Source of the DNA: a virus
Taxonomy: Duplodnaviria; Caudoviricetes
Virus record (IMG/VR): IMGVR_UViG_3300033121_001571
Length of the DNA stretch: 64,000 bases
Direction: 5' to 3' (one strand)
Numbering within the stretch: position 1 is the stretch's first letter; every line of letters begins with the position of its first letter. The position numbers were made by a program, and so were the translations under genes. Of this stretch, positions 1 to 64,000 are shown one piece after another. The notes under the pieces were generated by a model. The model worked only from the letters and a program-made list of their open reading frames with translations. It was not told the origin of the DNA and did no database searches.

Positions 1-173
1 GCTGATTTTTTCTGCTTGGAAAAATCAACTTTTTGAGCTGCAGATGCTAATTTCTCCATCAAAGAAATCTGAGTCTCAAGAGATTTCTCAAGTTTCTCTG
101 AAGCTTTTGTAACAGCTTCTATTGTTTCATTGAGTTTTTCTGCAAACTCTAACTGAGACTTATCAACAGCCAC
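1..173 (-). CDS. Partial ORF running off the window, probable N-terminus of the tape measure protein
   Basis: GTG at 173 opens MAVDKSQLEFAEKLNETIEAVTKASEKLEKSLETQISLMEKLASAAQK... with no stop to the window edge. It is helical/coiled-coil-like and lies downstream of the tube and chaperone genes. Not in the supplied ORF track. Confidence 0.5.
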   Translation of the reverse strand, partial: MAVDKSQLEFAEKLNETIEAVTKASEKLEKSLETQISLMEKLASAAQKVDFSKQKKS

Positions 174-212
174 GACTTGCTATAGGTATGAACGCATTCA
201 GTTAGATTTAGA

Positions 213-491
213 TCACAATGGCCAAGGTATACCCAAAATACGTTCAAACTCTCTAGCAGAGGCGTTTTTAAGATTTAACTTGTGCAACACGCTATCAACT
301 GTAGCTCCAGGTCTGTTTAATTCATCCTGAAATCTTTTTGAATTTAACATAGCTCTTGCAACAGCATCAACTTCTTCTGGCGTACCTTTGACTTTGACGT
401 TGACCATCTTGCCAAGCAACCAGGCAGCTACAGACGCAAAAAAAATCTTTCCAATAAGATTCAATCTTAATTCATTTATTTGTTGCGACAC
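213..491 (-). CDS. Hypothetical late protein with a hydrophobic N-terminal segment
   Basis: 92-aa ORF; segment IFFASVAAWLLG; ATATTTA motif just upstream (496-502). Confidence 0.6.
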   Translation of the reverse strand: MSQQINELRLNLIGKIFFASVAAWLLGKMVNVKVKGTPEEVDAVARAMLNSKRFQDELNRPGATVDSVLHKLNLKNASAREFERILGIPWPL

Positions 492-534
492 AACGTAAAT
501 ATGGACATGTCATCTATAATCATAGATAGAGTTC

Positions 535-804
535 TTGAACATTCTTAAACCGGGTTCTCTAATCTTGCTAAAGTGCTATTGTAACACAAAAGAAACAAAA
601 TCACACTATCACAAATTATTAGATCCAATCAATTTACAAAACATATTTGTTCCTATGAACTTTCCTTTGTTTTTTTTGAACATAGAAAGCACCAATAACA
701 GTATGTCTATATTGAAAGGACTAGAGATAATAAGCGTCTACTACAACAATACCTTACAAAAGTTGTTGTTGACAAAAAATTACAACTACGTATTGATCAC
801 GTAA
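535..804 (+). CDS. Hypothetical protein on the opposite strand
   Basis: 89-aa ORF filling an otherwise empty gap; no recognisable motif. Confidence 0.35.
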   Translation: MNILKPGSLILLKCYCNTKETKSHYHKLLDPINLQNIFVPMNFPLFFLNIESTNNSMSILKGLEIISVYYNNTLQKLLLTKNYNYVLIT

Positions 805-1066
805 ATCTTCTAAGTCTTGCAGGCGTCTTGTCTCTGGTCATATTTTGTAATGATCTAGTTGTTGGATCATTGTGATGTAAAGCTCTAGAACGAGCGTCTC
901 CGCCTTCAGTTGATTTTTCTAATTCTTTATTGACTCTCTCTATAAAGAATTTCTTGTATGCAACAGGCAAAGTCATAGCTTCAGTGAACGAAAATCCCAT
1001 ATAGTACATCAATAAAAACGTAGGCTCTAAAACTACAATCTCTTTGTCAGCTTGACTGAGGCCAAA
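797..1066 (-). CDS. Tail assembly chaperone second domain (T-like or gp51-like), probably expressed by +1 frameshift from 1047..1910
   Basis: FFGLSQADKEIVVLEPTFLLMYYMGFSFTEAMTLPVAYKKFFIERV resembles the 'W/F s..E...LP...R' motif of tail chaperones. There is no convincing start before the domain, and it overlaps the 3' end of the upstream gene in the +1 frame. Confidence 0.6.
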   Translation of the reverse strand, partial: FGLSQADKEIVVLEPTFLLMYYMGFSFTEAMTLPVAYKKFFIERVNKELEKSTEGGDARSRALHHNDPTTRSLQNMTRDKTPARLRRFT

Positions 1067-1910
1067 GAAACGATGGACCGATCGGAATCGATACCTCCTC
1101 TTCGGCTTCACAGCTTGGACACACTGAATTTTGTGACATAACAATACCAGGTTCGTTATTTCGAATATAACTTCGAAGTGATAGAGAATCTCTAGCAGGC
1201 ATAACTTGAATAAATCTTCCTATAGCTGCTTTGTCAGTCACAGAATCAATTGCAATTATGTTTTGATGAAGCATTGATGTAACATGTGACTCGCTTGGAA
1301 GACCAAGTTTCTTCTGCTTTTCTTTTGTCTGTGAAGCTTCTTCTTCATCTCTTCCAGTCAAAAACTTAAACTTGACTACTTTTTTCGTAAGTGGAAGAGT
1401 GACTTCAAATAGATTTTTTCCTTCCTCTAACGGATTTATAGTTAATCTCTTGATCTCAAGTTCTTTCAAATCAAATAATCTCTTAGTCTTTGCTTCACAC
1501 TTACTGCACTCAACTTCTGCTTCATAGTCTGAACCGTAACCTGTCACTCTAATTGCTACCATAAGAGCAGCGCGGTCACCAACTAAAAGATCTGCGGGAT
1601 TCACAGTTTTATCAAGTATACATGACTTCAATAACTCAGAAATCGTAGTACCTTTCTTCATAAAAGCTGTAGAGGTCAAGATGTCTTCCTCTTTCGCAGT
1701 CATTACTTTAATCTCAATAGAGTCTTTCATGTAGAAAGGAGAACCAACTGGATACACCAGACCATTTGACGGAAGAGGGACAATTTCAATTGGAACAGAA
1801 TAAGAAAATTCTGCCTTAGCTCTGTCAGCTAAAGACATAGCTGGAATACCTTGCACTTGCTGTGGCGTTGTCTGAGAGAACACTGAGTTCTTTGACTCTC
1901 TATCGTCCAT
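1047..1910 (-). CDS. T4 gp26-like baseplate hub / tail assembly chaperone
   Basis: LPSNG..YP, MTAKEEDIL, DLLVGDR..L...IR..GYG, two CxxC pairs and a C-terminal FLWP; located between the tail tube and the tape measure. Confidence 0.75.
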   Translation of the reverse strand: MDDRESKNSVFSQTTPQQVQGIPAMSLADRAKAEFSYSVPIEIVPLPSNGLVYPVGSPFYMKDSIEIKVMTAKEEDILTSTAFMKKGTTISELLKSCILDKTVNPADLLVGDRAALMVAIRVTGYGSDYEAEVECSKCEAKTKRLFDLKELEIKRLTINPLEEGKNLFEVTLPLTKKVVKFKFLTGRDEEEASQTKEKQKKLGLPSESHVTSMLHQNIIAIDSVTDKAAIGRFIQVMPARDSLSLRSYIRNNEPGIVMSQNSVCPSCEAEEEVSIPIGPSFLWPQSS

Positions 1911-1949
1911 GAGTATTATTTACCTATTACTTTTTTTATCTACACAAAT

Positions 1950-2156
1950 TTATGCAACTGGAATGACATTGTACTTTACATTGAAAGTCCAGTTGTTGTC
2001 TACGAATTGTTCAATCTGTTTTTCTGAAATGTTAAACACACTCAATATAAACTCCCACTTTTCTTGATACTCTTCTATTTCTATAGAACCCAAAACAAGA
2101 TCATAGTCTAACCGCTCCTGCAAAAAGAAAACACTTGTGAGGTTGTACAAAAACAC
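1950..2156 (-). CDS. Hypothetical protein
   Basis: 68-aa ORF coupled to the upstream gene. Confidence 0.4.
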   Translation of the reverse strand: MFLYNLTSVFFLQERLDYDLVLGSIEIEEYQEKWEFILSVFNISEKQIEQFVDNNWTFNVKYNVIPVA

Positions 2157-2506
2157 TAGAAAGGCTGAGGTTCTTGCAAATTTGCATTTGCAACATTCAG
2201 ATCTTGTTCTGTTGACAAGATATAAGCTTCTACGCTTGGATCAAGACCCAGTTCTACAAGGTCTTTTCTAGATGCGAGACTCAACTCTCCGTCAGCAACT
2301 AAATGTTCTAAGAATTTTCTAGTAGTGTTTATGCTATAACCAATCTCAACAGCGATAGGTCCTATCAAGACTGGTCCACCATCGCGATGCAACAGTCTCA
2401 TTATCTTATTTCTAACTGATGGAGGCGGTTGTTGACTCACTCTTGAATTCAACACGCTGGGATCAATACCAGACTTTGTGCCCCAAACTTTGAAGATCTT
2501 TGGCAT
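2156..2506 (-). CDS. Putative winged-helix DNA-binding protein
   Basis: HTH-like segment IAVEIGYSINTTRKFLEHLVADGEL. Confidence 0.5.
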   Translation of the reverse strand: MPKIFKVWGTKSGIDPSVLNSRVSQQPPPSVRNKIMRLLHRDGGPVLIGPIAVEIGYSINTTRKFLEHLVADGELSLASRKDLVELGLDPSVEAYILSTEQDLNVANANLQEPQPF

Positions 2507-2509
2507 CTG

Positions 2510-2725
2510 TTAACTCTCAGTTTTATCAAGGTATTTCATCAAGTTTGTCATATATGACAAACAAGACGTTGCTGTCACGTAAACTTTATCTGCAGTCGAA
2601 CCTGCAGTAGTACTAGTGATTTTTCTCAAACTCGTTAAAGCAGATATTGCTTTTTTTGCAAATTCAATTGCAAGCTTTCGTCTTTCAGCAAGTGGGATAT
2701 TGCTATAATCAGTATTATCTTCCAT
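2510..2725 (-). CDS. Hypothetical protein
   Basis: 71-aa ORF. The in-frame sequence upstream of the ATG reads EIKLILKEA, resembling a remnant of the shared leader. Confidence 0.5.
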   Translation of the reverse strand: MEDNTDYSNIPLAERRKLAIEFAKKAISALTSLRKITSTTAGSTADKVYVTATSCLSYMTNLMKYLDKTES

Positions 2726-2778
2726 CGCTTCTTTAAGTATCAGCTTGATTTCTTAGTATCAACTATTGAAAATCAATC

Positions 2779-3015
2779 TTATTCAACTTGTTGTAATGTA
2801 GACATGTGTACTGTAAACCTGTGATAGTTAACTTTATCGTCAGTGCGCTTGACTACAACAAGGCTAGGATAACGAAGTCCAAGCCATCGAACATAGGTTA
2901 CAGGAATTTTCCGACCAGTTGTTGGACTAGTGTAGATGAATTTGGTACCACGTTCAAATGGTTCCATTAAAGATTCTTTAATCAGATAGACTAGTTGTTT
3001 CTTGGTGATTTTCAT
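2779..3015 (-). CDS. Small protein with the shared N-terminal leader (putative internal head protein)
   Basis: Begins MKITKKQLVYLIKESL. Confidence 0.6.
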   Translation of the reverse strand: MKITKKQLVYLIKESLMEPFERGTKFIYTSPTTGRKIPVTYVRWLGLRYPSLVVVKRTDDKVNYHRFTVHMSTLQQVE

Positions 3016-3066
3016 TGAGAGCTGCCACTATAACTAGTTATGCGAAACAAGTCGCAATCAAAATGA

Positions 3067-3219
3067 TCAACGTAAATGTACTCTGTTTGCTGTTGTTCCT
3101 AAAACAGTTTCTACAGCAATCTCTATATCACTTAGTTTTTCTAATATCTCTTTGACTTACTGAGTGACCATATCACGTTTTTCTTCTTTGGTCTTGTTTC
3201 TAATGTCATCTTTGAGCAT
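3067..3219 (-). pseudogene. Small ORF interrupted by an in-frame TAA
   Basis: MLKDDIRNKTKEEKRDMVTQ*VKEILEKLSDIEIAVETVLGTTANRVHLR*, with the stop at 3157-3159. Confidence 0.3.
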
Positions 3220-3226
3220 GACTCTT

Positions 3227-3745
3227 TTAAGTATCCAAGTTATCTCTAAGTATTGATAGTAAGTGATCGTACTCAAGTGTCTCTGCGTAACCGTCACCGG
3301 TAAATGTACGTATGTCAACAACAACAACGCTTGCGTACCAAGATTTGATCAGTTTAAACATGACATCAGTTAACACTGTATACACCATATCATCAATCAC
3401 AAATTTTTTGTCTTTTTTAATTTGGGGTTTAACTTTGTCAGGATCAAAGTTTCCAATCACTACGATGTTTTCAGCATTATCAATGTACAGATTAGAAACA
3501 TCTTCTTCTGTAACATACCACTCTTCTTGATCAACATTTTCAATTTTTTCTGAACTAAAATCAGTCAATACAACATTAACATATATTTCAGTGTTTACGT
3601 CATCGTTGTCATATGGATGAACCGTGATACTGCTTCCGTCATGATCAACTCTAAAGACAACATACTTTCGATCAAACTTCTGTCGAGCATGATCAAAAAC
3701 AATGATTTTGTGTAATAAGTCTTTTGTCGCTTTGAGATGAGGCAT
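3227..3745 (-). CDS. Hypothetical acidic protein
   Basis: 172-aa ORF directly after the tail tube gene. Confidence 0.6.
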   Translation of the reverse strand: MPHLKATKDLLHKIIVFDHARQKFDRKYVVFRVDHDGSSITVHPYDNDDVNTEIYVNVVLTDFSSEKIENVDQEEWYVTEEDVSNLYIDNAENIVVIGNFDPDKVKPQIKKDKKFVIDDMVYTVLTDVMFKLIKSWYASVVVVDIRTFTGDGYAETLEYDHLLSILRDNLDT

Positions 3746-3748
3746 GGA

Positions 3749-4237
3749 TCAGAATTGCAAGATCCAAGCATCAGCTCTAAGCGTCAGCGAAATCTCTGTG
3801 AGTCCTTCATCTTCATACGATAGATCACCAAAGTTTGCTTCAGTGATAAACGCTCCCTTTCCGTCCCAATATTCAACTACGGTACCAACAGGATCTAACA
3901 TCTTAAGTGCAACGTCTCTCTTATAGAAGTCAGCGTAACCAGATCTTCCAGATACAACTTCAAAGTGAAGTCGAATCCATTCCATCACTTGCTGAGCACC
4001 AGAAGGTGCAATTGGATCGTGCAAAGTAACAGAGATGGTGTTGAACTTTGTTTTACCAGCGATATACCTGTGTGAGTTAATGAATGGAATCTCTAACTCA
4101 CCAGTTGTAACAGTTGGCCTAGCTGCTGTTTTAAGCAAAAATGCATCGATACCCTCGATCATAAGCACCCACTGGTGCTTCTTCTTAGGGTGAAATTTGT
4201 TAGGCAACATTGATGCAACGTCGAGCGTCTCAGCCAT
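3749..4237 (-). CDS. Tail tube protein (T4 gp19-like)
   Basis: ARPT..GELEIPFIN..RYIAGK, VMEW, LKMLDPVG..VE.W...GAF, F.DLSY; 162 aa; follows the sheath genes; GAGG SD. Confidence 0.85.
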   Translation of the reverse strand: MAETLDVASMLPNKFHPKKKHQWVLMIEGIDAFLLKTAARPTVTTGELEIPFINSHRYIAGKTKFNTISVTLHDPIAPSGAQQVMEWIRLHFEVVSGRSGYADFYKRDVALKMLDPVGTVVEYWDGKGAFITEANFGDLSYEDEGLTEISLTLRADAWILQF

Positions 4238-4256
4238 TTTCTTCTTCCTCGTTCAC

Positions 4257-4263
4257 TAATTAT
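4257..4263 (-). promoter_or_regulatory. Putative late promoter ATAATTA (tail tube)
   Basis: Member of the ATAnTTA family upstream of virion genes. Confidence 0.6.
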
Positions 4264-4455
4264 CTATGATTTACAAAATCTCAACTTATTTGAAGGATTT
4301 GCAATCTTACTTCTGCCACTTCCCTACACTCACGTACGGTCTCTCAAGCCCACAGAGCCCACTAAGAATATTATTTAACTGACTTATTGTGGCAAATATG
4401 TCAAAATTCAAAGATTTTTCTAACAACACTCTGTGGGCGGAAGGCATGTTACTGT

Positions 4456-4890
4456 TCACTTATCGATTGGTTCATTAATGATAATTTTCTCAAAAAAGCC
4501 AGCGATGATAGAAGAAAGTTCACTTGCAAATATTCCACTCTTTGAAAGAATGTCATTAATTGCAGGTTGCACTAAAACTTCAACATCTTCAATTCTAGCT
4601 GGAACTTCTAAGGTTGAATCAATTCCTAAAGATTGAAGTTTAGCTTCTAATTTTTCTGCAATATCATGTCTAAGATCACCCCCAACATAATCGCACAAAG
4701 CATCAACAACAACTTGTGAAACTGCAATCCTCAAGTCTTCACAATATGCTTTCTTATCTTCTTCACTATTTCCCATCAACTCTGAAGTTGTGAAAAAAGT
4801 CTCAGATAGAGTGTTTTTCCCACTTGCTTTCATCTCACTCAAAATGAGATTGCGAAGTTGTTTTGGGTTCAGTTTTACTACTTTGTTCAT
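4456..4890 (-). CDS. Protein with the shared N-terminal leader (putative internal head protein)
   Basis: Begins MNKVVKLNPKQLRNLILSEMK, with a second site LSE. Confidence 0.6.
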   Translation of the reverse strand: MNKVVKLNPKQLRNLILSEMKASGKNTLSETFFTTSELMGNSEEDKKAYCEDLRIAVSQVVVDALCDYVGGDLRHDIAEKLEAKLQSLGIDSTLEVPARIEDVEVLVQPAINDILSKSGIFASELSSIIAGFFEKIIINEPIDK

Positions 4891-4901
4891 TGTTTACTCA
4901 A

Positions 4902-7900
4902 TTAGATTTGTGCTGCACCGTTCTGGACAACAAAGTCAAGCGATACGTACTCCAACGCTTTAACAGGTTTGACAATGATCTTACCTCTAAGAGTGTTGTT
5001 TTCGATATCAGTCTTGGTTGTAGTCGATGTATCAATCATAATCTTGTACTTGTCTATACCTGCAAGTGCTTGGATTCTATCAAGCTTTGGCTTGACTGCA
5101 CTACTGAATTTTGCAAGTGTTGCTTCACGTGAAGGTTCAAACATTATTGTCTGCGCAATGTCACGAACCTGTCTACGAAGATCAATCATCAATCTTCTTA
5201 CGTTGACCCTATCTAGAGCTGATGCTGCAGCTTGAAGAGTCTTCTGTCCCCAAATCACTACACCACCAGCTGGGTTTCCTGTTGGAGATGAGTTACCTGG
5301 GAATGCAACTAGTGGATTGATGTTAACATCATATAGATCATCCATGTTTGATTTTGACAATTTGACCTTAGCTTCAAGAGTTGAAACTAGAGCACCTCTT
5401 GTGAAACCAGCTGGTGCAAACCATGGGTGACCAAGTTTGTCATTTAACGCAAGCGCTCCCAACACAACTGCCGAAGGTGGCACAACTAAGTTTGTGTTTG
5501 TGTTTGGATCTGTAAGAGTCACGTCTGGAAAGTATGCTGCTGCAAAGTTTGAATCAAGCGCGCGGGAAGAGAAGTTATCAGCTATCTTCTTCACTGAAAC
5601 TTGTGTTGAACTATCAGCAGCAATGATGTTTCCGTTGTCATCACAGTGCTCAACGTCCATCAAATAAAGAGCATCAAATCTCTCAGTTGTTGCAGCGGTC
5701 GCATAATCAGTAACTGCAGGATTTCTTATTCCTGGAATTGCTAGAACTTGGATGTCTACGTTAGTGGTGTTCTTCATTATATCGATAGCTTTGGTGTAAG
5801 AACGGACGTTTGGTCCCAAGTTCTGTCCCCTGTTAGAGTCATCCATGTCTGCTTTGACAGCAGTATCATTGATGTTATACTCATTTCTATCGAAGATATT
5901 GACACCATCAAATCCACCTTGCAAGAAGAAGGTAAACTTTGCGTACCTTCTGTTAGCTTGTGTCAAATCGGTAGTTGCAAGTTTTCTTGTCTTTGTTGTT
6001 TCATTTGTGACAATGTTTCCATCACGAACATAAGAAGCTGACATCCAAAGTGAGGAATCAGCAACACCAGTTGAAGCAGTCACAACCATGATATTCTCTA
6101 ATGAGAATGCATTCAGACAGAATCTATCAGCGTCTAAGATACCATTTGCCGCTGTGTCTGCAACACCGTTGTTATCACCAACAGCGAATGTCACAGAATC
6201 AGTGAGATGTTGTGGGAAGAACATAGAGAATGCACTCAATGACTCATTCTGTAAAGTGCTTGCATTTGGCGTTGTCAATGAGACAATGTGTTCAAACTGA
6301 GCACCCCAGTAAAGAAGAGGATTTGCAGCAAGCTTGTTGCCAGATCCTTGAGTGATATTTAATCTCAAAGGAACTGGTGGTGTCTGTGCTTTCTTCAACA
6401 CAGAAGAAACAGCTGCTTGTGTCGTAGAAGGCGTTGCAAGCGGTGCAGAACCTGACGTAACTAAGTGTGAGACACCTCTAAATCCAAATGGCAGTGCAGT
6501 TGGATCTACTGAAGCATTGTCAACTAGAGAAGAAACTTCTACACGAACAATATTTGACTTGTTCTCATAGTTACCCTCAATGATCAGTCTTTGATTTGTT
6601 TCTGCTCTGTTAAAGTCAAAGAACGCATTTACATCACCAATTACTTTTGCGATGTATCTGTCTGACGAAGGATCAAGAGACAAAGCCCTGTGCTGCTCAA
6701 TGTAGATTGGATTTGTGTCACTGTCATCCCAATCTCTGATCACTAAGTCAAATGTTCCATACCTGTTCAATGGATCGCTAGAAGGAACGAGATTCTCAAT
6801 TGAGAACTTGTATGCTTGTGCAACGCCAGAACCAGCGCTTAATGCGTGAAGTCTGAACAAGTTTATTGCTTGTCCACCAAACTTTTGTGAAGTAACCCAC
6901 GGTGTCTTTGCATAAGAGAATCTATCAGTCCAACTTTCATAGTTTGGAACTGTCGTGTTTCCTGTAGCTCTGCTCAGAGATCCAGTTGTTAAGAACGCAG
7001 ATGACTCAACACCAACTTTTGCTGCTCTAGAACCACCAGATCCAGAAGTAGTGTGCAGTAAACCAGTTCCGGTAACGACCGCAACACTGTTGTGAATATC
7101 CCAGTGTGCATACAAGAAGTGTCCAGCTTGTTGAAGTTTGTAAGGATCTGTGTTCATAACCTTTGCAAAATAATTTGGTGACGTCATGTCAAAGGACGCA
7201 GTGATCACGTTTGGATACAAAAAATCTGTACCTTTGTGACCGTTTAACAACATGACAAAGTCTTGCTTTGAAACGTTATTTTCACTAAGTACAACAGCGC
7301 CCAAAAGTCCGCCAGATGCAACAGAATCAGTTGCAACCATATCAGAACCAGGAACTGCGTTATTTCCTTCTGCGGAAGAAGAAAGTTTCAATATGACACC
7401 TGATGGTGCCATCACAATTCCTCTAACTATTGGTACAGACGCTGTAGTACCCGGAACTACGCCTGCTGCCCCTTGCAGACCAGCAGAGCTAAAGAACGTA
7501 GAACCTGCTGATTCAGACATAAATGCACCAAGAAAATATGTTCTACCAAGAACAGAGTTACTTCCAGAATTTGCATAAGTGTTTCCAAACAAGAAACCAT
7601 CTGAAAATCTTGGCTGGTTTTCACCAACTGTGAAACCGGCATTTGTCACTGAACCGTCGCTGTTTCTTGTTTTACCGTTTCCAACGCCTAAGACTCTTAC
7701 GTAAGTCACAGCGCCAGCGTTTCTAAGCCACTCATTGACAGCGATTGGACCAAATTTTGATCCATCAGTTTCACCAAACTTAGCATAAAAATCTTCAATC
7801 GAACCAAGCGTTAAAGGAACGAACGCTGGACCTTTGTTTGCAGTACCAATAACGCCAGCTGGAGTTCCAACTGGAGCTACAGACACTGGCCCAGATATAT

Positions 7901-7949
7901 CGATTTCGTTGCTCGAAACTCCAGGTGAACCAAACTTAACTTGTGCCAT
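4902..7949 (-). CDS. Contractile tail sheath protein, copy 1
   Basis: N-terminal SPGV...EID and GTANKGPAFVP; C-terminal PWFAPAGFTRG, INPL, WGQKTL and DRVNVRRL. Confidence 0.92.
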   Translation of the reverse strand: MAQVKFGSPGVSSNEIDISGPVSVAPVGTPAGVIGTANKGPAFVPLTLGSIEDFYAKFGETDGSKFGPIAVNEWLRNAGAVTYVRVLGVGNGKTRNSDGSVTNAGFTVGENQPRFSDGFLFGNTYANSGSNSVLGRTYFLGAFMSESAGSTFFSSAGLQGAAGVVPGTTASVPIVRGIVMAPSGVILKLSSSAEGNNAVPGSDMVATDSVASGGLLGAVVLSENNVSKQDFVMLLNGHKGTDFLYPNVITASFDMTSPNYFAKVMNTDPYKLQQAGHFLYAHWDIHNSVAVVTGTGLLHTTSGSGGSRAAKVGVESSAFLTTGSLSRATGNTTVPNYESWTDRFSYAKTPWVTSQKFGGQAINLFRLHALSAGSGVAQAYKFSIENLVPSSDPLNRYGTFDLVIRDWDDSDTNPIYIEQHRALSLDPSSDRYIAKVIGDVNAFFDFNRAETNQRLIIEGNYENKSNIVRVEVSSLVDNASVDPTALPFGFRGVSHLVTSGSAPLATPSTTQAAVSSVLKKAQTPPVPLRLNITQGSGNKLAANPLLYWGAQFEHIVSLTTPNASTLQNESLSAFSMFFPQHLTDSVTFAVGDNNGVADTAANGILDADRFCLNAFSLENIMVVTASTGVADSSLWMSASYVRDGNIVTNETTKTRKLATTDLTQANRRYAKFTFFLQGGFDGVNIFDRNEYNINDTAVKADMDDSNRGQNLGPNVRSYTKAIDIMKNTTNVDIQVLAIPGIRNPAVTDYATAATTERFDALYLMDVEHCDDNGNIIAADSSTQVSVKKIADNFSSRALDSNFAAAYFPDVTLTDPNTNTNLVVPPSAVVLGALALNDKLGHPWFAPAGFTRGALVSTLEAKVKLSKSNMDDLYDVNINPLVAFPGNSSPTGNPAGGVVIWGQKTLQAAASALDRVNVRRLMIDLRRQVRDIAQTIMFEPSREATLAKFSSAVKPKLDRIQALAGIDKYKIMIDTSTTTKTDIENNTLRGKIIVKPVKALEYVSLDFVVQNGAAQI

Positions 7950-7968
7950 TATTCGTACCTTCGATGTC

Positions 7969-7975
7969 TAAGTAT
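7969..7975 (-). promoter_or_regulatory. Putative late promoter ATACTTA (sheath 1)
   Basis: Member of the ATAnTTA family. Confidence 0.6.
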
Positions 7976-7994
7976 TTGATCATATCAAAAGTGA

Positions 7995-10900
7995 TCACAA
8001 GAACTCAACTCCTGTTGTAGTAATCACAAAGTCTAACGCAATAAATTCAAACGTTTTCGTTGGCCAGATCACGATCTTGCCGTTCATCTTGTTGAGTTCA
8101 ACGTCCTGAGTTGTGTTGTTTGAATCATTACAGATTACTTGGAACTTCTCAATTCCAGACTGTGCTTGTACAAGACCAAGTCTAAGAGTGCTATCTGAGA
8201 AGAATTTGTCTCTTGTTGCTTTGTTGTTTTGTTCAAAAGTCAACTTCAATGCAATCTCAATAACGAGTCTCTTGACCTCAAGGAGAAGTCTTCTCACGTT
8301 GACTCTGTCTAAAGCTGACTTTGCAATCTGAAGCGTTCTTTGTCCGTAAACAACAAATCCCAACTTCGGAAACACAGCAATTGGATTGATACGTGAAAGT
8401 TGTAGTCTGTCTCTGTCACGAGCATCAAGACGTACTTCTACATTTTTTACAAAGTCTAGAGCAGCACGATTGAAACCAGCTGGTGCAAACCATGGGTATG
8501 CAACTAGATCGTTAAACGCAATTGCTCCAAGTGCAGCGACAGAAGCTGCAACTTTGACTCTTCTCTTATTGACAGCGTCGTCTATCCAAACACTTGGGAA
8601 GTAAACACCTGCGTAGTTGTTATCGATTGCTCTAGAATCGACTGCAGCTGCAGTGTAATCTACGTTCAAACGATTCGTTGAATCATCATAGATTCTAAGA
8701 GCGCCGTCATCGTATCCTGGAATATCCATCATGTAATAAGCCATTCCGTACTCTCTTGACTTTCTCATTGCATAATCAGTTAAGAATGGTTCTCTGATTC
8801 CTGGGATTGCAAGAAGATTTGTGTTCACTACCATAGGATCAGTCATGATGTCAATTGCAGTGACGTACGAAGCAACGTTGCTATTTGCCTGTCCAACACC
8901 ATTTGGATTAACTAACAATCCTGGAGCAACGTAGCTTCCCTCAGCACCACCGCTTGCATCAAAAGACGTAGCAAGATCGTTCATCTTTTGTGCATTCTTG
9001 TCTAAGAAGTTTAGACCATCGTAACCACCGTACATGAAAGTGGTGAATTTTGCGTAAGTTGTAAACCTGTTAAATTCAGCAGCTGTGCCGCTTGATAGCA
9101 ACGTAGCAAGCGTGATTCTTCTGCCAATGCTGCTTGAAATCGTATATGACGTTGTGTCGATTGTACCTTTTCGTAGGTACGCTGCTTCTCTCATGTGGTC
9201 ATTTACTGACGATGTCAAGTGTGACAGAGAAGTGTTTGAGAATGCAACCTTGCTTAGAGTAAACTTGTTGTTACAGAAAGTGTCTGCTCCAGAACCAGTA
9301 ACAAGAGTGTCTAACTTCTTGATACCCAAGAACTTTGTGTATGACTCAAGCAGATTGTTCTTTTCTGAAGTAACGTTGCAATTCAGAGGATCATTGTTCT
9401 TTTCAAACTTCACACCCCAGTAAAACTGTGGCGAAGCAAGTTCAAGAGGTCCTGGCTGACCAACAAAGGTACCAGCTGTGCTGACATCACCCTTTGTCAC
9501 TTTAACTCTGAATGGAATTGGAGGCAAAATTGCGCCTGACAGTGCAGATGCAACACCCGTACCCATAACACCAACAATCTTTGGTGTTGTGCCAGCCGTA
9601 TCATTCAAAGAATCATTTGTCTTTAACAGCTCAACACCCCTGAATCCGAATGGTAACGTGACTTCAGGAACTAGTGCGCGGTCGACGGCATCATCAATTA
9701 TGACCCTGACGTACTTTGATCTGTTGTTGTATTTTCCAGAAACAACGTGTCTTCTCTCTGATGCAGAAGTTGCATCAAAGTTAAATGACACTTTTCTGTC
9801 GCCTATGACTTTACCAATGTATCTTTCAGAATAAGGATCAAGATTACAATCTGGGAAAGATTCAAGTACTTGTTGATTGATATCAGTGTCATTCCAGTCT
9901 CTGATCTGCACGGTGAAAGATCCGTACTTGTTTGAATCATCAACAGAAGCTTTGATGTTCGTTATAGAAATTTTGTATAAGTTGTTTGCATATGCACCAT
10001 CGTCAAGTGACTCAAAGTAGAATAGATCGTATTCGGTAGCACCGAAAGGTTGTGAAATAAACATAGGAGTCTTTGGTGTAGAGTAACGAGTGTCAAAAGA
10101 TCCGTATCTCTGACGCATAATCATAGATGCATCACCAGAGTTTGCACTTGTTAAAGTAGATCCAGATAGAACACCGACAGTTGTTGCAGTTGCAAGTTCA
10201 TCATCAACAGGAAAATCTGCATAAAGTAAGTGTTGTTCTGTGCTGAATTTTTGAGGATCAGTGTTGAGGATCTTTGCAAAGTAATCTTTTGAAGATGGGT
10301 CTAAAGACGCTGAGAAAATTCTCACTCCAGATGCACCGTCTGTGACTCCAAAAGATGCACCGTTTGATGATGATAAGACTAACTTAAACAATCCACTTGA
10401 GATCGTTGCAGCATCATCAGGACCAGCAGCGGTGAATACACCAACAGAAGATTCATTTCCGTCAAGAATCATCATACGAGTTCCAGATGCTAGCAACACC
10501 ATTCCTCTCACAAGGTTAACAGTTGAACCATTGAAAGAACTGTTATCTGTGAACATCGGCATTCCATAAGCTTCATTTGAACGTAAAGAGTGTCTTGCTG
10601 TCAAGAACTGCACAGCGCCAGTGTGGCGGCCGCGAGAATCATCTGCAGCAGATGCACCGTATAAATACACACCAGCATTCTTAACTCTACCAGCGCGAGT
10701 AGTAGTATCAATATCAGAAGTTGTCGTGTTAGCACCAGCTCCCAAGACTCTCAAATATGTAAGTGCAGTTCTGTGTTTTAAGAACTCATTGACAGCATAA
10801 GGACCTTGTTTGTTGACATCAAGATTGCCAAAAACAGAAACAAACTGATCCATAGAACGCACTGTTAAAGGAACGAATGCGGGACCTTTGTTTGCAGTAC

Positions 10901-11003
10901 CAATAACGCCAGCAGGCGTACCAACAGGTACTGCGTCTACTGGCTGAGATTTGTCAATCTCTCTCTCATAAAAATTTGGTGCTATGAAAGTCTGTTCTGC
11001 CAT
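7995..11003 (-). CDS. Contractile tail sheath protein, copy 2
   Basis: GTANKGPAFVP; PWFAPAGFNRA, INPI, YGQRTL and DRVNVRRLL. Confidence 0.92.
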   Translation of the reverse strand: MAEQTFIAPNFYEREIDKSQPVDAVPVGTPAGVIGTANKGPAFVPLTVRSMDQFVSVFGNLDVNKQGPYAVNEFLKHRTALTYLRVLGAGANTTTSDIDTTTRAGRVKNAGVYLYGASAADDSRGRHTGAVQFLTARHSLRSNEAYGMPMFTDNSSFNGSTVNLVRGMVLLASGTRMMILDGNESSVGVFTAAGPDDAATISSGLFKLVLSSSNGASFGVTDGASGVRIFSASLDPSSKDYFAKILNTDPQKFSTEQHLLYADFPVDDELATATTVGVLSGSTLTSANSGDASMIMRQRYGSFDTRYSTPKTPMFISQPFGATEYDLFYFESLDDGAYANNLYKISITNIKASVDDSNKYGSFTVQIRDWNDTDINQQVLESFPDCNLDPYSERYIGKVIGDRKVSFNFDATSASERRHVVSGKYNNRSKYVRVIIDDAVDRALVPEVTLPFGFRGVELLKTNDSLNDTAGTTPKIVGVMGTGVASALSGAILPPIPFRVKVTKGDVSTAGTFVGQPGPLELASPQFYWGVKFEKNNDPLNCNVTSEKNNLLESYTKFLGIKKLDTLVTGSGADTFCNNKFTLSKVAFSNTSLSHLTSSVNDHMREAAYLRKGTIDTTSYTISSSIGRRITLATLLSSGTAAEFNRFTTYAKFTTFMYGGYDGLNFLDKNAQKMNDLATSFDASGGAEGSYVAPGLLVNPNGVGQANSNVASYVTAIDIMTDPMVVNTNLLAIPGIREPFLTDYAMRKSREYGMAYYMMDIPGYDDGALRIYDDSTNRLNVDYTAAAVDSRAIDNNYAGVYFPSVWIDDAVNKRRVKVAASVAALGAIAFNDLVAYPWFAPAGFNRAALDFVKNVEVRLDARDRDRLQLSRINPIAVFPKLGFVVYGQRTLQIAKSALDRVNVRRLLLEVKRLVIEIALKLTFEQNNKATRDKFFSDSTLRLGLVQAQSGIEKFQVICNDSNNTTQDVELNKMNGKIVIWPTKTFEFIALDFVITTTGVEFL

Positions 11004-11037
11004 TTCTAGATCCTGTTGTAATTACTGAATGCGATGG

Positions 11038-11044
11038 TAAGTAT
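11038..11044 (-). promoter_or_regulatory. Putative late promoter ATACTTA (sheath 2)
   Basis: Member of the ATAnTTA family. Confidence 0.55.
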
Positions 11045-11073
11045 TCGTCATAACTACCATATCATGACAGAAT

Positions 11074-12348
11074 TCATTGATCAACAACAGTAAAACTTAC
11101 ACCTGAAAGATCAAAATCATCTGGTAACACAGATTCTCCTTGTGACGTCACTCTAACAAACTTTTCTTTGACGTTTCCTTGAAGATCTTTTATCAATATC
11201 TTTTTCCACTTGGAACGAGGCGCTCCGCGCGGTCGATTCTGTAACGCTGGATCATCTGGAACAACTGCATCTTTGTTAGGGTAAAGCAACGTTCTTTGGT
11301 CATCCCTAGCGTCTCTTCTGTTATTCTTTGTCAAATTTAACGGAAGCGTAGGGTCATCAACGCCAAGAAACGGTTCTTCTACAGTGTCTGTATCACTAAT
11401 GTCACTTTCAGGAGTAACTACGTTGAAATCAACAATTGGTGCAGAAACATACCTTCTGATAGGTACTGTCTGTCCAGGCTCTGATGACACAAACAAATAT
11501 GCAGGTATCTCTATTGAGATATTTGATTTGATTATTCTCTCTTTTGTTGACATATCATCGAAGTTGTTTTCTGATGAAAATCCAGAAACAACTTTAGCAA
11601 CGTACCAATATCCCTTCTCTGTTTCAACTCGCCAACACGTTCCACCTTGAGGAAGATAAGAACTTATGACTTGTTGAACAATAGTGTTCATGTGTAGAGT
11701 GTATTGAGTCCAAAACATCACTTCATACTTTAACAAAACAAATTGCGGAGTCGGTACAACTATGATTTCATAGATGTTATTTGATTTATCGCCCACAAAT
11801 AAACCTCCATCAATAACTGTTGGATCGTTGCTTAGATCGCCTATAGACCTACTTGTTCCTACTTGGAAGTCTTGTGCTGCATCAGTGCTGACAGCTAGAT
11901 TTGATTGGTTTCTAAGCATAAGTCTATTGATCAAATTTTGATAATTCCTGTCAGTTTTTGACAATCTACGTTTTACATAAATCTCACCGACTTGTTGGTT
12001 GATTCCCATAGAACTAAGAATCTGTAAATCTTGTACTACTTCTGTTCTCCCAATTGCTATCAAAGGTAAAATAACTGAGCCATTTTGATCTCTTAATTTT
12101 CCTTTTGTTTTTGCTATAGCCCACTTCTCGCCAGAAGCAAATATCACAGGTATCTTTCTCTGTTCTCCATTTAGATCTACTTGTAGATTCAACTGATCAT
12201 TAAAGAGCTTCAACAAAGCTCTATCAACATCCTCTATAGTAGAAGATGGTATGTTAAATTCTTCCGCAAGTGTATCACTATCATAACCTGAAGGTAAAGG
12301 TTCAACGCCAAAACGAGTTTTAGCATACGTGTTAAATCTAGTTGCCAT
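11074..12348 (-). CDS. Tail terminator / sheath stabiliser (T4 gp15-like)
   Basis: KIPVIFASGEKW, LPLIAI.R, P.PQFV.L.YEV.FWT; sits between the neck and sheath genes. Confidence 0.65.
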   Translation of the reverse strand: MATRFNTYAKTRFGVEPLPSGYDSDTLAEEFNIPSSTIEDVDRALLKLFNDQLNLQVDLNGEQRKIPVIFASGEKWAIAKTKGKLRDQNGSVILPLIAIGRTEVVQDLQILSSMGINQQVGEIYVKRRLSKTDRNYQNLINRLMLRNQSNLAVSTDAAQDFQVGTSRSIGDLSNDPTVIDGGLFVGDKSNNIYEIIVVPTPQFVLLKYEVMFWTQYTLHMNTIVQQVISSYLPQGGTCWRVETEKGYWYVAKVVSGFSSENNFDDMSTKERIIKSNISIEIPAYLFVSSEPGQTVPIRRYVSAPIVDFNVVTPESDISDTDTVEEPFLGVDDPTLPLNLTKNNRRDARDDQRTLLYPNKDAVVPDDPALQNRPRGAPRSKWKKILIKDLQGNVKEKFVRVTSQGESVLPDDFDLSGVSFTVVDQ

Positions 12349-13028
12349 CAGTCATCCTCTCCATAGAAAGCATTAGCGTGATGCGAATTATCTGCAACTG
12401 CACCCTTTTGTGAAACTTCTGCTGGACCAGTCAAAGGTTTAGACAAAACTCCCGCTTCAACAAGAGCTCTCTTGTCTCCAGTTTCACCTTCATCATTTGT
12501 AGAAAATCCTCGTTGCTGAACAAATTTGTTTTGCAACGCATCATCATCTGTGTATGATATGTCTGTTGGACCAATTTTAAGACTATCAATTGCACCCTCA
12601 CGAGCTTTAACACCATTTATCTTCATTGACAATTTGTGTTCAGCTTGTCCAAATATTGTCTTTGTGATTTTTTGATCCACAATCTCATACAAAACATCAT
12701 TAAAAGAAAAATAGTCTCCTATCGTTATGTTTATACCTTTTTCAACTAGATCACGATACTGAACAAATAATTCGATGTTATACTTTTGGTCTACGCCAAA
12801 TTGTGATATCTCAGTATCGCCCTGGTACTCTGCGTCTACGATTGCATCGATAGCTATGGGATTATCATAAATCTTTTTTAGAGCTTCATCATAAACATCG
12901 TGTGTCACTGTCTTTAACTCAGAAACTGGATATAAAAACACTCTTTGTCCAATAATGTCCTTTATGATCTCTTTTGTCAAATCAGAGATCAAATTTAACT
13001 CACGTTGAGTCACGAACAGTCTTGCCAC
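12348..13028 (-). CDS. Neck / head-closure protein (T4 gp14-like)
   Basis: VYDEA, QFGVD, I.IGDY, YEIV, IFGQ. Likely start is GTG at 13028 (MARLFVTQRE), not 13127. Confidence 0.65.
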   Translation of the reverse strand: MARLFVTQRELNLISDLTKEIIKDIIGQRVFLYPVSELKTVTHDVYDEALKKIYDNPIAIDAIVDAEYQGDTEISQFGVDQKYNIELFVQYRDLVEKGINITIGDYFSFNDVLYEIVDQKITKTIFGQAEHKLSMKINGVKAREGAIDSLKIGPTDISYTDDDALQNKFVQQRGFSTNDEGETGDKRALVEAGVLSKPLTGPAEVSQKGAVADNSHHANAFYGEDD

Positions 13029-13053
13029 AATGATATGTATCAACAGATTACAC

Positions 13054-13773
13054 ATGAAACATCTTAAACTTGAAGCAGCGTTTTCAATAGAAGACGCAAA
13101 CAAGTTATCTCTTGGTTTAAACGTCAATAAAACATCAAATATGAATCCTCAACTTTTAGCATTTCAACTTTATGACACAAACCAACTTTACAACAACGCT
13201 AAAAGATATTACGATGATATCGTTGCACACACTAGTTACATTAACAATGCACAATTAGTCAACTATATCAAACGTTTCTCAGAAAGTTCGACATATGCTT
13301 GGCTCGAGATTGATGCAAGTCCAGACGCACCACAATACGGCGCTTCAACAGTTGGAACTGCAGCTGCTAAAAAAGGTTATGGTCCACTCATCTATGATAT
13401 GGTCCTAAGCAGCGTAAATGGACTAGTTCCAGACAGGATATCAGTTTCTCCAAAAGCACAAAAAGTGTGGCAACACTACTTTGAAAAAAGAAAAGACGTT
13501 GATCACAAATTGTTAGATGATCCAGATGATCCATGGACGCCAGAAAAAGAAGATGACACAAGTAGAATGCATCCTGGACGTGAAAACAATCCACTCAATT
13601 ATGCATATAGCAAACACACCAGCATGAATCTTCATCCATTCTTGACAGCAAACTCAGAACTAGTCAAAAAATTGCTAGAACTTTTCAAATCGTTATCTGA
13701 AGACAAGATTAAGAATGCAATCACAGACGGTGGAAAAGAATTTTTCTACAACAGAATGCTTGAAAATGGTTAA
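13054..13773 (+). CDS. GNAT-like protein, paralog A
   Basis: AAKKGYGPLIYD resembles acetyl-CoA-binding motif A; LVPDR.SVS.KA..VW resembles motif B. Probable start at ATG 13054. Confidence 0.5.
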   Translation: MKHLKLEAAFSIEDANKLSLGLNVNKTSNMNPQLLAFQLYDTNQLYNNAKRYYDDIVAHTSYINNAQLVNYIKRFSESSTYAWLEIDASPDAPQYGASTVGTAAAKKGYGPLIYDMVLSSVNGLVPDRISVSPKAQKVWQHYFEKRKDVDHKLLDDPDDPWTPEKEDDTSRMHPGRENNPLNYAYSKHTSMNLHPFLTANSELVKKLLELFKSLSEDKIKNAITDGGKEFFYNRMLENG

Positions 13774-14482
13774 TGAATTTGCTCTGTTAGAAAAAGCAGA
13801 AACTGTACCTGGCGCAGCTAAGGACGGTTTAGCGCTCCAGATCATAGCAACAGGAAACGTCAAATATTACATTCTTTATGATGCAAAACGTCTTTATCAA
13901 CACATTAAAACCAAGTATGAAGAAGCTAAAAAAATAAACATAGTTGATCTAAAAGATGTTTCTGATTACATTTTGATGTTCACTAAAAACTTATCAAGTC
14001 AAATAATAGGTATGGTTTTCATACAACACAATGAAAATCAGTATGGAGGTGCAGAGATAAAACGTTCAGCTGCAAAGAAAGGATATGGTCCACTGTTAAT
14101 GGACATAGTGATGTCAAGTGAAGGAGCACTCGTGCCAGATAGAACATATGTCTCAAAAGAAGCACAAAATGTGTACAAGTTCTACAAAGATTCTAGAAAA
14201 GACGTCATATCAAAACCACTTGACGATGAAAATGATCCAAAAACACCTCAGAAATATGATGACACAAAAAGATTGTATCCAGGTGGTTCTAGCAATCCAA
14301 TTAACTACGCATATTTCCCAACGCAAAAACTTTCGCTAGAGATGTTAACAAATAATCACTCAACGTTTGTAAATAAATTAGACAAACTCTTGGGCGAAGA
14401 AACTGCTGGTACTGTTTATGTTAGAATATTCAATGCATCCGATTCATTCTTTGACGTAAAGTTTAGTGGCAGAATCAGATAG
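13766..14482 (+). CDS. GNAT-like protein, paralog B
   Basis: AAKKGYGPLLMD and LVPDR.YVS.EA..VY; clear paralog of the preceding ORF. Probable start at ATG 13766. Confidence 0.5.
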   Translation: MVNEFALLEKAETVPGAAKDGLALQIIATGNVKYYILYDAKRLYQHIKTKYEEAKKINIVDLKDVSDYILMFTKNLSSQIIGMVFIQHNENQYGGAEIKRSAAKKGYGPLLMDIVMSSEGALVPDRTYVSKEAQNVYKFYKDSRKDVISKPLDDENDPKTPQKYDDTKRLYPGGSSNPINYAYFPTQKLSLEMLTNNHSTFVNKLDKLLGEETAGTVYVRIFNASDSFFDVKFSGRIR

Positions 14483-14483
14483 A

Positions 14484-15683
14484 TCAACCAATTACAATTG
14501 CTTTGCCAACTGGCATTGGAGCATATTTTAACTGTTTATTCAACTGTTCTGCAGCATTAGCTTGTTGTTCTAACAACTTTGCATGCGTCAAATTCGCGAG
14601 CCATTCTTTCAATTGTGTTGAAAGCTTGTCTTTGTCTTCACGAGCTTGTGTCAACAAACTTTCACCATCTAATTGGATCTCTGCATTTGGAATTGGTATA
14701 GATGAGATCTTTGATCTAACGTGTCCTAAAATTTCTTTTGATAAAGCAAGACAGTACTGTCTGATCCATTGTCTACCGGGCTGAGTGATACTGTTAAATG
14801 GGATGTTACCGAGAGGAACATTGCTTGGTCCTGACACACCATTTAAAGATGAATCAAAACTACCAGAGATACCAGAGCCAATCGCGGTTGGGTCTAGAGG
14901 ATTAGCATAAAATCCAACTCGTATAAACAACTTTCCAACTTGTGAATCAAGCGTTGGAATAGGGAAAATTCTCAGATTAGAACCTATTAACTTGTAACTG
15001 TAGTTTGAACGCCTGACTCTAAAAGCAGCTTCAAGCATACTTCTTCTCAAGACATCTTCAAAGATTGGTAGAACATAAAAAACTGTAGCATTAACATATG
15101 ATTCATAGTTAAAGCTTGTTGCTAAGAAGTTAGTGATGTTTGAAGCATTCAACAAATAGTGTTGCGCCGCAATTGGTTCAACGTGAAATATCTCTATGAT
15201 TCTATACTTTGATTTTTTGTCTGCTGACAGCGTATCCCACAGCAACGTACCAGACGCTGCTGATTTTAGATCTGAATAGATGTTATAGTCCTGTTGACCT
15301 GTCACAAGATCAATATAAGCATACTCAGAATCCCAAGATCCTCCTGTTCCCGCAAGAGAAGAATACGCATCTGCTTGCCTGCTGATAAATTCTAAGTTCT
15401 GTCTTGGATAAACATTTGTCAAATCAAATGAACTTGTTGGCATACCCAAGACATTTGCAAGCTCTGATTCAATCTTTGATTCATGAATCAATCTTGAATA
15501 TTCACACGTAGCTTCTTCTAAACAAGCCCATATCTGTTTAGAACTTAACTCTACAGACAAGATATCATCACCAAGTTTTCTTTTAACAAACACAACCATG
15601 CTATCAGCCTCAGATTGAAACTGAGAATCAGAATCAAAAAAACCAAATGGTGTTGGATTCAAAGTTTGAGAAAACGTTGGCAC
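14484..15683 (-). CDS. Neck / head-tail adaptor protein (T4 gp13-like)
   Basis: KRKLG..ILSVEL...QI, WIRQY.LAL.KE.LG.VRSK, IQLDG..L. Likely start GTG at 15683. Confidence 0.75.
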   Translation of the reverse strand: MPTFSQTLNPTPFGFFDSDSQFQSEADSMVVFVKRKLGDDILSVELSSKQIWACLEEATCEYSRLIHESKIESELANVLGMPTSSFDLTNVYPRQNLEFISRQADAYSSLAGTGGSWDSEYAYIDLVTGQQDYNIYSDLKSAASGTLLWDTLSADKKSKYRIIEIFHVEPIAAQHYLLNASNITNFLATSFNYESYVNATVFYVLPIFEDVLRRSMLEAAFRVRRSNYSYKLIGSNLRIFPIPTLDSQVGKLFIRVGFYANPLDPTAIGSGISGSFDSSLNGVSGPSNVPLGNIPFNSITQPGRQWIRQYCLALSKEILGHVRSKISSIPIPNAEIQLDGESLLTQAREDKDKLSTQLKEWLANLTHAKLLEQQANAAEQLNKQLKYAPMPVGKAIVIG

Positions 15684-15714
15684 GAATGTAATTATCTTTA
15701 GAAGACATAGAACT

Positions 15715-16098
15715 GTGGAAGATAACGATTGGGAAGTCAGTGATCTATTGACTGTAAAAATCAAAAACAAACAGTCTTATAGAGACACATGTGAAATCAC
15801 CATTATAGGAAAAGGATTTGATGTTGGGGAAGAAAGCACAGAATACATCTGTTACGTACCCGAATATGAACACATCTCAGATAGTTTTATCATAACAAAC
15901 CATCACGTAAATTGGTATGGATTAGAACAAAAATACTTAGGAGAAAAAGGAATCTTTGTCACAAGACAAACAAGCGTTATCAAACATAAAAAAGGTCAAG
16001 ATGGTGCTTTATGTTGCAAGTGCAAAAACTTTATCCAGTGGGCACCAAGAAATAACAAGTATTACATCTGCAGATCGTGTAAAATCAACCCTTACTGA
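15715..16098 (+). CDS. Hypothetical protein with a C-terminal Zn ribbon
   Basis: CCKCK...CRSCK; divergent from the gp13-like gene. Confidence 0.55.
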   Translation: MEDNDWEVSDLLTVKIKNKQSYRDTCEITIIGKGFDVGEESTEYICYVPEYEHISDSFIITNHHVNWYGLEQKYLGEKGIFVTRQTSVIKHKKGQDGALCCKCKNFIQWAPRNNKYYICRSCKINPY

Positions 16099-16894
16099 AT
16101 GATTCAAAGTGCATTGGATCGCACCTTCCATCAAACCATCCACCCCAATAGAATTCATTCTCATAAAAGATATCAACAAGTTCTCTAACTGAACCTTTTT
16201 CACCCTTCAAAGCACCTGTTGTACCTAACATATTCCATTGCACATTTAGATCAATAGCGGTACCCCAACTGTGATTTGACAAAACTGTTCTAGAACCACG
16301 TATAAATCTTGGAACCCAAGCGCCTCCAAATGTCAACAACTTGTCTTTAAGCCCCTGTTTTTCTATCTGATCAAAAGCTTTGACTAAAGAATCAGCAACT
16401 TTCTTATGAACATAGATCTTTCCAGATTTTGGAGCGCCTGATATTCCAATCAACTGTGGCACAACAACAGATACGATGTTATCATTTGCCCAATTGTTTG
16501 TTATTTTCACAGCCTCTTTGTTGTTTGGCTGTGGATCTGCAACGTACTCAATCTTTCCATATATTTTTTCACGTTCATCAGCCATAGACACTGGGTATGT
16601 TTTTGGTTTTGGAGGCCAACCATGTTGTGAATCATCATTGCTGGAATCTGAATAAAGATTCAAACCTAACTCTAGAGCCTTACCTAAGGTCCTTGGTCCC
16701 ACTTTCCCGTCGTAGGCAGACGGATCTGTAAATACTTTTCTTTGAAAGAGAATTGTTTCCTCTTTCGTCTTAGGTCCAAATGTACCATCAATAATGACTT
16801 CTGAAGAAGGATTTATTCCAACAAGAAATCCTTGCCAAACTGCAACATCCCAACCTTTCAGATTTTCACTCAAAACACGAGTTATGTTAGTCAT
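16085..16894 (-). CDS. Endolysin: peptidoglycan-binding domain plus M15-family peptidase
   Basis: V..WQ.FL, IDG.FGP.T...FQ and DGKVGP.T (PG-binding_1-like); Zn-peptidase motifs SNHSWGTAID and DPMHFE. Confidence 0.85.
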   Translation of the reverse strand: MTNITRVLSENLKGWDVAVWQGFLVGINPSSEVIIDGTFGPKTKEETILFQRKVFTDPSAYDGKVGPRTLGKALELGLNLYSDSSNDDSQHGWPPKPKTYPVSMADEREKIYGKIEYVADPQPNNKEAVKITNNWANDNIVSVVVPQLIGISGAPKSGKIYVHKKVADSLVKAFDQIEKQGLKDKLLTFGGAWVPRFIRGSRTVLSNHSWGTAIDLNVQWNMLGTTGALKGEKGSVRELVDIFYENEFYWGGWFDGRCDPMHFESFSKG

Positions 16895-17048
16895 TTAGAA
16901 CGTTCTTTCTAAGACTAAGTTTCTGTTGAAGCTGTTCATTAAGAGAAACTAGCTTTTCATTAAGTGAACTACGAACACTTTCATCAGAAGTAACTTGTAA
17001 CTCAAGTCTTGTCTTGTTAATCTCATCAAGCAACTCAAAAAATGTCAT
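16887..17048 (-). CDS. Small coiled-coil protein
   Basis: MTFFELLDEINKTRLELQ... The start is moved downstream of the tmRNA 3' end; an alternative ATG lies at 17060. Confidence 0.5.
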   Translation of the reverse strand: MTFFELLDEINKTRLELQVTSDESVRSSLNEKLVSLNEQLQQKLSLRKNVLND

Positions 17049-17064
17049 CTGTACATTCATCCTG

Positions 17065-17380
17065 TGGAGTACTGCGGAATTGAACCGCAGTCCAAGATCT
17101 AGAATCACTCAAGTCATTCACAGTCTTAGCTAGAGACTAGCGTTTTTTGCTCCAGTAAAGTCTTGAGCAGTGCACTTGATTTTAAAGAGAATCACTCTTT
17201 TTTTTGTGACATTCTGTTTCTAGGCTGTCACAACCCAAGACAAACTAAGCTGCTAGCTTAAGAGAGTCAATGCGGCCGTTATCGTTGGCAACTAACGTTC
17301 ACTTGGATTTTAATCTGGTTCCTAGTGTACCAGCGACTGCACTCAAGTAACTTTCAACCCTGTCGAAACCTTTGTACCCC
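17065..17380 (-). ncRNA. ssrA: One-piece tmRNA; tag reading frame 17289-17245 encodes (A)ANDNGRIDSLKLAA*
   Basis: 5' GGGGUAC pairs with 3' GUACUCC-A and contains the G3.U alanine identity pair. It has 5' GGUUUCGAC, T-arm CUGCG-GUUCAAUUC-CGCAG, UAGUU before the GCC resume codon and a tag ending LAA. CCA is not encoded. Confidence 0.95.
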
Positions 17381-17755
17381 TCACTTCTTTCGTCTTGCTT
17401 TAGATTTATTTATCATCGGCATCTTTGGATACGGTGCTGAATCGTATTCATCATCGTGAGAATCGTCAGACATCTCTTTGATCTTTTCTATCTGGTTATC
17501 AATAGTTGATAACACAACTTCTCTTATTTCTTCTGTACCAGAAGATTCAAACAGATTTACTTTTCCATCTTTAACTAAAGGAACAGTGAATGAATTACTT
17601 GACACAGGCGTCTGTGTACCGCCATTTAACTTCAACAAAATTTCTGATTTTACTGTCTTCTGTAGAGATTGCATCTTACTCGTCTTATTTTGAACAGACG
17701 ATAGCAATTCAAGCAAATCAATCACTGATTGATCATCTAGCGTTAAAACAAACAT
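17381..17755 (-). CDS. Hypothetical protein
   Basis: 124-aa ORF whose stop codon abuts the tmRNA 5' end; ATAGTTA motif upstream. Confidence 0.55.
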   Translation of the reverse strand: MFVLTLDDQSVIDLLELLSSVQNKTSKMQSLQKTVKSEILLKLNGGTQTPVSSNSFTVPLVKDGKVNLFESSGTEEIREVVLSTIDNQIEKIKEMSDDSHDDEYDSAPYPKMPMINKSKARRKK

Positions 17756-17794
17756 GGTGGTGTATCACAGAACTAACTATGACACACCGTAAGA

Positions 17795-18082
17795 TCAGAA
17801 GTCCTTACCAGTGAAAGAATAGTGCTTACGAAGCAAGTTAAACAGAGTTCTTGCTTGGTGACCATTTAACCGAAGCTCAGAGTATAACCCATCTACGTTA
17901 TCAAGAAACAACGTAGTTGAATTCACACCCTGATCAGTCCTAATCGCAGCGTTAAATGCATTAGGATCTCTCCTCGTTGTCTCTGAACGAACTCGACCAT
18001 TTCGATCTAGTCTTGAAACTAGACGCGCCTGCTTGTTTGCAGTGACATGTCTCTTACTTCTCTTAGTTCTCTTAGTTGCCAT
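17795..18082 (-). CDS. Small basic (Arg-rich) protein, possibly nucleic-acid binding
   Basis: 95 aa with a very basic N-terminus; GGAG SD. Confidence 0.6.
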   Translation of the reverse strand: MATKRTKRSKRHVTANKQARLVSRLDRNGRVRSETTRRDPNAFNAAIRTDQGVNSTTLFLDNVDGLYSELRLNGHQARTLFNLLRKHYSFTGKDF

Positions 18083-18256
18083 TTTGACTAACTCCAGTTG
18101 CTCTTTGTTGAAGAGTTAAAATAAGATTAATGCACCTTTACGCACTGTTTAACACTTTAATCACACGAGAATAATCTTCATCATTGTATGTATACAACTA
18201 CACAAGAAGCTCAAATAATATTCTGAGTGTATTCTCGCACTACTAACTAAGGCAAA

Positions 18257-18808
18257 TTATTGCTTGCTATGCTTGCTATCGTATCTCTCTTTGAGAGAAA
18301 AATATTTCTTATTGCTGTCAACAGAAGTTTCTTCGACTTTTTGAGTTTCAAACTTCTTTATAGCTTTTTTCAACTCAGAAACCCTGTTATCAGTCTTCAC
18401 TTCTGTCTTTTCAAGAACAACTTTGACAGATGGAACGTTGTGTGTTTTGTTGTTAACAATAACGCTCTCAGTCACACATTTCACAGGAACTTTGAATTGA
18501 ACTGGAAAAGAACAAGGAACAAAAAATCTACCTTCTACGACCATCTCAACAGAACACTCATAAGTTGTTTCAGGTTTCACAGACTCAACTAAAGACGGGA
18601 CAACAAATGAAAGAGAATCTTGACCAGATACTCTACCAGAGAATGCTATGCTTTTATCTTCGGACAATTTTAACAACAATCTACTCATAGTAGGATTTTG
18701 ATTTGTTCCTTGAACCGCAACCTTAAATGTCAGATCGTTGTTTTCATCAATAACGAGTTGAATAACATCTTTCTCGCTGTCTTCGAAATTCACAAATATA
18801 TGTATCAC
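18257..18808 (-). CDS. Hypothetical protein (beta-rich N-terminal domain)
   Basis: 183-aa ORF coupled to the upstream gene. Confidence 0.55.
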   Translation of the reverse strand: MIHIFVNFEDSEKDVIQLVIDENNDLTFKVAVQGTNQNPTMSRLLLKLSEDKSIAFSGRVSGQDSLSFVVPSLVESVKPETTYECSVEMVVEGRFFVPCSFPVQFKVPVKCVTESVIVNNKTHNVPSVKVVLEKTEVKTDNRVSELKKAIKKFETQKVEETSVDSNKKYFSLKERYDSKHSKQ

Positions 18809-19176
18809 TTACTACGCGTTATAGAAATCTTAATGTCTGATTTCGAATTTTCAACTTCATTAAGTTTACTTTTGACTCTCGGAGAAGGCACCTCTGGATC
18901 AATATTGAGGACGTCAGTACCTTTGATTGACATCATAGAAAAATTCTCAGTATTCACCGTCATTAACTTTGCATAAACAGTTACTCTAAATGGTTTTCTC
19001 TTACCCGATTGTCCTCTTCGTAATCTTCTTCTTAACAGATCAATAGCGTCATTGTCTGTGGCTGCAGCTTCAACAAACAACTCTGAAACAAAACCTTGTA
19101 CTGCAATGTGAAGTGGATCATTGTCTAAGCCACTTGATATTCCCATCAAAGCTATTGAACGTGAATTTAAAGTCAT
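18805..19176 (-). CDS. Hypothetical protein
   Basis: 123-aa ORF in the post-capsid operon. Confidence 0.55.
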   Translation of the reverse strand: MTLNSRSIALMGISSGLDNDPLHIAVQGFVSELFVEAAATDNDAIDLLRRRLRRGQSGKRKPFRVTVYAKLMTVNTENFSMMSIKGTDVLNIDPEVPSPRVKSKLNEVENSKSDIKISITRSK

Positions 19177-19181
19177 GTCAC

Positions 19182-19838
19182 CTAGACTCTCGTCACAGTG
19201 ACAGTCTGCGTTCCAGAGTCTTCAGATATAGTTTGATTGATGTCACTTCCATTGGAAGGAACTTTTCTCGATGTTGGCGTAACAACAAGAGGTTTTGTTG
19301 GATCAAGACCCATCAATTTGTATATCTCTAATAACATAGTTGCTTGTTCTGAAGTCAGACCAGTGTTTGACACAAGCACATCTAAGTTATCTAAATTTGT
19401 TGCTCTAGTTGTTGTGTAACCCTGTGCAGTCAGTGCTGCTTGCACGGTCGCTTGATCAATTCCTCCCACGGTCACTGCAATAGCAGCAGAAGATCTTTCA
19501 ATGATCACAGTGACTGTGTAATCACCTACCGTTGGAACAAACATAGAACCTGAAGGATTAAGAGAGTAAAGATTACCTTCAATTCTAAGTTCGTGATCTG
19601 ACTCTTGTGGTCGAATTGTCCAACCATCAACTGTGTTCAAAAAGATATATGGAGCAATCGATTGTGTTGCTGAAATTGGATCACCTGCAACGCTAGTGAA
19701 AGCATAGATGTACTTGCTGTTGTCACTGATCATAACCCAGTCTTTCCAACGCGAATAAAGATCTTTAACTGTGAAAGAAACAGTACCAGAAGTAAGCGTG
19801 ATTAATTTTGCACTCCCATCAAAGTTATATCCCATCAA
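19182..19838 (-). CDS. Putative virion structural protein
   Basis: TVKDLYSRWKDW...DGW segment resembles the N-terminus of 23100..24761. Confidence 0.55.
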   Translation of the reverse strand: MMGYNFDGSAKLITLTSGTVSFTVKDLYSRWKDWVMISDNSKYIYAFTSVAGDPISATQSIAPYIFLNTVDGWTIRPQESDHELRIEGNLYSLNPSGSMFVPTVGDYTVTVIIERSSAAIAVTVGGIDQATVQAALTAQGYTTTRATNLDNLDVLVSNTGLTSEQATMLLEIYKLMGLDPTKPLVVTPTSRKVPSNGSDINQTISEDSGTQTVTVTRV

Positions 19839-19849
19839 TCACCATCTTG

Positions 19850-22800
19850 TCATGAATTTAGATACTGCCTGTCTATGACTTGTGATACTGGAATTGTCAA
19901 CCCTGATGACCCCAGTGATTGTGACAAGTATCTAGTGTTTTGGTAACCCAGTGACAACACTGATATGTCCACAGTTGGATATGTTGTAGCATCAATGTTT
20001 GCAGTGAATGTACCAGAAGTAACGTCTTCTTGCCCAGTGATTTCTGTTCTTGTGTTGTAGTTGTAGACTCTAACCTCTGAAGGATTTCGTAAGTTTGTCA
20101 ACGTGAGTGGCAACAGATCAAGAGGATATTCTGCCTGTCTAGAGCCAGTTGTGCTATTCGTGATAAAGTAAAAAGATGTGATAGCTGTAACGTTTGGAAC
20201 TCTTGTCTTAAATCTAATCTTCATCTTGAATCCATTAGATGGATTGATAGAAGATGAAAGTTCAGATGGAAGATAGTTGAATTGTAAGTCACCAGACACA
20301 GTGCCAGTCGTCTTCTGATCAACTACTACTGTTGTAGAGTTTGTTATTTGAGTTACTTTTGAACCTTGAGCTACGTTTGTTCCCCACACATAATCTCCAA
20401 CAGAAACACCGTTAGTACTTAACATTGATATGCTAGTTGAATCAACACCCGCTGATCCAGATGGAACTATGAATGATAAGTTCTTGTAAGAGCCGCTGAA
20501 TCCCAACCCGTCATTTTTGTCCATTTGATACGTGATCTCATAGTTGTTAATGGAGCTAGCACCAGCCATCACAGGTTGAACCATTGGAAAGTTCGCGTGG
20601 CCCAAGAAATAATACGGAGACGTGAACTCGATAATCGTACCGCTAGTTGGCATGTATAGACCGCCTGCAGACGTAAATGAAGCTGAGCCAGTTGTAACTG
20701 AATACTGGCTTGAAGTGTCAGACGTTGACTCATTCATCAATAATCCAATTCTACCAGATTGTGACTCAAACACTAAGTTTCCGTTTGTTGCACCTGTGTT
20801 TGTGCAAGTAAATGTAAAACTTGTTGACAGCGGCGTAGACGCAGCAGTGATAGTCTTGCTTCCAAGGTTTATTGCACCAGATTGTGAAGAAGAAAGAACA
20901 GTTATCAACAGACCAGTTCTTTTGTTATGTACAATTGAAGAAGTGACTGTTGCAGTAGTAGTCACTCTTGACCAAGAAGCAGTGATTGGACCGATCGGAT
21001 CACAAACAAAGTGATCAAACCAGTGTGTTCCATAACAAGACGTCTGCGCAGTGTAAGGCAACGTAGCATAAACTGACTTGTGATATCCATTTAGAATTGG
21101 AGTTACTGGTGCATTAATGTAGTCACCCTGAACATTTTCTAATGTGATATTTTTATGAGAGTTATCAGACGTGTAAAGATTTGTTCGAGTGTGTGGTGTG
21201 TAACAACGTTTTACTTCTACGTTATTTGATGCTGCACCAGCAACAAGAACAAACAAGTTAGCAGACATCGTAGGATAATAAGTGAGTGTTCCGTTAGTGC
21301 CGCCGCTGTTTGTTGCTGCAAATTGAAACTGCGTAGTTGACGGTGCAGCAGTAAGAGTCTTGCTTCCCACCGGGATTGGAGTTGTGTCAGAACACTGTAA
21401 AACATATACGATATCTCCTGTCTTTAGACCGTGTGCAACTGAAGAAGTGACTGTTGCAGTAGTAGTCACTCTTGACCATGACTGCCCATCTCTTTGAGAT
21501 CCACCAAGATCAAGAGAACCAGTTTTTGATCCCAAGTTTCTTAACTTAACACTGGTACATCCTGCTGTACCAACGTTCAATATACCAGAATAAGGTTGTA
21601 CTAAGTTTAATCCACCAAATGATAAACCGTCTATCTTTATGGAAGAACAAGCAGTTGCAAGATCAAAAGCAAACATAGGGTTAGAGGTAGTTGTAGTTGA
21701 CACTGCGGTATCAAAGTAAACAGTGTTGTTAAATGTCAAACCTGTGCAAGTTGTCAACAAAAATCTTCCAAGACCATGAGTGCAACTGTTAAATGTACAA
21801 TTTGCAACTCTTGTCAGCGTTGCACAACCAGTAGTTGCGTTGCCCCTAGCAACAAATGAAAATAATTTGACTCTTGTCCAAACAACATTAGAAACGTCTG
21901 TTAAAGATAGAACGTATCTACCAGATGCTGCTAAAGTCGCAGAAGTAAAAGTAGAGTCAGATACAGTACCCCCTGCAAAACAAAGTGTCATAGATAAACC
22001 AAATGCAGCAGTCGCGGCTTCTTGTCCTACACCAACTTGGTTCCACGCAATAGACGAAGCTATCTCTTGGACAAGAAGCTGAGACATAGTGCAAAAATTT
22101 GTCAATGAAACAGAATACGGCTGAGTGAATGAGGCATACCAATTCATAGCAGCGATATCGATATCAATAACGCCACCACCGGTAGTAGTAAAATCGTACC
22201 TAGTTGCTAACGTTGCGTTTGGTAAAACGTTCGCTGTTGGTGTTGCCGCAGTACAACACATGAATAAAACATTAGGGATTCTAATGTTAAGACCTGCTGT
22301 TGGAAGAAAACCACCAGTGTTGTTAGTTCCATCATGTTGAAATCTGACAACACCTGCAGTTGATATCCAACAACACTTTCCTCGAAAATCAGTTGCAACG
22401 TTTGCTGATGTTGCAGTTAATGACCCTGCACAGGGATAAAATTCATACTGTCCAGAACCAACTGACGTTTCTACCCAAACACCCGGACAATAGACGATTG
22501 AACCATTACTTGGAATCTGATACGTGTCCGTGTTTGCACCCGTTGTCGTTCCTAAACTATACCAAGCACCTCTGACTTTAAAAGTGTTTAATCTGTTAAC
22601 GGTTGCTGTAAGAGCATCAACACCAACTATCTCGATCCAGCCGACTGTGTCTGCGCCTGTTGCTGTAGCACCAATGCCAGATAGAGCTCCGGCAGCAAAT
22701 GCAACACTGTTCCATTGTTTGATCTTTATGAATCCTGACGCGGGCATAGCTGCACCAGCAGCAGTCGGCGCAGCTGTCAACGCAGAGTAAACGCCAATCA

Positions 22801-23089
22801 ACAACCCGCTAGCAGAACCTTGTGAAATAGTAGTGTTACTTGCAGGTACGTTTCCCGTGCCTGTGTTATAAGGAATCAGTCTAACATTGACACCTGTAAA
22901 CTCAATCGTACCACCAAGTGTTGCTGACATAGTGATGTTACCCATAGCAGCAGACGTGTTGTTGTTTGTACCATATCTCGAGTCTTGATCTACTGTAAGA
23001 TATCCACCGTTAATGTTGTAAGTGTCTGAACCAGTTTTTGCTGCTAAAGTGTCAATGTTAACACTTGTTGTAATTGCAAATGTAGCCAT
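19850..23089 (-). CDS. Large Thr/Ser/Gly-rich virion protein (spike, fibre or decoration candidate)
   Basis: 1079 aa; beta-helix-like centre; duplicated module SWSRVTTTATVTSS..H...TG. Confidence 0.6.
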   Translation of the reverse strand: MATFAITTSVNIDTLAAKTGSDTYNINGGYLTVDQDSRYGTNNNTSAAMGNITMSATLGGTIEFTGVNVRLIPYNTGTGNVPASNTTISQGSASGLLIGVYSALTAAPTAAGAAMPASGFIKIKQWNSVAFAAGALSGIGATATGADTVGWIEIVGVDALTATVNRLNTFKVRGAWYSLGTTTGANTDTYQIPSNGSIVYCPGVWVETSVGSGQYEFYPCAGSLTATSANVATDFRGKCCWISTAGVVRFQHDGTNNTGGFLPTAGLNIRIPNVLFMCCTAATPTANVLPNATLATRYDFTTTGGGVIDIDIAAMNWYASFTQPYSVSLTNFCTMSQLLVQEIASSIAWNQVGVGQEAATAAFGLSMTLCFAGGTVSDSTFTSATLAASGRYVLSLTDVSNVVWTRVKLFSFVARGNATTGCATLTRVANCTFNSCTHGLGRFLLTTCTGLTFNNTVYFDTAVSTTTTSNPMFAFDLATACSSIKIDGLSFGGLNLVQPYSGILNVGTAGCTSVKLRNLGSKTGSLDLGGSQRDGQSWSRVTTTATVTSSVAHGLKTGDIVYVLQCSDTTPIPVGSKTLTAAPSTTQFQFAATNSGGTNGTLTYYPTMSANLFVLVAGAASNNVEVKRCYTPHTRTNLYTSDNSHKNITLENVQGDYINAPVTPILNGYHKSVYATLPYTAQTSCYGTHWFDHFVCDPIGPITASWSRVTTTATVTSSIVHNKRTGLLITVLSSSQSGAINLGSKTITAASTPLSTSFTFTCTNTGATNGNLVFESQSGRIGLLMNESTSDTSSQYSVTTGSASFTSAGGLYMPTSGTIIEFTSPYYFLGHANFPMVQPVMAGASSINNYEITYQMDKNDGLGFSGSYKNLSFIVPSGSAGVDSTSISMLSTNGVSVGDYVWGTNVAQGSKVTQITNSTTVVVDQKTTGTVSGDLQFNYLPSELSSSINPSNGFKMKIRFKTRVPNVTAITSFYFITNSTTGSRQAEYPLDLLPLTLTNLRNPSEVRVYNYNTRTEITGQEDVTSGTFTANIDATTYPTVDISVLSLGYQNTRYLSQSLGSSGLTIPVSQVIDRQYLNS
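20936..21478. repeat. 39-bp exact direct repeat (20936-20974 and 21440-21478) inside the 1079-aa gene
   Basis: tgaagaagtgactgttgcagtagtagtcactcttgacca occurs twice. Confidence 0.85.
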
Positions 23090-23099
23090 TGATTAATCA

Positions 23100-24761
23100 T
23101 CATGGGTTACTGTAGTTACGCTCAAGAGCTGCAACTAGTGAGATAGAGTTTGCTGTTGATCTTGCTATCGTTCCTTGTGCTCTAACGTATTGTCCAGTAC
23201 TCAATCCAATTCCTATTGCAGTAATCGTTGCATCAGTACCTGCTGTACGTCCACCTTGAACGTTACCATCGTAGTTAAACGTACGTTGAATTGATGTTTG
23301 TGAAGATATTGAACCAGACATATCTGCACCGTCATTGTCATCAACAATCAAAGCTCCAGACTCTCCGAAATCATTTCCCGCTCCTGGGAGGGTGGTGAAA
23401 TACACCCAATACTTTGCGGATGCATCTGATGATAAGTTTGTACCAAAGTTAATTGTTAACACTGCAACGTATGGATACGTTCTGTTTGTTGCACCGTTAT
23501 CTCTGAACGTAAGTCTGTTTGTATCAGACGAAGAAAATCCTTCAATGATAACACCAGAACCACCGCCTGCTGGGTTTGTTGGACTTAACGTTCCTGCTTC
23601 AAGAGTATCACCAACGAATCTCAATAACAAATCTGCAGTCTTACCTGTCACAGAAACAGATCCCGTTGCAATTGAATTGATATTTCTGTTCTGTCGCAAC
23701 AAGAACTGAACTTTTTCATAGATCTGTTCAGCCGTAGCACCAAGAGAAGCACTCTTGTAAAGGGTGAAAGAAGCTGACGTCTGAGATGCTGGAAATGTCG
23801 TGGTGATATTGATCATATTTCTGGCTTGCGGCACGCCACCGTTTAAGTTGTATGTACCTTTTGCAGACCCGCTGTGGATCTTAAGTGTTCCACCGACAAA
23901 GTTTGATCCAGAGATTCCACCCGCAGAAGATGTCAACGTGTTCTGACCAGACGTAAACACACCGTCTACTCCTGAATGTGTTCCTGCATCAATCACAATA
24001 CCGAAAGATCTAGCGTTGTTTGTAGTATCAACGTCTCTCTTGAAAGATCCAGTGAAATACCTTACATTGATCTCGTTGTACGGAGTAGAACCGGAGACGC
24101 TTGTGTCAGCGTTAGTAACTTTAAGATCTGTGCCAGTACCAATAGGAAATCTATATGCAATAGAATCCATTGACGTAACACCGATGTCCGTCAAGTTGGC
24201 ATCGTCGTATGTCTGTGCATACTCACGAACGAAGATCTTAAATGACGTTCTTCTATCAAATCCGTCTGTGTAGTTGCCATCTCCATTAGGATCTGACAAA
24301 ACTTGCACAGCTTGATTCACTTGTCCAGTCAATTGAATGTTAACAGAGCCAGAACCTTGATCATAGTAAAGCTGATCGTCTGATTCAATAGAACCCAAAC
24401 CTATGATACCCGACCATTTTTGTGTCGTTGAACCAGACACGTTCTTAACAGTCCATCCAGCAGTCCTAATCAGATATCTTGCAGTATCATTCAAAAAATC
24501 CCACCCATCAACAAACTCGAATGACTCGTCTGTGATTGGTACCATTGGAAACGGATAAGCGGCTAAATTTTTGTTATTTGGATCGTTACGCCACTCTTCT
24601 TTCAAGAAAGAGTATAAACACTTAAGAGTCACACCGTCAGTGCTAAGACTGCCTGTGGTCACTAATTTGATAGTGCCAGATGCAGGATTAATGTACACTT
24701 CTTTTGTGCTGTCGTCAGCTGCAGAATCATTCAAGCTGTCGGGATCTGTCAGTAGCGTCAT
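23100..24761 (-). CDS. Putative virion structural protein
   Basis: 553 aa, S/T/G-rich, first gene after the capsid terminator, with its own ATATTTA motif. Confidence 0.6.
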   Translation of the reverse strand: MTLLTDPDSLNDSAADDSTKEVYINPASGTIKLVTTGSLSTDGVTLKCLYSFLKEEWRNDPNNKNLAAYPFPMVPITDESFEFVDGWDFLNDTARYLIRTAGWTVKNVSGSTTQKWSGIIGLGSIESDDQLYYDQGSGSVNIQLTGQVNQAVQVLSDPNGDGNYTDGFDRRTSFKIFVREYAQTYDDANLTDIGVTSMDSIAYRFPIGTGTDLKVTNADTSVSGSTPYNEINVRYFTGSFKRDVDTTNNARSFGIVIDAGTHSGVDGVFTSGQNTLTSSAGGISGSNFVGGTLKIHSGSAKGTYNLNGGVPQARNMINITTTFPASQTSASFTLYKSASLGATAEQIYEKVQFLLRQNRNINSIATGSVSVTGKTADLLLRFVGDTLEAGTLSPTNPAGGGSGVIIEGFSSSDTNRLTFRDNGATNRTYPYVAVLTINFGTNLSSDASAKYWVYFTTLPGAGNDFGESGALIVDDNDGADMSGSISSQTSIQRTFNYDGNVQGGRTAGTDATITAIGIGLSTGQYVRAQGTIARSTANSISLVAALERNYSNP

Positions 24762-24928
24762 CTAGGTTTCTCTCGTCTAAATATGAAACATTTCTGTAGG
24801 TGTATAGTCAAACTTAAATTTCAGCACACAAAACACTTTATGAGACACTTTATTTTTTCTTTATAGGCTTCTGTGTTTACCACCCAAATAATATTCTGTG
24901 TGTCACGTGTGGGCACAAACAATGGCAC

Positions 24929-24966
24929 AGAAAAGAAACGGACCAGCCTAAGATATAGGCTGGTCC
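24929..24966 (-). terminator. Rho-independent terminator after the major capsid gene
   Basis: 11-bp perfect stem ggaccagccta/taggctggtcc with a 5-nt loop, followed on the minus strand by GUUUCUUUUCU. Confidence 0.8.
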
Positions 24967-24987
24967 TCTATGTCAAGCTAAGTTAAC

Positions 24988-26883
24988 TTAGATGATGTTC
25001 ATGTCGGTGACGGTGACTGTACCGAAGAAGTCGGAGCGAACCATCTTCTTACCGTACCTTGTCATCACGCCCTTCCTTGGGACAAAGTCCTCAGTATTGT
25101 AGAGCGTTGGAGTCACAATCAATGGAACGTATGGTGCGTATACGTATCCTGTCTCAAGAGGACTGCCGCCCTTGTAACCGACCAAGACCTTGTTACGAGG
25201 GAATGCAGCATCTTTGTACACGGTGAATCTGTTAGAAACAGAACCAATTGACTCACATCCGATTGTGAATGGTGCTGAAACTTGACCATCGCCATCAACA
25301 GTGAACTTTGACTTCCAGAGCGTGCTCTGTTCAAAGATTGTTGCAACGTCTGGACCACAGACTAAGAAGTTAGCTGAACCTCTCAACGTCTTACGTTGAA
25401 TTGTGTTTGCTACGTCAACGCAGGTCTCCACAAGACCCTCGTACCACTCTCTGATCGTACCAGTGAATGCTGGTCCAATTGACAGCGAGTTTGCAAGCTG
25501 CTGCACTTGACCAGTTACCTTGTTAAGGAACTTACCAGGAGCACGTGACCAGTAGTAGTTTGCACCGTTTGCCTGAGTCACGAGATCTTGTAAGATCTCC
25601 TTGTCAATCTCAAGAGCAATCTGCTGAGACAAGATGCTCGTCAACTCGACCTCTGCATCCAACTGGTGGTATGCATTTAGGTCTTGCGCAAGCTCTGGTG
25701 ACCAGCGTGCTCTCAACTTACGAGTGACTGCTGTTATAGGAATTGACTCAATCTTGATATCAACTTCTGGAATTGCTGGAGATGGTGTAGAACCAAAGTC
25801 AGTTTCAAAGCTTGGGATCGTAAGAGTTGCACCAGAAGTTGAGTCTACTGACAATGCGTCTGCGATTGCCATTGACATCTTCTGAGTTGCAGAACCCATT
25901 GCAGGTACTGAACCACCGTTTGACAGTCTGATGACTAACTGGATGTGAGTTCCATCAAGAGGTGCAGGAGTAAACACTGATCCAGTCCAGTTACCTCTCT
26001 TGTTGAGTCTTCTCAAGTTGAGAATACCCTTACCAGACTGATAAGACTCACCCCATTCTAGAGCACCGTTAGTTGTTGCAAAACCAAAGAGTGCAATCTG
26101 ATCAACGGCGCTGAAATCACCCTTTGTGATCTTGCTGCTGATGTCTGTCACTGCAAAGTGAACAAACGTAACATCAAGGTTATTTGCTGCAACGTCAGAC
26201 TCAACCTGAGGATCGTAGCCTAACATTCTTGCGTTCGTACCAGAGAAATCATTTGAAGAAGCAACGATACCACCAGCTGTCCATGCTTCAGAAGCACCCG
26301 TCCAAGCACCCAAGTTCAAACCTGAACCAGACAACGTCAATGTGCCTGAGTGAACCTTGGTGTAACCAGTGTTAACGAGATCATACATACCACCAGCTGC
26401 AAGAGATCCTGACTGGACACCTTTGCCTGCTGGGTTGTTGTAAAGAGACTGACCTCTCATGTAAGTCTCAGATGCAGGGCTACTTGTTGGGATAGCTGCA
26501 GCTTCACCACCAACGTTCGTTCCGAACGTATAATCAAGATAGAAGATAAGTCCAGAAGGAAGACTCATTGGTTGAATTGAGACTAACTCATTTGCAACTA
26601 ATCCACCGAATACTCTTCTGATGATTGGGAATGCAATGTTGCTAAATCCCTGGATCTGTCCAGAAGAAGTAACAGCACCACCACCAGTTGACAATGACGC
26701 AGACTCCTTTAGAATCTGTGCTGCCTGGTTCTCAAACAACTGTGCTAGAGTCGTGCGCTTGTGAGCGTCAAGACCCTTCAAGAGACCTGTCTTGTTCCAC
26801 TTCTCAACTAACTTTGCTCGCTCGACATCAACATTTCTTTCCTTGATGCCTGCTGTTAGCTGCTCTAACGTGATTTTATTCAT
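24988..26883 (-). CDS. Major capsid protein (T4 gp23-like)
   Basis: FPIIRRVFG.L.ANELVSIQPM..PSGLIFYLD, TRKLRA.WS.ELAQDL.AYH..DAE.EL, GYVYAPYVPL and PRKGVMTRYG. Confidence 0.95.
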   Translation of the reverse strand: MNKITLEQLTAGIKERNVDVERAKLVEKWNKTGLLKGLDAHKRTTLAQLFENQAAQILKESASLSTGGGAVTSSGQIQGFSNIAFPIIRRVFGGLVANELVSIQPMSLPSGLIFYLDYTFGTNVGGEAAAIPTSSPASETYMRGQSLYNNPAGKGVQSGSLAAGGMYDLVNTGYTKVHSGTLTLSGSGLNLGAWTGASEAWTAGGIVASSNDFSGTNARMLGYDPQVESDVAANNLDVTFVHFAVTDISSKITKGDFSAVDQIALFGFATTNGALEWGESYQSGKGILNLRRLNKRGNWTGSVFTPAPLDGTHIQLVIRLSNGGSVPAMGSATQKMSMAIADALSVDSTSGATLTIPSFETDFGSTPSPAIPEVDIKIESIPITAVTRKLRARWSPELAQDLNAYHQLDAEVELTSILSQQIALEIDKEILQDLVTQANGANYYWSRAPGKFLNKVTGQVQQLANSLSIGPAFTGTIREWYEGLVETCVDVANTIQRKTLRGSANFLVCGPDVATIFEQSTLWKSKFTVDGDGQVSAPFTIGCESIGSVSNRFTVYKDAAFPRNKVLVGYKGGSPLETGYVYAPYVPLIVTPTLYNTEDFVPRKGVMTRYGKKMVRSDFFGTVTVTDMNII

Positions 26884-26910
26884 TTTCTTATCTCCGTAAC
26901 TAAACTAAGA

Positions 26911-28584
26911 TCACTGGATTCCAGCAAGCTTTGCCCACCTATCTGCCTCAGCAGACTCATTTAAAGCAACGCTTGATGTGCGTGCTACAGGCTTAGATGA
27001 AGAACCAAGAGTTGACTTTGACTCAGCCACAACCTTCTTCTTCCCGTCTAAGAGCGCGCGCTTGATGCTCTCGTACACTAACTTAACTTCTCTAGGGTTT
27101 TTTGCCTCAGCCAACTGATCAACAACAGCTGATTTCTGAGACTGAGTCAATGACTCATCCTGTAAAAGTTTGTTTGCGTATGTTAAGCGAACGTTGTCCA
27201 GATTTACCTTGGCCAACTTGTTACGAAGAGGATTTGAACTCTCCGTTAGTGAAGAACCGTTATTTGAACGACTCTGTCTCTCATTCAAAGCCTTTGTCAA
27301 CTTATCAGTAAGTGACTTAGACTCAGTAAACTTTTTGATGAGTTGAACTCTCTTTGCTTTATATGCAGATGCAGCTTTAACGTTGCCCTCTGCCATCGCA
27401 CGGCCTTGAAGAGTTCTAAACTCGTGGATCTTGTTCTTCAACACATTCTGAAGACGCTTGTGTTGGTTGACTCTATTGACTGATTCCTCCATAGGATCAC
27501 AGCTATCATCAGCTTGAACCATGTCAGTTTCAACCATCTCTGATTCTTCCATATCATCATCCATCTCATCATCTTCTGACAAGTCTTCAAGATCTTGATC
27601 CCATACATCACCATTGTCAGAACCATCACCAAATGTTGTTGTATCATGCGATAACTTAGCTTCACGCATAGCTCTCATTCTCTTAATCTCATTTCTGAGC
27701 ATCTTTTCATCAATCTCAACGATTGTGTCATCACTCAATTTAAGCATCTCTCCCATACCCTGATCAGATTCTCCAGAATCTGACAAATCGCCAAGGTCAA
27801 CTTGATCTTCGTTAGATTCATCTCCAGCGTCTAAAGATGCAGAGTCATCTGTTGACTCAGAAGAATCATCTTCATCTTCGTCAGTAACTAAATCTACACC
27901 AACCTCATCTAAATCAATATCGTCTGGTAGACCAGTCAACTTGAGTGTGACATCTGCTTCATCTACTCTGTTGGTGTTTTTCATTTTCTCTTCTCTGATC
28001 TTTTCTAACGACTCATTGCAGTTTTCTAATTTTTCCTCGTAGACTTTCTTTGTTGTAGCGTCTAACTCAGAAATCTCCTGCAAACGATCGTATGTATCTT
28101 GCACTCGTGCAATTACGTCAGAAATTTTGAACAAATATGTTTCTTGTTTAGAAACTTTTGGTGAAACGCTTTCAATTATACGCACTTCACTGCATAATTT
28201 TTTAACTTTCATATCAATTTCTGACAATGCATCTAGGTTAACGAGCTTTTTTACAGTCTCTACGACTGGAACATCATCTTGACCCAATGAATCAAGATCT
28301 AAAGTGATTTTACCTTCTTCGTCAGGAGGGCTTAAAGCTTCGCCACTATTTCCAACGTCTGGCACTGACACATCTGCTTCTGGTTCAAGAAGCACTTGAT
28401 CAACAGGAATACCTGTGTCATCTAATTCAAGATCACTGTTCTCATTCATCAATAAATGAGATTCAATAAACTCCCTTATCTTTGGAGTCACTGCTTCAAT
28501 GATTTTTTTCGTAGCAGACGCTTGAGCGACCTCGCTTACTTGTCGCACGTCAGCTAAAGCGTCCTCGTAAAGTTGTCTGCTCAT
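26911..28584 (-). CDS. Prohead core / scaffolding protein
   Basis: Acidic, coiled-coil protein directly upstream of the MCP, with many L/V-x-E sites and a C-terminal RWAKLAGI. Confidence 0.75.
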   Translation of the reverse strand: MSRQLYEDALADVRQVSEVAQASATKKIIEAVTPKIREFIESHLLMNENSDLELDDTGIPVDQVLLEPEADVSVPDVGNSGEALSPPDEEGKITLDLDSLGQDDVPVVETVKKLVNLDALSEIDMKVKKLCSEVRIIESVSPKVSKQETYLFKISDVIARVQDTYDRLQEISELDATTKKVYEEKLENCNESLEKIREEKMKNTNRVDEADVTLKLTGLPDDIDLDEVGVDLVTDEDEDDSSESTDDSASLDAGDESNEDQVDLGDLSDSGESDQGMGEMLKLSDDTIVEIDEKMLRNEIKRMRAMREAKLSHDTTTFGDGSDNGDVWDQDLEDLSEDDEMDDDMEESEMVETDMVQADDSCDPMEESVNRVNQHKRLQNVLKNKIHEFRTLQGRAMAEGNVKAASAYKAKRVQLIKKFTESKSLTDKLTKALNERQSRSNNGSSLTESSNPLRNKLAKVNLDNVRLTYANKLLQDESLTQSQKSAVVDQLAEAKNPREVKLVYESIKRALLDGKKKVVAESKSTLGSSSKPVARTSSVALNESAEADRWAKLAGIQ

Positions 28585-28595
28585 TTTCTCTTACG

Positions 28596-28602
28596 TAAGT
28601 AT
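28596..28602 (-). promoter_or_regulatory. Putative late promoter ATACTTA (scaffold-MCP)
   Basis: Member of the ATAnTTA family. Confidence 0.6.
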
Positions 28603-28612
28603 ATCGCAGAGT

Positions 28613-29149
28613 TCACGAATTTGTGCCAGAATCTCCAAGAATACCTGGTTTGCCGAGCAAATTTGCATCGTGCATCTTTGGACCAGTCACAGTTGGAGAT
28701 TTTGTACCAGTACCAGGAGCACCTGGGACATAATTTGGCTTGATATCAGCAACAGCAATCTGCGGATCTACTGACTTATCTGTACCTTCAGTTTTGCCAG
28801 GTCCAGGAGATGTGATATCAGGAATGTAAGAATTTGCAGGATCACCGGGACTATTCCAAACAACATCTGCACCTTCAGCTGTATTTGGAGCTTGCACAGG
28901 CGCATTCAAAGCGCTATAGTCAAGGTAAACACCATTTGGGAAAAATCCAGTATCACCCTGTTGTAAAACAGGTTGTAACAGATTTTTCCCCATCTCAACC
29001 ACAACTTCTCTTGCTTCTACTTCTTTTCCCACGAGATCTTGTGTGGGTGACTGTAAAACAGGATCTGTGCTCTTGAAAAGCTTATTCAATAACGTGTTTT
29101 TAGTAGATGCAACAGGAGCGTATGTTGTGTATTTACCTTGACCTGACAT
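28613..29149 (-). CDS. Pro/Gly-rich head-module protein
   Basis: Located in the head operon; likely start MSGQGKY at 29149 with a GAGG SD. Confidence 0.55.
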   Translation of the reverse strand: MSGQGKYTTYAPVASTKNTLLNKLFKSTDPVLQSPTQDLVGKEVEAREVVVEMGKNLLQPVLQQGDTGFFPNGVYLDYSALNAPVQAPNTAEGADVVWNSPGDPANSYIPDITSPGPGKTEGTDKSVDPQIAVADIKPNYVPGAPGTGTKSPTVTGPKMHDANLLGKPGILGDSGTNS

Positions 29150-29175
29150 GTTCGCCTCAATGATATCTATGTTGA

Positions 29176-29427
29176 TCAATCAATAGCAATCTCACGCGCA
29201 AGCTTCAATTTTGCTTCTTGAATCTTTTCAAGGCGCTTCTTGAGTCTTGTTTCTTCTATTTTTAACGCTTTAGCGTAATCAATCTTCTTCTCAAGCGAAT
29301 CGGCAAGCTCATCAGCTTCAGTTTCCTCTGCGGAAACATCTGCAGGATCTTTCATCTTGCCAAACTTACCAGCTTCTTCTTTTACAAGCTGACGTAACAA
29401 ATCTTTTGTGAGTTTTACAGTCTTCAT
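29176..29427 (-). CDS. Small head-module protein with the shared leader
   Basis: MKTVKLTKDLLRQLVKEEA followed by a coiled coil. Confidence 0.6.
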   Translation of the reverse strand: MKTVKLTKDLLRQLVKEEAGKFGKMKDPADVSAEETEADELADSLEKKIDYAKALKIEETRLKKRLEKIQEAKLKLAREIAID

Positions 29428-29454
29428 GGTATTTGTGTGTACCTTCACAAGTAA

Positions 29455-29859
29455 CTATTTGTTAAACGCGAGAAATTCCCAATTTTTTGTCATTTCTGGT
29501 CCGAATATATCAGTTGGGTCTCCTTCAAAGTGCTCAACGCTATTCATTGTAGGCGTAACTGAGTGTCCATTATCACCTGCATTTTGCATTTTCACAAGTG
29601 TTGTCTTTGCAGTGTTTTCAAAAATTGACTGCATTAACTTGTTTCCCTGAGCAACGTTTGTTATAGCTTCTTTCAATGGAGTGTCAAGAACAGGATTAAA
29701 TTTCCTAGGTTGAGGCACTTGAGAACGTTTTTGAACTTCTTGGACTGGTGATTTCCTTTGTTCTGCTAAGTTAAACTGCGTCGTAGTCAAACCCTCAGCC
29801 AAAATCTCAACTAAACATTCTTTTATGATCGATTTGAGTTGTTGTCTTGAAAGTTTCAT
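29455..29859 (-). CDS. Head-module protein with the shared leader
   Basis: Begins MKLSRQQLKSIIKECLVEILAE. Confidence 0.65.
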   Translation of the reverse strand: MKLSRQQLKSIIKECLVEILAEGLTTTQFNLAEQRKSPVQEVQKRSQVPQPRKFNPVLDTPLKEAITNVAQGNKLMQSIFENTAKTTLVKMQNAGDNGHSVTPTMNSVEHFEGDPTDIFGPEMTKNWEFLAFNK

Positions 29860-30236
29860 CAGCCCACCGTCAAACCGTTACTACCCGTGAACAGCGCAAC
29901 GTTAGTTGGATCAATCGTTGTCTGCGCAGCATATACACTAAAAGTGACCGTACCTGCAGTTGAATAAAAAAACATTGATCTCGTACGTACGTCAAATTCT
30001 TGTGTCACAGAACCAGAAACAAGAAAATAGTTTCCTCCCATAACACCTAATCTAGAAAATCCAACTCTTAAATCAGTTCCTGCTAAACTTGTGTTGCACA
30101 CCTTGACTGATTTTGTCACTTTGTCAAAATCAATCCTAACAACGTTTCCCGCTGAAACGTTTGAAGATGTAACAAATGGTATACCAGAAACCATGTACTC
30201 TGGTGCTGAGTTAAATGATGAACGTGGCCAATCCAT
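29859..30236 (-). CDS. Small beta-rich putative virion (decoration) protein
   Basis: 125 aa, directly after the prohead protease. Confidence 0.55.
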   Translation of the reverse strand: MDWPRSSFNSAPEYMVSGIPFVTSSNVSAGNVVRIDFDKVTKSVKVCNTSLAGTDLRVGFSRLGVMGGNYFLVSGSVTQEFDVRTRSMFFYSTAGTVTFSVYAAQTTIDPTNVALFTGSNGLTVG

Positions 30237-30238
30237 TG

Positions 30239-30838
30239 TTACCTCTTTAAAGTCAGAATCTCATTTAAGATTCTGTCTATTCTGACTGAACGTCCAAAAA
30301 ATTGATCTATCTCTTTTCTTGAAACAACTTTGTTTTCTGTGAAAAGAAAAGCTCCTGGCGTCGATGGCTCAGAAACAATATCAAAACAAATCAATTGGTA
30401 ATCATTCTGCACAACATCATAATCACCATCTTTCTTTGTAGTACCCACTCCACGTGAAGATATTCCAATTTGGACTTTTGACTCAATGAGAGATCTTAGA
30501 GTTTGACCCATAGGCGTATTTAAAACTTCGACAGTTCCATACACTTCATTTCCTTTCATCTCTAAAGATCTAACGATGTGTGAAACATTTTTCAACGATA
30601 TCACAGACTCTGGAGGGTGGTCCAACTCGCCTAAAGCACGGTTCTCTAGAATAAATTTTTGATAGTTCCTCACTTCACGCTCTAAAACGTTCTGAGGATA
30701 AATTCTACCATTTTGGTTAAGAGTGTCTGCTTTTTGTAAAATTCCCTTAAGAATTATAGAACTCTTGTTAGTCTCTACGTCTTCTTTTAAAGTATAAGAG
30801 AACGGCATATAGCTTGTAATCTCTCTCAAGTCACTCAC
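30239..30838 (-). CDS. Prohead core protease (T4 gp21-like)
   Basis: NQNGRIYP, ALGELDHP, VSH, TPMG, GISSRGVG and DIVSEPSTPGAF. Confidence 0.93.
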   Translation of the reverse strand: MSDLREITSYMPFSYTLKEDVETNKSSIILKGILQKADTLNQNGRIYPQNVLEREVRNYQKFILENRALGELDHPPESVISLKNVSHIVRSLEMKGNEVYGTVEVLNTPMGQTLRSLIESKVQIGISSRGVGTTKKDGDYDVVQNDYQLICFDIVSEPSTPGAFLFTENKVVSRKEIDQFFGRSVRIDRILNEILTLKR

Positions 30839-31688
30839 TCTTACCTCCAGACAACTCGTTATCTAGTTGTAGATATAGCATGACTCTAGCAATAGTCTGA
30901 TCATCAATAATGTCAAATTGCTCTAGCACAAGTTGTTCTTTGAATGTTTTTAGTTTTTCTGTCACTAGATTGTCTAAGTTTTGTGCTCTAGAATCAATGT
31001 TTTCTAACAGATTAGTTTTTATTTGAGTAAGTTTTTCTCTGATTTTTTCAGAATTTGAATTAGCTTCACTAAAAGCATATGTTCTTAACAAGTCTTTTTG
31101 CTCTGGTGTCAAAACGTTAGAATACTTCTCATTTAACTTTCTAGTGATCACATGCATAAGAGCACGAGCGGTGTTAGTTGATAAAGAATTTTCTGAAATC
31201 GTCTGTACTTTACTTGACTTATCTTTCAACAACCATTTGACTACTTCATCTTCATACTGTGCTAACCTTCTAAGATCTGGCTCTGATGATCTCCAATCTT
31301 CAAATAGAGTGTGAATAGTTGAAAGAATCTTGTAATCGTCAACGTGACGATCATAAAAATCTGGATCTTGCAGGCTTTTATTTATAGAATCTATCAGATA
31401 TGATTTTTCTTTCTCAAGTTTTGTTCTGTCTCTTTTTCTAGCGGCAAGCTTTGCTTCTTGTAAGATGTTATATGCAACTGCTTCTGAAGAGACTGTTGTT
31501 TTATGAAGAGCATTTACAAGACGAAATTCTTTGTATATCTCTGAATCAGGTTTGAAATATTTCTTCATCAAGTGGAGCGCTCTCTTCGAGTCTTTGTTTT
31601 CACCCTCAACAAGAGAGTGTGACATCTTCAAGATCAAAAATTCATAAAGTAAACCAACATTTCTTTTCTTTTTTGACTTAGCTGGCAT
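30831..31688 (-). CDS. Head-module protein between portal and protease
   Basis: 285-aa helical ORF beginning KKRNVGLLYEFL. Confidence 0.6.
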   Translation of the reverse strand: MPAKSKKKRNVGLLYEFLILKMSHSLVEGENKDSKRALHLMKKYFKPDSEIYKEFRLVNALHKTTVSSEAVAYNILQEAKLAARKRDRTKLEKEKSYLIDSINKSLQDPDFYDRHVDDYKILSTIHTLFEDWRSSEPDLRRLAQYEDEVVKWLLKDKSSKVQTISENSLSTNTARALMHVITRKLNEKYSNVLTPEQKDLLRTYAFSEANSNSEKIREKLTQIKTNLLENIDSRAQNLDNLVTEKLKTFKEQLVLEQFDIIDDQTIARVMLYLQLDNELSGGKSE

Positions 31689-31715
31689 TAGTGATTACTC
31701 GAAGAGATTCGCTCT

Positions 31716-33710
31716 TCAATCCTCGTCATCACTAATTATATCCAGCTCTTCTGACACGTCAAAATACTGTTTCTCAGCATTTTCTGTCAAGACTTTTTTA
31801 TTTGCAAAATGTTTGTTCATTTTGTTCAAAGATGCTTGAATGTCTTGAGTAACTCTTGTCTTTTCATACAAGAATTCATCTTTTTCTCTGCGCATAAATC
31901 CATCAACTAAAGGATTTGTTACCACTGATTTAGCACTTGCCTGGTCGTATGGATCTGAAAATGATTTATCGGATGATGTCATCTTATAGTGATCGGGCAT
32001 ATGTGTCTTACTTGCACCGTGAGTTCTTTTACGTGAACGATTGTAAAGCACTTTTTTAATGTGTGAATTTGGTTTAATTGGTGCTTTATCAAGCTCAAAT
32101 CTAAGATTGATATCATCACTATCATCATAATCAGAAGACGTAAGCAACTCAACACCTGGTTCATCTAACTCTTCTGGTTCATCTTCTGCGTTTTCAGGTG
32201 GCGGTGTCTCTTCAGCAGGTTCTGCAACAGGTTCTGTTTCGCCGCCCCCGAATAGTCCCTCGTCACCGCCAGATAATTCTTCGCCACCACCAACAGCTGC
32301 TTCTATTGATGCATCTGTCAATTTTTCTTGAAGCCTCTGGCGTTTGATAGATTCAATCTCTTCAGAGTTCAGATCCCAAATATTTCTCTGAATAAACTCT
32401 TGAGAACCCATATTCTCTGGCATAGACGCAGCAATCTCAAACTTTGTCCTCCACAGTTCTAATTTCTGTTGTTGAGCAACAGTCGATGGATTTGAGAGTC
32501 TCAACACAAAATTTTGCAAATCACTGCTTGTGAATCCCTTTGCATACAGGTGAATGATTGCGATCTTGTTTAACTCTGACAAAAACATCTTTTGAATGCT
32601 GTTGATCGTTCTAGAAAACCTTATGTCTTCTTGTGAAAGAGTTGACTTAGAACCTAACATTTCATCATATCCCAAATAAGCTCTTGGAATCTTAAGAGCT
32701 GCAAATAACTTCTTTTGTATGTACGCAACATCTTCAATTGCAGCAGTGTTCTGGCCGCCAGCGAGTGTGTCAATCTTTGTGCCTGAATCACCACCACGAA
32801 CAGGCAACAGATAATCTTCATCAACTGACATACCGTTGTATCTAAGATCTACTCTACCAGTTGCTCTATCAACAACTTGGTTAGTGCGCATTCTAGCTCT
32901 TTGTTCTTCAACATAATTTGCAACATCTTCTGGTGCTAAGTTTCCTACGTCTATGTAAAAGACTCTTCTTTCAGGAGCACGAGTGATTCTATAAACTAAC
33001 ATCGCATCTTCAATTAAGATCAGTTGTCTCCAGATCCTTCTTGCACCCTCTAAGACTGATGAACCATACGGAAGAAATGTGTCATTGCTCAATAGTCGAA
33101 AGTGCGTGACTTCCCAATTTTCAAGTGTTCTGTTTCCCATAGTTGCCCACCTGAACCGCACGCCAAATGGATCTTGTGGGTCAAAGTTTTCTTCTCTTTC
33201 AATTTCATTGACAGGAATTGGAATAACGTTAATGATTCCATCAACAGGGTGGACATCATTCAACAAAAACGTATCACCAAATTTACATGCATTCCTAACC
33301 CAAGGTTTGAAATTAAACTCTATGTTGATGATATCATAAAATAATTCTTCTAAGACTTCTTGAATTTTTTCATTATTTGAGTGAATATGCAAGATTCTAC
33401 CTTTGTCATTTTGTGCACATATCTCTTCTGCGTATATGTCAAGAGCCGAAGACAACTCAGGCGTCTGTTCCATCTCCTGAAAGTCTTGATATCTCATCAT
33501 TCTTTCAGCAATGTTATAAGCGTTGCCAGTGATATTGCTATACGTTGGTGTGATAGACTTACTGAATAACAATGCACCAGATGACTTTGTTCTGTCTGGC
33601 ACAGCTGCTACAGTGTCAATACTTCTGATTTTTTTCTTAACAACAGGACCAGATCTGAAAAGTTTAGTTAATCTAGAAAATAGAGTCCTAGAATCATTCT
33701 TTTTTGCCAT
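31716..33710 (-). CDS. Portal protein (T4 gp20-like)
   Basis: EDAMLVYRITRAPERRVFYIDVGNL, EDY.LPVRG..SGTKIDTLAGG and YIQKKLFAALKIP; acidic C-terminal extension. Confidence 0.95.
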   Translation of the reverse strand: MAKKNDSRTLFSRLTKLFRSGPVVKKKIRSIDTVAAVPDRTKSSGALLFSKSITPTYSNITGNAYNIAERMMRYQDFQEMEQTPELSSALDIYAEEICAQNDKGRILHIHSNNEKIQEVLEELFYDIINIEFNFKPWVRNACKFGDTFLLNDVHPVDGIINVIPIPVNEIEREENFDPQDPFGVRFRWATMGNRTLENWEVTHFRLLSNDTFLPYGSSVLEGARRIWRQLILIEDAMLVYRITRAPERRVFYIDVGNLAPEDVANYVEEQRARMRTNQVVDRATGRVDLRYNGMSVDEDYLLPVRGGDSGTKIDTLAGGQNTAAIEDVAYIQKKLFAALKIPRAYLGYDEMLGSKSTLSQEDIRFSRTINSIQKMFLSELNKIAIIHLYAKGFTSSDLQNFVLRLSNPSTVAQQQKLELWRTKFEIAASMPENMGSQEFIQRNIWDLNSEEIESIKRQRLQEKLTDASIEAAVGGGEELSGGDEGLFGGGETEPVAEPAEETPPPENAEDEPEELDEPGVELLTSSDYDDSDDINLRFELDKAPIKPNSHIKKVLYNRSRKRTHGASKTHMPDHYKMTSSDKSFSDPYDQASAKSVVTNPLVDGFMRREKDEFLYEKTRVTQDIQASLNKMNKHFANKKVLTENAEKQYFDVSEELDIISDDED

Positions 33711-33767
33711 GTAAACTCATACTAAATAATATGAACAAAAAAGCTCAATGAACAAGAGTCATGTTTG

Positions 33768-34058
33768 TCAATCAACTTTTCTTAACGAGACTATTTTTCT
33801 CTTCTTTGCGTACACATAAGAAGATGGTGTACTGATCATATCAGTTAAAGTTTTCTTGAGTGCTTCTAAAGATCTGCTGACGGAACTCAACGCATGAGGA
33901 TTTTTATCTTTCAAATTAGACTCAAACTTCTCAATAGCAGACAACAACTTACTTGCATTTGCTACAACTAAGCTCATTGCACTGTGCTCAGAGCCTTCAT
34001 TTATAGACTCAAGTTCTTCTTTGACTAATTTTCTGATAAACTCTTCTGAAACATTCAT
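33768..34058 (-). CDS. Small protein with the shared leader
   Basis: MNVSEEFIRKLVKEELESINE; ATAATTA motif 5 nt upstream of this ATG. Confidence 0.6.
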   Translation of the reverse strand: MNVSEEFIRKLVKEELESINEGSEHSAMSLVVANASKLLSAIEKFESNLKDKNPHALSSVSRSLEALKKTLTDMISTPSSYVYAKKRKIVSLRKVD

Positions 34059-34069
34059 GTTGTTAATTA

Positions 34070-35665
34070 TCACTTGAACAACCAACTCATATTAGAAAGT
34101 TCTTTTGGCAAAGAACTGTTTGCGATTTTAGGGTGTGCAATTGTTTTTGTTGTCATAATAGCGTTATTTGCAACTTGAACTTGATCCTTGTAAAGAGAAT
34201 TTTTTGTAACAGACATAGCTTTTAATATTGCTCTTTGCATATCATCATCATTTGTTGTCTGCACAGTCGATTCTCCTAACGTTAACCACACGCCTATTGC
34301 TAGCGACATGATCAAATCATCATACCCATCTTTTGTAGATTCAGGCCTGTTACCGTTCCAGATAAATGTCAATAACTGATCATATAACCTGCTAGAGTAA
34401 GTCTTGATCAAGCGATTTCTTAACGTTTCTTCTAACTTTGACAACATAGTCAAACGATTTTTTGAAGTAGTGATAAATCCTGGAATGTCTGTCTGTTTAG
34501 GTCCTGTTTCTTTACTAACTTTGTATTTCTTTTCATAGAACAAGTTCTTATATCCTAGATCTCTGATCTTGACATTTGTCAAGTACCCGAATGTGTTCTG
34601 TTCAACTACAACAAATGCTTCATTGTATTTTGAAGCCCAGAACATGATCAAGTCCGCTAATTTCTCAGGTGGTATCTTACCCATATACTCAGCAACTACA
34701 GAACAATCAATTTTGTCGATAATGTGAAATGCAGAATAGTCTTTAGCGTCTCCCCTTGAAACATCTGCTGACAACAAGTACTCACGGTCAGGTATTGGCT
34801 CTGACCAGATCCAAACATTTCTATCGTTACCTGCTTTCGCAATAGGAATGAGCGTGTGTTTTTTTATGTTTTCAAGATCATCAGCTTGTAAAAATGTGTC
34901 TCCAGATGCAATGAATGAACACTCATATTCTTGAGCAATCTTCTTCCTTGAAAGAGATTTTGTCTCTTGAACAAACCAAGCTCGATCACGTTCAGGATGA
35001 ACATCCCACATAAGTTTTATGGGATTAAATCCGTTTACTCCTGCTTCAGCTTCCACCCACAAATCGTGATAAATTCCACCAACACCATTTGGAGATGAAA
35101 TCAAGATCACATCACCACCAGTAGAAACTGTTGGTTGAAGACCAGTCCAAATATCATCAAAGTCATCAATGTGAGCACACTCATCAATGATTAGAAGCGA
35201 TAGTGCCTCTGATCTACCTGCGTCTGGAGACGTTGGGATTGCTTTGATTTTTGATCCGTTATTAAACGTAACTTGTTGTTTTGATGGTTCAAATTTTGGA
35301 AGAAGCAACCATTCAGGTAAGTTGTTAAGAACAACCTTGACCTTGTCAATCATGTTGATAGCTGTGGGCAATTTAGTTGCAATAACAAGTATATTTTTGT
35401 CTTTATGAAAAATGGCCATCCACACAGCATATGCTGCTGTCACAGTAGACAAACCTAATTGTCTTGACTTACAACATATGTTTAACCTGTTGTTCATAAA
35501 CATATTCAAACAATCATCTTGAAATGGATACGTCTTAAATGGCAACAGACCTTTTGTCGGGTGTTGGATTTTAACGTAGTTGTTCAAAAAATAGATAGGA
35601 TCTCTTCCACACTTTAATATCTCTTTAATCTGTTGTTTTTTTGCTAGCTCACTGTTGAGACTCAT
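34070..35665 (-). CDS. Terminase large subunit (T4 gp17-like)
   Basis: YPFQ, Walker A KSRQLGLS, Walker B LIIDE, coupling motif SSPNG, and nuclease motifs SADVSRG..DYS and DDLIMS. Confidence 0.95.
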   Translation of the reverse strand: MSLNSELAKKQQIKEILKCGRDPIYFLNNYVKIQHPTKGLLPFKTYPFQDDCLNMFMNNRLNICCKSRQLGLSTVTAAYAVWMAIFHKDKNILVIATKLPTAINMIDKVKVVLNNLPEWLLLPKFEPSKQQVTFNNGSKIKAIPTSPDAGRSEALSLLIIDECAHIDDFDDIWTGLQPTVSTGGDVILISSPNGVGGIYHDLWVEAEAGVNGFNPIKLMWDVHPERDRAWFVQETKSLSRKKIAQEYECSFIASGDTFLQADDLENIKKHTLIPIAKAGNDRNVWIWSEPIPDREYLLSADVSRGDAKDYSAFHIIDKIDCSVVAEYMGKIPPEKLADLIMFWASKYNEAFVVVEQNTFGYLTNVKIRDLGYKNLFYEKKYKVSKETGPKQTDIPGFITTSKNRLTMLSKLEETLRNRLIKTYSSRLYDQLLTFIWNGNRPESTKDGYDDLIMSLAIGVWLTLGESTVQTTNDDDMQRAILKAMSVTKNSLYKDQVQVANNAIMTTKTIAHPKIANSSLPKELSNMSWLFK

Positions 35666-36042
35666 GATATCTCTACTGACATCTTTGATCTAAACAACGC
35701 TTGTCTAGTTGCTGAAAATACTGTCATATTGACCATGTCAAATCCATCTTCAGAATTAACTAACTTCAATGACAAAGATTTTCCAGTCAAGTCTTTATAT
35801 CTTTTTTTGATGCTTTTTAGTGTTGCACTTAACACAACTTCAGCTTCACTCTTGGCTTTTTTCTTTGCCACAGCATGATCGTGAAACGATGATATGTTAA
35901 CATAAGTTTGAAACGTAACTAACATCATGTCTGCATTTAACATAGAAATCTTGACAGAGTATCCACTGGTATTTGGAGTAGAACTTCTACCCCAAGTAGT
36001 GTCTATAACTTGCCCAAGTGCATTAAAGTCAATGTTACTCAT
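35662..36042 (-). CDS. Hypothetical protein coupled to the terminase
   Basis: 126 aa; ATGA overlap with the terminase; ATATTTA motif upstream. Confidence 0.6.
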   Translation of the reverse strand: MSNIDFNALGQVIDTTWGRSSTPNTSGYSVKISMLNADMMLVTFQTYVNISSFHDHAVAKKKAKSEAEVVLSATLKSIKKRYKDLTGKSLSLKLVNSEDGFDMVNMTVFSATRQALFRSKMSVEIS

Positions 36043-36048
36043 CTTGCA

Positions 36049-36318
36049 CTAAATATCAATATTCACAGTCATCTTAGCTCTTTCTTGTATAACTTGTTTT
36101 ATAGCTTCATTGCTTGGCCTGTTACCACTTTCCCACTGTGCTTCTCTACCTTTCACAAACTTGTTAAAACAATACTCACAACAACCGTATTTTTCTGTAT
36201 ACATTTCATCAGTAGTAGTCGTCATAACATACTCACACTGACTACAAAATTGACTCATTTTTTTGATGTCACCAGAAATAACTACAACATAACCGTCTCT
36301 TTTCAGAACGTTATTCAT
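36049..36318 (-). CDS. Small Cys-rich (Zn-finger) protein
   Basis: CSQC...CCEYC; likely start MNNVLK overlapping the sbcC end. Confidence 0.55.
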   Translation of the reverse strand: MNNVLKRDGYVVVISGDIKKMSQFCSQCEYVMTTTTDEMYTEKYGCCEYCFNKFVKGREAQWESGNRPSNEAIKQVIQERAKMTVNIDI

Positions 36319-38881
36319 ATAACACCTTGGAGTCTTTTTCTGACTTAACGATCTCAATCATGCTGTCAACAATGTCTTTTACACCATCAACATGTGTGAT
36401 CAACAAAATGGTTTTGAAATATCTCTTTAGAGAAACCAAAAAACGATTACAAGCTTCTACGCTCATTTCATCTAAAGCACCAAATCCTTCGTCTATAACA
36501 AACATATCTGTTTTTGGTAACGTAGACACATTTGTCAATGCAACCCTAATAGCAACTGATGCAATCATCTTCTCCATTCCACTTCCAAGCTCTATGAGAC
36601 GCTTAGAATCAAAATAATCAATGTAAATTTCAAGTGAATCAGATTCTTTATCAAGCTCAAGACTGACAGTAAAATCAACTATTCCATGAAGTATCTTTGA
36701 GATCTCTTCATTGATAATTGGTAACTGTGATTCAACTATTAAACTTGGAATACCTTTTTTAGAAAAGGCAACCACTGCTAACTCGTAAATTTTTAGTTTG
36801 TTAACAAGCGATTCTTTTAGATTTTTTTCTTCAATCATAGAGCACAAAGTTGAATTCATTCTACCAATATCTTCTGCAAGCTTAATTCTAAGAGCATCTT
36901 TAGATTTGATGTCTTTTAAGATTCTATCTCTTTCATCTGTACACGCTTTTAACTTAGCATGAAATTCTGACTCATTGTGCGACTTGATCTTCTCATATTT
37001 TTCTTCACTTTGCTTTAAACGAAGTTGAAGATTTTGAATCTGAAGTTCAGTGTTTTCAACAAATTTTTCTGCTAATGTGATATTTGACTTTGTTTGATTG
37101 TGAACAGCAATCTTTTTAAGTCTATCACTCAATTTTAAATCATATTGAAATTCTGCCATCTTCAACATAAGATTGTGACTCTGTTCAAATAAAGCTTTAA
37201 CTTCTTCAAATTCATTTGTAGTTGTCACTATGTTATTTTTGTCTAAGTGCGCATTATGAATGAATTTACACTCAGGAAAAGAATCTCCACATGGTACAGA
37301 ATTTAACAACTGCAAAGAGTTTCTGTGTTGTTTTAAAGTGTTACTAAGTTGATCAAGTTTGTTCTTGTGCAAAGATGTCGTTGATTTTAGTGCTTCATAT
37401 TGTTCAACGCCCTGTTTTAACATTGTCAATTCATCATCACTAACAACTGTTTCAGATAAAGTTGAATTCAATTTTTGAAGTTCAAGTTGCTTTGATTTCA
37501 AAACAATGTTTTGACTGTTGATTGAATTACTGATGTCATTAATGACATTCTTTAGTGATATCACATCTACATCTTTAACGTCAGCTGATGAATTTAAGAC
37601 TTTAATTGTTGACTCTACGTCAAATAACTCAGATTGTAGTTTTTGCAACGAATCAGAAATAGAACTTACTTGTATAGACGCTTTTGACAAATTGTCTTTT
37701 AAGTCGTAAATCAATTTATCATAGTCAACAACCACGGAGAAGTTTTTAAGATTACTCTTCAAGATATTCATCTCAGATTTTGCAAAATCATGCATTGTGT
37801 CAAATATCTCTAGATCAAGAAATCTAAACAACGTTTGTTTTCTTTTTGCAGATCCATGACCCAAGAATTGGTTATTTTCGTTCTGGACTGACATAGTCGT
37901 CAACAAAAAATCTTCTGATGAACCAATTAATCCTCTTAGGACTTTTTCAGTGTCAGTTCTTCCTTCTCCAGCTAGATCGTCAAACCGCTTTGATTCATTA
38001 TTGTATCTAAATACGTTGAGATGCGTAGACGCATTGATCCCTTTTTTGTTTTCATTTTTAACCGTCTGTCTTTCTACAACATAAGACTCTGAGTTAATGT
38101 TCAAGATAGCTTTAGCATAACAGTGCTGCTTTCTTGCGTTGATAATGTGCAAATTCTTTATAGAACCTCTGTCAGAACCGTTAAATAAAGCATACATTAT
38201 TGTTCCAACTATAGATGATTTTCCGTGTCTATTCGGACCAAAAATTCCAACAATACCGTTAAGTGAATCAAAATTTATCTTGTTACCTTCTCCATAACCA
38301 TAAGTGTTATCAAATTGAAGCTCTCTTAGAGACCACTGTGTGTTTCTAACAACATCATTTGACGATAGTTGCGAAACACACTGCTTTATAAGATCATTCA
38401 TAGCTTCTTCCTCTGAAGAACTTAATGTTACGTCATTATGATATTGTTTCAACAATTTAAGCAATACGTCTACATTTCTAAGATCTTTTCTACCAACAAC
38501 TGTCTGTCCAGCAGATAAAACGCCAGCAACGTAATCTTTATTTGATTTGAATGTAACTTCAGCAGCACTGAATTTTTCTTTTAAGTGTTCAGTGATTTGT
38601 AAGACATCTTTGTGATGAAGAAATGAATCACTACACACTCTATATCTAGCGCCAATAGCATTTATAGTTTTAACATCTTCAATAGTAGCACTCACGCTCC
38701 CTTTCCAGGTGATATTGATAAATGGTTTTGTGTTTGGTAACGTATGAAATGATGCTTTTATGTCTTTGTTTGTTATATCCCACAACAGATATCCGTGCTT
38801 AATATCTTCTGCGTATGTCTGTTGTATAGTAGAGCCTGGATATGCAATCCTTGGTTGTTTAACTTTTACCCTTAGTTTCAT
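36311..38881 (-). CDS. SbcC/Rad50-like ATPase carrying the C-terminal part of an SbcD/Mre11 nuclease at its N-terminus
   Basis: Walker A GPNRHGKSS, Zn-hook-like CGDSFPEC, signature GSGME, Walker B IDEGFGALD and H-loop ITH. The N-terminal IAYPGSTIQQ..AE...GY is an SbcD motif. Confidence 0.88.
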   Translation of the reverse strand: MKLRVKVKQPRIAYPGSTIQQTYAEDIKHGYLLWDITNKDIKASFHTLPNTKPFINITWKGSVSATIEDVKTINAIGARYRVCSDSFLHHKDVLQITEHLKEKFSAAEVTFKSNKDYVAGVLSAGQTVVGRKDLRNVDVLLKLLKQYHNDVTLSSSEEEAMNDLIKQCVSQLSSNDVVRNTQWSLRELQFDNTYGYGEGNKINFDSLNGIVGIFGPNRHGKSSIVGTIMYALFNGSDRGSIKNLHIINARKQHCYAKAILNINSESYVVERQTVKNENKKGINASTHLNVFRYNNESKRFDDLAGEGRTDTEKVLRGLIGSSEDFLLTTMSVQNENNQFLGHGSAKRKQTLFRFLDLEIFDTMHDFAKSEMNILKSNLKNFSVVVDYDKLIYDLKDNLSKASIQVSSISDSLQKLQSELFDVESTIKVLNSSADVKDVDVISLKNVINDISNSINSQNIVLKSKQLELQKLNSTLSETVVSDDELTMLKQGVEQYEALKSTTSLHKNKLDQLSNTLKQHRNSLQLLNSVPCGDSFPECKFIHNAHLDKNNIVTTTNEFEEVKALFEQSHNLMLKMAEFQYDLKLSDRLKKIAVHNQTKSNITLAEKFVENTELQIQNLQLRLKQSEEKYEKIKSHNESEFHAKLKACTDERDRILKDIKSKDALRIKLAEDIGRMNSTLCSMIEEKNLKESLVNKLKIYELAVVAFSKKGIPSLIVESQLPIINEEISKILHGIVDFTVSLELDKESDSLEIYIDYFDSKRLIELGSGMEKMIASVAIRVALTNVSTLPKTDMFVIDEGFGALDEMSVEACNRFLVSLKRYFKTILLITHVDGVKDIVDSMIEIVKSEKDSKVLYE

Positions 38882-39538
38882 CTAAACAAGTCTTTCTATG
38901 ATCTCTGCGTTTGGATATGCAGATAGTTCACTTTCATCTATGATGAGTTCTTTTTCTGAAAAGTCTAAAAACTGTTGTCTGTGAATATCGCCAAGGAGTA
39001 CTAGATCATAACCATCAAAAAACTCAATTTTTAACCCATCTTCTAACATCCACGAAGACTCAGTCATTGATCCATAAACTGGTCCATGATAACAAGCTAT
39101 ATTGAACATTCCTTTTTTTGGAGAAACTGATTCCCAATTTTGTGGATCAAATAGACTAAACACGCACCAATTGAACCCGGGATGGAATTCATACACTCCC
39201 GAATTCTTATAAAGAAAGATGTTGGGTAACTTAAGAGCGTTAATGATTGGAGTAACTGCGTCTTGTCTGGACAGGTTTGACAAATTCATATCATGATTTC
39301 CCAATATCATGTGGGTACTTGTAACCCTAGATAAAGAAGTAAAAAACCATGTCATAAAATCTATGTACTCAGGAGAGATATTTTGAGTTTTTGTGTGGTA
39401 GATATCTCCCCCAATGAAAAGATAGTCTACTGACTTCTCCTGTAGATCAGAAATTAGTTTTTCAAAAACTACCTTATACTCATCGTGTCTAGACAAAGCA
39501 CGCACATGCAAATCAGCAATGTGACAAATCTTCACCAA
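38882..39538 (-). CDS. SbcD/Mre11-like metallophosphoesterase, N-terminal part
   Basis: HIADLH, GGDIYH, LGNHD, YHG and LGDIH motifs; the following YPGS motif lies in the next ORF. Confidence 0.88.
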   Translation of the reverse strand: MVKICHIADLHVRALSRHDEYKVVFEKLISDLQEKSVDYLFIGGDIYHTKTQNISPEYIDFMTWFFTSLSRVTSTHMILGNHDMNLSNLSRQDAVTPIINALKLPNIFLYKNSGVYEFHPGFNWCVFSLFDPQNWESVSPKKGMFNIACYHGPVYGSMTESSWMLEDGLKIEFFDGYDLVLLGDIHRQQFLDFSEKELIIDESELSAYPNAEIIERLV

Positions 39539-39569
39539 TAAAGATTACTAATCAGTAACTGTTAGTACA

Positions 39570-40559
39570 TCAAACAGCAGTTGCAGCTGATGACGAAGCT
39601 TTAACAAGTTGCGCAACTTCAGCTGCACCCTTAGCTAATTCTACGCCCTTCACTCCGGTCGCAGCACCTTCGACAAATGCTAAAAGTGACGTACCAGCTT
39701 TCAACACTCCGTGAATGCCTTGTACTGCAAAGTATATCAACAACGATTTGTAAATTAGACCCTGCGCTTTTTTCATAGCATTTGATTTATCTGAGTTAAC
39801 TTGAAACTCTTCAAATGATAACATTTCATTAGACATCTTTATGCCTTTGTTAAATAGAATTTTATACACTGCATAAGACAACTTATCAGGAACTATAAAA
39901 TCGATCGTCTTCTGTTCAAATGCATGAGTTACATGCTCTGCTTTTTCAAACATTGCAGCAGCATTTGGTGCGTTCAGAACATTAGCAAGCTTGTGTAATC
40001 CCTTAAATAACATTGGTAAACCACCCATAACAGCAAGACCAATACCAACAACTGCTGAAGCACCAAAGTCTTCATTAAGATTTGATTTTTGTGTTTCAGG
40101 TGTCTCTGATAAAACTTTGTAAATAGAACCAATGTATGATTCTGATTGTGTTTTTGCTTGTGCTTGCTTTGCTTTCTCTTTGACAGGACCTGCTAGATCT
40201 TGCTCAATAGCGTTCATAGCACCAGCTTCACCTAACTTTTGAAGTTCTTGTGCAGCCTTTAAGGAATCATTCAATTTAAATGACTCACCAGTCTCTTTCA
40301 TAGCTTGCTTGATAACTTGAAACATTTGTTTAGTTTCTTCAGGTATCTTCATAGAAGATAATTTCTCAGATATCACTTTTGCCCACGATGCTGCTGCTTT
40401 ACTAAATTGCTTCGAAACAAAAGCGCTTAGTTTTTTAAGACCATCTTTTACATCATCAAACACACCCTCTTGAATCTTTCTAGCAAGAGTTGCATGATAG
40501 TGTAATTCTAACTCTTCTTTGATGATCTTTCTTATTTTTCTTTGTGATAGAGTACTCAC
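39570..40559 (-). CDS. Protein with the shared leader and hydrophobic helices (putative ejected protein)
   Basis: MSTLSQRKIRKIIKEELE; hydrophobic stretches ASAVVGIGLAVMGGLPMLF and SLLIYFAVQGI. Confidence 0.6.
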   Translation of the reverse strand: MSTLSQRKIRKIIKEELELHYHATLARKIQEGVFDDVKDGLKKLSAFVSKQFSKAAASWAKVISEKLSSMKIPEETKQMFQVIKQAMKETGESFKLNDSLKAAQELQKLGEAGAMNAIEQDLAGPVKEKAKQAQAKTQSESYIGSIYKVLSETPETQKSNLNEDFGASAVVGIGLAVMGGLPMLFKGLHKLANVLNAPNAAAMFEKAEHVTHAFEQKTIDFIVPDKLSYAVYKILFNKGIKMSNEMLSFEEFQVNSDKSNAMKKAQGLIYKSLLIYFAVQGIHGVLKAGTSLLAFVEGAATGVKGVELAKGAAEVAQLVKASSSAATAV

Positions 40560-40567
40560 TGTGTTAA

Positions 40568-41497
40568 CTATATTCCAAGCTTAGCAAATGCAAAGTCTTT
40601 CCATGAGAAAAACTTTGCAGCAGACATACATTGAACAAAGTCTCCATGTGTCATAGATCCTGGATCAGAATTTTTTCCAATGTTAACTATCTTGACATCT
40701 AAGTCTAGAGAGTGAAGTTCTTTGCTTATTACTTGTGTCTTAGTATTCCACATATCTGAATCTAACGCCACAAACACAGCTGGACGGTGTTTCAAAATAG
40801 ACTCATATAGCAAAGATGATTTACTCAACGTAGATCCCATCAAGGGAATTGAATTTTCCCCGCACTTCATCATATCAAACACACCTTCGCATAATATGAT
40901 TGGTTGACTCCAATCAATGTCAATTTCATTGAAAATGATTGAACTTGATTTTATAGATGGATTCTGGTACTTGACACGTTTTTCATCAACTGTTCTAGCA
41001 ACATAATAATTCAAATTTCCATCCTTATCGAATGAAGGAACAATTGCCTGCCTTTTAAATTCCATAGAAAATCCAATCCTATATCTATCCATCATTTTAA
41101 GCGATATGCCACGTCGAAGTAAATAGTTCTTTATAACAAGAACATCGGGATTAACTCCAGAATAAGAAGATACTAGCGAAAAATCTGCAGGTAGACTGAC
41201 AACCTCCTCTTCTTCTTCCTGTAGATCAACGTTTATTTTTTGCTCATAAATTTCTGAAGCTAAAGTATAGAAATCTCTCTTTGCACGCATAGTCTTAAGC
41301 AAAAAAAATATGCTTCCAGATTTCAAATCACAACGCCAACAGTGAAATGCTCCATCAGCAACTCTTATTGCTAACTTCTTTTTTGAATAACCTGTTTTCT
41401 CACATACAGGACACAGAACATTTACATTCACTTGCCTTGCATCAAGAGTACATCCAGGAAAGAGTTTTTGAAGAAAATCAAGTTTTTTTGAAATCAC
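40568..41497 (-). CDS. DNA primase (Zn finger plus TOPRIM)
   Basis: CPVC...HCWRC, YLLRRGI, KYQNP, CEGVFD and ALDSD. Confidence 0.85.
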   Translation of the reverse strand: MISKKLDFLQKLFPGCTLDARQVNVNVLCPVCEKTGYSKKKLAIRVADGAFHCWRCDLKSGSIFFLLKTMRAKRDFYTLASEIYEQKINVDLQEEEEEVVSLPADFSLVSSYSGVNPDVLVIKNYLLRRGISLKMMDRYRIGFSMEFKRQAIVPSFDKDGNLNYYVARTVDEKRVKYQNPSIKSSSIIFNEIDIDWSQPIILCEGVFDMMKCGENSIPLMGSTLSKSSLLYESILKHRPAVFVALDSDMWNTKTQVISKELHSLDLDVKIVNIGKNSDPGSMTHGDFVQCMSAAKFFSWKDFAFAKLGI

Positions 41498-42062
41498 TAA
41501 ATTTTAGTTGGCCAGCTTTTGCAATGCAGTAAGCATCAACAGTATCAAACACAAAATCTTTTGGCTCACCACTCTTTTTAAGAGGCCATACTTGTGAAGA
41601 TAAATCACGCGCCATAAAATAGTCAAATGTTTGTTTTTTATGTGAAATCCCACACTTTGAAACTCGCTGCACTTTCAGGCCTACGAGTTTTCTAGCTTCA
41701 GAGGGCGAGATATATTCTACTCTTTTTTTGTATCTGTCAAAAACAATATATGACACAATACCATTGAATCTAAGCAGTGTAGCAATTGTATCAGCTGACG
41801 ACCTGCCACTAGCAAACTTCTTCGCAGCGTCTTCTATGCAAACAAGATCAATTTCACAACCACTGATTATTTTTTCAATTTTGTTAGAAAATTCTACCGC
41901 CTTTGCAAGCAACGTGTCTTCTTTTAAGACAATAGCATCTAACTTCTCTATAGATAATTGTTTATTCTCATCCCTAGACAACAAGCACACGCCTACACAA
42001 GACGTTGAAACGTCTAGACCAAGTAATTTAAAACCATTGCTCTTACCGTCAGGTGCCATCAC
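41478..42062 (-). CDS. RuvC-like Holliday junction resolvase
   Basis: LLGLDVSTSCVG, CIED and DTVDAYCIA acidic motifs. Confidence 0.75.
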   Translation of the reverse strand: MMAPDGKSNGFKLLGLDVSTSCVGVCLLSRDENKQLSIEKLDAIVLKEDTLLAKAVEFSNKIEKIISGCEIDLVCIEDAAKKFASGRSSADTIATLLRFNGIVSYIVFDRYKKRVEYISPSEARKLVGLKVQRVSKCGISHKKQTFDYFMARDLSSQVWPLKKSGEPKDFVFDTVDAYCIAKAGQLKFSDFKKT

Positions 42063-42460
42063 AAATATTCTTTGAACTGTGTTTTAAGGGTTGCTAATTC
42101 TTTTTCTGTGATTATTCTGAGTGTCATCTGGTGATCTTTGCACCAGTGCTCAGCTGCCAGTCGTTTTTTGTTAACAATCTTTTGCTCAAGTTTCTTTGAA
42201 GGTTTTATCTCAACTAACACTTTTGTATTATCAGCATAGTCAATCTTGAAGTCTGGAATGTAATGTCTGACTTTACCACTTGAATAATTGCTAATGTATG
42301 CAATAACAATCGTCTCATATTCATATGAGACAACACTTGGATCTGCGTCTAAGATCTTCATGTAATCAAGTTCCCATGAAGAACGATACTTCATCGTGGC
42401 ACCAGTCTTGGTTGATGTATATGATCCTGTGTGATATCTTTTCCCTCGTCTTTTTTTCAT
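42059..42460 (-). CDS. Head completion nuclease (T4 gp4 / TnsA-N-like, PD-(D/E)XK)
   Basis: YRSSWE, YEYE, YIPDF, LVEIKP and ITEKEL. Confidence 0.8.
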   Translation of the reverse strand: MKKRRGKRYHTGSYTSTKTGATMKYRSSWELDYMKILDADPSVVSYEYETIVIAYISNYSSGKVRHYIPDFKIDYADNTKVLVEIKPSKKLEQKIVNKKRLAAEHWCKDHQMTLRIITEKELATLKTQFKEYL

Positions 42461-44907
42461 TAGAAATCTACCTTAACCCTAAACAGATAACTTTCGCCAA
42501 CTCTCTTTAGAATAGGTTGCGCTAATTGCGCTTTCATTACAACATTAAAATCTCTATCATGATAGTTTATTGCACTGACATACACAAATGTTTCATCTTT
42601 GTCAATTTGTTTATTTGTTGGTGGAATCTTCACGAAATTAACATTTGAAGATGAATTCATTGTTGCAGCTGGAGCTAGTACATCATACTTTGCTACGTGG
42701 AGTTTTCTCTCACCTTGAAACGATATATCAAAACTATCTTTACCAAAGAAATACAAATGAGGATTCTTCACAACTATTACGCCTTCGTTGTAAAAAATAG
42801 TTCCAACTGAATTCCACGTAGAAGCGCTAGTAAGACAGTCTGACCTGTACAGATTTCCATACTTGTCATCTTTTAGAGTGATCTGTAATTTACCTGCGCT
42901 GCCAGAAAAACTAGAATCCTTTAACACTAGAGTGCCTGGCTTTATTCTGTCACCATAGTAGAGACTGTTGATGTTAAACATCACGATAGTATCAGATGAT
43001 TCATCTCTAGTTCTCTGAAAAGTTAAATGAGGTTGTAATCTTATCATATCTTGGCTTATGCTTGATGAAGCATTGCAACTGTTGATAAAATTCTGCAAAA
43101 CAGTTCCAACTGACAAAGAAGGATACTCTGGTGTGCTGTTAAAAAGCAATTCTGCAAGATCTAGATCATCAGGATTAACTACAAAAGAAGAAGTGCTAAC
43201 TAAATCGCTTAAGTTAACAAATGACAGATCTTCATTTCCCAAATCATCAACATACTTTGTTCTTACGCTCTCTGAAGACAAAAGAGTAAAATCTGGCACA
43301 AAATTGCCATCATCACAAGGCATAACTAACGTATTTCTTCTTCTTACAAAACTCTGTTCTTGAATAACAGCATCCGCGCTTATTGAAGAAGAAGAATTTG
43401 AAACTAAACTTGCTGACATGCAGTGAAGTCTTGGAAAATTTGAAGAAGAAAAATCTTTAAGGTATGAAACTAAGTTCACATAGTGTGCCTTATTGTTCCA
43501 TGCTAACGGTAAAGAAAATGGTGTGTCAGAGGTGTAACTTGCAGCTGTCGTTATTGTCTGTGGTTCTCCACCCGTGCCTGAAACTAACAACCTAGACGGC
43601 GTAGAAGAAACAAAGAAAACTGGCAAATAAAAAGCACAACTTCTGTCAAGATATCCTCTTCCCGATGAAGCACTAAGTCGTATCTCAGAATCAGTTATGT
43701 ATCGTTTCCAAATAGAGACGTTGTGTAAATCTGCATTTAGTGGGTGATTAAATGAATACGAAGTTGGTTCAGAAACACCCCCAGAGTTAACAAGAATAGT
43801 GGTTCCATCTCTTAACGCTTGATCTCTAGCAAAAAACAGTGATTGTCTGTTCGTAGTAGTGTTAATGCCCTCATAATAGTTCCCGATCACAAGCACACTT
43901 GGGTCATCTTTAGTTGAAAAAGTTCTAGGCGCAATAGTTGCAGATGGTACAACAAATGTACCTCTCTCTATACCATCTATTACGAATGATCCCGTTCCAG
44001 CATTCAAAGAATTAGTGCCCCACCTAATAACAACGTGATGCCAATTGTTATGTTTCAAACAGTTGTCAGATGATGTGAAAACAAGGTCTCGTGGATAATT
44101 TCCAGAAGAAACTAAAGACGGACTAACATCAGCACTATGACTTAATTGTAATTGTAGCTTGAAACAAGATGTCTTTTCATTTTCATCTTTTGCCGTGCCA
44201 GACAACAAAGAAACTGCATAACAAGATGACAAATGTAGTATTGTCCCAGCTTTGAAATTACCCATACTCTGATCTTGTTTATATCGTGGATTGATGTAGA
44301 ATTCTAAACTAAATGCTCCAGATGGAACATACGTTCCCGTAACATATCCAGCATGTACTTCTGATGTTGGAGTCACTGGATAGAGCAGAGCTGATGCTGA
44401 AGGAACTAAAGATGACGTATAGAATGATAAACAATTATAGTTAGTGTACCCCCAATTCACATTGTTAAAAGATGATCTATACGACGGTGACAAGACGTCT
44501 TTTATGAATAATTTCCTAGAATTAAGTTCAGTGAAATACGAAGTAGGAACTGATCTAAAAATTTCAACTCGTGAATATTTCCTAGATGAACTTTGAACTC
44601 TGTCTAATTTGTTGAGATAATCAACTAACATTCCATTCAAAGTTCCAGATAAAGAACTACTTGGAACATTTACAGAAGACTTTGCTGATTGTTGTAACTG
44701 TTGTAAACTATGTTCAATAGAATCCATGTATATTGCAGAATCTAAAAATGATGCAGGATTTTTAGAGTCTTTTTCTATAAGAGATCTCCTTGGAAAAACA
44801 TAGACAGATCCAGTAACTCCAGAAGAACTAGAGTTATAGACTCTTTGTACGTTCGTTATAACAGAAAAATTTCCGAACGTACTCTTATCAAACTTAAAGA
44901 TCGACAT
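42460..44907 (-). CDS. Virion protein with a LamG/ConA-like domain and a baseplate/collar-type C-terminus
   Basis: FSLEFYINP, WHHVVIRW and IDG (LamG-like); its C-terminal part is paralogous to 46644..47870. Confidence 0.65.
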   Translation of the reverse strand: MSIFKFDKSTFGNFSVITNVQRVYNSSSSGVTGSVYVFPRRSLIEKDSKNPASFLDSAIYMDSIEHSLQQLQQSAKSSVNVPSSSLSGTLNGMLVDYLNKLDRVQSSSRKYSRVEIFRSVPTSYFTELNSRKLFIKDVLSPSYRSSFNNVNWGYTNYNCLSFYTSSLVPSASALLYPVTPTSEVHAGYVTGTYVPSGAFSLEFYINPRYKQDQSMGNFKAGTILHLSSCYAVSLLSGTAKDENEKTSCFKLQLQLSHSADVSPSLVSSGNYPRDLVFTSSDNCLKHNNWHHVVIRWGTNSLNAGTGSFVIDGIERGTFVVPSATIAPRTFSTKDDPSVLVIGNYYEGINTTTNRQSLFFARDQALRDGTTILVNSGGVSEPTSYSFNHPLNADLHNVSIWKRYITDSEIRLSASSGRGYLDRSCAFYLPVFFVSSTPSRLLVSGTGGEPQTITTAASYTSDTPFSLPLAWNNKAHYVNLVSYLKDFSSSNFPRLHCMSASLVSNSSSSISADAVIQEQSFVRRRNTLVMPCDDGNFVPDFTLLSSESVRTKYVDDLGNEDLSFVNLSDLVSTSSFVVNPDDLDLAELLFNSTPEYPSLSVGTVLQNFINSCNASSSISQDMIRLQPHLTFQRTRDESSDTIVMFNINSLYYGDRIKPGTLVLKDSSFSGSAGKLQITLKDDKYGNLYRSDCLTSASTWNSVGTIFYNEGVIVVKNPHLYFFGKDSFDISFQGERKLHVAKYDVLAPAATMNSSSNVNFVKIPPTNKQIDKDETFVYVSAINYHDRDFNVVMKAQLAQPILKRVGESYLFRVKVDF

Positions 44908-44952
44908 CTCTTGTGTAACTATTTTAGCTACACTGAGATATTACGATAAATT

Positions 44953-45168
44953 CTACGTTTGATTAACTACAAAATCAGATATCTGCTCTTCTGTTAGATC
45001 AAGTTCAACTGTTAAGAAACTTACAACGTTCTCTCTCTTACCAGAAATTGAAACCATTGGAATCCCAACGCTAGAGGACCCGATTCTCTTAACAATCACT
45101 CCATACTCTTTTGCATAAAGCTTTAGATCAGTGACATAAGGAGTTGCAATCTGTACTTCTAGATCCAT
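44953..45168 (-). CDS. Hypothetical protein
   Basis: 71-aa ORF in the thyX operon. Confidence 0.5.
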   Translation of the reverse strand: MDLEVQIATPYVTDLKLYAKEYGVIVKRIGSSSVGIPMVSISGKRENVVSFLTVELDLTEEQISDFVVNQT

Positions 45169-45180
45169 GCAAGATACATA

Positions 45181-45660
45181 TCAAACTTTATCTGTGTTTG
45201 CAATAACAAAGTCTTTAAACTTAGCAAAATTTAACCCAAGCTCAACTATACTAATCTTCTCTAGATAACAGATATCATCTAAGTCTATATTAGTGACTTT
45301 TTGCTTCTTTTTTTCACCAAAGAAATTAAACACTTCTTTTAGACGTAAACCTCCGTTAACAAACAAAGAATCAACTTTCTGATCGTTGTAGGTATATTTC
45401 AACCTGTAACCATATCTGATACGAGCGTGACTTCCAACATGGTTTTTCAATTTACACAGACGTCTATTACAATAAGAACCGTCTACAATTTGAAAAATTA
45501 TACCACCTGTACTATGCCGTCTAACAGGTGACACATATCTTTTTGAACCCAAATCTGGGTGCACTACGTATGAACGAAATGCTACATAATCTCCTTTCTT
45601 GAATGGAAGAACATCAAAAATAGAATCAAGCGATTGAATTTTAAGATCTACTGTTGCCAT
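45181..45660 (-). CDS. Hypothetical protein
   Basis: 159-aa ORF directly after thyX. Confidence 0.55.
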   Translation of the reverse strand: MATVDLKIQSLDSIFDVLPFKKGDYVAFRSYVVHPDLGSKRYVSPVRRHSTGGIIFQIVDGSYCNRRLCKLKNHVGSHARIRYGYRLKYTYNDQKVDSLFVNGGLRLKEVFNFFGEKKKQKVTNIDLDDICYLEKISIVELGLNFAKFKDFVIANTDKV

Positions 45661-45662
45661 GT

Positions 45663-46607
45663 TTATTTCTTAGAAACTTTCTTAGAATTTTCCCACTTAG
45701 TTTTAAAGTAATCAGGTGTCTTAACGTTAGAAAAATCTAAACTAGGAATATCAGCATCTTGCGATTCAAATTTAGCAAGAAATTCGCTTGCTTCTCTCCC
45801 AGATATCATATTTGATTTTTTGATCTCTTCTTCAAGTTGCTCTTTCGTGAGCAAATTTCTAAGCATATTCATTTCCATAGACGACATACGACAAGAATTT
45901 AAGTCATAATCTTTCCATGAGTTAAATGCTATCGGTGCAACTTCTTTCACAATCGCAGCCATAATCTCAGCATAAACTCGTATCTCATATTGAGCATGTG
46001 GATGACATCGAAGAGTTAGAAAATGCATTAAATTATGCAGATCAATTTTCCAGTACCACTGCGTGTAAGCAGATACTGGAAGGTGAACTCTTGCTATTTC
46101 TCTAGCAAAGTCTTCTTCTAACATCCAATCATAAGTTGAAACTGCTTTACCATAAACATCATCTATTCTATCTCTATATTCAGAGATAGTATCATTATCA
46201 ATAGCACCGGCGCGGCCTTGCTTATTGTCGCTACTTTGTAGTGCTAGCGCTGAATCTGTTGGTTCATAGAAAAAGTTAGGCATAATAGAATATCTACCGC
46301 TGTATTCATTCACAGATGCTGTTCTGTGTCTAATCCATTGTCTAGCAACAAAAATTGGCATAGCACAGTGAAATTTAAGCTCTACCATTTCAAATGGTGA
46401 CGTATGAAGATTACGTTTTAAATAACGCAATAATTTTTCTGTATCTGACACTTTTCTTGTACCAGAACCATAACTCGTTCGTGCAGCAGAGTCTATGCTT
46501 TCATCGCTTCCCATATAGTCAACTAAAGAAATAAATCCATGATCAAGACATGGAAAATACAAATTTAGCAAATTTTCAGCACCAACAGACGTAACCCTAT
46601 TACTCAC
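45663..46607 (-). CDS. thyX: FAD-dependent thymidylate synthase
   Basis: AARTSY, HTSPFE, ThyX motif RHRTASVNEYSGRY, AREIAR..LP and LR...HAQYEIR. Confidence 0.95.
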   Translation of the reverse strand: MSNRVTSVGAENLLNLYFPCLDHGFISLVDYMGSDESIDSAARTSYGSGTRKVSDTEKLLRYLKRNLHTSPFEMVELKFHCAMPIFVARQWIRHRTASVNEYSGRYSIMPNFFYEPTDSALALQSSDNKQGRAGAIDNDTISEYRDRIDDVYGKAVSTYDWMLEEDFAREIARVHLPVSAYTQWYWKIDLHNLMHFLTLRCHPHAQYEIRVYAEIMAAIVKEVAPIAFNSWKDYDLNSCRMSSMEMNMLRNLLTKEQLEEEIKKSNMISGREASEFLAKFESQDADIPSLDFSNVKTPDYFKTKWENSKKVSKK

Positions 46608-46643
46608 ATAGAGTTAATACGTCAAGAAAAGGCTATTTACACA

Positions 46644-47870
46644 TCAGTAATCGAGCCTAACTCTTAATGTTAATTGCTTCTCGTTGTTCTTTTCAACTGG
46701 TCTACTTAGCTTAGCAACAGCTAATAAGTTATCGTTAGCATCATAAAGCCCTACAGACGTGATAAAAGTAAATGATGTTTGTACGTCTTCTGACCCAACA
46801 TCAATTACTCTTATCCTAGAATCTGTGTCAACGTAGGTAGGATTTGAACTGTAATTAAACTCATCAGCATCCGCAGTACAGAAATACAAAGTCGAATTTA
46901 TGAAAGTGTTGTTTTGGAACGTCATAGCAGCTTGCGATCCAGAACTAAATCTACAAGAACACAAATGATCAACAATATTATCAATGCTTCCACTGACTAA
47001 AAAGTCAGGAATAAACTTTGATTTGTATGCAGTTTGCGTGCCAGATGCACCCAATGTAATTCTACCAATCGAATGCATAGCATCAATCGTTCCAGAAACA
47101 AATTGACTTCCAGAGGTGATCTTTGCAAGATCAAAAACTGCAATTCCCCTGTCATAAAACATAAGTCCTACTGTTCTGTTGGTGTTTGCAGAATCAACGA
47201 TGTTACCAACATTTCCTCCAAATGTCACTAACTTGTTAGAAGCAGCACCTATATCAGTGAAAATAGCAGAACCAGAAGTACTAGTAACGTAAAGATTTGG
47301 CGGTGATGGAAATGTCTCAGCTGGCGTTGAGGTGTTTGGACCAGTGAATGAAGCAGTTTGATAAAATCGCATAGCAAATGTTTCTCTCTTTATCTGATCT
47401 CTAGAAAATAGCCTCTTAAAAGCAACAAACATCGCTGCATCAATTTGATTTGAAGTGTCAGAAGAATCAAACGGTGCAACAAATGGAGTTGAAGAATCAC
47501 CCAATAACATCTGTGCGAATTGTCTATAGACGTCCATTTTTTCTCTCATCATTAAAGATGAACTAGCAAACAACTCTTTACCTGCAGCGTCAGTTCCAGT
47601 TTTGGCCGCTGTAACTGTGCTACCAGACGGATACAAACCAACCGTCAGATCAAATATTGCATTTGACGATTGAAGAGAAAAATCTAAGTCATAAACAGTT
47701 TGAAACAATGAACTTGTAACACCTGGCCCAACACCACCAGTCACAAAGTGTTGGTATTTTCTTCTAGAGACAGAAGCACTCACGTCTTCTTGTAAGACAT
47801 CTATGATTTGAGATAGAAAAGATCTTTTAGTCTTGATGTCTTTAGGTAAGAGTTCCTTGAATGTTGCCAT
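46644..47870 (-). CDS. Putative baseplate/collar structural protein
   Basis: EFNYSSNPT and ITSVGLYD..DNLLAVAKLSRP, resembling the C-terminal half of tail-collar domains. Confidence 0.6.
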   Translation of the reverse strand: MATFKELLPKDIKTKRSFLSQIIDVLQEDVSASVSRRKYQHFVTGGVGPGVTSSLFQTVYDLDFSLQSSNAIFDLTVGLYPSGSTVTAAKTGTDAAGKELFASSSLMMREKMDVYRQFAQMLLGDSSTPFVAPFDSSDTSNQIDAAMFVAFKRLFSRDQIKRETFAMRFYQTASFTGPNTSTPAETFPSPPNLYVTSTSGSAIFTDIGAASNKLVTFGGNVGNIVDSANTNRTVGLMFYDRGIAVFDLAKITSGSQFVSGTIDAMHSIGRITLGASGTQTAYKSKFIPDFLVSGSIDNIVDHLCSCRFSSGSQAAMTFQNNTFINSTLYFCTADADEFNYSSNPTYVDTDSRIRVIDVGSEDVQTSFTFITSVGLYDANDNLLAVAKLSRPVEKNNEKQLTLRVRLDY

Positions 47871-47877
47871 TTTTTTC

Positions 47878-48594
47878 TCAAATTGCCTTGTTCAGATAAA
47901 GCGTTATGTCTTTCACAGCACCTGATTGCGCGCCGGTGATCTTAAGATATGTTTTAATGATTGATTTGTTTGTTGTTGTACCATACACAGCAAACGTTGC
48001 ATCTGAAACTGTTTTTGCAGCTAATGTAAATTGAAGAATAGAACCACCGTAAGAATTTTCAGCTGGAGATCTTGTCAAGATGTATGATGCTCTTTGCTGT
48101 GCATCAATCGCAACTGGGGTTGCTCTTAATATCTGAACAAACATATTGGGACACTCTACGTAAAATGTTTGATCTCGTAATTCTACGTCAATTGATGTCT
48201 CATTCACTATCGTCTGTTCAATAGTCATATTTGCAGTTTTCTGTGTCATCCTACCCAAAGTAACAGAATTTGAAGTGCTAGAAACGCTAGCGTCTCCAGA
48301 CAACGATAGTTGTGGAAGTCTTAACAAGTTTGGATTAGAAACACTAACAAGCTTATACTTCTGAGCATATTGTTGATTAGTGATAGCTTCAAGAACGGGA
48401 GTGTTTTTTTCGATCTTTTCTTTACCAACTGTTCTTCCGTATTTTGTTACAATTCTATAATCTACTTCATCATCCCCTAATGCAAACTTAAACACAGAAA
48501 ATGACCCATCATTCTTAGACAAAAATTGTCTTCCAACGTCGGTTAAAACCGCATCCAAGATCAAGTTATTGGTCGAAGAGTCTAAAAATCCCAT
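47878..48594 (-). CDS. Putative baseplate/collar structural protein
   Basis: MGFLD...DAVLTDVGRQFL..FALGDDEVDY; N-terminus paralogous to 56532..57524. Confidence 0.6.
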   Translation of the reverse strand: MGFLDSSTNNLILDAVLTDVGRQFLSKNDGSFSVFKFALGDDEVDYRIVTKYGRTVGKEKIEKNTPVLEAITNQQYAQKYKLVSVSNPNLLRLPQLSLSGDASVSSTSNSVTLGRMTQKTANMTIEQTIVNETSIDVELRDQTFYVECPNMFVQILRATPVAIDAQQRASYILTRSPAENSYGGSILQFTLAAKTVSDATFAVYGTTTNKSIIKTYLKITGAQSGAVKDITLYLNKAI

Positions 48595-48626
48595 CGTTCT
48601 ACTCTAGTATGTATCAAGTTTCGCTG

Positions 48627-50489
48627 CTATGTTTTATCACTGCTTGTTCTATCGTCAATTTTAACTGTGACATTCTTCTGTTCCATAGAGTCAAGATTCA
48701 AAAACGTGAATACATATTGCCCATTTTCTTGTTTAGACACTACTACTTTCGTCTTTTTGTCTTGATCATCTTTAACATAATAGTATTCTGGGTTAAAGTA
48801 AATGTTTGCAATCTTAGATGACTCTCCGTTAACAAGTACAGAATTTCTCATAAGTTCATTTTCAACGTAAAGATTTGGATAAGATTTGGGAGCACCGGTG
48901 TGTGAAATTAAAGTCTTGACAAGCTTGTTCTTAAATTCATCAAATTTCACTTCATATTGTGCAGAATAATTTGAACTTAGGCCGTGAGCATCAACACACA
49001 CAACAGAATAAATGAAAACAGATTCTTTGATAAAATCGTCATCATAAAAAAATGTCTTAGCGCTAGAAACAACTTCAGTAAGTTCATCTTCAAATGATTC
49101 ATGAGATTCAAATTTTACTACTGAATCATCAAAATCATACTCTTTCACTAATTCAAATGGATGATTAACTGAAGAACGTCGAAAGACTTGGAATTTTTTG
49201 ATATCTCTTTGTGAATTAACCGGAAAACTCCAGTGTATCATCAAACTACCAGCAATGCCAGTATTTGGAACAAATGACTGAGTGTTTGAATCAAATTCTG
49301 CAGTTGTTAAATTAACACGTTCATAATCCCATGTAAAACTTACATCAACCGGTGGGGGTGGAGCTACAGATTCGTGTGCTGTTATTGTTACTCTGCTAGA
49401 TGGCTTAGAACTAACTAATATTTTGACATTAACAGTCTTGTTAGATAGATCATCAATAGCTGGAATGGTTAACAACGCAACTGATCTAATCGAGTAGGTG
49501 TATTTAGAACCGTATCTTACCCTAGCGTCATATGCTGTTGTTGCATTTGAATTTTCAATAACTATTGATGGATGTATGACTCTTTTACCATCTTCTGTAA
49601 TTTCAAATTTGTCTATGATATAACCAACGATCTCAGAATCAGCTGAAATTTGATCACTAGAATCAACGGGTAAAACTTCTATGTACTTGACAAATGATTC
49701 ATAGTCATCATCAGAGATAACGCTGTTTGCGTCTTTAAGAGCTTCTGAAAACTTACCTTTAGACACTTCAACTAAGTCAGCAAGTTCACCTGTGTATTGA
49801 ACGTCTGGATCAGAAAGAGCTCTTAACACTAGCTCATTCATGTACTTGTTGTTAACTTGCGCAGCAACAGTGACTGACTTAAGAGCCTCGATCTGTTCAT
49901 CAGAAAATTGATTGCCTTTGTTAAAGAACCTAGTGCCAGATTTTCTTTGGTTCAAATTCAGTGACTTTTCTAAAATCTCTGATCTTTCCCCGCTCTTTTT
50001 TATGATTGATTTAAGCGTTGTTAAATCATCATATTTCTTGTAATTTTCTGTTTGAAGATACTTCGCGTGAGAAACTGAACCACTTACGAGCGAATGTAAC
50101 TTATCATCTGCATTTGGATCATGAAAAAGTAAAGAAGTAAATGAACTGACTGAAAACTCATCTTCAGTCATAACGTTATCAATGTTGCTGCTGATAAGAT
50201 TTCCCTTGTTTGAACTTTTTTGTTTCACAACAGGTTGTGATTTTTTAAGCTGTGAAACTGTTGGTTTAAATGTAAAAGAAACATACCTTGGCAATTTTGT
50301 GTCAGAGTACTTATAAAAATACGCGTCAAATTCAAAAGATGTCTTTTGCAAGAACTGTAGCGGTACTCCTCCGGTGTCATTTACTCTTTCATCAGGAACA
50401 AAAAAGTTGTACTGAAATCTTCCAGTAAATTCTTGTACTTCTGGTAAATCAACGACAAATATTTGTTTAGAAGGTAACGATACAGTCAC
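48627..50489 (-). CDS. Putative virion protein with FN3-like domains
   Basis: YDARVRYGSKYTYSIRSV and IHW.FP....IKKFQVFRR...YSVVCVD.HG.SS (fibronectin-III-like patterns). Confidence 0.55.
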   Translation of the reverse strand: MTVSLPSKQIFVVDLPEVQEFTGRFQYNFFVPDERVNDTGGVPLQFLQKTSFEFDAYFYKYSDTKLPRYVSFTFKPTVSQLKKSQPVVKQKSSNKGNLISSNIDNVMTEDEFSVSSFTSLLFHDPNADDKLHSLVSGSVSHAKYLQTENYKKYDDLTTLKSIIKKSGERSEILEKSLNLNQRKSGTRFFNKGNQFSDEQIEALKSVTVAAQVNNKYMNELVLRALSDPDVQYTGELADLVEVSKGKFSEALKDANSVISDDDYESFVKYIEVLPVDSSDQISADSEIVGYIIDKFEITEDGKRVIHPSIVIENSNATTAYDARVRYGSKYTYSIRSVALLTIPAIDDLSNKTVNVKILVSSKPSSRVTITAHESVAPPPPVDVSFTWDYERVNLTTAEFDSNTQSFVPNTGIAGSLMIHWSFPVNSQRDIKKFQVFRRSSVNHPFELVKEYDFDDSVVKFESHESFEDELTEVVSSAKTFFYDDDFIKESVFIYSVVCVDAHGLSSNYSAQYEVKFDEFKNKLVKTLISHTGAPKSYPNLYVENELMRNSVLVNGESSKIANIYFNPEYYYVKDDQDKKTKVVVSKQENGQYVFTFLNLDSMEQKNVTVKIDDRTSSDKT

Positions 50490-53400
50490 ACTGTTTCTCC
50501 TGTAGTTTCTACCGTCACAAAATATTTCTCAAAAAGAACATCGCCAGACGTAACATCTCTGTTTTTTACTTTATATGCTTTAGTAACGTTTGAGTCTAGG
50601 TTAAATTTTTGTCCATTAACTTTATAAGTGTGATCAATTGGTTCTATATCGCCTGATGCTATGTATTTTTCTATTACACTTGAACCCTTTGGTGATGATG
50701 CAACAGTCTTATCTTGATCAATTTCAAAATCATCAGAATCAACAACCACCGCTAACACTCTGTCAAATTTTCTAGGTGTTAAACACATCTGTAACAACTT
50801 GTCTTGATCTGTTAATCCAGATGCAGTTTTTAACATGTTGTTAATCGTTGTCAAACCAAAAGTTACATCTTCTACAGATTTTTGTGCAATCTGATCAATA
50901 GATGATATTGCTTGTTTTGGTTGTGATTTATTTGGTAATTGCTTTGATTGTTTTGAGTTATCTGGATTGACTGAAACTTGAAGTTTTGAAAACATAGAAT
51001 TAAAGACTTGGTTGTTAGCAACGTCCTCAACTACTGACTTTTTTGAAGTTGTCAGATCAACGTAACTATCTACTATTTGTTTTGGAATTTCTGATGTAAT
51101 TTCTTGCAAATCAACGTCTTTAACGTGAAACTTGTGTTCAGCAAAAGAAAATCCAGACATCATTTTTACATAAGTCTCTAACATTAGACTTGTGAAATGG
51201 TTCTTATAAAGTTCTTCTTTTTTGAAATCACTCAAAAAAGCATAAGAATCATCTTTAAACATACCACTCTTGTAGACTACATTTGAATCTTTTTCTACTT
51301 GATCTCTAAACGGCAACAAATCATAACTAAACAAATTAGAGTTTTTATCTATTTGTTTTACAAGAGAACTATTTCTAGAGGGAAATCTAGATAATTCAAA
51401 CAAAAACTTCTGAGGTTTAAAGACAAGATCTTGTCTTTCTTCATCAATCTTAAACACTGAAACATACACAATGTCTTTCTGTCTTTCGCTGAACAACTGA
51501 GAATTTGATGATATCTTTTGCTTAAGTTTCTTTGTAAAACCTATCGGAATACCGACAAATAAAATTCTCTTGTTAAGAGAATCTTTTGAAGAAAAATCCT
51601 GCAAAGAACAAAACTCATAAAGTGCATTTACAAGAGAACTTGAAACACTTTCTCCGTCAATTCTTTCAATAGTTGATGTGTTGAAAGAATTACTCTTATT
51701 TTTCAAAATAGATAAAGCATCTTGTGAAAACGAATATGCCAAAGACAACTGTTGTTCATTGAAAAGTAATTTGAACTGTTCTAGACCTATGATTTCTTTT
51801 GTCCTAGACAATTTTTCAGATACTACTTTTGATTCAGAGTAAGCAGTCACAGCTTTACATTTGTCAATAATCTTTGTTAAAGTGTCAGAAATTAGAGAAT
51901 TACACTTTATGAGTACAGATGCTTCTTTTTGCAACTTGTTATTGATAGAATCAATAGTTGACTTGTGATTTGACACATTGTTAGTGATACTAAAGATTGT
52001 TGTGCCAGCATTTGAAGTTGCTTTTGAAACAAATTTAACATCTGTACATGATGACACAATATCTAACACCATATCAAATGCAGCTGCTAACAAAGTTAAT
52101 TTATCATATGCACGCCAGTTAGTCAAGTTTTCTGACAAACAAAATTGATCAGTGAAAGATACTACGATGTTCCAAAGAAATTCTTCAACAATCTTTGATA
52201 AACCAGTCCCATTCAATAAAGCGCTAAAAACGTCAGTTTTGTTGTAACTTTTTTTCTTAGAAACATCAAACGTAGAATTGTAATAGTCTAACAAGTCTTT
52301 AGTTGCAGATGTGCTCTTCACTAAAGTGTCTGTCAAGTGATCATTGATCTTGTTTATGATTGATATTGCATAAGAGTTATTAAATTGCAAGACATCACTT
52401 TGTTGACCTTGTTGAGTCTGTGACAAATAGTTGTTAGAAATGATCTTAAACATAGACAAACCAAACAACAAATTCTTAAGAATTTTGTCAGACTTAGCCT
52501 GAGAATAGACTGGAGTCAACACGTCTTTTGATATCGATGGTTTTTCAACAAAATTCTCTACAATGTTATCTGTCAAGTGCTTGATAAGTCTACTTGGCTC
52601 TGACAAGCGGCTAGTGAATGTTTCAAATGCTCCGTCAGAATCACTGAGTGACACAGGATAAATCATGTTCATAGCATCAGTTAGTACTGTGTAAGAATAA
52701 TAAAGTGTCTCAGAGTCTCCCTGGAGGGTTTTAACGTTAGCTAAATTTGGTACATTATCTGCATCAAAAATAGAATCCACGTAGTATTCTGATGCTGGTG
52801 TGAACACACCTGACTTAGATTCAATGTATTTAGACTCAAAGTTACACACTATTAGTGAATCATTTATTCGTTTCTTAGCAAAAGAAGCAATTGATTTTGT
52901 TGTTGTGTCTGATGTAAAAACATCATCGACTTCATAAGAAAACAATTTCTGAAGTGTCTTGACGTTTCCTTTGCCTGAAAAATCTGTTTGTAACCCAAAT
53001 TTTTCACTTAAAGTTTTTGTGACACTGTCATTTGCTAAAGCTTTTGATGTGTTAAACTCTCTAGACAAAAACGAAGCAAGAACACATATTCTTGACTCGA
53101 CAGAAGATGCGTTAAATTCTGAATAAAGGTTGTTAAAGATCTGTTCAATTTTTGTGTTAACATCACTTACGCTGTTACTTGTTACGTCTGCAAACTTTTC
53201 AAAAGTTAACGTTGTTGGATTCTTATTTACTTTAAATCTGTTTGTTCTTCTAACTAACACACTAGGACTCACGTCACCAGTCTGTGAAAAACTAAAATAG
53301 TCTAACAAATTGCTAGTGTTTGAATTAAAAGCTTCATAGAACTCTAATAACAATTGCATCCAAATCTTTGTAGAAGAAAACCTTTTGACACTATCAGACG

Positions 53401-54214
53401 CAAATCCAAATTCATGTAAAACATCAACATAGTCAAATTGTTGTGTAATGTGTTTTGTAAAAACATCATAAAAAAACTCTGACTCAAGAGGATCAGATAT
53501 TCTGGGTGCAATTAAACTAAGTTGTGATCTTGGTTCTAATTTGTGAACTTTGTCATGAAGATCAAATATGTTCAAAAATTCATTTGAATACGTAACATAT
53601 CTGTATAATGTACCAATTAAGTCAGCACTCTCAGTTAAAACTCTAGCAGCTTTTTGCTGTTGCGTAACTATTGAATCATTTAATAGTTCATAACTGTCCA
53701 TCAATTTCACTAATAAATCGTTAGAAACATATTGGTTTAACATCTTGGTTCCTAATTGAGCGTTTAGGTAATGTCCAGCATCTGTCATAAAAAGTTTGTT
53801 ACTTAAAATTTTTCCATTTTTTTGCTCAACGCCAGCATCAGTAAAAATTGGTTGAAAGTTAACAACAGCAACAATCTCTGGACGCTCTGAAGAGATTCCA
53901 AGAAATTTCTCTGCTGTGTCCAATTTTTTAACAGATGCCTTGTTTGAAACAAGTTGCTTCTTTTGTTTCACAGAATCAGACTTAAAACTAGTTGCAACTT
54001 GATCAACAAAATCTCCTTTATTTACAGAGATATTTTCAACTTTTCCAGAAGCAATGTTGTTGACAAGATCAGCAACAGAAGCGTTAACTAAGTTTGATTC
54101 TTTTGTTACTTTGATCTTTTTAGAGTCTTTATCAATAGTTTTTTTGTTTACTGGTTGAACCTGTGGTGCTGCTGTCTTAACAGCAACCTTTGAATTTATC
54201 TTGACTGTTTTCAT
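50486..54214 (-). CDS. Large hypothetical protein (putative baseplate component)
   Basis: 1242-aa ORF, translationally coupled within the structural operon. Confidence 0.6.
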   Translation of the reverse strand: MKTVKINSKVAVKTAAPQVQPVNKKTIDKDSKKIKVTKESNLVNASVADLVNNIASGKVENISVNKGDFVDQVATSFKSDSVKQKKQLVSNKASVKKLDTAEKFLGISSERPEIVAVVNFQPIFTDAGVEQKNGKILSNKLFMTDAGHYLNAQLGTKMLNQYVSNDLLVKLMDSYELLNDSIVTQQQKAARVLTESADLIGTLYRYVTYSNEFLNIFDLHDKVHKLEPRSQLSLIAPRISDPLESEFFYDVFTKHITQQFDYVDVLHEFGFASDSVKRFSSTKIWMQLLLEFYEAFNSNTSNLLDYFSFSQTGDVSPSVLVRRTNRFKVNKNPTTLTFEKFADVTSNSVSDVNTKIEQIFNNLYSEFNASSVESRICVLASFLSREFNTSKALANDSVTKTLSEKFGLQTDFSGKGNVKTLQKLFSYEVDDVFTSDTTTKSIASFAKKRINDSLIVCNFESKYIESKSGVFTPASEYYVDSIFDADNVPNLANVKTLQGDSETLYYSYTVLTDAMNMIYPVSLSDSDGAFETFTSRLSEPSRLIKHLTDNIVENFVEKPSISKDVLTPVYSQAKSDKILKNLLFGLSMFKIISNNYLSQTQQGQQSDVLQFNNSYAISIINKINDHLTDTLVKSTSATKDLLDYYNSTFDVSKKKSYNKTDVFSALLNGTGLSKIVEEFLWNIVVSFTDQFCLSENLTNWRAYDKLTLLAAAFDMVLDIVSSCTDVKFVSKATSNAGTTIFSITNNVSNHKSTIDSINNKLQKEASVLIKCNSLISDTLTKIIDKCKAVTAYSESKVVSEKLSRTKEIIGLEQFKLLFNEQQLSLAYSFSQDALSILKNKSNSFNTSTIERIDGESVSSSLVNALYEFCSLQDFSSKDSLNKRILFVGIPIGFTKKLKQKISSNSQLFSERQKDIVYVSVFKIDEERQDLVFKPQKFLFELSRFPSRNSSLVKQIDKNSNLFSYDLLPFRDQVEKDSNVVYKSGMFKDDSYAFLSDFKKEELYKNHFTSLMLETYVKMMSGFSFAEHKFHVKDVDLQEITSEIPKQIVDSYVDLTTSKKSVVEDVANNQVFNSMFSKLQVSVNPDNSKQSKQLPNKSQPKQAISSIDQIAQKSVEDVTFGLTTINNMLKTASGLTDQDKLLQMCLTPRKFDRVLAVVVDSDDFEIDQDKTVASSPKGSSVIEKYIASGDIEPIDHTYKVNGQKFNLDSNVTKAYKVKNRDVTSGDVLFEKYFVTVETTGETV

Positions 54215-56535
54215 AATTCTGTACTCGTAACTAAGTTAGACGCAACTGCTTCAAGATATCTAAAATCTTTCATCACAACAACAAGTTCAAACTTTCCGCC
54301 AAACACGCTGCTTGGCAAAGCACTATTGTGCAAAGGAACTATAAACTCTTTCTTGTAGATTGGTAAGTGAAAATTACTAACAAAATACTTTCTACCATCA
54401 ACTATCATTAACAAAATAACATGATCAATGTCATTGACATCACCCAAAATTTTCCAAGTTAGATGAAAATACGAATCTTTCTTAATAGCCTTAAATTCAG
54501 TTATAGATGGTAACATTTTTGAAAATGAAACATCATACACTGAGATAACGCCAGTATCTCCATGAGAAAATTCATCCTTAGCATAGTGTAGTCTTAAACT
54601 TTCACTATTTATCACATTGCCAGTTGATAAAACAACAGGGTGCATGTATTTCTGAACGTTAAAAGTATAACTTTTTCCAGTTGTCTTATCAGTTAAAGTC
54701 TTTGTAGCGGAATCAATAAACGTAAATGGGTCACGCGCGAGCGCGCGTACAATGTATCTATAAACACAATCACTTCTTAACACATTTGCAAGCGATGTCT
54801 TAGTTGCAATTGAATCTGTAAATTTACCATCAGACACAATACCTAAGTTTTCTTGTTCGCCAGTTGTCAAATTCATTCTTGTTACAGAGTAAACAACAAG
54901 ATTTGACAACTTCTCTCTTTCTGCTTTAAAAACATCCTTAAATTCATCATAGTTTCCAGCTGAAGTGATAGCATTCTTTAACTGATCAACGTTTGATTTC
55001 TTTACATCAACTGCCACATCAAATGACACATCAAGTTCAGGAGTTTTTGTGATTTTTACATTAGCTAACTTCAATTGATATGTTCCAGATTTGTTGTCAA
55101 TGTGCTCATAGAGCACACTACCAAGTTTTTCACAAGTACCATTCTTGTATGTTGCATAACACACATATTCATATACATGATTAAGCGTTAACACAGAATC
55201 AATAGCCGTCAACACAACATCAAATTGATTGTCGTTATTAACAAAAGAAAAACTGTTGTCAACGTAAACATAATCTTTTTCAAAAGTTGACATATTTCTT
55301 CTCATAAATTTCACAGAAACTACTTCTCTTGGAAGATTTCTTACTTCAAGTACAACACCATCATCATCTCTATGAACTTCAATGGTAGCTGATTTGTCAT
55401 TGACATAAGAATTAGTAGACGCAACGATATTTGTAAAATACATGCTCTCTACAGAATTTTTTACAGGAACAAGTCTATAAAACACAATGTTATCTGATAG
55501 TTTGTCAATATAAAAAGGAGATCCCTGTCTAGCCTGTCCAACAAATTCATAATCTTTAGATGTTGTTGATAACAAAGTTGAAATATTTCTTCTATACACA
55601 TTACAAAAATCTACGTTGTTGTCATAAACAACAGACAAAGAAGTGTTAAATTCACTATTGATTAGCTTTACAACTGGAGGCTTAGATGGGTTATTTCGAA
55701 GCTCTTTGTGTTTAGACAAATCAATATTTCTAGAATATGAAAACACAGACATATTGTTGCTACCATTGACAAAGTCTATCTTTAAAAGAAAGTTATTGAC
55801 TTCATTGTCAAGAACAAATTGAGAAGACACACGCACGTTCTTCTGTTTTTCTTGAAATCCAGTCATATAATTCCCGTCGCGGGTGGAGGCTGAAGAGCTT
55901 AACAACGTGTTTGTTATAAGCGCTAATTTATCTACAGAATCTGTTACAGTGTTAGAGATGACTCCTCGTAGATTTTTTTGCGCAAGAATATTAATCTGAT
56001 TTTGAATGATTGACGTTGGGTCTTTTTTCTGCAGTACTGCTTCTCTCACTGCAGAATTTTTATCACTAGTCACGTAACGTTCTCTTGTGACAGAAAAATT
56101 AACCGTACTAGCATTTCTTGAATCAGCTCTAGACGTCGAGATATCTAGGGGTTTAGAATCACTTAAACTTGTTGACGAAATTCCAGAATCAACAAACTTT
56201 GCATATGAGTTATTCACGTATTTTGTCAAATCTACGTAACATTGAGTCAATAATTTTGTGCTCTGAAGCTGTTGTTGACTAACGACAGAATTTCTTCTAG
56301 TCAAAATGTTTTCAATTGTTTTATCAGCATCAACTTCTCCATTTTTAACAGACACTATGTCTGTAGAAAACACAAGAGAGTCAAATGCTGAAATAGTTGC
56401 TTTTGTAACGTTGTTTGCAAGCGCAGTGTCTATATCAACTACGAACGATAGTTCAATTGTGTTAACATCTACATAAGACAGTTCAATTGTGTTAACATCT
56501 AACAACTCAATTCTTTTTTGCGCTTGGATTCTCAT
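54211..56535 (-). CDS. Large beta-rich hypothetical protein (FN3/Ig-like repeats)
   Basis: 774 aa; NVYRR...FYRLVPV, VYEYVCY and VYRYIVRA; 10-aa N-terminal repeat DVNTIEL. Confidence 0.55.
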   Translation of the reverse strand: MRIQAQKRIELLDVNTIELSYVDVNTIELSFVVDIDTALANNVTKATISAFDSLVFSTDIVSVKNGEVDADKTIENILTRRNSVVSQQQLQSTKLLTQCYVDLTKYVNNSYAKFVDSGISSTSLSDSKPLDISTSRADSRNASTVNFSVTRERYVTSDKNSAVREAVLQKKDPTSIIQNQINILAQKNLRGVISNTVTDSVDKLALITNTLLSSSASTRDGNYMTGFQEKQKNVRVSSQFVLDNEVNNFLLKIDFVNGSNNMSVFSYSRNIDLSKHKELRNNPSKPPVVKLINSEFNTSLSVVYDNNVDFCNVYRRNISTLLSTTSKDYEFVGQARQGSPFYIDKLSDNIVFYRLVPVKNSVESMYFTNIVASTNSYVNDKSATIEVHRDDDGVVLEVRNLPREVVSVKFMRRNMSTFEKDYVYVDNSFSFVNNDNQFDVVLTAIDSVLTLNHVYEYVCYATYKNGTCEKLGSVLYEHIDNKSGTYQLKLANVKITKTPELDVSFDVAVDVKKSNVDQLKNAITSAGNYDEFKDVFKAEREKLSNLVVYSVTRMNLTTGEQENLGIVSDGKFTDSIATKTSLANVLRSDCVYRYIVRALARDPFTFIDSATKTLTDKTTGKSYTFNVQKYMHPVVLSTGNVINSESLRLHYAKDEFSHGDTGVISVYDVSFSKMLPSITEFKAIKKDSYFHLTWKILGDVNDIDHVILLMIVDGRKYFVSNFHLPIYKKEFIVPLHNSALPSSVFGGKFELVVVMKDFRYLEAVASNLVTSTEL

Positions 56536-57524
56536 TCAAACACCACTGAAAACAAGTGCAAAAAGGTGTGTGTTCCCTTTTGATCTTGTACCAATTTTCC
56601 AACAAAAAACACACGTTTGTTCTTTCCATTTGAAACATAAAAACCAAAATCTACAATTTCTAATTTTTTGATTTGATCGCTAGAAAATTCAAAAAACTGG
56701 CACATAACATTGTTCTTGACTGTCGTTGGATCAAGTAAGATCTTTTTACAAAGTCCAAATTTCGTCAAGGTTGAAAATTCAAACTCTAGTTGTTTAGACG
56801 TAACTGGTTTCACATTGTAATGTGACCAGGGCCTGTAATCACCAATAGCGAATTTTGCTAATTTTGTAGGATCAGACTTATCTATATTTTTCACTCTCTT
56901 GCTACTGACAGGTGGTAAAAATTTGAAGTTAAGTGAATTACTAAATCTTGGATCTTCGTATAAACTATCAACGTTATTTAGATCTAAAACCCAATCACTC
57001 CTATCTTTTATAGGAAAAGAATCTGTGATCACAAATTCAATATTTTGTGGTGATAATGAAAATCCTTCATCATAAACTTCATCTCTAGATAATATTGTCA
57101 TATGTTTTCGAAATCCATCAACCATACTCACAAGTGCGCTTCCAGAATTAAGCAAATCTTCTCCTGAAATACTTTGCATAAAAGCATTTGATCCAGAGTA
57201 ATCTGCACTAACTGACGAAGAAAAAGTATATAGTAAGATCCTGCCATCAGAAATAGTAGCTGGAAAATTTGGATACGTCTCGATATTTCCCGCTTCATTT
57301 GCTCTAAACGTTAGAGAGTCGTGTGGAAGACAACACTGTTCAAGATACACGTTGTTCGTGATGTCTTTTGATCCAGATGTTACATCAGCAACGTATTGTG
57401 TTCCAAGATCACTAAATGAAAAATACTCAACATCAAGCGATCCACGTTCAGATAAATTTCTTCTACCTTCGTCAGTTATGACTATATCAAATACACGAGT
57501 CTTGTTGTCTAAAATTCCACTCAT
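56532..57524 (-). CDS. Putative baseplate structural protein
   Basis: MSGILDNKTRVFDIVITDEGRRNL...FSFSD...Y, paralogous to the N-terminus of 47878..48594. Confidence 0.55.
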   Translation of the reverse strand: MSGILDNKTRVFDIVITDEGRRNLSERGSLDVEYFSFSDLGTQYVADVTSGSKDITNNVYLEQCCLPHDSLTFRANEAGNIETYPNFPATISDGRILLYTFSSSVSADYSGSNAFMQSISGEDLLNSGSALVSMVDGFRKHMTILSRDEVYDEGFSLSPQNIEFVITDSFPIKDRSDWVLDLNNVDSLYEDPRFSNSLNFKFLPPVSSKRVKNIDKSDPTKLAKFAIGDYRPWSHYNVKPVTSKQLEFEFSTLTKFGLCKKILLDPTTVKNNVMCQFFEFSSDQIKKLEIVDFGFYVSNGKNKRVFFVGKLVQDQKGTHTFLHLFSVVFE

Positions 57525-57591
57525 TCATCAGTAAAATATCAAATTTCTACGTCTTGATTCATAGATTCACAGACATTTATGTAATTCTACT

Positions 57592-59043
57592 TTAAAGTAC
57601 CTTAGATGCAATAGTAGCCAATGTACTACGCTCTCCCTTGATAAGGGTGACATGTCCTGCAATTTCAGTTTCTTTAAAACGTTCTACAGCGTATGCTAAC
57701 CCGTTCGTAAACACATCAACGTATGGATTATCAATCTGCTCAATGTCACCAGTCAAAACAATCTTTGACCCATCACCAGCTCTAGTCACAATTGTCTTTA
57801 ACTCGTGTAGTGTCAAGTTTTGACTTTCGTCTATTACGATGAAAGCATTTGCAATTGTTCTACCTCGAATAAAAGTCATAGCGTCTACTTCAATCAAACC
57901 TTTCTCTTTCATCAAAGAGAGATAAGAATTATCGTTGTGATGTGAATAGTGTTCACCATTATTTGATTTTTTTCTATTGTTCTGAAGTTTAGTTGTAAAA
58001 CCAACCTTTTTAGAACCCATCAAAAATTCTAAACAATCATTGATAGGAGCAGTCCATGGTTCTAACTTTTCTTCTAGAGACCCTGGAAGGAAACCAATTT
58101 CTTTACCAACAGGTTGTACTGGTTTGATGATTACCATCTTGTTAAACTTTCCCTGCTTTCCTATAGAAGAAAGTTGTTCTAATCCTGCTGCAAATGTGAT
58201 TAAACTCTTTCCCGTACCAGCAGGTCCAGCAAGCGTTAACAATTTGATATTGTCATCAAACAAAAGATCAAATGCAAATTTCTGTTCTTTATTTCTTGGC
58301 TTAACACCAAAAACAGAATCAACATTTGAAACAAGTAACAATGAACTTGATGCTGCGTTGTATTTTGTGATTGCTGACTTAACAGAAGCATCACCAGCAG
58401 ATGCATTTTTCAACACAATAATTTCATTTGGATACAGTTTTTTACCTTCATAAAATGCATTCTGTACTGCTAATTTTTTGTTTGCGTACATAGAATCAAT
58501 TATTTCTTGTGAAACATCAATTACTTCTACACCACGGTAAAACTTCTTTGGGTCAGCTGCTACTGCTGATTTCTTATAGTCTTCAGACTTAAGTCCAAGT
58601 ACGTCACATTTTACACGTACGTTAATATCTCTTGTGACTAATATGATGCTACTGTATTCAGAATTGCCAAAGTTGTCAACAATTGCTTTTGTAAAAGCAA
58701 TGATTTGATTATCAGGTTTATGCGGATCAAGCTCAGATGGTAACATTAACTTAACATCAATTTCGCTAAAATCGCTAATTGATTTAACCGATAGAGTTCC
58801 ACCAGATGGTAACTTAACACCCTTTTGTAAAGAACCAGAAAATCTCAAGTCATCTAATATTCTATTTGTTGCTCTTGCAAATGAACCAACATCGTCTTGT
58901 CTGGATTTGTGTCTATCAAGTTCTTCAAGAACTGTCATTGGAATGATGATATCGTGTTCCTTGAAAGAAAAAACAGCATCTGGATCCGAGAGTAGAACAT
59001 TAGTATCAAGTACAAAAAGATTTTTCATTTTCTCAACAATCAC
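57592..59043 (-). CDS. phoH: PIN-PhoH fusion (PhoH2-type RNase/ATPase)
   Basis: PIN: VLDTNVLL, ELD, DNQI and TRDIN.RVK. PhoH: GPAGTGKS, IGFLPG, IRGRT, IDESQN and GDIEQID. The start may be MKNLFV at 59028. Confidence 0.92.
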   Translation of the reverse strand: MIVEKMKNLFVLDTNVLLSDPDAVFSFKEHDIIIPMTVLEELDRHKSRQDDVGSFARATNRILDDLRFSGSLQKGVKLPSGGTLSVKSISDFSEIDVKLMLPSELDPHKPDNQIIAFTKAIVDNFGNSEYSSIILVTRDINVRVKCDVLGLKSEDYKKSAVAADPKKFYRGVEVIDVSQEIIDSMYANKKLAVQNAFYEGKKLYPNEIIVLKNASAGDASVKSAITKYNAASSSLLLVSNVDSVFGVKPRNKEQKFAFDLLFDDNIKLLTLAGPAGTGKSLITFAAGLEQLSSIGKQGKFNKMVIIKPVQPVGKEIGFLPGSLEEKLEPWTAPINDCLEFLMGSKKVGFTTKLQNNRKKSNNGEHYSHHNDNSYLSLMKEKGLIEVDAMTFIRGRTIANAFIVIDESQNLTLHELKTIVTRAGDGSKIVLTGDIEQIDNPYVDVFTNGLAYAVERFKETEIAGHVTLIKGERSTLATIASKVL

Positions 59044-59333
59044 TTAGATTTTTTGACTTTGTTTGCTTTTTTCTTGTTTTGCTTTGAATCTTGATCTTCT
59101 AAAACTTCTTCAGAAAATTGTTCTGGCAAAACATCTTTTTCAGATGCAACTTCTAAGTGTTCAACTACTGGTTCGACAATTACATCAACTACTTGTTCTA
59201 CAAGTGGATCTACTGTTTGATCTACAGTTGGAACATTAACAACTACGTTTTTTCCAGATAATGTTTTGTAATCGTGAGATTTATTTGGCGACAGATTAAA
59301 TTTCTCTAGATCTGCTAAAACTGCTCTTCGCAC
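59040..59333 (-). CDS. Hypothetical low-complexity protein
   Basis: 97 aa with a V/E/P-rich middle and a basic tail. Confidence 0.5.
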   Translation of the reverse strand: MRRAVLADLEKFNLSPNKSHDYKTLSGKNVVVNVPTVDQTVDPLVEQVVDVIVEPVVEHLEVASEKDVLPEQFSEEVLEDQDSKQNKKKANKVKKSK

Positions 59334-59395
59334 TATTTGACTCCGTGTTGAGCAGAGTTTCTAACCTTGCTCAACTATTAGCTATTAGCTGTAAA

Positions 59396-59620
59396 CTACT
59401 CTAACGTTTCCTTTTTTGATTTCACGTCCTCGACTGACTCTTTTACCATCGCTTTGACGTCTTTTGCAAGAACTCGAAGTGCTTTTCGAACTCTCGCACC
59501 TGCTGAAGCATTTCCTGCTGCAGCCTTTGTCACATCTAACTCAAGATCAAAGACCTTCTCCTTAAGAGAGGCCCAATCCTTGAGAAGTTTATCACCGTAA
59601 CTTACTTTATCTTCGTTCAT
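59396..59620 (-). CDS. Histone H1-like Hc1-family protein
   Basis: D..K...GNASAGARVRKAL..L.K... matches the Hc1 family pattern GNKAAG.R.RK. Confidence 0.7.
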   Translation of the reverse strand: MNEDKVSYGDKLLKDWASLKEKVFDLELDVTKAAAGNASAGARVRKALRVLAKDVKAMVKESVEDVKSKKETLE

Positions 59621-59635
59621 GTTTCCTTCTTGGAC

Positions 59636-60235
59636 TTATTGTCCTACAATCTTATCTACGATCCCAAGTTTTATAGCTTCTTTTGGAGTCACATAGTTGT
59701 CTGATTTTGATTCCATCAATTTTTGGATCTGTATCTTTTTCATCTTTGTTTCAACTTCTAATGAACTCATTAATAAATCATTCATTCGCTTCTGTTCTTT
59801 GATTTCATTCATCATGTCAAATATGTTTCCAACAGTTCCACCTGAAACTGAATGAATCATTATACGACCTGAAGCACCGATCGATCTGTGACCCTTAACA
59901 CCGCTAGCTAACAACAGAACACCAGCACTCATAACTTTACCTAAACCTATTGTGTAGACTGGACAAGGTAAAAACTTGATAACATCATACAAAGAAAACA
60001 TTTCATCTACTGATCCACCGTAGGTAGAGATCACTAAATTGATAGGATTAGTGTTGATATTTGCTAAATGCATCAACTGCAAAATAACTTGATTTGTTGC
60101 ACTTTCAGTGATATCTCCACTTAACATCACAAGTCTAGATGAATCTGCGATAGAAATTTGCTGCATAGTTTGTTCAAAGTTATTTGAAACGACAGAGGCG
60201 TTTGCTTCTACAATTTGATCTGTTGCTCTTCCCAT
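59636..60235 (-). CDS. clpP: ATP-dependent Clp protease proteolytic subunit
   Basis: L.GDI, ISTYGGSV, catalytic Ser in GKVMSAG, His in RIMIH, and Asp in DNYVTPKEAIKLGIVD. Confidence 0.9.
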   Translation of the reverse strand: MGRATDQIVEANASVVSNNFEQTMQQISIADSSRLVMLSGDITESATNQVILQLMHLANINTNPINLVISTYGGSVDEMFSLYDVIKFLPCPVYTIGLGKVMSAGVLLLASGVKGHRSIGASGRIMIHSVSGGTVGNIFDMMNEIKEQKRMNDLLMSSLEVETKMKKIQIQKLMESKSDNYVTPKEAIKLGIVDKIVGQ

Positions 60236-60238
60236 GTT

Positions 60239-60457
60239 TCACCCGTAAATTTTTGTCAACAACGAACGTTCTCTGACACAAGATGCTATCTCAGACATTA
60301 TTTCGTTATTTTCAAGTTGAAGAGACAACAGATAGATCAAAAAATACAACTGTCGTTGCGTAAGTGAATAATTGTCAATTTCTTTAACTAATTTTCTACA
60401 GAATTCATTTTGATCTGTGAGTTTTTGTAGTTCTTCTTTTGAAAGATCAACGTTCAT
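60239..60457 (-). CDS. Hypothetical protein
   Basis: 72-aa helical ORF coupled to clpP. Confidence 0.55.
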   Translation of the reverse strand: MNVDLSKEELQKLTDQNEFCRKLVKEIDNYSLTQRQLYFLIYLLSLQLENNEIMSEIASCVRERSLLTKIYG

Positions 60458-60902
60458 TTACAATTGTCTCCACTAAAAATTTGTCAAAAGACTTGATCAA
60501 AAGAACTTTGTGAACTTTTGATTTTTCTATAATCTCTGTAGACAGAGAAATATATGAATTCCATTTTTCATTATCAATAATGAATTTAGCACTCTCCCAC
60601 GTGGGAAGATCTGCTTTGTTCATGTCAAGAATCAATGCTAAATTCGCTGGCAGTTGTAGACGAATCTCATCTATGCTAGATGTAGCAACTAGAGACTCTT
60701 TTCCGTGAACAATTTCTGACGTACAAAAATCAGTCACTTTGTGAACAATTCCACAATTTGGACATTGAACATACTTGATATGAAATCCATTTTCATCTGC
60801 AGTAGAAAAAATCACAAATGAAAATTGAGGAGGCTTTTGCATACTTCTGTGTTGTGATAGAATACACCTGCAACTCAAGATATGTTTTTGACCAGTAATC
60901 AT
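60447..60902 (-). CDS. Zn-ribbon hypothetical protein
   Basis: CRC...QCPNCG..H.V.DFC. Confidence 0.6.
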   Translation of the reverse strand: MITGQKHILSCRCILSQHRSMQKPPQFSFVIFSTADENGFHIKYVQCPNCGIVHKVTDFCTSEIVHGKESLVATSSIDEIRLQLPANLALILDMNKADLPTWESAKFIIDNEKWNSYISLSTEIIEKSKVHKVLLIKSFDKFLVETIVNER

Positions 60903-60908
60903 CTACAA

Positions 60909-61180
60909 TCAATCTACAACAACATCGTGTTCATATTTTGATTCAATAGCTTCTTTTTCTTCTTCAATTGCTTTTGTAACTGATAACTTAATTTGATTAA
61001 TTCCCTTTTGAAGAGCTTCATCAATACTTGCATTCACTAACTGTAGTACTACTTGTAATTGATCTCTGTTAAGCTCAAGAGCTCTTGAAGATGATGCTCT
61101 AACAAGATTAGCGCCAACTGTATCTTTTACAGATGACATCACTTGCCAAATTTGCTTCTCAACTTTTACGATTGGTTTCA
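60909..61180 (-). CDS. Hypothetical helical protein
   Basis: Likely start MKPIVKVEKQ at about 61180, divergent from 61229; the start coordinate is approximate. Confidence 0.5.
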
Positions 61181-61228
61181 TGATATGAATGAACAACATA
61201 ATTACACATTGGACACATCTGTAAATCA

Positions 61229-62146
61229 ATGAAAACTCTAAAAGAGAAACACGATCAAAAAAAGCTTGTTGAATTAAAGAATAAAATAAGCAAATTTGAC
61301 GTAGTTGCATTGCAAGAGTCTAAGCAATCGTCTGTGATATTAGAAGCTATTGATGATCAAGATCTAAAACTTGCATCTGAAGTCATCACCAAGTTAAGAA
61401 CCGTAAAATCAAAATTTCCCAAAATTACTTCTCTTGTAAAAGCAATTGAAACTATGGAAAGTGAAATAAACAAATACACTGCTGGCGGTGTTTTAACGAA
61501 TGCAATCAACGCTATAAACAAAAAATTAGGTAGAGAAAATCCAATTGTAAAATCAATGACATTTGCTAATGCACTAGAAATGGGGTTTTCGCAATTACCA
61601 ACTATAGTAAAAAATAACATTGAAAATGCTGAACAGAATAAAGACAAAAAGATAGCAGAAGTACTTCAAGATGAAAAGAAAAAAAATGTCTTTTTGAAAA
61701 ACGTGATGAATGCAATTTCACCAAAGGGAATCTTTGGAATATTTGCAAAAAACATCCCATATTTGAACAAAGAGATGCTAGTAAAAGAGCTTATGACGGC
61801 AGTGACGATTGGTGAATTATCTCAAGTAACAACGTTGATCACGAGTGGAGCACAAGCTCAAAACATAGCAAAAGATCTAGAAAGCACTATGAAATCAGGA
61901 GAAACTGGTACCACAAAACCAAGTGATCCCGCTGAAACAACAAAGAAAACATCTCAAACTACTGCAACTACGACTCCAACAGCTGCAGAAAAGCAATCTC
62001 CAGGTTCTGAATCACCAGCAGCAAAAGCTCCGCCTAAAGAACAAACTACCAAAAATAGAATGAAAAAAGCTCAAATGGCTCTTGCAAAGTTAAATAACGC
62101 AGAAGAAGTAATGTCAATTCTTCAAAAGGCTGGTGTCTTTAATTGA
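61229..62146 (+). CDS. Hypothetical late protein (possible internal head protein)
   Basis: 305 aa; LKE, LQE and ILE sites in the N-terminus; T/P-rich linker; ATAATTA at 61198-61204. Confidence 0.6.
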   Translation: MKTLKEKHDQKKLVELKNKISKFDVVALQESKQSSVILEAIDDQDLKLASEVITKLRTVKSKFPKITSLVKAIETMESEINKYTAGGVLTNAINAINKKLGRENPIVKSMTFANALEMGFSQLPTIVKNNIENAEQNKDKKIAEVLQDEKKKNVFLKNVMNAISPKGIFGIFAKNIPYLNKEMLVKELMTAVTIGELSQVTTLITSGAQAQNIAKDLESTMKSGETGTTKPSDPAETTKKTSQTTATTTPTAAEKQSPGSESPAAKAPPKEQTTKNRMKKAQMALAKLNNAEEVMSILQKAGVFN

Positions 62147-63340
62147 TTCTTGAAATAAGACTGCACCAATAGAGTTAAGAACATCTCTACACTTAGAGAC
62201 ATAAGTTAACACTACGTTGTTTGACAACCCTAGGAAATTTTCTGGGGTTGTGCCGTATCTAGCAGATAGATAAAAACTTCTTAGGAACCTGTCTATTATC
62301 TGTGATTCTTTGACAAAGAACTCATCATCTAACATGCCAATTGTTATCTTTTTAGAAGATAAAGATTTGAGCCTCAGAGAGTAAATCTCTTGCTTGATAT
62401 CTGACATAAAACTTAGTTGCTCTAACATCTTAGAAACGTGTGTTGCAACTGATTTTTCTGAAGAGATATTTTTGATTAAGACTGAACCAGCGTTAAATTC
62501 TACAGAATCTACTACTGAACAATCTTCTTTGTTAAGAGTCAATAACAACCTACCCAAATCAGGCGTAAACACGTTGTTGTTACAAACAACAGCAAGATCT
62601 GCAAAAGAATTGATAGTATCAATCTCTGCTGGTACTTCAACTAAAGAAACATTTAAGATGTTCTTTTTGTTGTTTAGTTTAACTGTCTGAATAACTTCTT
62701 CCGAAAATTTTCTAGCAAATATCACGAGTGGTTCTCGCAGAGACGCAAACTGTGTAAATAAAAGATTCAGTTCTGAGATACGCTCGAGGTGACCAGAGAC
62801 ACACAGAATATTCGGGTTGTCTAGCCTAATGTTACTAGCCTCAACAGTATGAAAAAAAAACTCGTGCCCTTGAGTCACTAACAAGTACCGCTTATTTGAC
62901 TGACTCTTAGAGAGTAAGATCTTGCCAGTGACACCCGAATATGACAAAGCTTCATTCAACATATTTCTTGTGACTAGTCTTAACTCAGACAACAACTTGT
63001 CTGAGTGATTTTGGAAAAAGTCTTTATTTAAACGATCAACTACTTGTGTAGTTGGCGTAGAAATAGTCTTTGACTTTAACTCATAAAGAAACGTTTCAAA
63101 TGTGCCCGGAGCTTTTAACTCTGACCTTAGAGCATAATCATATATGATATTCTTAACTATTTGTCTAACGTTATCAACAGATTTTTGAGAAAAAACTTGA
63201 AGGTTAGTTACTTGCTTTAGATGATCATCAGTTATGATAACTGTTGTCTTGCCGTTTAACTCACACCCTCTATCTAAGATCTGATCTATAATTTCAACAA
63301 AGTCATCCCTGGAGATGATAACAGAATTAACTCTTTTCAC
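62114..63340 (-). CDS. Divergent GroEL/Cpn60-like protein
   Basis: The apical-domain-like block LDNPNIL...ISELNLL...REPLVIFARKFSEEVIQTVKLN...LNVSLVEVP...FADLAVV aligns by eye with GroEL. There is no GDGTT motif. Confidence 0.6.
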   Translation of the reverse strand: MKRVNSVIISRDDFVEIIDQILDRGCELNGKTTVIITDDHLKQVTNLQVFSQKSVDNVRQIVKNIIYDYALRSELKAPGTFETFLYELKSKTISTPTTQVVDRLNKDFFQNHSDKLLSELRLVTRNMLNEALSYSGVTGKILLSKSQSNKRYLLVTQGHEFFFHTVEASNIRLDNPNILCVSGHLERISELNLLFTQFASLREPLVIFARKFSEEVIQTVKLNNKKNILNVSLVEVPAEIDTINSFADLAVVCNNNVFTPDLGRLLLTLNKEDCSVVDSVEFNAGSVLIKNISSEKSVATHVSKMLEQLSFMSDIKQEIYSLRLKSLSSKKITIGMLDDEFFVKESQIIDRFLRSFYLSARYGTTPENFLGLSNNVVLTYVSKCRDVLNSIGAVLFQESIKDTSLLKN

Positions 63341-63367
63341 ATATTCTTGTTACTACAGATTATGTCT

Positions 63368-63871
63368 TTAGTACAGCTGCACATGTTTAGTGACATATTC
63401 GTATGCGTATTTACCCACTATAGACAAGATTCCAGTCACTGCAGTCACAGCTATGTATTTTAGAATTGAATTAAAGCGTTCTTGCCACTTTTGAGTAATT
63501 TGTACAGTTCGTTCTAAAATTTCTACATTCTTTGTTAAAGCTTCAATTTTAGCAACGTTAGCAGAGTCATTTTTTTCGTTCAAAATTTGCTTTTCTTTCA
63601 AGTTTTCTAACGCGCTCATCATCTGTGTATTTTTTGCAAACAATCCATCATCTGGATGATATATTGCTAGTGATATTCCTTCTATTTTTTCAGTTATAAC
63701 TTCTTGCTGCTTTTCTACATTTTCTATTTTTACTAACATAGAGTCAAATCCTCCATTCATAATGGGTCTTGACAAGATAAGTTTTTGTGTCTCTTTGATC
63801 AAAGACGTGACATCGTGTACATCAGTTGTATTAACTGGTGTTTTGTGTTTCTTTGATCTTTTGATCGCCAT
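63368..63871 (-). CDS. Coiled-coil protein with a C-terminal transmembrane helix
   Basis: ILKYIAVTAVTGILSIVGKYAY; ATAATTA motif upstream. Confidence 0.6.
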   Translation of the reverse strand: MAIKRSKKHKTPVNTTDVHDVTSLIKETQKLILSRPIMNGGFDSMLVKIENVEKQQEVITEKIEGISLAIYHPDDGLFAKNTQMMSALENLKEKQILNEKNDSANVAKIEALTKNVEILERTVQITQKWQERFNSILKYIAVTAVTGILSIVGKYAYEYVTKHVQLY

Positions 63872-63931
63872 TTCAGGAGTAATTATTTCTCATATATGAT
63901 TTCAAAAATGATTTATTATTTTCCCGCGCAT

Positions 63932-64000
63932 TAACTGATCTAACTGATCTAACTGATCTAACTGATCTAACTGATCTAACTGATCTAACTGATCTAACTG
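63932..64000. repeat. Perfect 9-bp tandem repeat (TAACTGATC)n, at least 7.7 copies, truncated by the window end
   Basis: Read directly from the sequence. Confidence 0.95.

Follow-up and report, generated by a model that had tools for sequence, protein, structure and literature searches.

The window, by which we mean the whole 64,000-nt stretch of viral DNA analyzed here (Caudoviricetes; IMG/VR record IMGVR_UViG_3300033121_001571), carries on its minus strand a series of tail genes in the order two sheath paralogs, a 144-aa ORF, a tail tube gene, a 172-aa ORF, four small ORFs, and a pair of overlapping reading frames that we call ORF1 and ORF2 (Table 1). Downstream of this pair come a 92-aa ORF and a last gene, which extends beyond the window. 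In its complete form the latter gene has matches in twelve PHROG families, of which ten are tail families (nine of these tape measure), with E-values down to 5e-22. An earlier note on this DNA had placed the ORF1/ORF2 pair between the tail tube gene and a probable tape measure gene, and it does lie there: the tube gene occupies 3749-4237 and the tape measure gene, of 1332 aa, has its start at 173, with the four small ORFs intervening on the tube side and the 92-aa ORF plus about 300 nt on the tape measure side. Scanning the gap at 492-796 for signals yielded weak promoter-like matches only and no terminator-like site, and no tRNA genes were found within the window. Relatives share the order sheath, tube, ORF1 gene, tape measure wherever those genes are annotated.

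Table 1. Features of the ORF1/ORF2 locus and its surroundings, in window coordinates.
Feature	Position	Strand	Remarks
Tail tube gene, T4 gp19-like	3749..4237	-	phrog_4542 (tail tube), E 3e-27; weak PF06841 match
ORF1, short form	1047..1910	-	287 aa; T4 gp26-like
Proposed long form, ORF1 residues 1-281 plus extension	797..1910	-	370-aa fusion; read-through by a four-base step
Slippery heptamer TTT CTT T	1064..1070	-	TTT_Y in-frame within the overlap in 99/99 distinct loci
Frame-0 tail after slip codon, L-W-P-Q-S-S-stop	1047..1067	-	Short; varies beyond W-P among relatives
ORF2, +1-frame extension	797..1069	-	About 89 codons plus stop
Non-coding gap, ORF2 to 92-aa ORF	492..796		No minus-strand ORF listed; about 300 nt
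92-aa ORF, directly before tape measure gene	213..491	-	No Pfam or PHROG match
Tape measure gene start, runs off window	3..173	-	Full gene 1332 aa on contigs with identical ORF1

Read on the minus strand, ORF1 ends in TCG (1073-1071), TTT (1070-1068), CTT (1067-1065), TGG (1064-1062), and CCT (1061-1059), after which frame 0 continues through CAG TCA AGC (Q-S-S) to the stop codon TGA at 1049-1047. The +1 frame reads TTC TTT GGC CTC at 1069-1058 and stays open as far as the TGA at 799-797; its first ATG, the M of MYYMG, lies 20 codons inside the conserved domain. With one step of four bases at the sole in-frame TTTC, reading continues without a stop and gives a 370-residue product. The earlier note had described the TCG TTT CTT TGG CCT end of the gene at 1073-1059, the TTC TTT GGC CTC reading that continues into an open frame, and a first ATG in mid-domain, and on each of these points its coordinates and residues agree with the sequence. 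The junction is not an assembly error, since identical ORF1 is present on 23 contigs and the run in the window (TTTCTTT) is interrupted.

A tblastn search with ORF1 identified the first relatives in 13 phage records, and two scans of viral contigs contributed 106 further loci; the ORF2 profile was compared with 114 loci. (Alignments A1, A4, and A8 are of ORF2 and A7 is of the fused protein; the broad alignment A2 was too divergent for the locus search.) Compared with the window, ORF1 is 33-60% identical in the metagenome loci and 26-28% identical in the most distant isolates. The ORF2 profile was found in the +1 frame and overlapping the end of ORF1 in 113 of the 114 loci, never in frame and never detached. 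Of the 113 +1 loci, 111 have the start of the match (profile position 1) 5-23 nt ahead of the ORF1 stop; in the other two, L010 and L032, an insertion shifts it to 22-28 nt after the ORF1 stop. Isolates with the +1 design include phages of Microcystis, Flavobacterium, Listeria, Streptococcus, and Streptomyces, and a homologous +1 continuation is present in Mel-JY01 (Microcystis), immuto (Flavobacterium), an uncultured 484-kb phage, Listeria phage LIS04, Streptococcus phage GXN1, and Streptomyces phage LuckySocke, none of whose records annotates a joined product. The single exception in direction is Ralstonia phage RsoM2USA, where ORF2 is in the -1 frame behind GTT TTT TTT TCC (a T9 run). Because RsoM2USA retains ORF2 in another frame, the two-product design appears to be kept even where the direction of the shift differs.

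The earlier note had proposed an alignment of homologous loci, and when this was run both the dual coding of FFWP and FFGL and the T-rich slippery run proved to be conserved: the junction F-[FL]-W-P in frame 0 over F-F-G-L in +1 is kept across about 100 diverged loci, and F-F-G is invariant across the junction in the fused alignment A7. Frame 0 in the relatives stops 2-7 codons past the slip site, and the residues after W-P are unrelated. Given that the same design with a homologous ORF2 recurs in 113 of 114 loci, and that TTT_Y is found in 99 of 99, the two-frame arrangement in the window is, on this comparative evidence, not a product of chance.

The earlier note had also found no convincing start for ORF2, and across the 99 distinct loci no independent start is conserved. 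In 38 of them the stretch from the upstream +1-frame stop to F-F-G-L contains no ATG, GTG, or TTG, and the first start codon met downstream is, at the median, 18 codons inside the conserved domain and almost never has a Shine-Dalgarno match. These counts bear on a different account of the locus, according to which ORF2 encodes a separate small protein, translated from an internal start or by re-initiation after the ORF1 stop, and no fusion is made. Some observations favor it: gene callers on public contigs report a 67-70-aa product from the internal ATG (the M of MYYMG), GenBank annotates small downstream ORFs, as in Mel-JY01 and LuckySocke (gene 91), and two possible start codons, TTG at 1144 and GTG 14 codons upstream, stand in the ORF2 frame of the window. 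We nevertheless consider a separate protein improbable. Besides the 38 loci without any start codon upstream of the conserved N-terminus of ORF2 and the poorly placed downstream starts, many loci have a +1 frame that closes 1-3 codons upstream, and conservation of ORF2 at the protein level starts exactly at the slip site. Moreover, a start at MYYMG would cut most of helix 1 of the ORF2 model (see below). A coding region that is conserved but has no conserved start, and that joins the end of the gene before it in phase where a slippery run stands, bears the signature of recoding.

Within the overlap, which is merely 23-29 nt long in about 18 loci, an in-frame TTT followed by C or T is present in all 99 distinct +1 loci. 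The commonest form of the site is N TTT TTT TGG CCT, and the rest are mainly TTT CTT TGG CCT, as in the window, or TTC TTT TGG CCT. YTT_TGG is present in 88 of the 99 distinct loci and is lacking in L003, L010, L031, L032, and L034, so UUU_Y is the only feature common to all. Where the earlier note had pointed to two overlapping +1 contexts, UUU-C and CUU-U, the first thus holds throughout as UUU_Y, while the second is absent in L003, which reads TTT CTA TTC, and in L010, which reads TTT CTC TGG; neither of these can use CUU_U. In L010 a +1-frame TGA stands directly before the site, and in what remains of the overlap UUU_C is the sole codon whose tRNA is able to re-pair one base forward. Furthermore, GC-rich loci that prefer TTC upstream keep TTT at the site (in L005, the upstream part has 0 TTT vs 10 TTC). 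Conservation of TTT alone is no proof of slippage, because TTT is also constrained by the Phe codons of the +1 frame, and the TTT retained in the GC-rich sequences can be taken as supportive only.

We infer that the slip most likely occurs at UUU, with tRNA-Phe moving from UUU (1070-1068) to UUC (1069-1067). Pairing of the tRNA-Phe anticodon, GAA, is better with UUC than with UUU and would favor the move. A possible alternative is a slip of tRNA-Leu from CUU (1067-1065) to UUU (1066-1064) with UGG in the A site. The sequence UUU_Ynn is described as particularly liable to +1 shifts in bacteria, even without a neighboring stop codon, and is thought to be the site of the YopN-TyeA shift (PMC5009743).

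Two other routes to the same frame were considered. The earlier note had allowed for a -2 shift, as in phage Mu, beside the +1 shift; its product sizes of 287 and about 370 aa agree with a +1 shift, but the -2 option is exceedingly improbable. The frame itself cannot separate -2 from +1, and T7 runs permit re-pairing after a -2 move. In the window, however, such a move would take UUU to CGU and CUU to UUC, without re-pairing, and the same is true of L034 (CTG TTT CAG) and L010. Alternatively, RNA polymerase could drop one U on the T run, so that part of the mRNAs would encode the fusion. Homopolymer runs can support transcriptional slippage (reviewed in PMC5009743), and an uninterrupted T7 run is present in about 70% of the relatives, with T9 in RsoM2USA. 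In the window and about 30% of the relatives, on the other hand, the run is broken up (TTTCTTT, TTCTTTT, TTTCTC, CTGTTTC), leaving no more than 3-4 identical bases, and these loci keep the same two-frame design. Runs of 3-4 identical bases are considered too short for polymerase slippage. The interruption of the run makes transcriptional slippage unlikely in the window, and we regard it as a highly improbable explanation of the locus.

Searches for stimulators of a ribosomal shift turned up none. Downstream RNA in 21 diverse loci had z-scores from -2.6 to +2.1 with no common structure, and in the window the downstream fold (z = -0.19) is not unusually stable. A GAGGAGG sequence 22 nt upstream of the slip site makes an unlikely Shine-Dalgarno stimulator: it derives from E-E-V codons and is not conserved, and 22 nt looks too far for stimulation of the prfB type. 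Nor is a hungry codon evident: CTT is common in the genes of the window (22.8 per 1000), and the frequencies of CTT, TGG, and GGC point to none. A control based on frames that remain open past stop codons was set aside because it was confounded by the next genes.

ORF1 matches Pfam family PF12322 (T4_baseplate) with 56.5 bits against a cut-off of 24.5, and phrog_150 (baseplate hub) with an E-value of 7e-20. The gp26-like identity proposed in the earlier note is therefore confirmed by a match above the curated cut-off, T4 gp26 being in the same family. ORF1 and ORF2 were folded separately with AlphaFold2, and the ORF1 model, built from 69 sequences, has a pLDDT of 93.2 and a pTM of 0.86. When it was compared by VIA-align with 48,161 solved chains, ranks 1 to 3 were taken by 3fgx (Z 6.3, rmsd 4.1, 83 residues aligned), 2ob9, the HK97 tail assembly chaperone (Z 5.8, rmsd 7.7, 89 aligned), and 3klu, YqbN (Z 5.8, rmsd 8.2, 93 aligned), all of which align on model residues about 18-134. 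These three, HK97 gp13, YqbN, and Rbstp2171, are exactly the ones that a published analysis names as phage tail assembly chaperone structures (PMC9603447). Z-scores of 5.8-6.3 are middling, and VIA-align warns that this range may reflect a common arrangement only; we place the weight on the ranks. With that reservation about the Z-scores, the match to solved tail assembly chaperones bears out the chaperone nature claimed earlier for this locus, and the model supports a tail assembly chaperone fold for the N-terminal domain of ORF1 (about residues 18-134).

ORF1 also has a split four-Cys zinc ribbon (C135, C138, C264, C267) whose Cys columns are at least 90% conserved. Its two CxxC knuckles, 130 residues apart, meet in the model as a zinc-ribbon-like unit, for which structural matches are weak (Z about 3). 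Foldseek found nothing in the PDB with an E-value below 0.6 for the ORF1 model, and in BFVD it found many predicted viral "baseplate hub" and gp51-like proteins. A sequence search of the PDB with the fusion or ORF1 profile gave no relative, and in Pfam and PHROG scans there was no sequence likeness to any chaperone family besides PF12322.

The AlphaFold2 model of ORF2 is a helix-loop-helix with pLDDT above 90 at residues 11-50, followed by a flexible, low-confidence tail that ends in L-R-R-F-T, a motif conserved among closer relatives. On its own, ORF2 matched no Pfam or PHROG family and had no tblastn match in 50,697 phage records. Its profile matched only designed repeat proteins in the PDB, which were taken as spurious, and fold searches with the model returned generic helix-loop-helix matches only. 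Natural in-frame fusions of ORF1 and ORF2 were absent from the best 120 of 2354 matches to the fusion, and a search with the ORF2 profile among longer proteins gave one unrelated-looking 219-aa match; both are weak evidence of absence.

We consider it very probable that the gp26-like gene encodes a tail assembly chaperone that is decoded as short and long forms. Most ribosomes would remain in frame 0 and stop at 1047, releasing the 287-aa protein, while a minority would move one base forward on TTT CTT T (1070-1064) and follow the +1 frame to 797, producing a protein of 370 aa that shares its first 281 residues with the short form and adds an 89-residue extension. By analogy with lambda gpG/gpGT, the part common to both forms would coat the tape measure protein (1332 aa), and the rare long form would use its extension to bring in a further tail or hub component and thereby start assembly.

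Frameshifted tail chaperone pairs are textbook features of lambda-like phages. The lambda gpG/gpGT pair and the frameshift conserved among tail assembly chaperone genes have been described in several studies (Levin 1993; Xu, Hendrix, Duda 2004, 2013, 2014; summarized in PMC5009743). As in lambda, the pair described here lies between the tube and tape measure genes, its frames overlap, the second has no start of its own, and a slippery run stands at the junction, with a short product and, as proposed here, a rarer C-terminally extended one. Unlike in lambda, where ribosomes shift by -1 on an X XXY YYZ heptamer, the shift would here be +1 on UUU_Y, only RsoM2USA having a -1 arrangement; the ORF1 protein is about twice as long and has the added four-Cys zinc-ribbon domain; and small genes stand on both sides, with the 92-aa ORF and about 300 nt separating the pair from the tape measure gene. 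The earlier description of the locus as a lambda G/GT-like pair thus holds for the design; in sequence, the protein belongs to the T4 gp26/gp51 family (PF12322) and is no relative of lambda gpG.

The site itself has its closest counterparts elsewhere. Known +1-prone UUU_Y sites include those of Yersinia YopN-TyeA and of influenza PA-X, UCC_UUU_CGU (PMC5009743). These share with the window (TTT C, 1070-1067) a UUU followed by a pyrimidine, on which tRNA-Phe can re-pair at UUY, and the relatives L019, L029, and L032 read TTT CGT, as PA-X does. They differ in that no rare A-site codon is evident here, and in that the present site spans a very wide phage radiation and not a single gene. The site is also unlike the prfB CUU_UGA: its CUU is followed by UGG and not by a stop, and the nearest GAGGAGG is 22 nt upstream, not 3 nt. 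A precedent for +1 in a myovirus tail chaperone gene is provided by the haloarchaeal myovirus HSTV-2, in which the chaperone shift is reported as very likely +1 (PMC5009743). HSTV-2 is a single virus, however, with no reported family-wide conservation.

T4 gp26 (208 aa) and gp51 (249 aa) are hub assembly chaperones that are essential and absent from the virion, and whose roles have been unclear for decades (PMC3004832). Both match PF12322 over its full length (215.6 bits for gp26, 177.5 bits for gp51), and all three proteins, gp26, gp51, and ORF1, thus belong to one family. T4 gp26 ends two residues past its F-F, the point where ORF1 shifts. T4 gp51 has about 48 residues beyond the PF12322 match, a tail that aligns collinearly, with weak support, with ORF2; this type of C-terminal tail is listed as PF28602 in the protein database. 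With hhalign, ORF2 positions 6-53 fell on gp51 206-252, the expected place, at P = 0.066. The fused profile aligned to the gp51 family through the junction to the C-terminus over 205 columns, vs 139 when ORF1 was used alone, and the score rose only slightly (41.8 vs 39.9). The T4 arrangement differs in that the gp26 and gp51 genes are separate, divergently transcribed, and without overlap, and are not adjacent to the tube gene. These alignments are suggestive, and it is plausible that T4 has two genes, 26 and 51, for the short and long forms. More broadly, we think it somewhat probable that PF12322 comprises the chaperones of T4-type and many other contractile tails, with an ancestral frameshift, mostly +1 on UUU_Y, that T4 replaced by a split into paralogs, gp51, long an enigma as the "hub assembly catalyst," being the equivalent of GT.

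A search of the literature and of database records found no report of a frameshift in the PF12322 (T4 gp26/gp51) family, nor any that links frameshifted tail chaperone pairs to it. Our judgment from the sequences compared is that the feature is real, and that its principle is known from G/GT while its +1 form in the gp26/gp51 family appears to be new. At present the first protein routinely carries the annotation "baseplate hub subunit," and ORF2 is left unannotated or given as a truncated fragment. A protein search with the fusion retrieved 2354 family members and, if our reading holds, thousands of phage genomes would be misannotated at this locus. Under this reading, frameshift research would gain a large and natural collection of +1 UUU_Y sites that are deeply conserved and have no obvious stimulators. 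If true, the reading would also offer a concrete mechanistic model for T4 gp26 and gp51.

In one related locus, L010, the +1 extension continues past the frame-0 stop with 14 additional residues and a second F-F-G motif, as if the junction of the two reading frames had been duplicated. The first site in this locus reads TTT CTC TGG, and UUU_C is therefore the sole codon able to slip there. The same gene pair is found in Ralstonia phage RsoM2USA, but with the second gene in the -1 frame and a T9 run ahead of it; in the record of this phage, the 1.4 kb past the gp26-like gene carry no annotation. Public gene calls elsewhere cut ORF2, the +1-frame continuation, to 67-70 aa by taking an internal ATG as its start (L035 and the equivalents in L036-L040), and in GenBank records ORF2 is likewise shortened or its stretch is left without annotation.

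A local hairpin can form in the window between the slippery run and the AAAGAGA (D-K-E codons) that lies downstream. The stability of this hairpin was not above that of shuffled sequence, and the pairing was not found in relatives.

Elsewhere in the window, a single tube gene on the minus strand is preceded by two tandem sheath paralogs. The sole tRNA-like gene detected by ARAGORN in the 64 kb is a tmRNA gene, with the tag peptide ANDNGRIDSLKLAA.

Coordinates of features in the window and in related loci
Feature	Sequence	Position	Strand	Remark
ORF1 (gp26-like)	window	1047-1910	-	
Local hairpin	window	1040-1072	-	
Tail sheath paralog	window	4902-7949	-	~1000 aa; one of tandem pair
Tail sheath paralog	window	7995-11003	-	~1000 aa; one of tandem pair
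tmRNA gene	window	17064-17380	-	
+1 extension	L010	3342-3668		
Gene pair, -1 frame	L033 (RsoM2USA)	4223-4498		
Shortened ORF2	L035	10641-10853		

The protein database listing assigns a second Pfam family, PF28602.1, to the gp51 homologues P0124-P0215, and its span presumably corresponds to the gp51 C-terminal tail. ORF1 itself contains two CxxC pairs, C135/C138 and C264/C267, spaced 130 residues apart, with all four cysteines conserved at 90% or more. Both pairs are also present in T4 gp26; T4 gp51 has CxxC and CC. In the predicted structure of ORF1 the two CxxC pairs meet in a zinc-ribbon-like unit.

Follow-up and report, generated by a model that had tools for sequence, protein, structure and literature searches.

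A giant uncultured phage encodes its Mre11–Rad50 enzyme in two adjoining minus-strand genes (ORF A and ORF B), and the boundary between them falls within the nuclease domain. Most probably this is a 'genes-in-pieces' enzyme made by a free-standing homing-endonuclease cassette with conserved tails, and the window (the whole analysed stretch of 64,000 nt) represents an endonuclease-free descendant. The locus is arranged as follows:

40568–41497, minus strand: DNA primase gene, two genes upstream of ORF A (PHROG 47 'DNA primase', 1.2e-37)
38882–39538, minus strand: ORF A, N-terminal 218 aa of an Mre11/SbcD-type nuclease, TTG start, TAG stop at 38882–38884
38879–38884, minus strand: TAG-ATG junction, gap of 0 between the ORF A stop and the ORF B start
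36311–38881, minus strand: ORF B, 856 aa, ATG start at 38881–38879, beginning MKLRVKVKQPRIAYPGS
36049–36357, minus strand: Cys-rich ORF of ~100 aa directly 3′ of ORF B, overlapping its 3′ end by 47 nt

The 3′ end of ORF A reads ATA GAA AGA CTT GTT TAG. The TAG and the ATG share one frame, as follows automatically from a zero gap, and an uninterrupted product would be ~1075 aa long. Tight spacing is common at other gene junctions in the window (−4, −1, 0 to +11 nt) and Shine–Dalgarno motifs are scarce (8 of its 51 genes). The Cys-rich ORF matched no Pfam or PHROG family; it is a syntenic neighbour, found by tblastn just 3′ of the Mre11–Rad50 gene in 77 of 84 loci. The same synteny is seen in Microcystis phage Mel-JY01, where a primase-like gene and a small ORF lie upstream of a contiguous Mre11–Rad50 gene, a single CDS of 1066 aa.

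ORF A matches Pfam Metallophos (PF00149; E 5.7e-14, 53.4 bits with a cut-off of 21.5) and PHROG 100 'SbcD-like subunit' (6e-18). All five phosphoesterase motifs with their metal ligands are inside it:

39506–39517, minus strand: motif I, DLH
39395–39412, minus strand: motif II, GGDIYH
39290–39301, minus strand: motif III, GNHD
39083–39094, minus strand: motif IV, CYHG
38981–38992, minus strand: motif V, GDIH

An AlphaFold model of ORF A together with the first 186 residues of ORF B (pLDDT 82.6) matched SbcD nuclease and capping structures of E. coli (7yzo/6s6v) and S. aureus (7dog) over 370–440 columns (Foldseek E 7e-14 to ~1e-13). It takes ORF A and the N-terminal ~186 aa of ORF B together to give the complete nuclease core and capping fold. 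Because the joint model matches full SbcD structures, the gene boundary lies inside the Mre11/SbcD fold, 3′ of the last catalytic motif. More specifically, the break site is the hairpin loop leading from the motif-V strand (GDIH) to the next core strand (IAYPGS). Residues ~1–190 of ORF B comprise the last nuclease-core strands, the capping domain and a linker, followed by a Rad50/SbcC ATPase with coiled coil, so that the capping domain runs covalently on into Rad50. Helices at model residues 350–389, where confidence drops towards the model end, may correspond to the C-terminal Rad50-binding helix-loop-helix.

The ATPase part of ORF B matches Pfam AAA_23 (38.3 bits, cut-off 27), SMC_N and SbcC_Walker_B as well as PHROG 77 'SbcC-like subunit' (3.9e-41), and a family profile including full-length relatives matched PDB Rad50 chains. 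The Rad50/SbcC feature set is complete, with Walker A, Q-loop, signature, Walker B and H-loop parted by a long coiled coil:

38213–38239, minus strand: Walker A, GPNRHGKSS
37877–37891, minus strand: Q-loop, SVQNE
37262–37294, minus strand: hook-like PCGDSFPECKF
36569–36586, minus strand: signature (variant), GSGMEK
36479–36505, minus strand: Walker B, MFVIDEGFG
36389–36400, minus strand: H-loop, ITHV

A CxxC zinc hook is not present at the coiled-coil apex of ORF B. The apex is C-x6-C, both cysteines (C531, C538) are invariant in the family alignment, and it may be a variant hook. Both ORFs are intact with all motifs present. The ORFs, the Pfam and PHROG matches and the AlphaFold/Foldseek comparison bear out what the sequence-only reading had described at this site, a nuclease split mid-domain by an in-frame TAG-ATG with its C-terminal part fused to Rad50/SbcC.

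The usual form in related phages is a contiguous Mre11–Rad50 fusion of ~1045–1066 aa, seen in about 50 of 80 IMG/VR loci and in about 30 among the 120 database proteins listed. Comparison of the sequences indicates that fusion is the ancestral state in these phages and that the split is derived. The same reading had taken for granted that the ATPase is a separate gene; here nuclease and ATPase normally form one chain. More than 80 database proteins of 854–878 aa span 100% of ORF B and begin at the homologous Met, and the same loop is split in 26 relatives for which DNA is available. The junctions of these relatives differ in spacing, frame and stop codon. In 15 of the 26 a 4-nt ATGA/GTGA/TTGA overlap places the second gene in another frame; the other 11 have an 8-nt overlap (one locus) or gaps of +12, +24, +42 (three loci), +76, +137, +307, +914 and +924 nt. 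Altogether 20 of the 26 junctions are out of frame, and an endonuclease gene fills one of the six in-frame gaps. Gene A ends with TGA in 19 relatives and with TAA in seven; TAG at the junction occurs only in the window. Two fused proteins with a long linker, P0075 (1077 aa) and P0094 (1076 aa), have the same insert without any break. They are nested inside split clades and therefore look like re-fusions, not ancestors. The window itself forms a long branch with at most 47% identity to any relative. A single-protein search found no near relatives of it in JGI metagenome contigs or IMG/VR, and megablast of the window against GenBank phages gave no match.

Both broken ends carry extra residues:

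38885–38956, minus strand: A-tail, acidic C-terminal 24 aa of ORF A (EKELIIDESELSAYPNAEIIERLV), absent from contiguous short-linker homologs
38855–38881, minus strand: B-head, basic N-terminal 9 aa of ORF B (MKLRVKVKQ), running into the conserved strand RIAYPGS at 38831–38848

All 26 split relatives with DNA have a tail at the A-tail position; in 25 it follows the motif E-x-E-I-D-E-x-D-L-x-K-Y-P-G-A-E-V-I-E, which the tail of the distant L002 resembles weakly. About 50 short-linker fused relatives have merely ~5 aa there. The >80 homologs of 854–878 aa start with the consensus M-x-K-[IL]-[RK]-I-[KR]-x-K-x-P-W-I-[AG]-Y-P-G-S. The opposite charges of the two ends, acidic and basic, remarked on earlier from the letters of this one locus, are therefore real and conserved in split relatives. 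The AlphaFold model is confident in the nuclease and capping domains, but its pLDDT falls to ~52 at residues 190–240, which include the tails, a level that speaks neither for nor against pairing of the two ends as complementary strands; the rows of split relatives were unpaired across the junction, limiting the co-variation signal.

Endonuclease genes are found in the gap of some relatives. Specifically, the 924-nt gap of L079 encodes a 300-aa Vsr/DUF559-like nuclease (PHROG 3339 'homing endonuclease', 4e-17), and the gap of L002 encodes a different, TnsA-N-like nuclease (Pfam 5.8e-6, above cut-off). L025, L047 and L070 retain ever shorter leftovers of the 3′ end of the L079 endonuclease gene. 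The split state is patchy on the tree of the Rad50 part, where at least 11–12 changes are needed, and near-identical genes may be in opposite states: L047 is split and L039 fused, L025 is split and L014, L016 and L017 are fused. L047 and L039 are 85–95% identical across the gene and 69–77% near the junction, while L047 and L079 are 82–96% identical within ~200 nt of the junction and 45–70% elsewhere. L025 has a similar mosaic pattern at its junction. These patterns indicate that a short junction tract has moved between otherwise divergent genes. Rfam revealed no group I intron in the gaps of L079, L002, L021 and L025, and Pfam no Hint or intein family in ORF A or ORF B. A split-intein remnant was ruled out by the missing Hint domain and by the tails (24 and 9 aa), which are too short; a loose likeness between intein block A and the spacing of the A-tail was set aside. 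Note that a homing-endonuclease cassette was not part of the sequence-only reading.

If the genes-in-pieces explanation is right, an ancestral gene for a one-polypeptide Mre11–Rad50 (SbcD–SbcC) would have been broken in the GDIH–IAYPGS hairpin loop. Chain A (218 aa) holds all metal-binding motifs, and chain B (856 aa) contributes the other core strands along with the capping domain and the Rad50 ATPase. The break would be a scar left by a cassette with a free-standing homing-endonuclease gene; this cassette would spread among related phages by gene conversion and carry along ~20 acidic residues at the end of A and ~8 basic residues at the start of B. In the window the endonuclease gene would since have been lost, leaving the two ORFs to abut as TAG-ATG. 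The zero-gap junction of the window holds neither an endonuclease gene nor a remnant, so we infer the cassette origin of this lineage from the homology of its tails to those of cassette-bearing relatives. ORF B would be translated separately from its ATG, presumably via termination–reinitiation coupling. By analogy with the split NrdA of Aeromonas phage Aeh1, the two chains are expected to assemble into an active enzyme, re-associating non-covalently via the native intra-domain interface, and the tails probably help them to do so. Indirect support for assembly comes from the halves themselves, each of which is kept intact throughout a broad clade. A stronger version, a portable 'break-and-clasp' module in which the acidic tail and the basic head travel with the homing-endonuclease cassette and hold the two chains together, is a proposal to which we give slightly less than an even chance. 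If it is true, a selfish gene could invade the interior of an essential enzyme domain and need neither intron nor intein to do so. Moreover, a mechanism proposed from the single case of Aeh1 would then be widespread, occurring here in giant-phage genomes by the hundreds, and outlast the loss of the endonuclease.

Other explanations of the junction have to be considered. The sequence-only reading offered two, a natively split enzyme and amber readthrough acting as a regulatory switch, and proposed to compare the junction frame across homologs. The frame varies, which favours the split enzyme, as does the recurrence of the split at the same loop in the relatives. Programmed readthrough or TAG suppression would yield a regulated single chain of 1075 aa beside or in place of the two chains. 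The window junction is indeed in frame with zero gap, and since P0075 and P0094 carry the insert uninterrupted, such a product would probably fold and work. However, none of the 26 split relatives has TAG at the junction, most of their junctions are out of frame, and the ORF B ATG aligns with the start Met of >80 homologs. In the window, TAG ends 7 of 51 minus-strand genes, 88% of the sequence is coding under the standard code, genes of 1000–1240 aa are uninterrupted, and no tRNA lies within the 64 kb. As frame, gap and stop all vary across the 26 loci, readthrough is no family feature, and we regard it as very unlikely in the window too. Global TAG recoding was ruled out by stop usage, coding density and the lack of a tRNA in the window. 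It is equally hard to believe that a private nonsense mutation or an assembly error has turned a contiguous long-linker gene into a pseudogene or artefact. One base change would make the TAG a sense codon and give a form like P0075 or P0094, and the sole 100%-identical database protein, P0002, is a fragment falling short of the junction. Yet the TAG stands exactly where gene A ends in hundreds of relatives, and immediately after it comes an ATG at the position where homologs begin gene B; a chance stop would seldom fall one codon ahead of a conserved start Met, and both halves are intact with all their motifs. Nor is the split private to this phage or are all homologs uninterrupted, given the >80 proteins and 26 loci broken at that loop.

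The order of events is a different question. The split could be older than the endonucleases, the insert being a loop elaboration within which the gene broke on its own, with homing endonucleases settling later in the existing gap. The older split clade, to which the window belongs, has clean 4-nt overlaps without endonuclease remnants, long-linker fused forms do exist, and free-standing endonuclease genes mostly insert between genes (PMC2988022). For gene 43 of phages 25 and 44RR, split-first and endonuclease-first orders are likewise debated (PMC2988022), and the same caveat holds for the older clade of the window. Against this order, both long-linker fused forms are nested within split clades, the split together with its tails enters fused short-linker genes along with endonuclease DNA, and two unrelated nuclease genes occupy one site in distant lineages. 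We therefore consider an ancient, endonuclease-independent split unlikely.

The kind of system is already known; the host gene is new, and we found no paper on a split or endonuclease-invaded Mre11–Rad50 gene in phages. The precedent is the nrdA-a/mobE/nrdA-b ribonucleotide reductase of Aeh1 (Crona et al. 2011, PMC3045599; review PMC2988022; the split nrdA is credited to Friedrich et al. 2007 as cited in PMC2988022). In both cases, here on the favoured reading, the gene of a free-standing homing endonuclease has broken an essential enzyme of DNA metabolism within a functional domain. The enzyme is contiguous in related phages, no intron or intein takes part, and the halves bear unique C- and N-terminal tails missing from contiguous homologs. 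Here the host gene is an Mre11–Rad50 fusion, and the endonucleases are of PD-(D/E)xK types (Vsr-like, TnsA-like) in contrast to the HNH enzyme MobE of Aeh1. Unlike the Aeh1 case, known from one phage, the present split is seen in hundreds of metagenomic phages; most copies, the window included, have lost the endonuclease, and the tails appear to move with the cassette by gene conversion. The function of the Aeh1 tails was shown biochemically; that of the present tails is a proposal. T4 topoisomerase 39/60 with mobA and the split gene 43 of Aeromonas phages 25/44RR are also replication or recombination genes in two parts (PMC2988022). As in the present locus, an endonuclease gene or spacer lies between the halves and the products must re-assemble, but the enzymes and the endonuclease families are others.

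The catalytic motifs, the nuclease and capping fold, the ABC ATPase with coiled coil and the two-gene arrangement are shared with SbcD/SbcC, Mre11/Rad50 and T4 gp47/gp46. In those canonical systems the gene boundary follows a whole Mre11 (nuclease, capping domain and Rad50-binding helices), whereas here it cuts into the nuclease core and leaves the capping domain in one covalent chain with Rad50, and C-x6-C takes the place of the CxxC hook. Dassa et al. are said to have described in 2009 fractured genes that carry split inteins along with a free-standing endonuclease. The present genes differ from these in having no intein halves, no Hint domain, no conserved Cys/Ser/Thr nucleophile layout and tails of just 24 and 9 aa. 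Lacking intein halves, the chains have no route to splicing and must remain in non-covalent association.

The question of annotation is settled: the two ORFs should be entered as a pair of genes for one enzyme rather than as a pseudogene or recoding site. The locus would be a second case of an enzyme that a free-standing homing endonuclease has split and that still works although neither RNA nor protein is spliced, and a far more populous one than the first. Every stage is represented among the relatives, from the intact endonuclease through its decay series to two-gene loci with clean overlaps, and there are fused genes both re-fused and uninvaded, so that the cassette life cycle and what the tails do can be tested directly. 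The choice of target stands out too. Enzymes like Mre11–Rad50 (gp46/47 in T4) carry out resection of the double-strand breaks that homing requires. Both gp46 and gp47 are among the possible homing functions listed in a review (PMC2988022).

The Mre11/SbcD nuclease gene of the window is broken in two on the minus strand, and its second part continues into a Rad50/SbcC ATPase:

40568-41497: primase (PHROG 47, 1.2e-37)
39538..38882, minus strand: ORF A, N-terminal part of the nuclease, 218 aa, ending ...ERLV-TAG
38881..36311, minus strand: ORF B, rest of the nuclease and the ATPase, 856 aa, its ATG being the triplet next after ORF A's TAG; N-terminus MKLRVKVKQPRIAYPGS
37262-37294, minus strand: coiled-coil apex of the Rad50 part, PCGDSFPECKF

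In ORF A, a calcineurin-like phosphoesterase (PF00149, E 5.7e-14; PHROG 100 'SbcD-like'), motifs I-V are all intact. From about residue 190 on, ORF B is a Rad50/SbcC ATPase with Walker A, Q-loop, C-x6-C apex, SGME signature, Walker B and H-loop. The apex differs from the canonical CxxC zinc hook, and both of its cysteines are invariant in 31 relatives (alignment A1). When ORF A was modelled with AlphaFold together with the first 186 residues of ORF B, TAG being read through as Q, mean pLDDT was 82.6 and the best matches were complete SbcD/Mre11 nuclease-plus-capping structures (7yzo, 6s6v, 7dog; E about 1e-13). Coordinates, intact motifs, ORF B content and model matches therefore place the gene boundary within the nuclease fold, as the sequence-only reading had claimed. 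More specifically, the break comes past the last catalytic motif and separates the GDIH strand from the IAYPGS strand.

Two explanations had been offered for the TAG|ATG junction: a split enzyme, expected to show a junction frame that differs among relatives, and amber readthrough. ORF B has 1291 relatives in a collection of 5.8 billion proteins. More than 80 of the best 120 are 854-878 aa long, cover 100% of ORF B and start at the homologous Met with M-x-K-[IL]-[RK]-I-[KR]-x-K-x-P-W-I-[AG]-Y-P-G-S. The DNA of 26 split relatives was surveyed. Genes A and B overlap by 4 nt (ATGA/GTGA/TTGA) in 15 of them, which puts B in another frame than A, and by 8 nt in one; the other gaps are +12, +24, +42 (three loci), +76, +137, +307, +914 and +924 nt. 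Thus the frame does differ, and by that criterion the enzyme is split and its junction is no readthrough site. Gene A stops at TGA in 19 relatives and at TAA in seven. Readthrough fares poorly: TAG stands at none of the 26 junctions and their frames vary, while in the window TAG simply ends 7 of the 51 minus-strand genes and no tRNA gene lies within the 64 kb. Read with the standard code, the window is 88% coding and has open genes of 1000-1240 aa. The sole point in favour is that a read-through product of the window's gene would probably be tolerated, which does not make readthrough a feature by design. Genes in the window typically meet at tight junctions (-4, -1, 0 to +11 nt), TAG|ATG being another of them; with a gap of zero length it is in frame automatically.

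Extra sequence is present on both broken ends in all 26 split loci, with a common pattern in 25; the distant L002 resembles it weakly. Gene A ends in an acidic tail, E-x-E-I-D-E-x-D-L-x-K-Y-P-G-A-E-V-I-E (in the window ELIIDESELSAYPNAEIIERLV), and gene B begins with a basic head, K-K-I-K-I-K-x-K (KLRVKVK in the window), so that the acidic versus basic contrast noticed at first is real and conserved. Fused genes with a short linker have about 5 residues at the tail position. With a model pLDDT of only ~52 for residues 190-240, it is no more than plausible that tail and head pair with each other. In many 4-nt-overlap junctions (L004, L010, L020, L038, L060 and others) gene A closes with codons (AEVI-E/G) that contain GAGGTGAT, which resembles a Shine-Dalgarno site for gene B and lies ~10 nt ahead of B's start. 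Since these codons spell such a site, tail conservation may act in part at the RNA level. The motif is absent from the window's junction, and Shine-Dalgarno motifs are uncommon in the window (8/51 genes).

Single-chain Mre11-Rad50 is the norm for the family. In about 50 of 80 IMG/VR loci GDIH is followed after 12-20 residues by (K)PWI-x-YPG[ST] in one chain, and ~30 of the best 120 relatives of ORF B are 1011-1077 aa long with the phosphoesterase domain in front. Searched by tblastn against GenBank phages, the read-through protein aligns in one piece to one 1066-aa CDS of Microcystis phage Mel-JY01, located directly after a primase-like gene, as with the window's primase. Huge uncultured phages also show uninterrupted Mre11-Rad50 frames.

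Some of the gaps hold endonuclease genes. The 924-nt gap of L079 contains a 300-aa ORF, Cys-rich and NUMOD-like in its N-terminal parts, with a Vsr/DUF559-type PD-(D/E)xK domain (PHROG 3339 'homing endonuclease', 4e-17; Pfam Vsr and DUF559 matches under their cut-offs). At the same split site L002 (LR756508, a 484-kb uncultured phage; 2665-3582) has a different gene, a TnsA-N-like nuclease (5.8e-6, above cut-off) with Cys-rich N-terminal repeats. Two unrelated nuclease genes therefore occupy one site in distant lineages. L025 (137 nt), L047 (76 nt) and L070 (42 nt) carry ever-shorter 3' pieces of the L079 endonuclease gene directly before B's ATG and form a decay series. No group I intron was detected in the gaps of L079, L002, L021 or L025, and neither gene half has an intein domain. 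The G+C-rich 307-nt spacer separating the halves in L021 (2685-2991) is without recognisable endonuclease ORF or Rfam match.

On a tree of the Rad50 part alone (FastTree only, 74 rows, junction and capping regions excluded; branches are long for the window, L052 and the outgroups) the split state requires at least 11-12 changes. Near-identical genes have opposite states, L047 being split and L039 fused, L025 split and L014/L016/L017 fused, and the split L079 is placed inside a fused clade. Sliding-window nucleotide identity of L047 to L039 is 85-95% along the gene and 69-77% within ~200 nt of the junction; to L079 it is 82-96% around the junction and 45-70% elsewhere. L025 shows the same mosaic against L016 and L079. 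Homing with co-conversion of flanks has this signature; endonuclease, break and both tails travel together into once-contiguous genes.

The window's gene, no more than 47% identical to any relative, has a long branch in the tree; its best E-value matches are split forms, and the window has no endonuclease remnant. Its tails are homologous to the tails of relatives that bear the homing-endonuclease cassette, and on this ground its split is attributed to the same cassette; a cassette origin is in that sense inferred. The reverse order, an old split later colonised by endonucleases, is how a review reads the split of gene 43 in phages 25 and 44RR (PMC2988022); beside the mosaic junctions and the split L079 inside a fused clade, we regard it as unlikely here. 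The split state is also reversible, since fused genes are found among split forms: P0075 (1077 aa) and P0094 (1076 aa), database proteins nested separately there, retain the insert uninterrupted (contiguity from database gene calls), and the short-linker L036 is placed inside a split clade.

The closest precedent for insertion by such a cassette is the Aeh1 nrdA-a/mobE/nrdA-b 'genes-in-pieces' reductase, in which NrdA acquired its tails with the insertion and needs them to assemble (PMC3045599; PMC2988022). Further cases of this kind are T4 genes 39/60, with mobA, and the gene 43 that is split in Aeromonas phages. No report of a split or invaded Mre11-Rad50 gene was found in the literature. 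New are the host gene, the large natural population and the direct comparative evidence for tails travelling with the cassette.

The phage DNA of the window has a G+C content of 37% and carries nearly all its genes on the minus strand. Its features include:

17062-17380, minus strand: phage-encoded tmRNA (Rfam RF00023, 79.8 bits; ARAGORN tag ANDNGRIDSLKLAA)
34070-35665: putative large terminase, 531-aa ORF, read from sequence only
36049-36357, minus strand: Cys-rich ORF of ~100 aa (CxxC...CCxxC), sharing 47 nt with the 3' end of the Rad50 part
39570-40559, minus strand: 329-aa ORF between primase and nuclease half, C-terminal half Ala/Gly-rich

Neither the 329-aa nor the Cys-rich ORF matched a Pfam or PHROG family. 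The Ala/Gly-rich half of the former is possibly membrane-associated. The latter is conserved: in 77 of 84 loci it comes immediately after the Mre11-Rad50 gene, and it may be a constant partner of the enzyme.
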